Of a stretch of 35,313 nucleotides of DNA, positions 1-35,313 are shown one piece after another. The notes beneath the pieces were generated by a model, which worked only from the letters and a program-made list of their open reading frames with translations, searched no databases and was not told the origin of the DNA. Made by a program: the position numbers and the translations under genes. Every line of letters begins with the position of its first letter. The stretch's first letter is position 1. The DNA is from a virus. The stretch lies in the IMG/VR virus record IMGVR_UViG_3300025084_000004; one strand, 5' to 3'.

Positions 1-112
1 GATTGCCAAAGAATATTCAACCCAATACACTCCGTCTGAACTATCTAATTCGTAGCTGTTGGTAGAAGCGTCAAAGTTTGATTTAGTGTCATATTTAACA
101 GTGCCGTTAGTG
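1..112. repeat. Terminal overlap: nt 1-112 are identical to nt 35202-35313
   Basis: Direct comparison of the two window ends (gattgccaaagaatattcaaccc...cagtgccgttagtg). The unit length is therefore 35201 bp. Confidence 0.95.
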
Positions 113-528
113 TTAAAATCAACAACCGCATGAGCGCCATCAACGATGCCTGACTGTGTAGTTGTTAGGTCAACTTGGAAGTATTCTTTGTTAGGCTCTG
201 TTAGTATTCCAGAAACTTCGATGTTTGTGTCTAGTTTGGCTGATGTCACACTGCCATCTGGCGGCACGATAGTTTGCAAAGCCAGACCGTTATAGACCAC
301 ATAGATGTCATCAGTTGCCACCACAGAACCAGTCAGCGTTACAGTTGTGTCTGATACGCTATAAGCTGTAGTCGGCTCTTGCCGCACATTATTGATAAAC
401 AGGTCAATGCTCTCAGGTCCAGCAACAGCATGGCTCAGTGTGAGCGTGGTACCTGTAGCACCAGTCAAGTCTTGCTTGGCAGGTAGACTGCTATAAGCGT
501 TAGTGCTTTGATTACCTACATATCCCAT
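1..528 (-). CDS. Tail fibre / receptor-binding protein, N-terminal 176 codons. The gene crosses the window junction; its C-terminal part is 34872..35201.
   Basis: ATG at 528 is preceded by AGGTGA. The frame stays open to nt 1 and continues through the overlap into ORF 34872..35231, giving a joined product of 285 aa. The N-terminus MGYVGNQ...PPDGSVTSAKLDTNI parallels the N-terminus of 33179..33997. Confidence 0.8.
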   Translation of the reverse strand, partial: MGYVGNQSTNAYSSLPAKQDLTGATGTTLTLSHAVAGPESIDLFINNVRQEPTTAYSVSDTTVTLTGSVVATDDIYVVYNGLALQTIVPPDGSVTSAKLDTNIEVSGILTEPNKEYFQVDLTTTQSGIVDGAHAVVDFNTNGTVKYDTKSNFDASTNSYELDSSDGVYWVEYSLAI

Positions 529-535
529 GTGTCAC

Positions 536-925
536 CTATGTTATTACTGGCGTACTGATTGAATCAACTACAGAAACCCAAACATCTAATGAGTTTGCTG
601 TATCAGATTTAACAAATAATCTGTCCCCAGATTTTACTACAATCTTTGCTCCGCCATCCATAATCTGCAAAGCACCGCCAGCAGGTATAGGGGCACCCTT
701 TACTAAATAATATTCTTGGCTTCCAGCAGAGTCGGTAGAACCAGCGCCACCTTCAGAAGTAGTGTTGTCTGTTATAAAGATATCTACAGTAATTGCGTTT
801 GTCGCTCTGTTAGCGCAATGAATACCTACAATAGTATCCACGCTGTCGAAGTTTGCACCATCAGGAATATCTGTTGCTGCTGTGCCAACATTTCTTACTG
901 CGTATCTGTGAAAATTCTGTGCCAT
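536..925 (-). CDS. Hypothetical small protein in the virion module (129 aa, beta-rich)
   Basis: ATG at 925 with AGGAG upstream. It is packed tightly between two fibre genes. No family recognised. Confidence 0.6.
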   Translation of the reverse strand: MAQNFHRYAVRNVGTAATDIPDGANFDSVDTIVGIHCANRATNAITVDIFITDNTTSEGGAGSTDSAGSQEYYLVKGAPIPAGGALQIMDGGAKIVVKSGDRLFVKSDTANSLDVWVSVVDSISTPVIT

Positions 926-935
926 CTTATAACTC

Positions 936-2372
936 CTATAAAGCGATAGCCATTGCTATTGAAAAGCCATTAGTGGCAAAGTTTGTTGTGTCTTGGACAG
1001 CATCATTCCAATTAGCACCGTCATAAACACGAAGTATGTTATTGGTTGTATTAAAGTATAAATCACCCGCATCTAACGCCTGACTATCTGAAGGGTCTTC
1101 ATCGTATGGGTCTTGTGTTGGGTCAGAAGAATGTGCTCCAAGATATTTATTTTCAAATTCTTGCTGAACATATGACTCTGCTTTTTCTGCCCAATACCTT
1201 GCTGAGAAGTTAGAGCCATCAACCGTAGTGGTAGACGAATAAGAACCGCCGCCACCCAACGCCCATTGTTTAGCGGAGCCGCTAGTGTTCCCAGCTTGTG
1301 AGCCGATAGCATATTCTTTACTAGAATATTCACTTCCATCTACGCTAGACAAAGTTTCTGTTGCCCATTCTTTTGCGGCACCAGAACCAGCCGCGTCTGT
1401 TACGCCAACACCGCCTATTGCCCAAGCTTTAGAAGAATAGTTACCACCAGCTACAGCCCCGTCAACTTTGATAGACCATAGCTCTGCGGTATCCTCGAAT
1501 GTGCTGGCATTTGTTTCTGATGTAGCCGCCGCCGATGCACTAGCTGCGCTTTCTGTTGCGTAGTGGAGTGCAGAATACAGGCCGCTTGTGCCACCATTAG
1601 TAGCTGTTAAGGTAAAGGGTGTGTTGTGTGCTGTTACAGCGTACTTACCCGCGTCTTCTCGGTGGTCGCTTGCAGTGTTTGCTGAAGTCCCCGCTGCCGC
1701 AGCATCTACTATTAAGTCCCATTTTGCGCTATCAGCGTTTGTCGTAAGTGGCTCAGACCCTGAAGATGTGTGGGCTGTGTTTGCCATAAAGATGTTGCTG
1801 GTGGTTGTGTCTTTAACAAGGTCACGTTGCTGATAGCTTACCCCGGCAGCCCAGCTCCCTCGATTAACGCCAAGCTCTTGCGTTACAGCTAAATCACCAG
1901 AGCTATCAAACGCGAACACTTTATTTGCTCTAGTTGCTGCGTCCGTTGTGAACTCTGTTGTCGTTATGGTGTTTGTTTTGGAAACCTTAATCGAGCGGTC
2001 TAGCTCCTCCTGGATTTCCTGCGCCATAAAGGTAAGCTTATCAAGCGCGTTTTCATGGCTTTCTGCCGGAAAGGGGTCATTCGGTGTGTAGTCAGTAGCC
2101 TGTGTCAGAGCAGTGCTTCTTACAAGGAAAACCTTTTCCGTAGCAGCGGGGATGTTTCCAACAGTAAACGTAACCGTTCCACCGCCTGCGTTGCCTACGC
2201 CTGAAACAGTGTAATGCGTTCCCTTGGTCTTAACAGTTTCAGTGCCTGTAGCAATAGTTCGGATGATAACCGTAATGTCATCATCATCGAATATCTTGAA
2301 GCCATAGGTAAAGTCGGGCGTTACCCCGTCACCGTCATAGCTATTCTTTGTAAGTGTACTGCTAACTGTCAT
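936..2372 (-). CDS. Tail fibre / tailspike-like protein (478 aa)
   Basis: ATG at 2372 with AGGAGC upstream. It has an Ala/Ser-rich SAxxSA-type fibre segment. Five AK-x-W/Y-A repeats are present (SKAWAIGG, AAKEWATE, SKEYAIGS, SAKQWALGG, SARYWAEKA). The C-terminal region carries a GDLYFNTTNNILRVYDGANW motif of a type seen in phage fibres. Confidence 0.75.
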   Translation of the reverse strand: MTVSSTLTKNSYDGDGVTPDFTYGFKIFDDDDITVIIRTIATGTETVKTKGTHYTVSGVGNAGGGTVTFTVGNIPAATEKVFLVRSTALTQATDYTPNDPFPAESHENALDKLTFMAQEIQEELDRSIKVSKTNTITTTEFTTDAATRANKVFAFDSSGDLAVTQELGVNRGSWAAGVSYQQRDLVKDTTTSNIFMANTAHTSSGSEPLTTNADSAKWDLIVDAAAAGTSANTASDHREDAGKYAVTAHNTPFTLTATNGGTSGLYSALHYATESAASASAAATSETNASTFEDTAELWSIKVDGAVAGGNYSSKAWAIGGVGVTDAAGSGAAKEWATETLSSVDGSEYSSKEYAIGSQAGNTSGSAKQWALGGGGSYSSTTTVDGSNFSARYWAEKAESYVQQEFENKYLGAHSSDPTQDPYDEDPSDSQALDAGDLYFNTTNNILRVYDGANWNDAVQDTTNFATNGFSIAMAIAL

Positions 2373-2389
2373 TTTTTGCTCCTACGGAG

Positions 2390-2395
2390 ATTATA
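2390..2395 (-). promoter_or_regulatory. Perfect TATAAT (-10-like) on the minus strand in the 47-nt gap upstream of the fibre gene
   Basis: The plus strand reads ATTATA at 2390-2395. The -35 is only weak (TTTAAT at 17-nt spacing). It may be an internal promoter or may be chance. Confidence 0.25.
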
Positions 2396-2419
2396 CTGCA
2401 TTTAGGCTGAACATTAAAG

Positions 2420-4963
2420 TCATCTCACTACACCGCTCGGCGGGATGTAAAACTCCTGATTAGTGTCGTCTCTCATGCGCTTTTCCATACGCCTGAAATA
2501 ACCCGGGCTTGCAAACTCCTGAAGCTCATACAAGAACAGGTGGTCCAGAGCGAGCTTGCTGTAAAACAGGTTCATGTACGGCGTATTCCGTAACATAAGG
2601 CGAACAGACTCTGCCGCTGCATCATCTCCATCACGCCACTTAGCAAACAACTTTAGTATATCACCGGCAGTTCCAAGTGAAGGACCGGCAAATGTTTCCA
2701 GTGGGGACTGACCGTATCGGTTAAACTCTCCAAAGATAAAATCACCGTAAATACCTAAACCCCCGCCTTGTGTAAATGCCCGGAGCAAAGTGCTTTTATC
2801 AATAAATGTCTCATCGTCGAACACATCCATAGGCTCTTTGCCTTTAAGTATGTCCTTCGTTGCGTTTGCTAGATACCCCATCATGGTCGTACCCACCATC
2901 ATCTTAGCAATTCCAACCTTGCCACCTGAGACGTACTGACGACCAAGACCTTTTGTTACATAGGTAATTGGAAATCCTTTAAGCTGCATTATCATTCTAA
3001 TAGCTTCACCGGCAACAGTTCCGCGTGGTAAACCTTGGTTCATTATGGCCCGTTCTCTTGCGCCCGGCGTAGGAATTGCTGAGTCTGCGCTGTCAGTATA
3101 GTACGAGGATATTTTAGTGCGTAGCTCCGTTCTGAACGTGGCTCGCATATTGTCTGTTATGTTAATTGTTCCTAGTTGCCTAGATATAACCGGGTCAATC
3201 GCGGCATCTGTCAGTGTGTCTATAATGTCAGTTGTCAGATACTTGTTACCGTCTGCCATTGTCATGTCTAAGTCTTTAAACAAAGGCCATTCTAGCTCTG
3301 TTATACCGTAAAGCTTTAGCAGTCTTTGTGTTGAAGCTGGGACGTTAGAAAAGTCTTTGGTCGCATAGTTCGCCAAATCAGCCGCCAGCATACGGGCCAC
3401 GCCAACCTTTTGTGTGCTGTTCCACCATTGCATACCGTTTAATTTAAAGAACACTTGCTGAGCTCGAGATATTGCACCCGGTGCGCTATCGTTTGCGCTG
3501 AACCGTGCGTGTATTTCTGCGAGCTCGTTCTCAAACCCAATGTTAAGCAACAGGGCCAGCTCTTTCTGTTCCTTGCTGTTGAAGATGCGAAACGTATCGC
3601 GCATCGCCACACCGTATGACTGAAATATATTTCTATCAGTATTAGAGTTTATGAAAGCGGCCTTAGTTGCTATGTCAGAAAACGATGATATTGTAGCAAA
3701 TCCAAGCTTAGACATTGCCTGAACAGCCCTGAACCCTGATGCAATCCCTGCTGCTGTGACACTTGTTCCCAAGATTGGTGTGCCGGCACCGATAGCTCGG
3801 GTCGTTCCATCCAGTTCGGCAAACTGGTTCCTTAGTACCCGTTCACTAAACTTTTCTCTTAGTTTAGGCTTGGCCTTCAATGGTTGAGTAGCATCGTCAA
3901 TAAGCATATCAAACATATTCTTCGGGTTAGTTCCGAATGTTTCTAATAGCGCTATTGACTGGGCATCGTGTGACAAAGCTGAGAACACAGAGTCCCTTAA
4001 TGGCTGCCTGCTATACTCGTTTGCATATGCGAATGAAGATTCCCCGTCCTTGAAGTGCAACACTCTTTCCGCGCTCATCTTCTTTGCAAGGTTTCCTGCA
4101 CCTCTGTACGCAGATAGCCGGGACTCAACACCGTCTGCACCATATAATGCATCTGTCTTGCGATGGTCGCCGCTAACAAGATTGTCATATATATCACCCA
4201 AGAACTTTTCTTCGGTCATAGCTGAACCATCTCTGGCTCTCGCAGGCATGTCTTCTAGGGTCTTTTCTAAATCCAAGAGCGGCTTTATAAAGTTAATCCA
4301 CTTATTCTTGTCTTCTAGCGTACCCTTGCCGCGCATCAACAATACATCATGGGCCTGCCTAACTACATAGTTTGCCAGTGTGCCGATGTTTGCGCCTGCC
4401 CTGTTCTTTCTGTCTATGCCTGTCTTTTGCATGTTTCTGATAGCCTCTGCTATCTTCCGGGCATTTGCGTCTCCGCTCGTACCGAGGCCATCAAACAGTT
4501 CTTTATATATTTGTGCATCAAGCTCACCAGACTTAAACAGCTCAAGAGTGTCGGAGCGCCTTAGGTCAGCTAAAAACACACCGGCTGTATCTCCGAGGAT
4601 TGCTTTACCTTTTGCATCAACACTATACAAACCACGGCGAGCATCACCTACCATGATAGAGGAAAGAACCTTACTAGGGTTGTCTGGGTCTGAGTCCAGA
4701 GCTGTCTTTAGTGTGCCGTAAACACGGGCGTTGATTAGCGCGTTTCTTTTCTGAAGAGCTGCATTTAGCTTAGCGCCTTGGGATATATTCTGAGCTTCTT
4801 CTATAAGCTCGTTTAGCGCAGCTTCACCAACAACAGGAGTAGACCTTTTGTCTATCTTGTCCTGCACCCTAGCAAGGATGTCGTTGATTTCGTCTTTACC
4901 TAGTTGTGTACCAAACTTACTGGCAACATCTAACAGCTCTTGAGCGCAAACCTTAATACTCAT
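2420..4963 (-). CDS. Internal virion / ejection protein (847 aa)
   Basis: Large ORF with ATG at 4963 and GAGG upstream. Its position between nozzle and fibres matches the T7 gp14-16 block. No enzymatic motif recognised. Confidence 0.6.
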   Translation of the reverse strand: MSIKVCAQELLDVASKFGTQLGKDEINDILARVQDKIDKRSTPVVGEAALNELIEEAQNISQGAKLNAALQKRNALINARVYGTLKTALDSDPDNPSKVLSSIMVGDARRGLYSVDAKGKAILGDTAGVFLADLRRSDTLELFKSGELDAQIYKELFDGLGTSGDANARKIAEAIRNMQKTGIDRKNRAGANIGTLANYVVRQAHDVLLMRGKGTLEDKNKWINFIKPLLDLEKTLEDMPARARDGSAMTEEKFLGDIYDNLVSGDHRKTDALYGADGVESRLSAYRGAGNLAKKMSAERVLHFKDGESSFAYANEYSRQPLRDSVFSALSHDAQSIALLETFGTNPKNMFDMLIDDATQPLKAKPKLREKFSERVLRNQFAELDGTTRAIGAGTPILGTSVTAAGIASGFRAVQAMSKLGFATISSFSDIATKAAFINSNTDRNIFQSYGVAMRDTFRIFNSKEQKELALLLNIGFENELAEIHARFSANDSAPGAISRAQQVFFKLNGMQWWNSTQKVGVARMLAADLANYATKDFSNVPASTQRLLKLYGITELEWPLFKDLDMTMADGNKYLTTDIIDTLTDAAIDPVISRQLGTINITDNMRATFRTELRTKISSYYTDSADSAIPTPGARERAIMNQGLPRGTVAGEAIRMIMQLKGFPITYVTKGLGRQYVSGGKVGIAKMMVGTTMMGYLANATKDILKGKEPMDVFDDETFIDKSTLLRAFTQGGGLGIYGDFIFGEFNRYGQSPLETFAGPSLGTAGDILKLFAKWRDGDDAAAESVRLMLRNTPYMNLFYSKLALDHLFLYELQEFASPGYFRRMEKRMRDDTNQEFYIPPSGVVR

Positions 4964-4964
4964 G

Positions 4965-6770
4965 CTAACCTCTGTAATTTCTGTTCATACAAACGGCACC
5001 GGCCCGGGCAACTTCATCGTAGCCTGTCTCTGCTTTTTGTATAAGCTCATCAGCAGATTCAATATCGTCCAGTAAGTCCTGCCGTATTGTGCCACGCATT
5101 GTATCTATGTCCAACTCAAGCAACCTGTTCTCTTCTGCAACCCGGGAAAGCTCTAGCTCTTCTATGTCGCCGCCTGCCGCGTCCTGTTCAGCTAGCTTCG
5201 GCTTCATGTCTGCATCTTCGCCAAGAAGATAGTCTTTAGTTCTACCTTCCTGCATCAAGGCTTCTGACTCTTCCAAGGTAATCGACCCGCCATCGTCTAC
5301 TGGCAAAGCGTCCACTTCTTCCATGTCGCCATACGGGTCCATTGTGTTCGCATCAATCTTGATTAAGTTTTCTTCTATTTCACGGAGGGCACCATCAAAG
5401 TCCTCGTTTGTCATCCCTTTGGGGTCGATGCCGTATTTTTCTGCTAAAGTGCGTAGCTCTTGGGCTTTTTCAAATGCGACTAATGCGCCCTCGTCACCCG
5501 CTCTTAGCTTTGGCGAACCACCTTCGTACTCGTCTGCAACAGCATCTATAAGGTCGTTAATACCCAAAGTGTCCGGGGCATCTGGAACCGCTTCTGGAAA
5601 AAACCCCTCTTCCCTTGCTGATGTAAGCGCTTGCTCAACGGTCAAGCCGCCTTTCTTGTATATGTTCCCTCCAAAGAAAGGCACCCGCTTTTTAAGGTCA
5701 TCTGCCCCGGCGCTATTCGGGTCTATTTTATTTCCAGACTTCCGAAGAAATGATAGCAACCCTTTGGGCATAGTTGCTTTGAGTACAGACGGGATAGCGT
5801 TGCCTTTGCGCTTATACTTCGCATCTATAGGCACACCGGTTTCAAGGTCGTACAAGCGACGCGGCTGGTCAACTATCTTCTGTGTTAGTATCTGACCAGT
5901 TTCAGGGTCAACCGTTCTTTCGACGGTAGAGGCAAGCTCGCTTTCACGGGCCGCTATTCTTTCGTTAGCCCTCTGTATTATCTCAATGTCTGCTTGCCTT
6001 TCGGCTTGAGCGTGTAACTCACCGGCCCTAATCGGCTGGCCACTAAGAGCTTGTCCCGTTGCGACAGCTAACGCCTCTCTTTTAGATTTTGATTTTTCTA
6101 TAGTGTCGGATATTCTACCAAACCCAGCATGAAGCCCACCACCCAGAACAGTGCCAAAGGTCACGTTCATAAAGCTGTCCATCAAGTTATAGTCGGTATC
6201 CTGCTCTAAGGTTGCTTGCCCAAGAATAAGTGGCTCTATAAGGGTTGCCTGTGCCGCTCCATCAATAGCCCCGGCGACAAACCTGCCTCCATTCTTGCCG
6301 TACTTCTGCATCATCAGTGCTGCTCGAGCAATACTTACATTCGGAAAGAAAACACCGGCAGCCACGTTTAGCGGGTCAAGCATACTCCCAGCAAGCCCAA
6401 CACCAAACTGTGCAGCCATCAAACCCATGCCACCTCTCGAGCGGCTTAACGTAAGGTTTATCTCTTCTCGCCGGTCCTTGCTTTCAGCTAACAGCTCCGC
6501 AAGTCCCTCAGTAATACCGTCGTCATTGACCTCTATACCTTCGCGGAAGAACTCGCTCTCTTGGTATTCCTGCTTGGTAAGTAACTGTCCCCGGCGACCT
6601 TTGCCGGTCTGTTGCTCGAAGAAACGCCCGGCTGCACTCAAGGGATTATAGTAAAGCGTGTCCTCTAGCGTGGCTCCGAGAACATCCATAGTGCCAACCT
6701 TGGAGTTTTTAAAATACTCGTCCCTCGCAGTCGCATCAAAACTTTGTTCTGGGATATAGTAATCAACCAC
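4965..6770 (-). CDS. Internal virion / ejection protein (601 aa, acidic C-terminal half)
   Basis: GTG start at 6770 overlaps the upstream stop (TAGTG). The call rests on position in the internal-protein block. Confidence 0.55.
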   Translation of the reverse strand: MVDYYIPEQSFDATARDEYFKNSKVGTMDVLGATLEDTLYYNPLSAAGRFFEQQTGKGRRGQLLTKQEYQESEFFREGIEVNDDGITEGLAELLAESKDRREEINLTLSRSRGGMGLMAAQFGVGLAGSMLDPLNVAAGVFFPNVSIARAALMMQKYGKNGGRFVAGAIDGAAQATLIEPLILGQATLEQDTDYNLMDSFMNVTFGTVLGGGLHAGFGRISDTIEKSKSKREALAVATGQALSGQPIRAGELHAQAERQADIEIIQRANERIAARESELASTVERTVDPETGQILTQKIVDQPRRLYDLETGVPIDAKYKRKGNAIPSVLKATMPKGLLSFLRKSGNKIDPNSAGADDLKKRVPFFGGNIYKKGGLTVEQALTSAREEGFFPEAVPDAPDTLGINDLIDAVADEYEGGSPKLRAGDEGALVAFEKAQELRTLAEKYGIDPKGMTNEDFDGALREIEENLIKIDANTMDPYGDMEEVDALPVDDGGSITLEESEALMQEGRTKDYLLGEDADMKPKLAEQDAAGGDIEELELSRVAEENRLLELDIDTMRGTIRQDLLDDIESADELIQKAETGYDEVARAGAVCMNRNYRG

Positions 6771-9358
6771 TAGAATATTTCCTTGCGCTCAATATCTTTC
6801 GCCGCTTCAAAGCGCTCCTTACGCTCTGTACCGAACCAGAAAGATTCGTCCCTAAGTTCGCCTGCCTCAGATGCCATCGAGAATACTTCCTCAAACTTAA
6901 CCATTACAAAAGCATCTTTAGCAGAAGAAAACGGAGCTTCAGGGTCAGACTTTCTTTGAACCATATTACCTTCTTTATCTACGAGATAAACACCGCTATT
7001 GTCTGTGTTTGTTACCCAGTAACCTTCCTGCGATATTTCGTTTGCGTACACTTGTGCTGAGACAAGGTTGCCTGCTTCTGGCGGCTCAATTATGCTAGCA
7101 AGTTTTTCTGAATTTCTATTCAAAGACTTTTCTAGGATTGAGGCCATCTCATTCGCTCTGCCCTCGTACCCCTTCTTCATTCTAAATGTTTGACCGTTTA
7201 CCTCGCCAAATGAAAACCGGCTACCCACTACGTTGTCCACCGCCATCTTTACAGCGTCATCAACACTAAGGCTGTCATCCGCCATCTTGTAGTACATGGC
7301 AGTGTTTGCAACAATCTTGTTCATAGAGGCAACATGAAGCATGCGAGAGTCCGTAGCGGCACGGGACATAACCCCACCGATTTGCCCACCAACGATACTA
7401 GAACCATACTCTGTATTAGTAGCTGATACCGCAGCCGTAAACTCTCTTCTCTCTTTCGCGGTAAAGGCTTCATTGTAAGACTTTACAACTTCAGGATTGT
7501 TCGCCGCATCAAGAGCAAAGTTCTTAGCGTTCTGTGGAGAACCTGTAATAAGCTGGTCAGCAAGTGAAAGAACATCTTGCTTTGCAAGGTTACGCATGAC
7601 AACCTTCTTCTCGTCTTCAGTAAACTGAGCAAAAAGCTTGTTGGCAATCTCAGACTTTTCGTTGTAATCCTTTGCTCCGGCATATTCATTCTTGAAGTCA
7701 AGAACCTGCTTATTAGACAAAATACGAATATCCATAGACGCGATGCCCATGTTGGCTTGCTTCTGAATAAGCTGCCTAGTGCTTAACGTAGCCGTTTCGT
7801 CATTCTGTTCTTTTCTGTATTCACTGGTGATAAAAGCTGCTGGGTCAGAAGTTATTGCTTCAGAGCGAGCAGCCATCATTGCATCAAAGTTCTTTATAGT
7901 ATTTATAGCGTTCACTCGTTCTCGAGGTGACAAACTAGGGTCGTTCTTTGCATTTACAAGCTCCGCTCTTGCTGTGGCTATTGCGCCCGGGGGTGCGTAT
8001 TTCAAAGCAGAATACTCCGCGCCTGCCGCTTTAATGGAAACTAAGCTATCTTGAAATGCTTGTGCTCCTGCTTCATCACCTATTTCTGTGTATAGTTCAG
8101 AAGTGTCGGCTATTAACTTTTGGGTTGCCTCATCAGGTTGACCGTTACTGCGCTGTAGTATGTCCAAAATAGCTGTTGAGTTTGTAGATATCTCATTTTT
8201 TATTTTTGGTTCCCTAGTAGAAATTTCTGCTTGAAGCATCCGCTCTACAACATTTCTTGCAGGGAGCCCCATCGAGCCAAGCTCACCTTCGCCACGCTCG
8301 GTAGCTTCGCGTAATTCTTGTATATCGCTTAGTGTCATGTCGGGTATTTGCTTGGCAATGCTGTCTGTCATCACTCGTTCATTTTCACCAGACTGCACAT
8401 CTCTGGATGTGCGTAATGACGTAGCCAATGCCTTTAGTTTGCTGTCAGGAATATTGGCAGTGGAAATGGTCATTACCTCGCCGTTACGTTCTATAGTAAT
8501 GTTCTGCCCTTTTTGGGTTTGTTCTATAGCATCGTTAAACTCGTCATCACTTAAATCTGCCATAAACACTTCGCCAGAAATACGGTCAGACTCTTCACTA
8601 ATAAGTATATTGCGACGTTGCGTAATTGAAGTTTGGTATGCGAGCCTTTGGCTTGCATTTAAATCCATGCCTTTTACTTGCTCAGATATTTCATCAAAGT
8701 CTGACAGTGATGTTGCAGCACTAAGGGCCACAGAAACATTTTCTAGGCCAGCAGCTTTAGCCCACGAATTTATGCTGTAGTTGGAGCTAAGACCCCTCTG
8801 TTGCATTTGATTGATTATGTCGTTTGCCCGTGACTGTAACACGGCTTGCATTTCTGGGTCAGCCGTAGAGCTGTACTGAGTCTTTAGCGTCTCCAGCTCT
8901 GCGTTTCGGGCTTGGCTTGTTAGCGTCAAGTCATTCCTAAACGCAACCTTCTTAGCGTCTACTGCCTTGGTCAGCATGGTGCGGGATATGTTCTGTTTGA
9001 TAGCCGCCTTCTGGGAGCTCGTTAAATTCATGCCATCTACTTTATTAAGTAAAGGCTTCTCTACTGTGTCGCGCAAACCTGCTGCCGCTGCCTCAGTATT
9101 CGTTTCCTGTAGCCCTAAGTTATATGCTTCAGCTTCCTCAAAGGCTTGTGCTGTCATTTCGCTGGTGAGTCGGTCCGTAGTATTCTTTTTTTGCTCTTGC
9201 CCAAACTGAAAAGCAATCTGCCCAGCAGTTTCAGCAAGGCCCATCATGCCGCGACCAGCCGCAGTAAATGCGTTCATATCGGGTCTACGAGATAGCTGGC
9301 CTGCTTCTAACTGGACTGTAGTACCAAGGCCTTTTCCATATAACGGTATTTTGGGCAT
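6770..9358 (-). CDS. Internal virion / ejection protein (862 aa)
   Basis: ATG at 9358. Largest ORF in the genome, long helical-looking sequence. The call rests on position. Confidence 0.6.
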   Translation of the reverse strand: MPKIPLYGKGLGTTVQLEAGQLSRRPDMNAFTAAGRGMMGLAETAGQIAFQFGQEQKKNTTDRLTSEMTAQAFEEAEAYNLGLQETNTEAAAAGLRDTVEKPLLNKVDGMNLTSSQKAAIKQNISRTMLTKAVDAKKVAFRNDLTLTSQARNAELETLKTQYSSTADPEMQAVLQSRANDIINQMQQRGLSSNYSINSWAKAAGLENVSVALSAATSLSDFDEISEQVKGMDLNASQRLAYQTSITQRRNILISEESDRISGEVFMADLSDDEFNDAIEQTQKGQNITIERNGEVMTISTANIPDSKLKALATSLRTSRDVQSGENERVMTDSIAKQIPDMTLSDIQELREATERGEGELGSMGLPARNVVERMLQAEISTREPKIKNEISTNSTAILDILQRSNGQPDEATQKLIADTSELYTEIGDEAGAQAFQDSLVSIKAAGAEYSALKYAPPGAIATARAELVNAKNDPSLSPRERVNAINTIKNFDAMMAARSEAITSDPAAFITSEYRKEQNDETATLSTRQLIQKQANMGIASMDIRILSNKQVLDFKNEYAGAKDYNEKSEIANKLFAQFTEDEKKVVMRNLAKQDVLSLADQLITGSPQNAKNFALDAANNPEVVKSYNEAFTAKERREFTAAVSATNTEYGSSIVGGQIGGVMSRAATDSRMLHVASMNKIVANTAMYYKMADDSLSVDDAVKMAVDNVVGSRFSFGEVNGQTFRMKKGYEGRANEMASILEKSLNRNSEKLASIIEPPEAGNLVSAQVYANEISQEGYWVTNTDNSGVYLVDKEGNMVQRKSDPEAPFSSAKDAFVMVKFEEVFSMASEAGELRDESFWFGTERKERFEAAKDIERKEIF

Positions 9359-9361
9359 CTC

Positions 9362-9823
9362 TTATCCTAACAATGTTGCTGCGCGGGTACCGCCAGAAAG
9401 TAACGCCTGATAGCCCTGCATCTTAAAGGCACTCTGCCTAGCTCTACTTTCTATGGAGTTCAGCGCCATGTCTGCCTCCGCCTTAGTCTCAGCTATGTCT
9501 CCTGCGTACTGTATTTTCAGGGCGTCCATCTCTGTATTAAAATGTGTGTCAGCTAACGCTTGCAAAGCACTGCCGGACATCTGCACCCCAGACGCAGCCG
9601 TTGCGACCCTCTGTTGTCCTATAAGGCGCTTTGACTCTGTGCGTAGGTTAGCTTCCTGCTCTGCCTTCTGGCGTTGCAGAAGGATAAGCTCTTGCTCTGT
9701 TACTTCGTTTCGGTAATTAGTAACAGCGGCGTCTGCCTTTGCAGCGGCCTTTGAACCCTTAAGGCCCATAATGCCACTAAGAGCTGCACCACCTGCTGCT
9801 GCCATAGTTATTGGTTCTGGCAT
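9362..9823 (-). CDS. Small internal virion protein candidate (153 aa, Ala/Gly-rich hydrophobic N-terminus)
   Basis: ATG at 9823 with GAGG 6 nt upstream. It is the first gene of the internal-protein block. Confidence 0.5.
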   Translation of the reverse strand: MPEPITMAAAGGAALSGIMGLKGSKAAAKADAAVTNYRNEVTEQELILLQRQKAEQEANLRTESKRLIGQQRVATAASGVQMSGSALQALADTHFNTEMDALKIQYAGDIAETKAEADMALNSIESRARQSAFKMQGYQALLSGGTRAATLLG

Positions 9824-10245
9824 CTTAACCTCGCCAATCTGCGATAATCGCCGCCATCTGGTCCAAACTTTTCCATAAGTCCTTCATCCTTAAAACCTAG
9901 CCAGTCAGCAAACCGTAAAGCTCTAGTGTCATTCACGGATACACTGGCTTGCATCCGCCATAAGTCATTGTCGTTCATTATAGTCTCAAACAGCTTTCCT
10001 GTATATCTAGCAACTGTTTTAGGAGAACCGTAGCCATTCTTTGCCATGATTATCCAACCTTCAGCTACGCCTTCCCACAAAACATGGCATCCTGCACAAG
10101 CAAGTAACTCGTCATCCAAAAACAAACTAAGACCAAATACGCTTTCATGGTTGGCGAACATCTGCCTTGCAGATAAAGGAAAGTCGTAGTCTGTTTCAAT
10201 TAGCCAAACATGCTCTTCATCAAGAGGCACTAACTTATACGTCAA
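9808..10245 (-). CDS. GNAT-fold acyl/acetyltransferase-like protein (145 aa)
   Basis: The C-terminal half (WRMQASVSVNDTRALRFADWLGFKDEGLMEKFGPDGGDY) matches the usual GNAT beta4-alpha3..LGF..EG pattern. TTG start at 10245, with GGAGG 10 nt upstream. Confidence 0.5.
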   Translation of the reverse strand: MTYKLVPLDEEHVWLIETDYDFPLSARQMFANHESVFGLSLFLDDELLACAGCHVLWEGVAEGWIIMAKNGYGSPKTVARYTGKLFETIMNDNDLWRMQASVSVNDTRALRFADWLGFKDEGLMEKFGPDGGDYRRLARLRCQNQ

Positions 10246-12643
10246 ATGTATTAGACCTCCGTATAATAGCCGTAATAGTCATAGGTAAAGGCTGTGTTTG
10301 CCTAACTACAACTCTGGCGTCATTGTCATACCCGGAAGGAAAGAACACTTCCTTATCACCAGAAAAACTAGGGACCGCTTCATCCATGCTCATACTACTG
10401 TCTCTGAATGGTATTCTGTCCAAGTTACTAATGTTCGGGCCTACTTCAGCACCAACAGTTTCTAAGAACCTTACAGTCACACCATGTATTCTTTTTATCT
10501 TTCCTTGAGAGATGCCATCGTCAGCCCCTGCTTCTAAGCGTAATGTCTCTAATAAAGATGTGTAACCAAACCCAATGTGAACTTTGCTTGCGCTTCTCTC
10601 TAGCGTAACTTCGCCATCAGTAACTGTTTTGTTTGGGTGCGTTGCGCCATCAGCAAGTATGTTTACCTCTTCACCTTCTAAATGATTTAGACCGCTGATG
10701 GTCGTTGTAGCTGAGCCACTATATGTTAAGCCGCTATCAACAAAAAACGCATCTTCTGTGTTGCTTCCAAAGTCTATTGTTTTCAGGTACTCGATATGCC
10801 TGACAGTGGCCCCGTTTATTGTGCGTTTTACAGAAACATATACTTGGTCTTCTGCCCCGCTTGGGATTGCAGAGACACTTTCTACAAAGCCGTTTCCACC
10901 AATGTTGTGAGTATGCCAGCCTATAGCTGCGTTTGCTCTGTCATAAGTTAGGCCAACAAGCTCTCCATCATTGCGTACAAACCAGATAACAAGCTCTGGC
11001 TCTTGTTGCCATATCATGTCACTTAATCCGCCGCGTGGTATGTGGTCAGCTAGAATAGTTAAATCAATACCAAGCAACCCATCGGTGTCTAAGTCAAAGG
11101 TAATCTCTTTAACTTTCTCCTGACCTTTTTGAATAAGAATGGTTGAGTTACCTGCACGAAGAGGCCGCACCTGAGATGTACCAAATGTGGTTTCACGGAG
11201 CACATTTACGTTAGTCGGTGTGACAGGCGTGGCACCAGTACCACCAGATAAGGTGAACTCTGCGCTAGTTGTCAGTATCTGCAAGAACCGGCCCGGCAGT
11301 AAGTGTTTGATTACGTTTACTTGGTCAGAAGCAATAGTAATGTTTACGCCTGCGTCGTCTTCTGTGCCCGGCGTGTGGTTCTCAAAGTCAGCAGAAACAG
11401 AACCAAATATTGTTTGCGGTTGCCCTGTTGTGCCAGCAAAGTACAAACGCTGTTCGTAAAATGCCACAGCCCTTGGGAATCCTTGGTCGCCGCCGAAGGC
11501 TCCTAGTGACCACTTCTTTGTCGCGTTTCCTGAACCAATCGTGTTGTGTGGCAACACACTGATACCGCCATCATCTTCCTTAACAGTAGCTGTTACAGTA
11601 GTCGCGTTAGTAAAAGCTGTTATCTCTGCGTAACCTGTATCGTCGTGTCTGTATTGCCAGTCTATGTCTCCGTAAGTCTCTGTGCCTTCAACGTGGACAG
11701 GTGGAGTATTATTAGACGTTTCTGTGCTGCCAGAAACTTGCTTGTAAACATGACCATCATACCGAACAAAAGAGTTATTGTTATAGCTAGTGTTTGCCGA
11801 CCAAACATCATAATGTATTTCCAGAACTTCTCTCAGGCGAATTAGCCTGCCAACGTCACCGCTCGTAAATAAATCAGCAGAAGCGGTAATAGTTACGCTA
11901 CCTGTATCAGAAGAAGCATAGATAGTTGTGTCTGTAATGTTCTCATCAAGGTACGGGCCATCAACAAAATCAATATCATCTAAGGTAAAGGATGTTGCCG
12001 TCGTTCTTGTTAGCTTTGCTGGTGCATGGTCCTTGTGCGCCATGTAAAGAACATCAGCAGACTGAGCATGGTTTATTTCGAATATATCCGTAACGCTGTA
12101 GGTCGTAGCTACTTCAACAATTCTTCCCACCGCACCGCCCGATGTGTAAGCGCTGTATCCGCTGCTATCTATGCCGGTCAGCTCAAAAGTATCGGTTGTC
12201 TGGTTTGCAACAGTAAACTCTAAGTTATTTAACTGTGACATTCCTGCAACACCTGAGATAAAAACTCTATCTCCGTTAGAAAAACCATGCCCGGCGGCTG
12301 TTACGACAGCGGGGCTTGCTTGGGTTATTGCTGTTATGGAAGTAGTTGTTTCAGTCAGTATTCCACCGTCTTTGAAAAAACGGATATAGTTTGCGCCAAA
12401 CTCGAGGATATATGCTTGCTCATCACTAAACTCAAAATTAACAAGCTTAACCTTGCCGCCATCTTTACTTCTGCCAGCAAAGTATGTGCCGGGCCTGCGC
12501 GTTGCGCCGCCCGAAGGATACACCAGCATATTAGATATTGTCTGGGCAGCTTCGTTATACTTTGTTAAGTCGATGCGACCTTCCAGCCGTGGCGATAGCT
12601 CACCAGACTTAAAGTTGGTAACAATGGTCGAAACTCTTGCCAT
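10235..12643 (-). CDS. Tail tubular protein B / nozzle (T7 gp12-like, 802 aa)
   Basis: Size, position after the adaptor, and an N-terminus (MARVSTIVTNFKSGELSPRLEGRIDLTKY...GGATRRPGT) typical of podovirus nozzle proteins. Confidence 0.8.
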   Translation of the reverse strand: MARVSTIVTNFKSGELSPRLEGRIDLTKYNEAAQTISNMLVYPSGGATRRPGTYFAGRSKDGGKVKLVNFEFSDEQAYILEFGANYIRFFKDGGILTETTTSITAITQASPAVVTAAGHGFSNGDRVFISGVAGMSQLNNLEFTVANQTTDTFELTGIDSSGYSAYTSGGAVGRIVEVATTYSVTDIFEINHAQSADVLYMAHKDHAPAKLTRTTATSFTLDDIDFVDGPYLDENITDTTIYASSDTGSVTITASADLFTSGDVGRLIRLREVLEIHYDVWSANTSYNNNSFVRYDGHVYKQVSGSTETSNNTPPVHVEGTETYGDIDWQYRHDDTGYAEITAFTNATTVTATVKEDDGGISVLPHNTIGSGNATKKWSLGAFGGDQGFPRAVAFYEQRLYFAGTTGQPQTIFGSVSADFENHTPGTEDDAGVNITIASDQVNVIKHLLPGRFLQILTTSAEFTLSGGTGATPVTPTNVNVLRETTFGTSQVRPLRAGNSTILIQKGQEKVKEITFDLDTDGLLGIDLTILADHIPRGGLSDMIWQQEPELVIWFVRNDGELVGLTYDRANAAIGWHTHNIGGNGFVESVSAIPSGAEDQVYVSVKRTINGATVRHIEYLKTIDFGSNTEDAFFVDSGLTYSGSATTTISGLNHLEGEEVNILADGATHPNKTVTDGEVTLERSASKVHIGFGYTSLLETLRLEAGADDGISQGKIKRIHGVTVRFLETVGAEVGPNISNLDRIPFRDSSMSMDEAVPSFSGDKEVFFPSGYDNDARVVVRQTQPLPMTITAIIRRSNTFDV

Positions 12644-12646
12644 GAC

Positions 12647-13243
12647 TTACAGCCTTATGTTCGTAAAGTCTTCTGTGATAATTCTGTCCGGCTTGCCTTC
12701 GATAGCATCCATCGACCGAGCTTCCCTTAATCTTGACTCAAAAAGAGCAAACATTTGCTGCGAGACGCTGGTGCTCCCAGTGATAGCGTAGGATGTTTCC
12801 GCTGCTAATCTGTAAGCGATAGCATTAGATAAAGACGCATCATACTGCTCAGTGTCTTCTACGCGAGCTATATAGATAATCCGACAGCTATCTTCGTCTG
12901 TTAATACCTTGCGTCCCTCAATCTTAAACATTGATTGCGTATCGTATGGGGCAATTTCGTTATCTACGTTTGATGTGTGTAGCGACATAACCCGCAAACA
13001 GTAAGGGTCAGAAGGCAAAGTGAACTGGCTCAAGAAACCAAAGGCTGGAACCTCGGAGTCTTTTGCAAGCTGTTTTCTTGTGATTGCTACATTCCAGGGG
13101 TGCGAGCGCAGCACAGTGTCTCTGACTGTTTCAAATCGCCGGTTACACAAACGCGCTTCTTTGGAGTTTTCTGCTAGCGAGGTAATAGTTGCCGCGCCCA
13201 GCAAGTCCATAGCTTCATTACAAATATCAACAACGGATGCCAT
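12647..13243 (-). CDS. Head-tail adaptor / tail tubular protein A (T7 gp11-like, 198 aa)
   Basis: Size and position, plus the N-terminal pattern MASVVDICNEAMDLLGA...SLAENSKEARLC...HPWN that is common in gp11-like proteins. Confidence 0.7.
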   Translation of the reverse strand: MASVVDICNEAMDLLGAATITSLAENSKEARLCNRRFETVRDTVLRSHPWNVAITRKQLAKDSEVPAFGFLSQFTLPSDPYCLRVMSLHTSNVDNEIAPYDTQSMFKIEGRKVLTDEDSCRIIYIARVEDTEQYDASLSNAIAYRLAAETSYAITGSTSVSQQMFALFESRLREARSMDAIEGKPDRIITEDFTNIRL

Positions 13244-13593
13244 TACTTTATCAACCTCGCCACTTTCACCAATGCGCCCTTGCTAGTGTTATTGTCACCA
13301 CCAAGAACTATATCGCCTGCTTTTGCTGCCTCTCTTGCTAAGTCTTTCAGACGTTCTGTTGGCAGCATTATAACAATTCCGTCGTCTAATATAAACGCCC
13401 AATGGTTAGCTTGTGTTGTAGCTATCCCGGAAGGCTTGCCTCTACAAAAAAACTCCACAAACACATTACCTGTCTGTGAAGCCCTGAAATCTCTTTTGAC
13501 CTCTAGGGTCTTCGATTGTAACAGCTCGCCTAACCATTCTTCCTCTATTTGACCAACCTTTAAGTCGTATCGGAAGTCGCTGTTATATTCCAA
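13243..13593 (-). CDS. Hypothetical protein, possibly PD-(D/E)xK-fold (116 aa)
   Basis: TTG start directly downstream of the capsid terminator. Contains LEVKRD...TGNVFVEF...GKPSGIATTQANHW, which resembles E-x-K nuclease-fold phage proteins. Weak call. Confidence 0.4.
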   Translation of the reverse strand: MEYNSDFRYDLKVGQIEEEWLGELLQSKTLEVKRDFRASQTGNVFVEFFCRGKPSGIATTQANHWAFILDDGIVIMLPTERLKDLAREAAKAGDIVLGGDNNTSKGALVKVARLIK

Positions 13594-13610
13594 TTCTCAC
13601 CCCTTAAAAG

Positions 13611-13634
13611 GAGGGGGCAATTTCTCGCCCCCTC
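13611..13634 (-). terminator. Intrinsic terminator-like hairpin after the major capsid gene
   Basis: GAGGGGGC (13611-18) and GCCCCCTC (13627-34) form a perfect 8-bp GC stem with an 8-nt loop. On the minus strand the stem is followed by CTTTTAA. It lies 7 nt downstream of the capsid stop. Confidence 0.7.
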
Positions 13635-13640
13635 GCAATA

Positions 13641-14516
13641 TTAGTCTGGAGATTCGTCACAAAGGATTTTAACAACCTTTGCTTCTTCCATGCGAACCGC
13701 ACCTAGTGACATGCAGTAGTACACCTGAGTTGCGTAGCTTTTATCTGCACGCTCATCAATGCGAGCTGAGATGTCTTTGCCGAGGCCCAGTGTGATACCG
13801 TCTTCCGCCCATGCAAAGCAATCGCGGATGTCATCAGTTTCAGAACCATCAGATGTGGCAAGGCGGTTTGTCATAATGAACTTGAAGCCCATGAAGGTAT
13901 CTAGCTCACCCTGAACGAGTGCCTTGACTGAGTTGAAATCACTTGAAGTCACATTAGTATCGGCAAGCAGAGCTTGAATCTGGCTTGGTCCGACAGCAAT
14001 GTAGCGCTGAAGTGATGGGTCAACGTCACCTGAATCCAGCTTAAACTTAGCTTCACGCAGCTTTGCCAGCGTCAAGTTAGTGTTGCCTTCTACAACAGTC
14101 TGAGTAATGGCTTGTGTGCCAGAACCAGTTTCGCCTGTTGCTGCTGTACCAAGAGCTGCCGCAATGATTACGTCATCCATCGCACGACCCATAGCTGCTG
14201 CTGCTGCCATAGCGTAAGATGAAGTCGGGTCAATCAGCATGCGAACCTTATCTTGGTCATCAATCAGGTCAGCGTACTCGTAGTCTGCCAAAGTTAGACG
14301 ACGCCGTGAGTGTGGTGTGTCAATCTGTGGTGTGTCAGCATGACGAGTTGTCCGAACCTGTGCAGTTGCTGCACCGATTTGGTCAATAAAAGCGTTCTTA
14401 CCAACAACATTTTCAATGCGAACTGCGTCGCGCAGACGGGAACCCATCTGCTGAGATAGCATCTGCACATTAGCTGAATACTGCTGTACAAACGCGGTGG
14501 TTACTTCTGTGGACAT
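13641..14516 (-). CDS. Major capsid protein (291 aa)
   Basis: Strongest RBS in the window (AAGGAGG) and a terminator downstream. It sits after the scaffold gene. The N-terminus TAFVQQYSANVQMLSQQMGSRLR is typical of one podo/siphovirus capsid family. Confidence 0.85.
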   Translation of the reverse strand: MSTEVTTAFVQQYSANVQMLSQQMGSRLRDAVRIENVVGKNAFIDQIGAATAQVRTTRHADTPQIDTPHSRRRLTLADYEYADLIDDQDKVRMLIDPTSSYAMAAAAAMGRAMDDVIIAAALGTAATGETGSGTQAITQTVVEGNTNLTLAKLREAKFKLDSGDVDPSLQRYIAVGPSQIQALLADTNVTSSDFNSVKALVQGELDTFMGFKFIMTNRLATSDGSETDDIRDCFAWAEDGITLGLGKDISARIDERADKSYATQVYYCMSLGAVRMEEAKVVKILCDESPD

Positions 14517-14547
14517 AATGTCCTCCTTTAAGTTTCACGTTTACATT

Positions 14548-14778
14548 TTAGCTTTGCAGTGTGCTACCCGACGCACGGACACTCCTAGTCTTTTTAGCCG
14601 ACTTGTGGCTATCGTCTTTCCGATTGTCTCCGGGACGAGTTGCCTCGCTACCCCTCATAACCCAATCGTAGTAATTGTCTGCGAGTTGGGCCGGATTTAA
14701 TACGTCTCGCATAGAACCAAATTCTATTGCCAAACGTAAACAGTCTAGGCGGGTTTGGATTTTATCTAGCTTATCCAT
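14548..14778 (-). CDS. Hypothetical protein (76 aa) between scaffold and capsid
   Basis: ATG at 14778 overlaps the scaffold stop (ATGGATAA). Same strand and tightly packed. Confidence 0.45.
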   Translation of the reverse strand: MDKLDKIQTRLDCLRLAIEFGSMRDVLNPAQLADNYYDWVMRGSEATRPGDNRKDDSHKSAKKTRSVRASGSTLQS

Positions 14779-15610
14779 GAACCATACCCATCAATTCTTG
14801 CATTTTGCGGATAGCTTCTTCATGCCCCGCACCGTGTTTCTTGTCCCAATAAGCATGAGACTTGTCACGCATGATTGCATCAATCTCTGCTTGAGCTGCC
14901 TTGGGTGTCATTATCCCCGTTGCCGCACTTTCAGAAACAGTGTCCTCACTTGTGACAGTTTGCCTAAAATCAGCAATTTTTGCAAATGCTTTGACAAAAT
15001 CAGTGTTGTTACCAAGCTTAGAGCCATCAGCTAATTCGATATTAAAAACATCTTCGCCAGCAAATTCTTGTGCCGCCTTTGCAGCTTGCTCAACCTTTTG
15101 GTCAAATGCTCTGCCCCATTCTTGGCGAAGCGCACCTTCGGCCTCTTCCCGGCGTTGCGAGACAACATCCGCTGAAGCTTCTACGCCTTGCTGTATGCTA
15201 GACTTGTAATAATCAAGTATGCCCTTTGCTTGGTCTGGGTTTAGGCGAAGGCTGTGGGCTACTTCACTAAACTGAGATGCAACGTCTTCGGTAACAATAT
15301 TCCCGTCAATTTCGATACTGTACCCGCTGGAATCTTCTGGCCTGCCGAGCTTCCCATAAATACGGTCTAAGTCTTCGTCCGTAGGGTTTACCGGCAACGG
15401 TATCTTGTCAGCACCAATTAACTTCTGTGCGTTGACGTAAGACCGGGCTAGATTAGAAACATCTTTGATAGACGTTAAACTAGGGTCTTCCCGTAGCTCT
15501 TCTGGAATCATTGATAAAAAATCGTTACCAGACCCGCCTGTAGCAACTTCCGCTGGTGTTTCCAACGTAGCTTCTGGCTGGGCTACCTGTTCGACATTCT
15601 CTTCAGACAT
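14771..15610 (-). CDS. Scaffolding protein (279 aa, acidic, helical)
   Basis: Located between portal and capsid. AGGAG RBS. Low-complexity acidic composition. Confidence 0.7.
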   Translation of the reverse strand: MSEENVEQVAQPEATLETPAEVATGGSGNDFLSMIPEELREDPSLTSIKDVSNLARSYVNAQKLIGADKIPLPVNPTDEDLDRIYGKLGRPEDSSGYSIEIDGNIVTEDVASQFSEVAHSLRLNPDQAKGILDYYKSSIQQGVEASADVVSQRREEAEGALRQEWGRAFDQKVEQAAKAAQEFAGEDVFNIELADGSKLGNNTDFVKAFAKIADFRQTVTSEDTVSESAATGIMTPKAAQAEIDAIMRDKSHAYWDKKHGAGHEEAIRKMQELMGMVHG

Positions 15611-15612
15611 AA

Positions 15613-15810
15613 TTACTCCTGCATCATGTTGTAAATGTGAAGGATAACCATACGCTTACCCTCCTCGAAAGCTGTGGCATTAGCATCGCCTGCCACATAA
15701 CTTGAAGTTCGCCAATTAGAGCGAGCCTCCAAATCCTTTAGCACTATTACCCCACTGTCACTAGTGAAGGCCTGCTTATACATTTCGCGTAGCTTATCTA
15801 CTTCGTTCAT
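15613..15810 (-). CDS. Hypothetical protein (65 aa)
   Basis: Coupled to the portal stop by a TAATG overlap. Confidence 0.45.
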   Translation of the reverse strand: MNEVDKLREMYKQAFTSDSGVIVLKDLEARSNWRTSSYVAGDANATAFEEGKRMVILHIYNMMQE

Positions 15811-17399
15811 TACTCGCCTAACATCCTTACTGCTTGTGCGCCTTGCGCTATATTTGCAACGTCTTCAGTTGTCTGTTGACGCTCTGCCATCTCCTGTTCC
15901 TGCGCTGCCCTCTGTTGCCTTGCCTCGTCCACTTCTCTTTGTGAGCGAAGAGTTGTCTTTGGAACACCGAGAGATTCAGTAATATGACGAACAAGACCAT
16001 CAGGGTCTATATGGTCGCCAACAGGGAATGATTGAGCAAGCGGAAGAAGAACCTCAAGGGCTTTGATTGTGCCATTAAGTGAAGTAGACTTCTGCGCTCT
16101 GGCAAGAGGTGATACATATTCAATATCAATATCTCTGCCCTGCAAGCTTTCCGGCGGGATTGATAGCATCTCTTGACGCAGCATAAGCCCAAACACTCTG
16201 TCAATTAACGGACGAAGCATCTCATTCATCAATCTTCCTAGAACAGGGCCAATCACCCTCATGCGCTCTTCCTGCCTTTGGATAACTTCCGTAGCAGTCA
16301 TATTAGGAGCGCCGCCAGATAGTAACTGGTCTACATAGAACGTAGAGCGGATTGCTTCTCTCCGTTGTTCTTCCATGCTTAGACCGATTGGAATGTTAGC
16401 ACCTGCCTGCAATGGTGTGATTGTATCTCTTGTACCTGCTCTATAAAAGTTAAGGCCACCGGGCTGTGTCCGTACCGGCATAATAAAACCGTCATCAGGA
16501 ACCAATAAGGGTGGGTCTATTTGTTTCTGAGCTGCCTGAATAATTGTCTTAGACATTAGGTTAAGCATTTTAACATCAGGCAACGCAGACATAGCAGGGC
16601 TTCTGCCCATCACTTCGCCTGTTGCTTTTAAGAAGCGCGGAACAATGTATGGGAGTTCTTCAAACCCAGACTCTGACAGTAGCATGCCTGACTCAACGTC
16701 AATGTAAAATGACGCATACGGCATGTTCTTGTTGTCACGCTTATTCGGGTCACGGTTAATACGCGGAAGAACAGCATGCAGGATTTCTATTTCTTCATCC
16801 GGCTTGTCTTCAAACTTCTTGCGAATGTAATCGCTTACGTTGTCAATTCCGAAACGCTGAATGACCTGCCTAACCGGGGACTTGTACTTTCTAAAGACAG
16901 TATCAACAATGCCAAACTGGTTTTCTTGGACGTAAAACTCAGAGATGTGCCGTGTACTGAAGCGAAGATTACCATCATCCATTTCAATAAACATACAGCC
17001 AGTACCGAACACAACCAAGTCAACGTACATTTCATGCACTTCAGTCTCAAAGTTAGACTGGTTAAACGCCTGTATCATTCTATTGCTGGAGTCTTCTAGC
17101 CATTCCTGAACGTCGTCATCACGAGAAATGTCTGCGTCTTTCATGTTCAGGTGGAACCAAGGCGTTGAGCCGCTGGTTAGCATGCCGTGCAAAGAAGCTG
17201 ATAACAGGTCTACCGCTTGTAAAGCAGTCCCATCGTAAATAAACTCCATACGCTTTTCGCCGCGAGAACGCTTACGAACAATATCCGCCTTACGGGGAAG
17301 CATATAATCCGCAAGTTCTTGATAATGGGTGTCCCAGTTATCTCTGCGTCCCTTAATATAATCGAAGCGAGATATAAGCGATTTGGTGAAGTTACTCAT
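15810..17399 (-). CDS. Portal (head-to-tail connector, T7 gp8-like, 529 aa)
   Basis: Size, position, and an N-terminus RFDYIKGRRDNWDTHYQELADYMLPRK...FIYDGTA typical of T7-type portals. Confidence 0.85.
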   Translation of the reverse strand: MSNFTKSLISRFDYIKGRRDNWDTHYQELADYMLPRKADIVRKRSRGEKRMEFIYDGTALQAVDLLSASLHGMLTSGSTPWFHLNMKDADISRDDDVQEWLEDSSNRMIQAFNQSNFETEVHEMYVDLVVFGTGCMFIEMDDGNLRFSTRHISEFYVQENQFGIVDTVFRKYKSPVRQVIQRFGIDNVSDYIRKKFEDKPDEEIEILHAVLPRINRDPNKRDNKNMPYASFYIDVESGMLLSESGFEELPYIVPRFLKATGEVMGRSPAMSALPDVKMLNLMSKTIIQAAQKQIDPPLLVPDDGFIMPVRTQPGGLNFYRAGTRDTITPLQAGANIPIGLSMEEQRREAIRSTFYVDQLLSGGAPNMTATEVIQRQEERMRVIGPVLGRLMNEMLRPLIDRVFGLMLRQEMLSIPPESLQGRDIDIEYVSPLARAQKSTSLNGTIKALEVLLPLAQSFPVGDHIDPDGLVRHITESLGVPKTTLRSQREVDEARQQRAAQEQEMAERQQTTEDVANIAQGAQAVRMLGE

Positions 17400-17401
17400 G
17401 T

Positions 17402-17611
17402 TTACCCCAATAATGTCGGTGTGCCGGTTGTTACGCCAGAATCTCCTAGCGCACCTGCCACGATTGTAGAACCTGAACCGCGCTTACGCCGAGACTTGGC
17501 AGTTGCCTCCTCAGATAAAGCAGCGGCTCTTTCCATATCAACAGGGTCTGCGGCAGGTGGAGCTGGCGGAGCCGGTGGAGGCATTGGAATCTTCGGGCGA
17601 AAAACACTCAT
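17402..17611 (-). CDS. Pro-rich small protein with a basic RKRGSGSTIVAG...TLLG tail (69 aa)
   Basis: ATG at 17611 with a TAATG overlap. Contains PMPPPAPPAPPAADP. The C-terminal motif is shared with the preceding 204-aa protein. Confidence 0.5.
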   Translation of the reverse strand: MSVFRPKIPMPPPAPPAPPAADPVDMERAAALSEEATAKSRRKRGSGSTIVAGALGDSGVTTGTPTLLG

Positions 17612-18225
17612 TAACTTACTCCTTTACCAGACCCGCCTCTATAAAGAGAACCGTAGCCTTCTAACAACGTACCGCCTTGTCCCGCTCTTTTACCGCGAGT
17701 TCTTTTACGGCCCCTAGTCATAATAGTTTCTTCTTCAGCAGCCGCTGTCGCCGCAACCTCTTCTGGTGTTTTTTGTTGTTGCCCTTCAAAAGGGGCAGCG
17801 TTCTCGTCGTCAGGTATAGAGCGCGGGTCTATTTGCCCAAACACTGTAGTACCCACACCTTTTGGGTCGCCTTCTGGCCTTCCAGTGTACCTTCCAGATT
17901 TATCAACAGCGCCCATCAAAGTACCAGACTTTGAGAAAACAGCCTTGCCGCCACCCTTCAGCACTTTCTCAATGTTGTTTAAATTCATTTTAGAGATAGC
18001 TCCACCAACAACACCAGCCGTTGTCGGGATGCTTACACTGCCTACTTTTATGCTACCGTCTGATGCAGCATCGCGTCTTTCGCTTATTTGCCTATAAGCA
18101 TCAGCGGTACTAAGGCCGCGCTCAATTCTAGCTTGATTTTCTCTAGCTCTTTTTTGAGCTGCTTCTTTTGGTGCAGCGAACCCGTCATTCGCATCACCGC
18201 CACCGCCGCCGCCACCGCCGCCCAT
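17611..18225 (-). CDS. Gly-rich protein (204 aa) with N-terminal MGGGGGGGGGDANDG and a basic RGRKRTRGKRAGQGGTLLEG tail
   Basis: ATG at 18225 with AAGGAG upstream. No family recognised. Confidence 0.55.
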   Translation of the reverse strand: MGGGGGGGGGDANDGFAAPKEAAQKRARENQARIERGLSTADAYRQISERRDAASDGSIKVGSVSIPTTAGVVGGAISKMNLNNIEKVLKGGGKAVFSKSGTLMGAVDKSGRYTGRPEGDPKGVGTTVFGQIDPRSIPDDENAAPFEGQQQKTPEEVAATAAAEEETIMTRGRKRTRGKRAGQGGTLLEGYGSLYRGGSGKGVS

Positions 18226-18226
18226 G

Positions 18227-18643
18227 TCAGACTCCTTTTAACTTATGCCAACCACGCTTATGTTTGGTTGTTCTTAACCACTGGGCGTTATCATATCCCA
18301 TGTCAATAAACTTGTCTTTAAGATACCTGAAACCACTAATAATGTCACGTTTGCCCCCTAGACATATGAAATCTATAATCCAGGGGGTGTTGCCTATGCC
18401 ATAGAAGCCGTCAGGCGGGAACCTTCCAGTCTCTAAATATTCCTCAACATGCCCTTCATCAGGAAAGGCATATGTCGCAAACATAGAAGGCAAGCCATCT
18501 TTAAAGTCGCAAACAAAAGTCTCGTTCTCAACAGGAGGAACAATAAGAAGCTCGTAGTCCCAGTCAGTCCAATACTTATGGTACGGACTTCTTTTCAACA
18601 AGTATGTTGCTACCATGTAGCCTTTAGCACTATTCATCGTCAT
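18227..18643 (-). CDS. HlyC/ApxC-family (RTX toxin-activating) lysine acyltransferase homologue (138 aa)
   Basis: By-eye alignment to E. coli HlyC gives three matching blocks. RSPYHKYW matches SSPLHRNW. TPWIIDFICLGG matches RKWFIDWIAPFG. FRYLKDKF matches YKYMRKKF. His22 and Asp91 fall at the positions of the reported His/Asp catalytic dyad. The size is also similar. Confidence 0.65.
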   Translation of the reverse strand: MTMNSAKGYMVATYLLKRSPYHKYWTDWDYELLIVPPVENETFVCDFKDGLPSMFATYAFPDEGHVEEYLETGRFPPDGFYGIGNTPWIIDFICLGGKRDIISGFRYLKDKFIDMGYDNAQWLRTTKHKRGWHKLKGV

Positions 18644-19926
18644 AGCGCGAAGGGGTTGTACGAATTTTCTGCAACCGACTGCGGAGCTCTGACTCCAGCT
18701 TCTCTATTTTGCAGTCCAACCGCGAGGTACCTAAACGCATCAGCCGCGTGGCTAGTAAAGTCGTGTCTAGGGTGATTTCTAAAAATTTGTCTTTTGTCAT
18801 CCCAATCCTGCCTGTATTGTTTTAAACATTCCAACCCAACAGCGCACTTGTCATCATCAAAGTAACACTTGGGCAACATCATTCGTGCCGCATTAATGCC
18901 ATCCGCAATCTTCATTTTTGGAATAACACGGAATCGAATACCTAAATTGTACGCTGTTTCTAATCGGCTTTTACCGCTACCCAGCTCGCGCACTTCAATA
19001 TCATGCGGCGCAAGGTGGTCGCCATAATGGTATTCCTTTTGCCGTAATACCTCGGCGTAGTGGTCGAGCCCAACTCCAGAGCTCTCATAATAATCAATGA
19101 CATTAACTGCTCCTCCACGAAATATCTGGGCAAACCAAATAGCTGTGCTGTCGTTCATGCCCAAGTCCCACGCAGTATGCACTGGAAGCGAAGGGTCATA
19201 TGGTACTCTAGTTATCTTTCCAGCATCTTCAGCATCCGCAATCAACTTCGCGTAGTATGCGCCGATAATAGCGGCAGTAAAGGAACACTCAAATTCCTGT
19301 TGATACTGTTCTTCCGTCATGGAAGCGCGAGCAGCGTCCAGCTCTTCTTGCTTTACAATCTCTGTTTCGCTCGCCTTACAGACCCTATAATACCAATCTT
19401 CGGAACCCTCGCCCAGTTCACGCTTAGCGTTTTGCATCATATCATAAAAATGATTATGGCCTGCCGGGGTGCCCAGAAATGTAGCCGAGCCCTGTCTGTC
19501 AGACAGCGCCGGGCGCACAACCTCGCCCCATACCCGAGGATTTTGCATGCCATATTCGTCAAAGAAACAATCATCTAAATAAATACCACGCAGCGCATCG
19601 GGGTTTTCGGCAGACAATAAAGTTATTCTTCCGCCATTAGGAAAGTCGGCTCGCAGCTCAGTCTCGTTAAATGTCGTACCCGGTATCACTCCGGCGTAAT
19701 ACTTCACATAGTCCCAAGCAATACGTTTTGCCTGCGTAAAGGTAGGAGCAATCAAAGCAACGCGAGGACGAGGTAGCGGATTGGTTAGCACCCGCTTTAT
19801 CATATGATTGACAGCCCAGACTGTCTTTCCAAAGCGTCTGTGCATCACCAGCACATTCCAGCGCTTCAGCTCTTTGTGCATGTCAGCCTGTATCGGGCGA
19901 GGCTTGTACGGGATTTTAACTTCCAT
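18640..19926 (-). CDS. terL: Terminase large subunit (428 aa)
   Basis: Walker A-like HRRFGKT, Walker B-like IYLDDCFFDE, and the nuclease-domain motif TAWDLGMNDSTAIW. It follows TerS. Confidence 0.9.
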   Translation of the reverse strand: MEVKIPYKPRPIQADMHKELKRWNVLVMHRRFGKTVWAVNHMIKRVLTNPLPRPRVALIAPTFTQAKRIAWDYVKYYAGVIPGTTFNETELRADFPNGGRITLLSAENPDALRGIYLDDCFFDEYGMQNPRVWGEVVRPALSDRQGSATFLGTPAGHNHFYDMMQNAKRELGEGSEDWYYRVCKASETEIVKQEELDAARASMTEEQYQQEFECSFTAAIIGAYYAKLIADAEDAGKITRVPYDPSLPVHTAWDLGMNDSTAIWFAQIFRGGAVNVIDYYESSGVGLDHYAEVLRQKEYHYGDHLAPHDIEVRELGSGKSRLETAYNLGIRFRVIPKMKIADGINAARMMLPKCYFDDDKCAVGLECLKQYRQDWDDKRQIFRNHPRHDFTSHAADAFRYLAVGLQNREAGVRAPQSVAENSYNPFAL

Positions 19927-20306
19927 CAGTCAGTTTCCCACAATATCTTCACAGTACCATCGCCTATCTCTACCCCAGCTCTATTCTTAGAATCACCGAA
20001 CCGCTCCGGCAATATCTTGCTGGCCTTCCACCGGACATGGTGGGCATAGTCACGCAGCACCCCCGTATCGTAATCCTTCCTTCGGTGAAGAGCATCGTCA
20101 AACACTTGGTCTAGCTCCTCCAGAGCCTTCTCAGCGCTGTACTGCTGTGCCTGCTTTACCGCTGCATCAAACTCAGGGTCGTTCTTCATGCGCTTGTAAA
20201 AGGCCGTGCGTGAGATGCCAATGCCCTCGCAAACATCGACGATGGTATGCCCATCTGAGATACCGGCAAGTATTAGGTCAGTCTTCGGCTTTGTGAGTTT
20301 GGTCAT
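19926..20306 (-). CDS. terS: Terminase small subunit (126 aa, N-terminal HTH)
   Basis: First gene of the late operon, coupled to TerL by ATGA. The HTH-like segment is IVDVCEGIGISRTAFYKRMKNDPEF. Confidence 0.7.
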   Translation of the reverse strand: MTKLTKPKTDLILAGISDGHTIVDVCEGIGISRTAFYKRMKNDPEFDAAVKQAQQYSAEKALEELDQVFDDALHRRKDYDTGVLRDYAHHVRWKASKILPERFGDSKNRAGVEIGDGTVKILWETD

Positions 20307-20431
20307 GGCTGTGTGTCTTTACCTAGCATTTAACATATATAAGTACGGCCCCGCGCGTCTGGGGGTGGTGGGTCTAAATGCATCCCCCCCTCTGTTCTGT
20401 ACGTTCTATCATTCACCGTGCCGCTGTCCTG

Positions 20432-20456
20432 TGTTGCAGTAGCGCAACAGTGTTGC
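20432..20456. promoter_or_regulatory. TGTTGC-N6-GCAACA-N1-TGTTGC palindromic cluster in the divergent control region
   Basis: TGTTGC at 20432-37, GCAACA at 20444-49 and TGTTGC at 20451-56. GCAACAGTGTTGC is a perfect 13-bp palindrome. Confidence 0.4.
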
Positions 20457-20638
20457 CAAGATGTCACGCTGGCTGTATGCTCTAGCTATACCGCGCAAGG
20501 GTGATGTTAGCTGTATGCATATACATATATAAATGACGCGCATCCAATCCCAAAACATCCAAGCATATCAACAGCCCGGCAATCCCTCACAGATTAAAGC
20601 TTTATTGCCACGGTGTAAACTTTTTTTACTGCAGGGTA

Positions 20639-20669
20639 TTGACTACCGGCAATCCTTGCCTCATATAAG
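20639..20669 (+). promoter_or_regulatory. Sigma70-like early promoter candidate
   Basis: TTGACT at 20639-44, then 17 nt, then CATATA; alternatively 19 nt, then TATAAG (20664-69). It lies about 35 nt upstream of the first plus-strand gene. It overlaps the 8-bp inverted repeat CTTGCCTC (20655-62) / GAGGCAAG (20676-83). Confidence 0.45.
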
Positions 20670-20703
20670 ATGAACGAGGCAAGAACTGGCTGGAGGGCTA
20701 ACG

Positions 20704-21261
20704 ATGTCAAAACTAACCGAACTATTCAAAAACCCGGCAGACCAGCGCAACGGTCCAAACTGCGGCGTAACAGCTCTGGCAGTCACAACCGGCATTTCGT
20801 TTAACAAAGCTTGGCAGACGTTCAAAGCAGTCAACCCGGGCAAGTATGGCAAGCGCTGGAAGGGCGGAACATACACCGGCGACCAAATCAAAGCGCTGGA
20901 CCGGCTCAAGGTATCTTATGAGACTGTGAATACCGGCGGGTTCCTAGACCCGAAAATAACGCTTGCAAAGTTCGTTAGAGAGCACACCAAGCGGGACTGT
21001 GTTTACATGGTCACAACCACAACTCACGTTCAAGCCGTGCTGAATGGCGAAGTCATCGACCAAGCAGGCAAGAAGCCAATCGGCAATTTCTGGGGAAGCC
21101 GTAAGATTGTAAAACGCGCGCACCTAATCAAAGAACCATTCAAACACGCAACAGCACCAAAGGCCGCACAACCTGCGCCGGGTGCGCCTGCGCTACTCTT
21201 TCCGGCAACGGAATTACCAAGCTCGCTATTCTGCGAGCCTCATCAGCTAACATTGTTCTAG
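20704..21261 (+). CDS. Papain-fold (C39-like) cysteine peptidase candidate with a Pro/Ala-rich tail (185 aa)
   Basis: ADQRNGPNCGVTALAV gives a Gln...Cys pattern and TTTHVQAVLNGEVIDQ gives His...Asn/Asp, in the order and spacing of C39-type peptidases. GGAGGG RBS. Confidence 0.4.
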   Translation: MSKLTELFKNPADQRNGPNCGVTALAVTTGISFNKAWQTFKAVNPGKYGKRWKGGTYTGDQIKALDRLKVSYETVNTGGFLDPKITLAKFVREHTKRDCVYMVTTTTHVQAVLNGEVIDQAGKKPIGNFWGSRKIVKRAHLIKEPFKHATAPKAAQPAPGAPALLFPATELPSSLFCEPHQLTLF

Positions 21262-21274
21262 GAGGATTTTAACA

Positions 21275-21490
21275 ATGGAAAAGACAATCAAATCAATTAA
21301 ACGCTTGAATAGCTCAGCTTGGGGAAACCCGGCGTTTCAATTCTCTTTTACTGATGGTTCAGTGATGAAGACAAAGCCGAACATCTCTGACGCGTACAGA
21401 GTAAGCATGGGATGGGAAGGCCGGACGATTAAAATTGAAACAAGCACCACCAAATCAGGGCGGGTGCAGATTACAAAGCTGGAGGGCTAA
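21275..21490 (+). CDS. Hypothetical protein (71 aa)
   Basis: AGGAGG RBS upstream and tight spacing in the early operon. Confidence 0.55.
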   Translation: MEKTIKSIKRLNSSAWGNPAFQFSFTDGSVMKTKPNISDAYRVSMGWEGRTIKIETSTTKSGRVQITKLEG

Positions 21491-21493
21491 ACA

Positions 21494-21808
21494 ATGGGAA
21501 TTTATGACAACTATTCACACGAGGCGACAGAGCTTTATTTTTACGCGTTAAACGATGCCGACCTATACCGGCAACAGCGCGAGCCAATCGAAGCAAACCT
21601 GCAAAAGAAATATGACGCTGATAATTACGACCAAGAAAAAGCCGTGAAGCTATGGGGCTATTTTGCAGTAACAGCCGCGAAGAAATACCATCATGAGTTT
21701 TGCGGTAACGGTAAATGGTTTGACTTATTCCCGCCAGCGACACGCCTAGAGATGGCAAAGCTTGCAGAGGTAGACCACCGCGATTTAATGAAAGAGAGGG
21801 CCGAGTAA
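21494..21808 (+). CDS. Hypothetical protein (104 aa)
   Basis: GGAGGGCTAAacaATG junction with the upstream gene. Confidence 0.55.
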   Translation: MGIYDNYSHEATELYFYALNDADLYRQQREPIEANLQKKYDADNYDQEKAVKLWGYFAVTAAKKYHHEFCGNGKWFDLFPPATRLEMAKLAEVDHRDLMKERAE

Positions 21809-22017
21809 TGAAACAGCCTAAAACATTTAAAGACGCCGCTGATTATTACCTAACGCTTAACGCGTGGCTTGCCGGGCGTTACGCGACCACTGACAAGCAC
21901 GGCAGGCGATGGCTGGCACAATATACCGCTGGAAACCGTCCGACGCGTTACAAGCGCTTAGAACACGCTTTTTTTAAGCGCTATATTTTACCATTCAAAA
22001 ACATGCAGGAGGGCTAA
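21808..22017 (+). CDS. Hypothetical protein (69 aa)
   Basis: Coupled to the upstream stop (TAATG). Confidence 0.5.
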   Translation: MKQPKTFKDAADYYLTLNAWLAGRYATTDKHGRRWLAQYTAGNRPTRYKRLEHAFFKRYILPFKNMQEG

Positions 22018-22020
22018 GCA

Positions 22021-22161
22021 ATGGACAAAGCTTTTTCAGTAATTGGTTACTTGTTACTCGTTGCCTTCGCGCTTAGCTGGATAGACACGCTATGGGTATT
22101 TGGCGTAGAGGACAGCAAGCAATACACAGTCTGGCACCTAATCCAAACAATCGCACAATAA
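22021..22161 (+). CDS. Small single-pass membrane protein (46 aa; below the ORF-track cutoff)
   Basis: ATG at 22021 is preceded by GGAGGGCTAAgca. The translation is MDKAFSVIGYLLLVAFALSWIDTLWVFGVEDSKQYTVWHLIQTIAQ, which has one hydrophobic helix. Confidence 0.5.
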   Translation: MDKAFSVIGYLLLVAFALSWIDTLWVFGVEDSKQYTVWHLIQTIAQ

Positions 22162-22260
22162 CACAAGGCCGGGCCAGCAATGGCCCTGCCGCCTGAACAG
22201 CTCACAACCGGGCTTTTCTGGCGGCAATGATGCCGACAACAGCCAGCAGGAGGAATTGCC

Positions 22261-22491
22261 ATGCTAGCAGTGATACACACCCTTAAAGAGTCGGAGACAT
22301 TCGGCGGCGAAACAACGCATAAATACTTCGACCATTATCAGTTGTGCGACACGATGGACGAAGCCCGGTCAAAAGTCATGCTTCTTGTCTCATTACATGA
22401 TGAAAAGCTCTATAGTTACGCAATCTGCCAAATCATTGAAGCTTCAGAACCCCATTGGGCCGATGCTTCGCCTATGGGCTTGGGAGATTAG
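22261..22491 (+). CDS. Small acidic hypothetical protein (76 aa)
   Basis: AGGAGG RBS. It follows a 99-nt gap containing a hairpin and precedes a mini HTH gene. Confidence 0.55.
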   Translation: MLAVIHTLKESETFGGETTHKYFDHYQLCDTMDEARSKVMLLVSLHDEKLYSYAICQIIEASEPHWADASPMGLGD

Positions 22492-22495
22492 AGAA

Positions 22496-22669
22496 ATGGG
22501 CCCAGACGAGTTAAAAGAAAGGCGCATATTCCTGTCGCTCACACAGCCGCAGCTTGCCAGCAAGTTTGAGCTGTCCGAAAGGACTATCCGCAATTACGAG
22601 TCAGGCGCAACGCCTATTCCTAAAGTGTTTCGGATGGCGCTCGATGCTCTGGAGCTAGCAGAGAAATGA
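22496..22669 (+). CDS. XRE/Cro-type HTH protein (57 aa)
   Basis: I chose the internal ATG at 22496, just after the upstream stop, with GGGAGA 8 nt upstream. The HTH segment is LSLTQPQLASKFELSERTIRNYESGATPIP. Confidence 0.65.
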   Translation: MGPDELKERRIFLSLTQPQLASKFELSERTIRNYESGATPIPKVFRMALDALELAEK

Positions 22670-23514
22670 AAATCATATCAAGAACAGAGGCAGTCCAGCT
22701 CGGGCTGTCTCGTTACTTTACCGGCAAGCCTTGCAGTAAAGGCCATATTGCCTATAGGCGAACAGCCAATCATAACTGTTCTGTATGTTCTAATGAGCAA
22801 GCAAAAGCACACTCGCAAAAGTTACGCGACAATAGCAAGCTGACAGTTACAGGAAACCCAAAGCATGAGCAACCAGCAAGAGAGAAGGCAAGGCAAGAGG
22901 CCATAAGGTCAGGAGCTAAAACTTACTTTCACGGCATACCGTGCAAGCGGGGCCATGTTGCGCCAAGGCATACATCTAACGGTATGTGCATGGATTGTAG
23001 TAGGCAACATAACTCTACAGATAAAGCAAAAGCACGAAAGAAAAAGCATAAGCTCGACAACGCCGAGCATTATAGAGAAATGGGCAGGCAATATAGGGCT
23101 GAGAACAGCGATAAGATGCGCGAATATCTAAAGCAATACTATGCCGATAACAAAGAAGAACATGCAAAGAAAAACAGGCTCTACAGGATAAAGCACAGAG
23201 ATTGCCCGGTACAGAAGGCAAAAAAGAAAGCTTTTTCTGACAAGTGGCGCAAAGAAAACCCTGATTACTTCACTGAATACGCAATAAAACGAAGCAAGGT
23301 GCTGAAAAAAGCAACACCAAGCTGGTCAAACATAAGCAGCATCACTGTGAAGTACAAAGAACGTACAGCCATGACAAGGCTGACAGGCGTGGAGCACCAC
23401 GTTGACCATATCATTCCATTGCAAGGTAAAAACGTCTGCGGATTGCACATACCTGCAAACCTTCGCGTCATTCCAGCTAGAGACAACCTAAGAAAGCATA
23501 ACCGCTTTGAATAA
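22666..23514 (+). CDS. HNH endonuclease with a duplicated N-terminal Cys/His motif (282 aa)
   Basis: The C-terminus is VEHHVDHIIPLQGKNVCGLHIPANLRVIPARDNLRKHN. The N-terminal motif occurs twice: YFTGKPCSKGHIAYRRTANHNCSVC and YFHGIPCKRGHVAPRHTSNGMCMDC. Confidence 0.8.
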   Translation: MKIISRTEAVQLGLSRYFTGKPCSKGHIAYRRTANHNCSVCSNEQAKAHSQKLRDNSKLTVTGNPKHEQPAREKARQEAIRSGAKTYFHGIPCKRGHVAPRHTSNGMCMDCSRQHNSTDKAKARKKKHKLDNAEHYREMGRQYRAENSDKMREYLKQYYADNKEEHAKKNRLYRIKHRDCPVQKAKKKAFSDKWRKENPDYFTEYAIKRSKVLKKATPSWSNISSITVKYKERTAMTRLTGVEHHVDHIIPLQGKNVCGLHIPANLRVIPARDNLRKHNRFE

Positions 23515-23521
23515 CACGCAG

Positions 23522-23638
23522 TGCTTAGCTGTAATGCTTAGCAGAGTAGCTAAGCATTGCACTAGGCCTGTTTTTTTATATAGAAAAGTTTGCTTAGGGA
23601 AGTGCTAAGCAAGACTTGCTTAGCTAATCTGCTAAGCA
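23522..23638. repeat. Array of seven TGCTTAGC / GCTAAGCA octamers (one degenerate) between convergent operons
   Basis: Copies lie at 23522-29(+), 23535-42(+), 23549-56(inverted), 23591-98(TGCTTAGG), 23604-11(inverted), 23617-24(+) and 23631-38(inverted). They include the hairpin AATGCTTAGC-agagta-GCTAAGCATT and the 21-bp perfect palindrome GCTAAGCAAGACTTGCTTAGC (23604-24). A T7 run lies at 23571-77. Confidence 0.85.
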
Positions 23639-23715
23639 GTGCGTTTCTCACTTACTCGAAATAGCATGTATTTTTAGCCCGGTCAACAGGCCCAAATGCA
23701 TAAAAGAGAAATGGG

Positions 23716-24018
23716 CTACGCATTAATATACTTGCGATGCATTTTTACCGTGTCGAAAAAATCATAGACATGCACAATATCTGCCTTGAACCCTTCAACT
23801 GTTTTCTCTCTTCCTGATGGGAACCGGGCCACTACTTTTTTAGCGCCGCCCTTCTCACTCAGGCAAACCTGCATGTAGCAGTCATCGCCCCGGACAGTGA
23901 CAATGGTGCCCCAGTCTTCTCTGTTGCTGTTTACTACAGCCCCGATACCCTCACCCATCTGGCTGAGCCTGTCTTTAATAGCCATAACCCGTAATGTATG
24001 TTGCGAATAAACCATCAT
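23716..24018 (-). CDS. Hypothetical protein (100 aa)
   Basis: Last gene of the minus-strand middle operon, with an ATGA overlap to the upstream gene. Confidence 0.5.
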   Translation of the reverse strand: MMVYSQHTLRVMAIKDRLSQMGEGIGAVVNSNREDWGTIVTVRGDDCYMQVCLSEKGGAKKVVARFPSGREKTVEGFKADIVHVYDFFDTVKMHRKYINA

Positions 24019-24248
24019 ATACTACTTTCCCCGCAGCGAGTATCTGCAACAAAACTTGGGCGCTCGTTCATAGGAACCTCTGCCCACGTTCTTACATGAT
24101 TATCTCGGAGCGCTGCCTCTACTTTTCTTCCTGCCTTATAACAAGCAGAAGCAGTAACAAAGTTCTTGCGCCCTATATATTCACAACGCGCCTCGGTTGC
24201 TGTCCCTGAACCCATCACAAGGCAATATAAAATAACATACTCATACAT
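24015..24248 (-). CDS. Hypothetical Cys-containing protein with a hydrophobic N-terminus (77 aa)
   Basis: ATG at 24248. In-operon packing. Confidence 0.45.
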   Translation of the reverse strand: MYEYVILYCLVMGSGTATEARCEYIGRKNFVTASACYKAGRKVEAALRDNHVRTWAEVPMNERPSFVADTRCGESSI

Positions 24249-24250
24249 GG

Positions 24251-24559
24251 TTAAACCTTTCCTGCAAACATATCTAAGAAATCACCGAGGTCTACAACAG
24301 CCAGCGGCTTCTTCCTATCAGCACCTACAACAAGAATATCTGCACCCTCTAAATGCTGGTAAAGAAACTTAAACCCGTCGGCGCGTTTCTTCGCTTCAAC
24401 AACCCAAGTTTCTCTGCCCTTCTTTATATGCACATCACCCTTAAATCCAGGAGCAGAGCCAGACAACGGCACCCGGTGCGCTTCTAAATCACGGAGCCGG
24501 GCAAGCTCGACAATCTCACGCTCAAACCTGCTGCCTTTTTCTTTTTGCGGATTACTCAT
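24251..24559 (-). CDS. PD-(D/E)xK nuclease, Hjc-like Holliday-junction resolvase candidate (102 aa)
   Basis: I preferred the ATG at 24559 because it forms an ATGA overlap with the upstream stop. Motifs are KGSRFEREIV...SGS...GDVHI...WVVEAKKR, giving an E / D / E-x-K arrangement. Confidence 0.5.
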   Translation of the reverse strand: MSNPQKEKGSRFEREIVELARLRDLEAHRVPLSGSAPGFKGDVHIKKGRETWVVEAKKRADGFKFLYQHLEGADILVVGADRKKPLAVVDLGDFLDMFAGKV

Positions 24560-25380
24560 CCAGTACACTCCCCGTCATCTGCTTGGCAAAAATAACCCTG
24601 CTCATCAAAAATCCAATCTTGTTGCTTATTTACAAAATCTACAAACTCGTTTAGGTCGCGTCCCTTTCTGAACGTAGAGCCTACGTTACTTTCCATTTCC
24701 ATCCACCACTTCGCTCTTTCTGGGTGCATCCTTGCCATAGCCGCAAGTGTAGCCTCGCTTTTCAAAAAACAAAAATCGCAGTTTCCTTTTGCCGTTGAGC
24801 CAGAAAAATTATCAAGTTTTAAATCAAACAAACTATTAGCCCAAAATTCATTGACATCAATTTTAGAAACTCCTGCCTTCAACAGCGGGTACCAATAAGA
24901 CCATCTATCCTTGCTTTCTGTTTTAGCACGGTGCTCCTCATCAGCGCGGATACCCACGCAGGCCGACCATTTTTTCCAGCCAAGCTCTTTTGTGAGGTAC
25001 CTTTTCATAGGAAGTATTTTAAGCTCAGTTGTGCAAAATCTAGTAACTACATTCGGAAGATACTTTTTTTGTTTTATCAATACTTCAAACGGCTCACCGT
25101 CTTGGGAAGCAGAATTTTCTCCAACCACTTTATACCCCGCCTTGCCATCTGGCCTGTCATATTCAAGCCAAACGATAGAAACACCCCACTGAATAGAACA
25201 GTCATGCACAAAGTCAAGCGTCTCAGGCATTTCTCTACCAGTATTAGCAAACGTCACAACGGCTCTATCAGGTAAGCCATTGTTGGCTTCGAGTATTTCA
25301 TGCAGCATATAGGCTGAAGTTCTGCCGCCGCTGAAGCTGATTTGCACATTACCTTCAGGTAAGGTGTACGGATTAGTCAT
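24556..25380 (-). CDS. PAPS-reductase-family PP-loop ATP-pyrophosphatase-like protein (274 aa)
   Basis: The PP-loop is ISFSGGRTSAYML. Cys motifs are GNCDFCFLKS and a C-terminal CQADDGECTG. GGGGGA RBS. Confidence 0.7.
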   Translation of the reverse strand: MTNPYTLPEGNVQISFSGGRTSAYMLHEILEANNGLPDRAVVTFANTGREMPETLDFVHDCSIQWGVSIVWLEYDRPDGKAGYKVVGENSASQDGEPFEVLIKQKKYLPNVVTRFCTTELKILPMKRYLTKELGWKKWSACVGIRADEEHRAKTESKDRWSYWYPLLKAGVSKIDVNEFWANSLFDLKLDNFSGSTAKGNCDFCFLKSEATLAAMARMHPERAKWWMEMESNVGSTFRKGRDLNEFVDFVNKQQDWIFDEQGYFCQADDGECTG

Positions 25381-25391
25381 TTATTATCCCC

Positions 25392-25628
25392 CTAATGTAT
25401 TGACCCGGCGTTTTCGAGAAAGACCGTTATCTGCATCTCCTCCTCATCTATCTCCGCCTCAAGCTGTCCCTTACCGTCACAAACATGACAAGGCAATAAC
25501 CTGTCTTCTAAATATCCACCGTGCTCGAAGTCCCGAACCCCAACTTCATACAAAGCTTCGCCCTTGCCATCACACTCATCGCACTCAACCCACACTGTCT
25601 CTGTGTATTTTTTCTCTAAAGAAGTCAT
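25392..25628 (-). CDS. DnaJ-type zinc-finger mini-protein (about 78 aa)
   Basis: Two CxxCxGxG units are present (CDECDGKG and CHVCDGKG). The start is ATG 25628 or TTG 25637. It overlaps the 3' end of the upstream HTH gene. Confidence 0.55.
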   Translation of the reverse strand: MTSLEKKYTETVWVECDECDGKGEALYEVGVRDFEHGGYLEDRLLPCHVCDGKGQLEAEIDEEEMQITVFLENAGSIH

Positions 25629-25797
25629 CAGGCCCAACCTTTCCGTCTGTAATGAGGTATATAACCCGCAGTGTTTCAGGCGATGGAAACCTAGCGCCGG
25701 TTATAATACGAGAAATAGCTGCTGCGGATAACTCACACCTCCGCGCAAATTCACCTTGAGAAGTATTTGTTTGCTTTAAGTAGTCATGTAAAAACAA
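25585..25797 (-). CDS. Cro/YdaS-like HTH protein (70 aa)
   Basis: TTG start with GGAGA 6 nt upstream. The HTH segment is TSQGEFARRCELSAAAISRIITGARFPSPETL. Confidence 0.6.
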   Translation of the reverse strand: MFLHDYLKQTNTSQGEFARRCELSAAAISRIITGARFPSPETLRVIYLITDGKVGPDDFFREKIHRDSVG

Positions 25798-25809
25798 TGT
25801 ATGTCTCCG

Positions 25810-26118
25810 CTATTCCAGCTCATTTATTGCGTCTTCTCGCTGACTATCAAGAACCACACGATTCGCAATCTCTCCGGCACAAGCAAGATACCCGGCGCCA
25901 TCAACATAGTTATCCATATGCGCTTGGTTCCCCTTCATCCTAGCAATCTTGAGCAAAGACATCATCGCACCTACATCACAGGCCGTTACCTCACAGCCTA
26001 AATGCAACGACCAATACTCACCAATCAAACGGAAGTTATCTTCCATATCACCGTGGTCGCTCGCCCGGTCCTTGGTTACATACTGTGTGGCTGTCTTTAA
26101 AATTGTTTCTCTATTCAT
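25810..26118 (-). CDS. DUF6378-like phage protein (102 aa)
   Basis: The pattern KDRASDHGDMEDNFRLIGEYW...DVGAMMSLLKIARMKGN..HMDNYVDGAGYLACAGEI matches my recollection of that family. The domain name is from memory. Confidence 0.5.
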   Translation of the reverse strand: MNRETILKTATQYVTKDRASDHGDMEDNFRLIGEYWSLHLGCEVTACDVGAMMSLLKIARMKGNQAHMDNYVDGAGYLACAGEIANRVVLDSQREDAINELE

Positions 26119-26133
26119 TTACAAATAATGGCA

Positions 26134-26952
26134 TCATAATTCCATTCCCTTCATAAGGTGCACAATAACATCAACGGTCCAACCGTTCCCCAGCATTTTG
26201 TAGCGTTGTGTGTTAGATACATGGTTGGTGTAATTTTCTGGAACCGTCTGTAATCGTTCACATTCCAAAGGCGTTAGCTTACGCCATGACACATCAGATG
26301 ATAGCCCATCCTTACTGAATACTAGCTGTCGCCTATGCTTCTCAAAGTAAGACTTGAGGTTGCCACCCTTGAAATAATTGGCATCAATACAGTGAGCCTT
26401 GTCTCTGTCTACAGCACCATCCTCTAGCACATCCTTTAGTAGGATACCCTTATCATCAGGTAAGCCATCCATAGGAATGTTAGTCCAATAGTACCGCTGA
26501 CGGTTCTGTGCTGACACAAGGCGACTGTTGATGAATACAGGCTCTACACCTAGTGCATCAGTGATAACGTCCAAAGAGCCCTGCTTCATCTTTACATTCT
26601 CTAGCAAGAAGTACTTGGGCTTTAGCTTGTGTAACACCTTGACGTAATCCCAGAACAACTTGCTGCGTGGGTCGTCAAAATTCAACTGCTTGCCAGCAAA
26701 TGAGAAGCCCTGACAAGGACTGCCCCCAATGAGCAGGTCAATCTTACCATGTGGGGCAATAGCATTTAGCCATAGCTTGAAGTCATTGCCCGTCAAGTCA
26801 CCTAGATGCACAGTGTCTGGGTAGTTAGCCTGAGACACCTTGATAGCGTACTTGTCTATCTCACTTGCATAATACCGTGAAACCGGAATACCGAGTTTGT
26901 CCAAAGCGATTCGCCCACAGGACATGCCATCAAATAAAGATAATACATTCAT
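26134..26952 (-). CDS. DNA (cytosine-5)-methyltransferase (272 aa)
   Basis: Motif I is LSLFDGMSCG, motif IV is GGSPCQGFS, motif VI is LLENV and motif X is MLGNGWTV. The start is set at ATG 26952 immediately before motif I; the ORF-track TTG extension adds no methyltransferase sequence. Confidence 0.9.
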   Translation of the reverse strand: MNVLSLFDGMSCGRIALDKLGIPVSRYYASEIDKYAIKVSQANYPDTVHLGDLTGNDFKLWLNAIAPHGKIDLLIGGSPCQGFSFAGKQLNFDDPRSKLFWDYVKVLHKLKPKYFLLENVKMKQGSLDVITDALGVEPVFINSRLVSAQNRQRYYWTNIPMDGLPDDKGILLKDVLEDGAVDRDKAHCIDANYFKGGNLKSYFEKHRRQLVFSKDGLSSDVSWRKLTPLECERLQTVPENYTNHVSNTQRYKMLGNGWTVDVIVHLMKGMEL

Positions 26953-27003
26953 AATAGTATTTTTAACCCTCTCGCGCTTCTTACAAAAACACAATATCAG
27001 GTG

Positions 27004-27032
27004 TTGACAGATTGGTAAATGGTTAGTAATTA
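27004..27032 (+). promoter_or_regulatory. Sigma70-like promoter candidate for the recombination operon
   Basis: TTGACA (27004-09), then 17 nt, then TAATTA (27027-32), in the divergent intergenic region. Confidence 0.45.
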
Positions 27033-27084
27033 GAATAGGCAAGGATATTTCAAAGCTCGTTTTTGTCTACAAACATGCGGGTTA

Positions 27085-27144
27085 GAGGGTAGGGTTCCTT
27101 GCGGGGTGTTTTCTCCATTCCATCCTTTTGAATGCCCTACCCTC
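27085..27144 (+). promoter_or_regulatory. Long-range 10-bp helix in the 5' leader, ending 4 nt before the SD
   Basis: GAGGGTAGGG (27085-94) and CCCTACCCTC (27135-44) are perfect complements enclosing 40 nt. The SD AAGGAGGG follows at 27148-55 and the ATG at 27159. Confidence 0.45.
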
Positions 27145-27158
27145 ACTAAGGAGGGTTT

Positions 27159-28052
27159 ATGGAATACGAAGTACCAGAATATTCAAAACAGTTTCACCGT
27201 TTTCATGTGTCTGCATCGGGCGGCACACAGAATATCGACGAAGGAATCTTAAAGCTTTACTTGCGTAAAGAATACAAGATGGGTTTTCCTATGTCCTCTC
27301 GCCCTCGCGCCGGGCAGATAGTCCAACAGATTGTGGACATGCATCTCGGCTTGCATGAGTACAGCCCAATTAGAGGTAAGCAAGAAGAGATTAGCCTGCC
27401 GGAAGCTATCCGTCACGGCATGACAGAATACATGATGTATCAGCCGCTCGACTGGGATAACGGAGCTGATGCTGAAGCGTTTGCTGAGTTCAAAGAACAT
27501 ATAGCAGAGATGGCACAGCATGCTGCGAAAGGTGTTAAAGAATTTTTTGGTGATGAAGAAATAGAAGGTGAGTACCAGCGCTGGCATAAAGATGAGCGCA
27601 TTGATGTACCCTGCATGATGTTTCTCGACTATGCCGGACCAACACGACAGATAGACTTAAAATGTTCTCTCCCTTTAAAGAATCCGTTGAAGAAAGACGG
27701 GACGCGTACTTGGAGAGTACCCAAGCCAAAAGAAACGCCAACACCACAGCAGGTTATGCAACAGGCTGTTTACTGGAAAGCTACTGGCCTTGAACCAGCT
27801 TTATTATTTGTTACTTCTGCCGGATATAATATATGCACCCCGGACAACTGCCCTGCTTTGAAAGAGCCCTCTTTGGAAAGGGCTTATGAAGATGTAGTAC
27901 GCAGGTGGTTAGCGGTGCAGAAACTTATGAAGGCTGCTAACGGAAATTGGCGCGATTTGTTTTCGTTAGTTCCCCCGGACTTTGGCATGATAGCTACAAG
28001 ACATGGGCCGGAAGTGTTTAAAATCGCACAAGAAGCATGGAGGGTGCAATGA
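27159..28052 (+). CDS. PD-(D/E)xK recombination exonuclease (RecB/lambda-Exo/Cas4-like fold, 297 aa)
   Basis: FLDYAGPTRQIDLKCS gives D...D-x-K, followed by QQAVYWKATG (a QxxxY motif). It is followed by an annealing protein and an SSB-like gene. Confidence 0.6.
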   Translation: MEYEVPEYSKQFHRFHVSASGGTQNIDEGILKLYLRKEYKMGFPMSSRPRAGQIVQQIVDMHLGLHEYSPIRGKQEEISLPEAIRHGMTEYMMYQPLDWDNGADAEAFAEFKEHIAEMAQHAAKGVKEFFGDEEIEGEYQRWHKDERIDVPCMMFLDYAGPTRQIDLKCSLPLKNPLKKDGTRTWRVPKPKETPTPQQVMQQAVYWKATGLEPALLFVTSAGYNICTPDNCPALKEPSLERAYEDVVRRWLAVQKLMKAANGNWRDLFSLVPPDFGMIATRHGPEVFKIAQEAWRVQ

Positions 28053-28219
28053 CGGAGACGGAACAAGAACACGCTCAACTGATAGACTTTCAGCAAGAGC
28101 GAATGAATAGGATTGAGGCCCAGCTAGAAGAAACACGAAGCATGGTCGCAACCCTTTTTGGTATGCTGGATGCGTACTTTAAGTCCCAGAATATAGAATT
28201 TGAGGAAAATGATGAGTAA
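28049..28219 (+). CDS. Small coiled-coil acidic protein (56 aa)
   Basis: ATG at 28049 forms an ATGA overlap with the exonuclease stop and has GGAGGG upstream. Confidence 0.45.
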   Translation: MTETEQEHAQLIDFQQERMNRIEAQLEETRSMVATLFGMLDAYFKSQNIEFEENDE

Positions 28220-28901
28220 AATTATTGATGCAATGGGCCTAGTGTCTGCCCTGAATAAATCACACGGCGTAAAGCAACGCGGTGGTAAAATGTACACGCA
28301 GGTTGTTCACCGTATGGAAGCTTTTAGAACAGTGTTCGGCTTAGATTATGGCGTGGATACCACAATCATTGTTGACGATGGTAAGAAGGTCGTGATAAAG
28401 GCTGTAATTACTAATGAGAATGGTATTGTTGTTGGCTCTGGCATGGCGGAAGAAATCCGTGGCGATGGTCATGTAAATACAACGTCTGCATTAGAGAATT
28501 GTGAGAGCTCCGCCGTAGGTAGAGCGCTTGCTTCGGTAGGATTAGCTGGCGGCGAGTACGCATCAGCAAACGAAATGGACGCTGTGCCTAGAAAGGCAGA
28601 GAACCTAAAGCATCAGACGGGTGGAAGCGATGTGTCTAGCCCTCCCTTGAGCCCCGCGCCCCCGTCTGACCCAGCCCCCACACCAGTATCCGAGCCTAGC
28701 GACCCGGACAAGGAAGCTGATACAAATCTATACATGCAGCTCGAAGCAAAGATTGCAAAGAAAACTGCACGGGCCGCTGTTGACCAAGTTTATATCGAGC
28801 ATATGGATAAGCTCAAAGCTTTACAGGCTAGAAACCCTGAAAGGCATGAGAAGTTTATTGCTTTATTTAAAAACCGCCTAAACGAAATAGAAGGAGTTTA
28901 A
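28209..28901 (+). CDS. Rad52-superfamily single-strand annealing protein (Sak/DUF1071-like, about 230 aa)
   Basis: GGKMYTQVVHRMEAFRTVFG...NTTSALENCESSAVGRALASVGLAGGEY resembles the conserved core of Rad52-like SSAPs. The C-terminal half is Pro/Ser-rich and acidic. The start is ATG 28209 or 28212. Confidence 0.55.
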   Translation: MMSKIIDAMGLVSALNKSHGVKQRGGKMYTQVVHRMEAFRTVFGLDYGVDTTIIVDDGKKVVIKAVITNENGIVVGSGMAEEIRGDGHVNTTSALENCESSAVGRALASVGLAGGEYASANEMDAVPRKAENLKHQTGGSDVSSPPLSPAPPSDPAPTPVSEPSDPDKEADTNLYMQLEAKIAKKTARAAVDQVYIEHMDKLKALQARNPERHEKFIALFKNRLNEIEGV

Positions 28902-28902
28902 C

Positions 28903-29220
28903 ATGGCGATAAGACTTGAAAAGGTGACATCAATTAAGGTGTTCCCAAATACTGATGGCGCGGCTAAGTGGGGAAACAGCAAGTTCACCCCATATAAAGA
29001 TGGTTCGCCAGCGGATATTCATCTCAGCGCTAACAAGAAGTACCGGGTTAGTGTATTTGAAAATGACGACGGTTCTTTGGGCATCTCTATCACTGAGCCT
29101 ATGGAACAGCAGGCTGGTGACAACCTGCATGACAACGTACAGCAGGGCGGCATGAAGAAACTTGCGGTTGATTCTGCAATTCGTCGTGATGTACCTATAG
29201 ATGACGATATTCCTTTTTAG
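28903..29220 (+). CDS. Short SSB-like protein ending in the SSB C-terminal tip DDDIPF (105 aa)
   Basis: AAGGAG RBS. The C-terminus ...RRDVPIDDDIPF matches the conserved bacterial SSB tail (E. coli ...DFDDDIPF). The N-terminal domain is beta-rich and only about 65 aa. Confidence 0.6.
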   Translation: MAIRLEKVTSIKVFPNTDGAAKWGNSKFTPYKDGSPADIHLSANKKYRVSVFENDDGSLGISITEPMEQQAGDNLHDNVQQGGMKKLAVDSAIRRDVPIDDDIPF

Positions 29221-29228
29221 GTTTTGTT

Positions 29229-29510
29229 ATGGTTGAAAGCAAACAAGAGCTCGAAGAGCGTTTGCAATTTATAGAAGTGCAGTTTGAAAGGGCTATAGAT
29301 GCCGCCCTTAACTGCATGACCACCTCTGAGAAGGCCGATGCAATGGTCGGCTTTCTCAGTAAAGGCACGTTGAATGACACTGATAAGGCGCTTGCAATGC
29401 GCGATAAACTTACATGGCTCATTTATGAATTTAACGAAACAAAGAAAAGATTGATAAATGCCAGCGTGGTACAACAAAGGAAAGAACAAGAAAAAAGGCC
29501 CGGCCTCTAG
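29229..29510 (+). CDS. Hypothetical helical protein (93 aa)
   Basis: ATG at 29229. It ends 14 nt before the next ORF, which is in the -1 frame. Confidence 0.5.
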   Translation: MVESKQELEERLQFIEVQFERAIDAALNCMTTSEKADAMVGFLSKGTLNDTDKALAMRDKLTWLIYEFNETKKRLINASVVQQRKEQEKRPGL

Positions 29511-29524
29511 TCATACTGTGCAGT

Positions 29525-29881
29525 GTGTGCATTGCAAGAGACATATACCCGCGCTGCAAAACACATGGGTTTGTAATGGTCGAGGCGAAGTTCTTTGCTC
29601 AAACAACAATGGAAGGGATTGTTTTAATGAGGTGCGAAAACTGCGGGAAAATAATGATAGTCAAGGGCGTCAGGATGCGGGAGAGCAAAGGCGTTCTGGG
29701 GAAGTGGAATTTCCTTACTGAGTTAGAGCCCGGCGACAGCTTGGTTGCCACAAATAAATATGAAAAAGACTCCATACGGAGTGCATTACGTTATAGAAAG
29801 ATGAAATACAAAATTCGCAGAGAGCCCGACAAGTCAGGTTGGCGCATCTTTGTTAGTCAGAATACCGCTGGACAGCTCTAG
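29525..29881 (+). CDS. Zinc-ribbon-like protein; 5' end uncertain
   Basis: The frame is protein-like (MRCENCGK...LEPGDSLVAT...DKSGWRIFV). The frame is open from 29435, with no ATG before 29576. A CSVC motif lies just upstream of the tracked GTG start. Confidence 0.5.
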   Translation: MCIARDIYPRCKTHGFVMVEAKFFAQTTMEGIVLMRCENCGKIMIVKGVRMRESKGVLGKWNFLTELEPGDSLVATNKYEKDSIRSALRYRKMKYKIRREPDKSGWRIFVSQNTAGQL

Positions 29882-29961
29882 CGGTAGAGGCAGGGCATTA
29901 TAAATCTTTATTTTTCTTTATGAAAAACCGTTAGTTACACTGGTTTAGTGTCCTGCCTCAC

Positions 29962-30210
29962 CTAACATTTCCATCTTTTTCTAGCTGCCTTGCCTCTTGG
30001 CCCGGTCCAGCTCTTAGACCTAGCACAAAAACTCTTACGACGCTTAGCGGCTTTACTGCCCGGCTTTACTTTGCCTGTAACAGGTGCCTTTAACTTACTT
30101 CCAGTAGCCCTGTTGTACTTAGCCCGGCCCTTCGCAGTCAGCCCAGCACCTTGCTTAACAGAACGCTTCTCGCCACGACCAACAGATAATTTAACATTCT
30201 TCTTCGGCAT
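29962..30210 (-). CDS. Lysine/arginine-rich small protein (82 aa)
   Basis: ATG at 30210 forms an ATGA overlap with the nuclease stop. The sequence is MPKKNVKLSVGRGEKRSV...GLTAKGRAKYNRATGSKLKAPV...RRKSFCARSKSW...RKRWKC. Confidence 0.55.
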   Translation of the reverse strand: MPKKNVKLSVGRGEKRSVKQGAGLTAKGRAKYNRATGSKLKAPVTGKVKPGSKAAKRRKSFCARSKSWTGPRGKAARKRWKC

Positions 30211-30668
30211 CACAAACAGCCCTTTATGTTCAGTACATCTAAAGCCTTGGCCCAACTTGTAGTCTCTAACTCTGGGTCAACAAAGAAGTCCAAGTTTCTC
30301 GTTATTTTCTTTTCCTTTACAGACGTTACTGGCACATACCACACAGTACGCTGCTCGGCAGAAACACATGCAAGTATATCAAAATCAGCTAGTGTTGGCA
30401 GGCGTTTTTTTCCACCTAGCCCCGTCTGGAAATGCACCCTGCGTCTGCCACCACCTTGACGAGAAGCTTGGCAGGACTTCACCTGTATCTTTAATGTTTC
30501 CCCAGTACTCGGGTGCCACGCTATCAAATCTACAGCATCTTGCTGCGCCATAGAAACGCGCCAGCCCCTTGCGAGGACCGACGCGGCGGTTATGTATTCC
30601 CCAGCCAAACCTGAAGCTGTCTGTGTTATATTCGTGTCAGCAAAAAAGTATTTACTTTGACTCGTCAT
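30210..30668 (-). CDS. PD-(D/E)xK endonuclease-like protein (152 aa)
   Basis: GEYITAASVLARGWRV...DAVDLIAW...LKIQVKS gives D...(Q/E)-x-K with the N-terminal helix typical of Hjc/PDDEXK_5-like nucleases. Confidence 0.5.
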   Translation of the reverse strand: MTSQSKYFFADTNITQTASGLAGEYITAASVLARGWRVSMAQQDAVDLIAWHPSTGETLKIQVKSCQASRQGGGRRRVHFQTGLGGKKRLPTLADFDILACVSAEQRTVWYVPVTSVKEKKITRNLDFFVDPELETTSWAKALDVLNIKGCL

Positions 30669-31104
30669 GCTTGCGTAACCGGCTAACTAAACGCTTAGCT
30701 CTGTTCGGTACTTGGTCGTACCACTTGGAATCTACCATCTCATCAGCGGCCTTGTTCCAGTCCCTAGCATCTACCCCAGCTTTCATTCCTTTAAACTTTG
30801 ATAGTCTAGGGTAGCCAAGGTTAAAACACATATTAGCAATGACTAGCTGCACTTCTTCTGGAAGCTCACTAAAGTCGTCGTACAAGCGATGGCAGTCCTC
30901 TATCGTTACAGCAACATCCCTGCGAAACAGGGCATGCACCCGCTCCTCAGATACGTTTGTGCCGATGGGAAGTCCGTGCTCCGGGTCATCCTCTTGTATG
31001 AGGTGCCCAATCCCGACGGTAGGCAAGCCAAGATGGTCTAGGTAAATGTCGAAACGACACCCCTCATCTTCAGCTAGTTCAACGCGGAGCTGGTCTAGGT
31101 TCAT
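30652..31104 (-). CDS. Endolysin, T4-type lysozyme (GH24 muramidase, 150 aa)
   Basis: EDEGCRFDIYLDHLGLPTVGIGH reproduces the Glu-8aa-Asp-5aa-Thr catalytic triad spacing of T4 lysozyme ([21 protein letters not shown]). Confidence 0.85.
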   Translation of the reverse strand: MNLDQLRVELAEDEGCRFDIYLDHLGLPTVGIGHLIQEDDPEHGLPIGTNVSEERVHALFRRDVAVTIEDCHRLYDDFSELPEEVQLVIANMCFNLGYPRLSKFKGMKAGVDARDWNKAADEMVDSKWYDQVPNRAKRLVSRLRKHDESK

Positions 31105-31256
31105 TTCTTTTTCTTTTTAGCTGTTAAAGCAGACTTCTTAAAAGCTTTTGCGGTGGGAGCACCCTTACTTCCCGGCTTACGCATTTTTTCTTTACTGCCA
31201 GCAGCGATACGTTTGCGTTTTGCATGTATGTTTGCATATAAACCTGTCTTTGGCAT
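31101..31256 (-). CDS. Lysine-rich mini-protein (51 aa)
   Basis: The ATG at 31256 shares one nt with the upstream stop (TAATG). The sequence is MPKTGLYANIHAKRKRIAAGSKEKMRKPGSKGAPTAKAFKKSALTAKKKKK. Confidence 0.5.
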   Translation of the reverse strand: MPKTGLYANIHAKRKRIAAGSKEKMRKPGSKGAPTAKAFKKSALTAKKKKK

Positions 31257-31600
31257 TACTTTCTCCTTAGTTTGTCTAAGCCTTTTATACCAAGGCCCGC
31301 TAGAATCGTAACATATAAAATGTTTTGATACCAATCAGGCAGCTCGTTTAGGCGCTCGAAGCCCGCCTTAACAACATCTTCCATTCCAGGGATGAACGTA
31401 AGAACACAAGGTGCAAGCACAACAACTGTGATTATTTCGTCTTTCCAAGATGATTTTGTAGACTCAGCCATGATTAGCTCCCACTTGCTATCATGCTGTG
31501 CCGCTGTTTTCATAATCTCTGACTTGGCTTTTTGTTTGTCTACCTTACCCTCAAGAAATGTTTGAGCAAGATTACCGACAACACCTAACAACTGAATCAT
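31256..31600 (-). CDS. Membrane protein, holin candidate (114 aa)
   Basis: The architecture loosely resembles GTA-type 3TM holins: an N-terminal amphipathic region, then a Lys-rich helix, then hydrophobic segments (IITVVVLAPCVLTFIP, ILYVTILAGLGI). Confidence 0.35.
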   Translation of the reverse strand: MIQLLGVVGNLAQTFLEGKVDKQKAKSEIMKTAAQHDSKWELIMAESTKSSWKDEIITVVVLAPCVLTFIPGMEDVVKAGFERLNELPDWYQNILYVTILAGLGIKGLDKLRRK

Positions 31601-31890
31601 TCGCCTAACTCCATCAATAACTTTAACTTGGCTAGTTCAATCTCAAGCTGATGAACCCTAGCAACTGTATTCTGCACAGACTTAGGCGGCTCAAAATCGT
31701 CTATCCAGTTATCATTCTCTTCAACTTCTTCCATCGTAAGCTCAAGGTTATGTTCTAAGAAACTGATGCGTTCTGTCAGGCCAAAGTAAACCCAAACGGA
31801 TACGGCAGTAAAAGCAATCATGCTAATAAGATTCCGCAAAGGAATAGTTATCTCGCTTGCCTCATTTAGCTTAGTAGCGGCTTGCTTCAT
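31597..31890 (-). CDS. Type-II membrane protein with a coiled coil (i-spanin-like, 97 aa)
   Basis: One N-terminal TM (LISMIAFTAVSVWVYFGL) is followed by an acidic or coiled-coil periplasmic part. Confidence 0.35.
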   Translation of the reverse strand: MKQAATKLNEASEITIPLRNLISMIAFTAVSVWVYFGLTERISFLEHNLELTMEEVEENDNWIDDFEPPKSVQNTVARVHQLEIELAKLKLLMELGE

Positions 31891-32081
31891 TTCTCGCTAC
31901 CTAACCAGACTGCAAATGCCCCGGTCATAGCGCCGGACACCACGCTAATCATAGCGCTCTGTTGTGTAGATAGGTCATCAAGACTGATGCCCCATTCAAT
32001 AACCCTGATATACATCAGCGTCATCACCAGCATCATAAGGCGTGGGATAATCTTCCATTCAACTAACTGTTCGGCACTCAT
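31887..32081 (-). CDS. Two-TM small membrane protein (holin/antiholin candidate, 64 aa)
   Basis: Hydrophobic segments are IIPRLMMLVMTLMYIRVI and MISVVSGAMTGAFAVWLG. ATGA coupling. Confidence 0.4.
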   Translation of the reverse strand: MSAEQLVEWKIIPRLMMLVMTLMYIRVIEWGISLDDLSTQQSAMISVVSGAMTGAFAVWLGSEK

Positions 32082-32596
32082 TACTCACTCGCAATCATTA
32101 TTGAGAAGGTAACACATGCAACCACAAAGATAATTGCCATAAGGGATATACCTACGCTCTTAGCTATCTCCATCATCTCATGGTTCTTGCGGTTACGCTC
32201 TATCTGTTCCTGCTTTGCAATCTCTTTGGCTTCTTGTATCCGTCTGGCACGTTCATTAACAATGCCTTGCCAAGTACCGTGACCAAATCTTTGGTCTACC
32301 ATTACAGACACTTCATACAGCTTCTCAGCCGCAAGCTTTGCATCTATCGTTTCTTTAGCTACAGTGTTGACGTTGAACTGACTAGCACCAGACTTCTTGT
32401 TCCTAGCTTTCTGAGCTTGTTGCTCACCAAGAAACAGATTGTCTATGTGTCCAGCTATCTCGCTTATGTCATTAGCTGTACCGATAGCAGACTTGATGCC
32501 ATCAACAGCAGACTTAACAAGTGCGATACCCGCAAGTGTTTCAGCTATCACTCTTCGGCCCCCAGAATATTTGATAGACCCGGTATGCACCAACAA
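32081..32596 (-). CDS. Tail-anchored membrane protein (up to 171 aa; start uncertain)
   Basis: The C-terminal TM is VGISLMAIIFVVACVTFSIMIA. An alternative GTG start at 32551 would reduce the overlap with the upstream gene. Confidence 0.45.
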   Translation of the reverse strand: MLVHTGSIKYSGGRRVIAETLAGIALVKSAVDGIKSAIGTANDISEIAGHIDNLFLGEQQAQKARNKKSGASQFNVNTVAKETIDAKLAAEKLYEVSVMVDQRFGHGTWQGIVNERARRIQEAKEIAKQEQIERNRKNHEMMEIAKSVGISLMAIIFVVACVTFSIMIASE

Positions 32597-32708
32597 TCAT
32601 AGCCGCCGCTGCCGCGAAGAACCCGAACCAGTCTGTAAGCGCATTGACCCACAGTGGAGCAGTGATGCCGCCGCCGATAATTGCTATGTCTGTGTGTACG
32701 TCTTTCAT
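32541..32708 (-). CDS. Two-TM mini membrane protein (55 aa)
   Basis: I chose the internal ATG at 32708 because it forms an ATGA overlap with the stop of 32708..33169. The sequence is MKDVHTDIAIIGGGITAPLWVNALTDWFGFFAAAAAMIVGAY... Confidence 0.45.
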   Translation of the reverse strand: MKDVHTDIAIIGGGITAPLWVNALTDWFGFFAAAAAMIVGAYRVYQIFWGPKSDS

Positions 32709-33169
32709 CAGCCTGCTATTTCTTGGATTAAAATAGTTGATGGCTGATTGCCGTATTGAGCTGTTGCAGTGCTTCCAGACTTCCAAGCCTTAACTGTATA
32801 GGTAATTGCGTTTGTACTGCTTGGCGTAATATATCTAAGAAAAGGATAACGCCACCTGTTATCGTGTTCGTTACCATCGCCGTTAATATAGACACCAGCG
32901 CTTACATCAGCCGCAACTTTTGAAATGTCATCGTAGATTTCAATAGAAAGCCAAGGATTAGTATGAGTGCTTAACTTAAAATTACCCATATAGTTTATGA
33001 GCAATTTGTTGTTGGTAGAAGTAGGGGTAATTGTAACTGATAAACCTGTTGTCGTTCCAGCATTTGCAGCTGTTCCCGTTATAACTGTGGGCGTGCTTGA
33101 TATAGCAAATACTGTTTGCAACACAGTACCAGAAGGAAGACCAGCAGAGTTTAGTTTTGTTAAAGGCAT
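32708..33169 (-). CDS. Small receptor-binding/fibre-like protein, EIAG-terminal paralogue 1 (153 aa)
   Basis: AGGAGA RBS. It shares LxVxITP(S/T)ST(S/N)(S/N) and the C-terminal ...LIQEIAG with 34339..34872 (...LMEIAG). Confidence 0.55.
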   Translation of the reverse strand: MPLTKLNSAGLPSGTVLQTVFAISSTPTVITGTAANAGTTTGLSVTITPTSTNNKLLINYMGNFKLSTHTNPWLSIEIYDDISKVAADVSAGVYINGDGNEHDNRWRYPFLRYITPSSTNAITYTVKAWKSGSTATAQYGNQPSTILIQEIAG

Positions 33170-33178
33170 GTCTGTCTC

Positions 33179-33997
33179 CTATCCTATCAAATACGCTTGC
33201 AAATAAGTGTGAGCATTCCCCATAAACAAGGTAGTGGCATGAGTGTTTATGAACGTTATTTTATCGTTAGCATTTAGATTTAATATAATCTGCGAAAATA
33301 CTGTAGAAATCATTCCTGCATTCATGTGACCCATTCCTACAAGGGTACCGTTTACATGAATAACTAAACGACCATGACCACTATTGGTATTATTGTAAAT
33401 TTGACCGCTAACAGAATACAAACCATCTACAGGTACAGTGATTTCACCGTTGGTATTGTCATAGCTCATACCACCTTGTGCAAAACCATTTGTAGAAGTT
33501 TCGTAGTTAGCAGGAGGCAATACTGTATTTGCGCCTACTGATACGTTATTGTGGTTATTACCCATGCAAAGGATTGCTGGTTTAGATGGTTGGAAGATAC
33601 GCCCACTATCATCAATAGTCATAGCCGCAGTGCCGTTGCTTGCTCTAATACTGCCAACATCGAGGTTACCGCTGATGGCTATGTTGGTATCTAGCTTGGC
33701 TGATGTAACACTGCCATCCGTAGGCGTAACCACATTGCCTACATTGCCGAACACTCGCACAAAGTCGATGACATCTGATGACGATAGCGTGGCACCAACA
33801 GTCAGCGTGTTACCTGATAGGCTCATGGTAGAGCCAGCCTGTATCACGCCGTTGATGCTGACCAGTAGGTTGTTCACAGTCTCAGGGTAATATGCGGCAC
33901 CGCTTCTGGTTAATGTGTATGTGTCCGTGGCAGAGGCAGTCAGAGCATCTAGCTCAACAAACTCGCCAATGGTAGGTTGTTTACCTATATATGGCAT
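33179..33997 (-). CDS. Tail fibre with a shared N-terminal anchor and a C1q/TNF-like C-terminal domain (272 aa)
   Basis: AAGGAGA RBS. The N-terminus MPYIGKQP...PTDGSVTSAKLDTNI is homologous to that of the junction-spanning fibre. The C-terminal pattern is discussed in the findings. Confidence 0.75.
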   Translation of the reverse strand: MPYIGKQPTIGEFVELDALTASATDTYTLTRSGAAYYPETVNNLLVSINGVIQAGSTMSLSGNTLTVGATLSSSDVIDFVRVFGNVGNVVTPTDGSVTSAKLDTNIAISGNLDVGSIRASNGTAAMTIDDSGRIFQPSKPAILCMGNNHNNVSVGANTVLPPANYETSTNGFAQGGMSYDNTNGEITVPVDGLYSVSGQIYNNTNSGHGRLVIHVNGTLVGMGHMNAGMISTVFSQIILNLNANDKITFINTHATTLFMGNAHTYLQAYLIG

Positions 33998-34006
33998 GTT
34001 CTCTCC

Positions 34007-34342
34007 TTACGGTTTGTTAGGCCACACAACATCGTCTAATGATGTGTAGGTCAAAGGTATATTTCGTAATGCTATGCGGTACGCTAACTGTGCGTCTGTA
34101 GCAGCGGGTGTGTCTGATAGCGTCCAGTAATCCGTCTCAGCTAACAGGCGGTTACGCTCTGCCCGTAGTCTTTCTAGCTTGGCAACAACGTATAGTTCTG
34201 AAGCCTTAGTTTCCAGAGCGTCTAAATCTATTGTAATTGCATTGCCACCATCATCGAAAGCCTCATAGATTTGGTTCTCTCTGTCAACGCTTACGGTAAC
34301 TGCATTAGAATATAATTCGTAAATAGCTTCATCATACATCAT
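34007..34342 (-). CDS. Tail-fibre assembly chaperone-like protein (111 aa)
   Basis: The C-terminus RAERNRLLAETDYWTLSDTPAATDAQLAYRIALRNIP matches the usual R..LL..(T/S)DW....D.P......AYRQALRDIP chaperone motif. Confidence 0.65.
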   Translation of the reverse strand: MMYDEAIYELYSNAVTVSVDRENQIYEAFDDGGNAITIDLDALETKASELYVVAKLERLRAERNRLLAETDYWTLSDTPAATDAQLAYRIALRNIPLTYTSLDDVVWPNKP

Positions 34343-34872
34343 CCTGCAATCTCCATTAAAGTAATCAGCGTGGAATTATTAGTAACAAATCCATCGTGAT
34401 TTCTACCAATACGAGCCGTACCGCTTCCTGTTCTTCTGAAGTAAAGCTGATACCTAGTTGACGATGTAGTGTTTGGACTATCTAAAGCTGTTAAAGTGCC
34501 ACGGTCTAAAGAGTTATTCCAATTTGCATCAGCTTGGAATTTAGTTGAGCCACCTATGCCAGTGCTACCACGATAAATTCTGTATTCTGGTGGTCCGTTT
34601 GCTGAAGTTCCCATCATGAATGACATAGACACATATATGTCACTACTTGTTGATGAAGGTGTAATATCTAAATAAAGACCGCTTGAGTTATACGATGTGC
34701 TTGATGTCGATTTCTCAGTATTACTCACAAAATGCTTAACTTGTAGAACCTTGCCGCTTACACCAGCCCCTGTCACAGTGCCAGTAAACGCAAAGTCACT
34801 AGCAACGTCTAAAATTGTATTATCAACTGCGTCTGCTTCAAGAGCAGGTGTGTCTATTTTACTTAATGCCAT
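34339..34872 (-). CDS. Small receptor-binding/fibre-like protein, EIAG-terminal paralogue 2 (177 aa)
   Basis: TAATG coupling to the upstream fibre. See the paralogue at 32708..33169. Confidence 0.55.
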   Translation of the reverse strand: MALSKIDTPALEADAVDNTILDVASDFAFTGTVTGAGVSGKVLQVKHFVSNTEKSTSSTSYNSSGLYLDITPSSTSSDIYVSMSFMMGTSANGPPEYRIYRGSTGIGGSTKFQADANWNNSLDRGTLTALDSPNTTSSTRYQLYFRRTGSGTARIGRNHDGFVTNNSTLITLMEIAG

Positions 34873-35313
34873 TATGCTATCCTCACTACTGATAAAGATG
34901 TGACCGTGCCATCAAAGTTAGTAAAACTGCTTTGCGTTGAAATATTGTGAGCAAACCTATAAGTGCTTGCCGCATTGCCTACAGGATTACAGCTAGCTTT
35001 AAGTCTTATCTTTGTGCCAGATGAAGTTGCTTTGAATATTGTGCTTCTTTTGTGGTGATGACTTACCTCAAGCGCATCTGCGGCGTTTAAGGACCTAGTA
35101 AACTCACTAATCCGAGAATTAATAGAACTAAAATTGTCTGTGCTAAATTCTGCGGCAGAAGTTGAAGTGATGAGTTCGGCAGTACCTGCTGTGTCTGAAG
35201 TGATTGCCAAAGAATATTCAACCCAATACACTCCGTCTGAACTATCTAATTCGTAGCTGTTGGTAGAAGCGTCAAAGTTTGATTTAGTGTCATATTTAAC
35301 AGTGCCGTTAGTG
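34872..35313 (-). CDS. C-terminal part of the junction-spanning tail fibre (continues from 528..1)
   Basis: The frame is open to the window end. Nt 35202-35313 duplicate nt 1-112. The C-terminus ...DGVYWVEYSLAI...TSLSVVRIA is beta-rich. Confidence 0.8.
   Translation of the reverse strand, partial: TNGTVKYDTKSNFDASTNSYELDSSDGVYWVEYSLAITSDTAGTAELITSTSAAEFSTDNFSSINSRISEFTRSLNAADALEVSHHHKRSTIFKATSSGTKIRLKASCNPVGNAASTYRFAHNISTQSSFTNFDGTVTSLSVVRIA
35202..35313. repeat. Terminal overlap copy (identical to 1-112)
   Basis: Direct comparison of the two window ends. Confidence 0.95.

Follow-up and report, generated by a model that had tools for sequence, protein, structure and literature searches.

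The window, the whole analysed stretch of 35,313 nucleotides (IMG/VR record IMGVR_UViG_3300025084_000004), represents the complete genome, about 35.2 kb long, of a podophage with kinship to the HTVC010P-type pelagiphages. Phage genes were found throughout (Pfam/PHROG-type annotation), and the nearest cultured relatives are marine pelagiphages. All the features described below are on the minus strand. The region of interest is bordered by the gene of the terminase large subunit (TerL; 18640–19926; PF03237, phrog_2) and that of a T7-type portal or head-tail connector protein (15810–17399; PF12236, E 1e-152), which forms the downstream end of the cassette region and is 57–59% identical to the portals of HTVC010P-type pelagiphages. 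Between these lie the three ORFs of 138, 204 and 69 amino acids reported by the initial annotation, all at the positions given there: a gene of the toxin-activating acyltransferase (TAAT) family (18227–18643), the gene of a variable Gly-rich protein, here p204 (17611–18225), and the gene of a small Pro-rich protein, here p69 (17402–17611).

The genes are closely joined. The TAAT gene overlaps TerL by an ATGA, so that the translational coupling within the morphogenesis operon described earlier was recovered. The ATG of p204 begins 1 nt past the TAAT stop and is preceded by an AAGGAG ribosome-binding site, a TAATG overlap joins p204 and p69, and 2 nt separate the end of p69 from the portal ATG.

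No RTX toxin was found, in agreement with the initial annotation: the six-frame scan produced a single isolated match to the nonapeptide GGxGxDxUx, present in the scaffold protein, and no repeat array, and the window proteins scanned gave no Pfam match to RTX or type I secretion (T1SS) families. Neither an integrase nor an ACP gene was detected among the scanned proteins; host ACP would be needed for acylation. PADLOC gave no match, so that nothing connects the three proteins with known defence systems, and no defence or host-takeover signature was found.

The acyltransferase gene

Profile, sequence and predicted-structure comparisons confirmed the 138-aa ORF as a genuine member of the TAAT family (HlyC/ApxC/CdiC). 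In the Pfam profile search it matched PF02794 (HlyC) with 31.9 bits (E 1.4e-7; gathering cut-off 25 bits), covering profile positions 6–97 of 127, and the same profile was precomputed on many of its homologues. ApxC (4whn) was the sole PDB sequence match found by phmmer (E 5e-4). The sequence blocks through which the ORF had been likened to HlyC by eye, along most of its length, align also with ApxC. The AF2 model (pLDDT 82.5, pTM 0.77) had chains of 4whn as its three best Foldseek matches (E 9e-8 to 8e-7, TMq 0.72–0.73), while generic GNATs ranked next at E ~1e-2 only. Both the profile search and the structural superposition proposed in the initial annotation therefore led to this family. The BFVD viral structure library included four close structural matches. 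NCBIfam had no match for TAAT, p204 or p69.

His22 (codon 18578–18580) and Asp91 (codon 18371–18373), placed in the initial annotation at the HlyC/ApxC dyad, lie in the phmmer alignment opposite the histidine of SPLH and the aspartate of FIDW of ApxC, respectively. They correspond to ApxC His24 and CdiC His37, and to CdiC Asp107; the catalytic role of the dyad is known from previous work (PMC8510554). The dyad was retained by nearly all distinct phage TAATs, His22 by 154 and Asp91 by all 155, as were Ser19 (154/155) and Trp88 (152/155). The single TAAT without His22 is truncated at a contig end. Both dyad residues were invariant in the homologue alignment (A1), and in the divergent 27-sequence alignment (A2) they formed the sole invariant columns. 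By sequence, the active-site residues are intact. The gene is under purifying selection (dN/dS = 0.078, or ~0.08, compared with L002).

The downstream genes and their distribution

p204 begins MGGGGGGGGGDANDG, and its N-terminal Met-Gly(9) (18196–18225) is a candidate recognition or acceptor element. The protein has no Pfam or PHROG assignment, phrog_831 included, and neither p204 nor p69 contains a hydrophobic segment. The p204-type proteins of the lineage of the window are basic. Practically every TAAT-adjacent protein in this lineage starts with MG[GSA], compared with 23 of 1077 other ORFs. At least five glycines within residues 2–12 were found in 68 of 112 TAAT-linked proteins and in 11 of 51 counterparts from TAAT-less HTVC010P-type phages, for which 80 loci served as the control. 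The Met-Gly or poly-Gly start is thus enriched, and the idea that it is exclusive to TAAT carriers was rejected because it occurs also in TAAT-less HTVC010P-type loci. The proteins of lineages 2 and 3 begin with a conserved leader of 11–25 residues, and the Gly-rich element comes after it instead of at the very start.

At the other end of p204 is a basic motif, RGRKRTRGKRAGQGGTLLEGYG (17650–17718), including K174 and K179. The family consensus is TPEV-repeats...RRT-Rx[K/R]R-xGQAGTxxEGYGxL. The several G-K dipeptides noted earlier in p204 were counted as three, at residues 93, 178 and 200. The canonical G-K lysine target that was implicit in that observation found no support: the alignments of p204-type and p69-type proteins contained no conserved lysine column, and the central motif position of the p204-type proteins is K in ~70% and K or R in ~99%, Arg making up most of the rest. 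Of the lineage-3 partner proteins, five complete ones are devoid of lysine and 22 of 50 contain at most two, so the acceptor chemistry may be non-canonical. The conserved Cys of the lineage 2/3 motif was also considered as an acceptor and rejected, being Arg in 3 of 27 sequences.

p69 belongs to phrog_831 (E 7e-7) and was retained in all relatives. The same family contains HTVC010P p73 (E 2e-21) and p80 (E 3e-19), and its alignment combines a Pro-rich N-terminus with a KGRxSTIxxG...LLG C-terminus, both of which are present in p69. The basic cluster and GSTIVAG motif of p69, KSRRKRGSGSTIVAGAL (17447–17497), include K39 and K43. The Pro-rich composition of p69 and the basic C-terminal motif common to p69 and p204 had been recognised in the initial annotation, and both were seen here, the shared element consisting of a basic cluster, Gly and T-[IL]-[VIL]-x-G.

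Searches of 50,697 phage records by megablast with the region and by tblastn with the TAAT (to E = 10) produced no match, and a scan of 185,579 species genomes of bacteria and archaea found no relative of the TAAT clade of the window. Cultured relatives were reached via the portal gene and more distant TAATs. The divergent 27-sequence alignment varied too much for use as a seed in locus searches and was split into subfamilies for the scans. In IMG/VR, 112, 68 and 140 TAAT-encoding stretches were confirmed by three scans that overlap in part. These stretches come from uncultured viral contigs of several phage lineages.

Of 80 TAAT-ascertained loci fetched, ~60 reached from TAAT to portal, and these kept the order TerL–TAAT–variable protein–p69–portal. 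When close relatives were ascertained by the portal gene instead (n = 60), TAAT was present in 51, and the remaining nine lacked both TAAT and the p204-type gene, with p69 alone between TerL and portal. Three further contexts were detected: TAAT-X-TerL, TerL-portal-TAAT-X-...-MCP, and TAAT-X-lysozyme in phage CRP-235. Despite the differing flanks, the gene directly after TAAT, at a distance of -25 to +11 nt, encoded in all three a protein with a Gly-rich element in its N-terminal part. A p204-type gene followed TAAT in every locus examined, representing at least four phage lineages. p69-type proteins were absent from the other TAAT contexts examined, and the sole common neighbour was the immediately downstream gene.

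TAAT and the p204-type genes are thus strictly adjacent and are present or absent together. They behave as an accessory cassette, and their joint presence and absence makes p204 the probable substrate. The survey of related phages proposed earlier had treated the two downstream genes alike; co-occurrence with the acyltransferase held for the 204-aa gene and failed for the 69-aa gene, which is retained without it, and the two proteins are therefore not equivalent candidates. Since nine close relatives manage without it, the cassette is accessory and lies outside the core ejection machinery. It is not rare, and its gain and loss among close relatives suggest a role in host range or infection efficiency.

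Proposed role and alternative explanations

The findings suggest that certain abundant ocean phages acylate, and probably lipidate, a protein of their own. The best explanation as a whole, to which about even confidence is given, is a TAAT acting on its cognate substrate p204 by acylation from acyl-ACP, with the product engaging the outer membrane. Here we infer the substrate role of p204, acyl-ACP as the donor, the identity of the modified residue, the virion or ejected status of p204, and membrane engagement as the purpose. The late operon would hold an accessory cassette of two genes, placed after TerL and before the p69 and portal genes, the first gene encoding a catalytically intact TAAT homologue and the second its cognate substrate. 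Late in infection, the TAAT would draw an acyl chain from host acyl-ACP, and the His22/Asp91 dyad would pass it to an amine of p204. The likeliest acylation site would be in or beside the Gly-rich N-terminus, the candidate acceptors being the alpha-amine of Gly2 once Met has been removed or a lysine of the C-terminal basic motif. Acylated p204, which has no hydrophobic segment itself, would then either become part of the particle or leave it, and its acyl chain would engage the host outer membrane when infection begins.

The lysine-poor partner sequences leave room for a non-canonical acceptor, which may be an N-terminal amine. That the phage TAATs acylate the N-terminal region of the partner, for example the Gly alpha-amine of p204 after Met removal, instead of an internal lysine is a rather doubtful refinement; it would explain the lysine-free or nearly lysine-free partners, for which the N-terminus would be the only primary amine. 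If true, it would make the product a lipid-tipped protein used by abundant marine podophages against the host outer membrane.

An unlikely alternative is that the acylation of the N-terminus or lysines of p204 is acetyl or short-chain, modifying charge or stability and regulating assembly, DNA binding or proteolytic stability, with no membrane anchor. This explanation draws on the HMO-2011-type roseophages CRP-738 and CRP-3, in which TAAT is lacking and its slot, just before the gene of the orthologous Gly-rich protein, is occupied by an unrelated protein. Structure prediction (pLDDT 88.6) and Foldseek indicated that the slot protein is a GNAT-fold acyltransferase: it had 230 PDB matches at E ≤ 1e-3, the best 50 of these 230 were almost all GNAT acetyltransferases, and the best matches included the N-terminal acetyltransferases NatD and Naa50, and GCN5. 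The depositor label "putative acyltransferase" (CRP-738 gp29) was not supported by Pfam, by PDB sequence search or by hhalign against the TAATs. The predicted GNAT fold in the TAAT slot lends independent support to the Gly-rich downstream protein as an acyl acceptor, and the resemblance to N-terminal acetyltransferases implies that the relevant chemistry could be short-chain acylation and not lipidation. The explanation is also favoured by the basic character of the p204-type proteins of the lineage of the window; their T7 analogue gp7.3 uses its C-terminal lysines K84/K85 to contact DNA in the tail channel (PMC11784390). Blocking of the N-terminus could likewise matter. On the other hand, the fold of the phage TAAT matches ApxC specifically and not the acetyl-CoA GNATs. 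Fatty-acyl transferases occur also within the GNAT fold, and the displacement therefore does not fix the chain length. Furthermore, the characterised TAATs take long- or medium-chain acyl-ACP, fatty-acylating RTX protoxins or, in the case of CdiC, transferring 3-hydroxydecanoate (PMC8510554).

It is also improbable, to a similar degree, that the TAAT acylates, instead of or besides p204, another phage protein or a host envelope protein, for example p69 at a Lys of its RKRKG-GSTIVAG region, p204 being a co-factor or merely co-inherited. The C-terminal motif common to p69 and p204 would fit this, as would the lysine-free lineage-3 partners, which are excluded as substrates if the acceptor must be a lysine. 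Lys was present in 29 of the 30 extractable p69 clusters of TAAT carriers while all nine TAAT-less close relatives had Arg only, a contrast that ignores kinship and has ~4–5 independent sequences behind it. The GC content of the two sets was similar, ~0.47. However, Lys-rich p69 clusters were found also in more distant TAAT-less HTVC010P-type phages, in AT-rich genomes. The loss of TAAT leaves p69 in place and removes p204, only the immediately downstream gene is conserved as a neighbour across four lineages, and no signature of defence or host takeover points to a host target.

A TAAT homologue without enzymatic activity that aids the Gly-rich protein as a chaperone or in its assembly is very unlikely: Tyr replaces the catalytic His in clusters P0034, P0040, P0042, P0043, P0051, P0064 and P0106 of the wider representative set, but the phage loci examined show next to no variation in the Ser/His/Asp/Trp signature, and the restriction of invariance to His and Asp across divergent members is what a retained active site would leave. 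Activation of a host-encoded RTX toxin by a lysogenic-conversion or moron gene, favoured by the family name alone, is effectively refuted by the genomic context, given a TAAT coupled within a late structural operon and partnered by a phage protein, no RTX array in the window, no integrase among the scanned proteins and no bacterial or archaeal relative of the clade in the species genomes searched.

If cognate acylation of p204 is real, it would be a new chemical tool for short-tailed phages engaging or breaching the Gram-negative envelope, and it would add a third, viral class to the substrates of the TAAT family, next to RTX toxins and CdiA.

Comparison with known systems

The phage TAAT has its profile, fold and Ser-x-x-His...Trp-x-x-Asp signature in common with HlyC, CyaC and ApxC (PF02794, 4whn), and the order of genes is that of hlyCA, the enzyme directly upstream of its substrate, here the presumed substrate p204. 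It is shorter, 138 aa against 169–183 residues in the 4whn ApxC chains. In contrast to HlyC and ApxC, it is encoded in the morphogenesis operon of a lytic-type phage without an RTX protein or type I secretion genes, and the partner, compared with the RTX toxins, is small, Gly-rich and of low complexity and lacks a conserved Gly-Lys acceptor. By function, the model closest to the needs of a phage is the CdiC–CdiA pair of class IV contact-dependent inhibition. CdiC is a TAAT co-opted for the non-RTX substrate CdiA encoded next to it, and the lipid fixes this protein, which targets cell surfaces, to the LPS or outer membrane of a target bacterium; the substrate region of CdiA is largely unstructured, and the acceptor lysine, shown experimentally as Lys1467, is not invariant (PMC8510554). 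CdiA, however, is a large secreted bacterial effector, whereas the candidate here is a phage protein known from sequence, some of whose relatives lack lysine altogether.

Also T7 offers a parallel, as gp7.3 and gp6.7 hold the same position relative to the portal as p204 and p69. Both T7 proteins exit the particle first and help to build the outer-membrane channel; gp7.3, which T7 needs in order to be infective, is situated in the tail channel (PMC11784390). It is a basic protein that starts with MGKK and has at its end a basic-Gly motif anchored in the tail channel. p204, with its MG start and its basic C-terminal motif resembling that of gp7.3, is similar in composition, which makes a comparable location plausible. 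The likeness is nevertheless one of position and composition only. The hhalign comparison of the p204-type short forms with gp7.3 gave a probability of 60%, on a low-complexity basic stretch. Homology of p69 to gp6.7 was rejected, the probability being a non-significant 0.4%. By eye, the N-terminus of p69 (MS-F-L-T-P-K) resembles that of gp6.7 (MCFSPK). No PHROG cross-matches were found between gp7.3 (phrog_1320) or gp6.7 (phrog_1391) and p204 or p69, which have none or phrog_831. T7 furthermore lacks an acyltransferase, and some close relatives do without the p204-type gene while gp7.3 is required in T7.

Among cultured phages, the TAAT pair is carried by Roseobacter phage CRP-235 (gp30/gp29), a 52.7-kb HMO-2011-type phage and thus of another phage group than the window. 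CRP-235 gp30 (MZ892989) belongs to the same TAAT family (PF02794, 57.5 bits), is ~26–28% identical to the lineage-2 and lineage-3 TAATs by which it was found, and is followed after 1 nt by gp29, which starts MGGGGGD. Full-text literature searches found no described phage system in which the phage's own acyltransferase acylates or lipidates its own protein, so that the corresponding statement of the initial annotation stands. Published discussion of annotated phage TAAT genes or their neighbour was not found either, beyond database labels and one figure legend, the label "HlyC" in a pelagiphage figure (bioRxiv 10.1101/2019.12.14.876532). UniProt A0A6J7WXX7 is an annotated phage entry of the TAAT family; like CRP-235 gp30, this entry and the pelagiphage "HlyC" come from phage groups other than that of the window.

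Outside phages, an analogy is offered by the penetration proteins with which non-enveloped viruses of eukaryotes enter their hosts. Picornavirus VP4, reovirus mu1N and polyomavirus VP2 are small N-myristoylated virion proteins with a Met-Gly start, set free on entry, the N-terminal acyl chain of which engages the target membrane. The modification is made by the host enzyme with acyl-CoA, and N-myristoyltransferase is itself a GNAT-fold enzyme. N-terminal acylation of p204, if true, would be a virus-encoded, acyl-ACP-dependent counterpart of eukaryotic N-myristoylation, differing in that the phage encodes its own enzyme, and this from a lysine-acylating, acyl-ACP family.

Genome context and identity of the acyltransferase

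An exact 112-base direct repeat is present at both ends of the window (1-112 and 35202-35313), and no longer contig is on record for the protein cluster of the toxin-activating acyltransferase homologue (TAAT). The window thus represents an entire phage genome, approximately 35.2 kb long (GC ~46%), the repeat reflecting either circular assembly or T7-like direct terminal repeats. ORF calls, Pfam and PHROG identified a T7-like morphogenesis operon on the minus strand from ~20.3 kb down to 0.5 kb. It comprises TerS (19926-20306), TerL (18640-19926), the 138-aa TAAT (18227-18643), a 204-aa Gly-rich protein (p204; 17611-18225), a 69-aa Pro-rich protein (p69, phrog_831; 17402-17611) and a T7-type portal (15810-17399), after which come in order a Bbp19-like protein, scaffold and major capsid protein (MCP), then tail tube A and B, gp14/15/16-like internal virion proteins and a fibre. 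The tight gene coupling noticed in the initial annotation holds: an ATGA overlap joins TerL and TAAT, the p204 ATG lies one base past the TAAT stop with an AAGGAG site in front, and a TAATG overlap joins p204 and p69. The closest cultured phages are HTVC010P-type pelagiphages, the portals of which are 57-59% identical to that of the window.

Other minus-strand genes include a C-5 cytosine DNA methylase (26134-27042; PF00145, E 8e-45), a PAPS-reductase-domain protein (24556-25380; E 9e-8) and an ORF at 33179-33997 with a sub-threshold BclA_C/C1q-like C-terminal domain (25.6 bits vs cut-off 38). An 862-aa ORF (6770-9358, minus strand) in the internal-virion-protein block, at the T7 gp15 position, had no PHROG match at E ≤ 1e-3, while its neighbours were recognisable.

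The HlyC-family assignment, earlier made by eye, is sound. The TAAT matched Pfam HlyC (PF02794) with 31.9 bits (gathering score 25), and ApxC was the only meaningful match in a PDB sequence search, aligning His22 with the SPLH histidine and Asp91 with the FIDW aspartate. Also the AlphaFold model (pLDDT 82.5) had three ApxC chains as its best structural matches (E ~1e-7, TM 0.73), followed by generic GNAT acetyltransferases with E-values five orders of magnitude worse. TAAT catalysis requires the His/Asp dyad and acyl-ACP (PMC8510554), and the two residues proposed as catalytic are kept in 154 and 155, respectively, of 155 distinct phage homologues, the lone homologue lacking His22 being a truncated sequence; Ser19 is kept in 154 and Trp88 in 152. 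In a divergent alignment (n = 27, 25% mean column identity) only the His and Asp columns were invariant. Tyr replaces the catalytic His in seven clusters related to the phage TAATs (P0034, P0040, P0042, P0043, P0051, P0064 and P0106). The dN/dS of the TAAT against a 93%-identical homologue was 0.078. The window contains no RTX repeat array, in line with the earlier remark that no RTX toxin is present.

A profile search run exhaustively over 1.8 billion representative proteins found only 77 clusters, and among 185,579 species genomes of bacteria and archaea the window's TAAT clade had no relatives. Judging from these searches, the phage TAATs seem to form a compact branch of the family that is carried by viruses. 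Such genes have previously been labelled, not examined: as 'HlyC' in a pelagiphage preprint figure legend, in the GenBank product name of gp30 of phage CRP-235 (unmentioned in the CRP-235 paper) and in the automatic UniProt name of one uncultured-phage protein. The full-text literature searched described no phage protein-lipidation system, in line with the initial annotation.

Co-occurrence of the TAAT with its downstream gene

With the TAAT as query, 80 IMG/VR loci were fetched; ~60 of them reach from TAAT to portal, and all of these ~60 have the order TerS, TerL, TAAT, one protein of 106-456 aa, a ~70-aa protein and portal. Identity to the window is 75-87% for TerL and portal and only 43-56% for the TAAT; the variable protein often could not be aligned. 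Fetching loci with more distant TAAT subfamilies revealed other contexts: TAAT-X-TerL in lineage 2, where X is the gene directly downstream of TAAT; TerL-portal-TAAT-X-two small genes-scaffold-like gene-MCP in lineage 3; and, in Roseobacter phage CRP-235, a cultured phage of the HMO-2011 type, gp30 (PF02794, 57.5 bits; annotated 'putative toxin-activating lysine-acyltransferase'), then gp29, then lysozyme. The flanks thus vary, and the sole constant is gene X, starting -25 to +11 nt from the TAAT stop.

Because these loci had been ascertained through the TAAT itself, the survey was repeated via the portal, with 60 close relatives (portal ≥ 78% identical), each covering both the 3' end of TerL and the beginning of the portal gene. 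The TAAT was present in 51. In the remaining nine the TerL-portal gap is just 228-285 nt with a p69 homologue as its sole content, and neither TAAT nor the p204-type C-terminal motif was found anywhere in the loci. Since these nine lack both genes and keep p69, the p204-type gene comes and goes together with the TAAT, and the cassette is accessory. Of the two downstream genes initially suggested to accompany the enzyme, the p204-type gene does so and p69 is retained without it; this joint gain and loss is the strongest evidence for p204, not p69, as the enzyme's probable partner.

Two HMO-2011-type relatives of CRP-235, CRP-738 and CRP-3, lack a TAAT. Directly upstream of their gp29 orthologues (a leader, then ...IVF(K)GGGG...), in the CRP-235 TAAT slot, they carry a ~150-aa protein (phrog_7642; CRP-738 gp29, L233:1823-2278; CRP-3 gp28, L234:1336-1800) with no sequence similarity to TAATs and no Pfam family match. 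Its AlphaFold model (pLDDT 88.6) had 230 PDB matches at E ≤ 1e-3, and nearly all of the best 50 were acetyltransferases of the GNAT fold, among them NatD and Naa50, which acetylate N-termini. Two acyltransferase families in one slot are best read, on the predicted fold, as non-orthologous displacement, and such displacement upstream of orthologous Gly-rich proteins supports acylation of the downstream protein as the probable selected function. The earlier proposal, that the phage lipidates a virion or ejection protein or a host protein, is thereby sharpened to a two-gene TAAT/p204 cassette and strengthened by the cross-lineage co-occurrence and the GNAT displacement; the acylation itself we infer.

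Partner proteins and the acceptor residue

In lineage 1, the window's own phage lineage, essentially all TAAT-linked proteins start with MG, vs 23 of 1077 other ORFs. The start reads MG[GSA] and very often continues into a run of Gly (MGGGGGGGGGD in p204), and CRP-235 gp29 (491 aa), unrelated to p204, also begins MGGGGGD. At least five Gly in residues 2-12 were found in 68 of 112 TAAT-linked proteins vs 11 of 51 counterparts in TAAT-less HTVC010P-type phages (Fisher p = 4e-6, not phylogeny-corrected). The partners of lineages 2 and 3 open with a short conserved leader, and a stretch rich in Gly, Asp and Ser comes after it (...LL[FY]CFGGGD... or ...ENRIC[FY]x[SG]D-GSGGGG...). The p204-type proteins have a hypervariable middle, TPEV repeats in many members and a conserved C-terminal motif, ...RRT-Rx[K/R]R-xGQAGTxxEGYGxL. 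Hydrophobic segments are absent from both p204 and p69.

Tandem TPEV/TPEI tetrapeptides (TPEVTPEVTPEV) precede the basic motif in most p204-type proteins (e.g. L006, L007, L021 and L064), located in the C-terminal third in many lineage-1 loci; in p204 itself the repeat is degenerate only (TPEEVAATAAAEEE). The TAAT-adjacent protein of lineage 2b (L096-L103) has a conserved internal ...WFLVRMGCFNGD..., and if the start were the internal Met, the N-terminus would be MGC, resembling the eukaryotic dual-acylation motif (myristoyl-Gly, palmitoyl-Cys). TAAT-less HTVC010P-type pelagiphages (control loci L235-L314) have a pair of phrog_831 paralogues in the TerL-portal interval (in HTVC010P L082:2216-2437 and L082:2640-2882), usually with an MG start and ending KGRxSTILTG...LLG, and often a tiny basic protein (MFEKIKKIFKKK...) between them.

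The canonical internal-lysine acceptor is in doubt. Alignments of p204-type and p69-type proteins contained no conserved lysine column. At the basic position of the p204 motif ~70% of the sequences have Lys and nearly all others Arg; because the two interchange there, the position acts as a charge motif comparable to K84/K85 of T7 gp7.3, residues that touch DNA (PMC11784390). Outside lineage 1 the median lysine content of partners is 0.6-1.2% vs ~3.9% in other ORFs of those loci, with normal arginine. Five complete lineage-3 partners of 329-393 aa directly downstream of TAAT (L117, L124, L133:6348-7529, L136 and L150) have no lysine and 16-22 Arg each, and the rare lysines of other partners are scattered. 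Judged by these compositions, TAAT partners cannot all be modified on an internal lysine. The lysine-free proteins have in common an N-terminal ENRIC[FY] element and, at the C-terminus, a conserved domain, ...NPYYxYSGxGNxxxPYGYAxGTLVDLLQTRGM.... The N-terminal amine would be an obvious alternative, which the lineage 2 and 3 leaders complicate.

In the opposite direction, the basic cluster of p69 (window 17447-17497) includes Lys in 29 of the 30 extractable clusters of TAAT-carrying phages of the window clade, whereas each of the nine close relatives without a TAAT (L318, L319, L321-L323, L331, L357, L360 and L361) has Arg only (RRRRGRG, RRGRRGRG, RRTRRGRG). GC is similar in both sets (~0.47), so composition fails to explain the difference. 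Because of this contrast, which covers few independent lineages, p69 is kept as a possible second substrate.

Comparison with known systems

Since close relatives manage without it, the cassette would fit a host-range or efficiency accessory. The window's small proteins are reminiscent of T7 gp7.3 and gp6.7 in their pre-portal position and their composition. The T7 particle has six gp7.3 C-termini at the adaptor/nozzle junction, which are the first to leave, after which an outer-membrane channel is built from twelve gp6.7 and six gp14 (PMC11784390). The profile homology of p204-type proteins to gp7.3 is weak (probability 60%, in a low-complexity region), and PHROG searches and hhalign found none between p69 and gp6.7, so that the likeness is one of analogy, not membership. 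The closest mechanistic precedent for the phage TAAT is CdiC, which lipidates the unstructured receptor-binding domain of CdiA, the acyl chain inserting beside lipid A (PMC8510554). By analogy, acylation of p204 would provide the particle, or the proteins it releases first, with a hold on the outer membrane.
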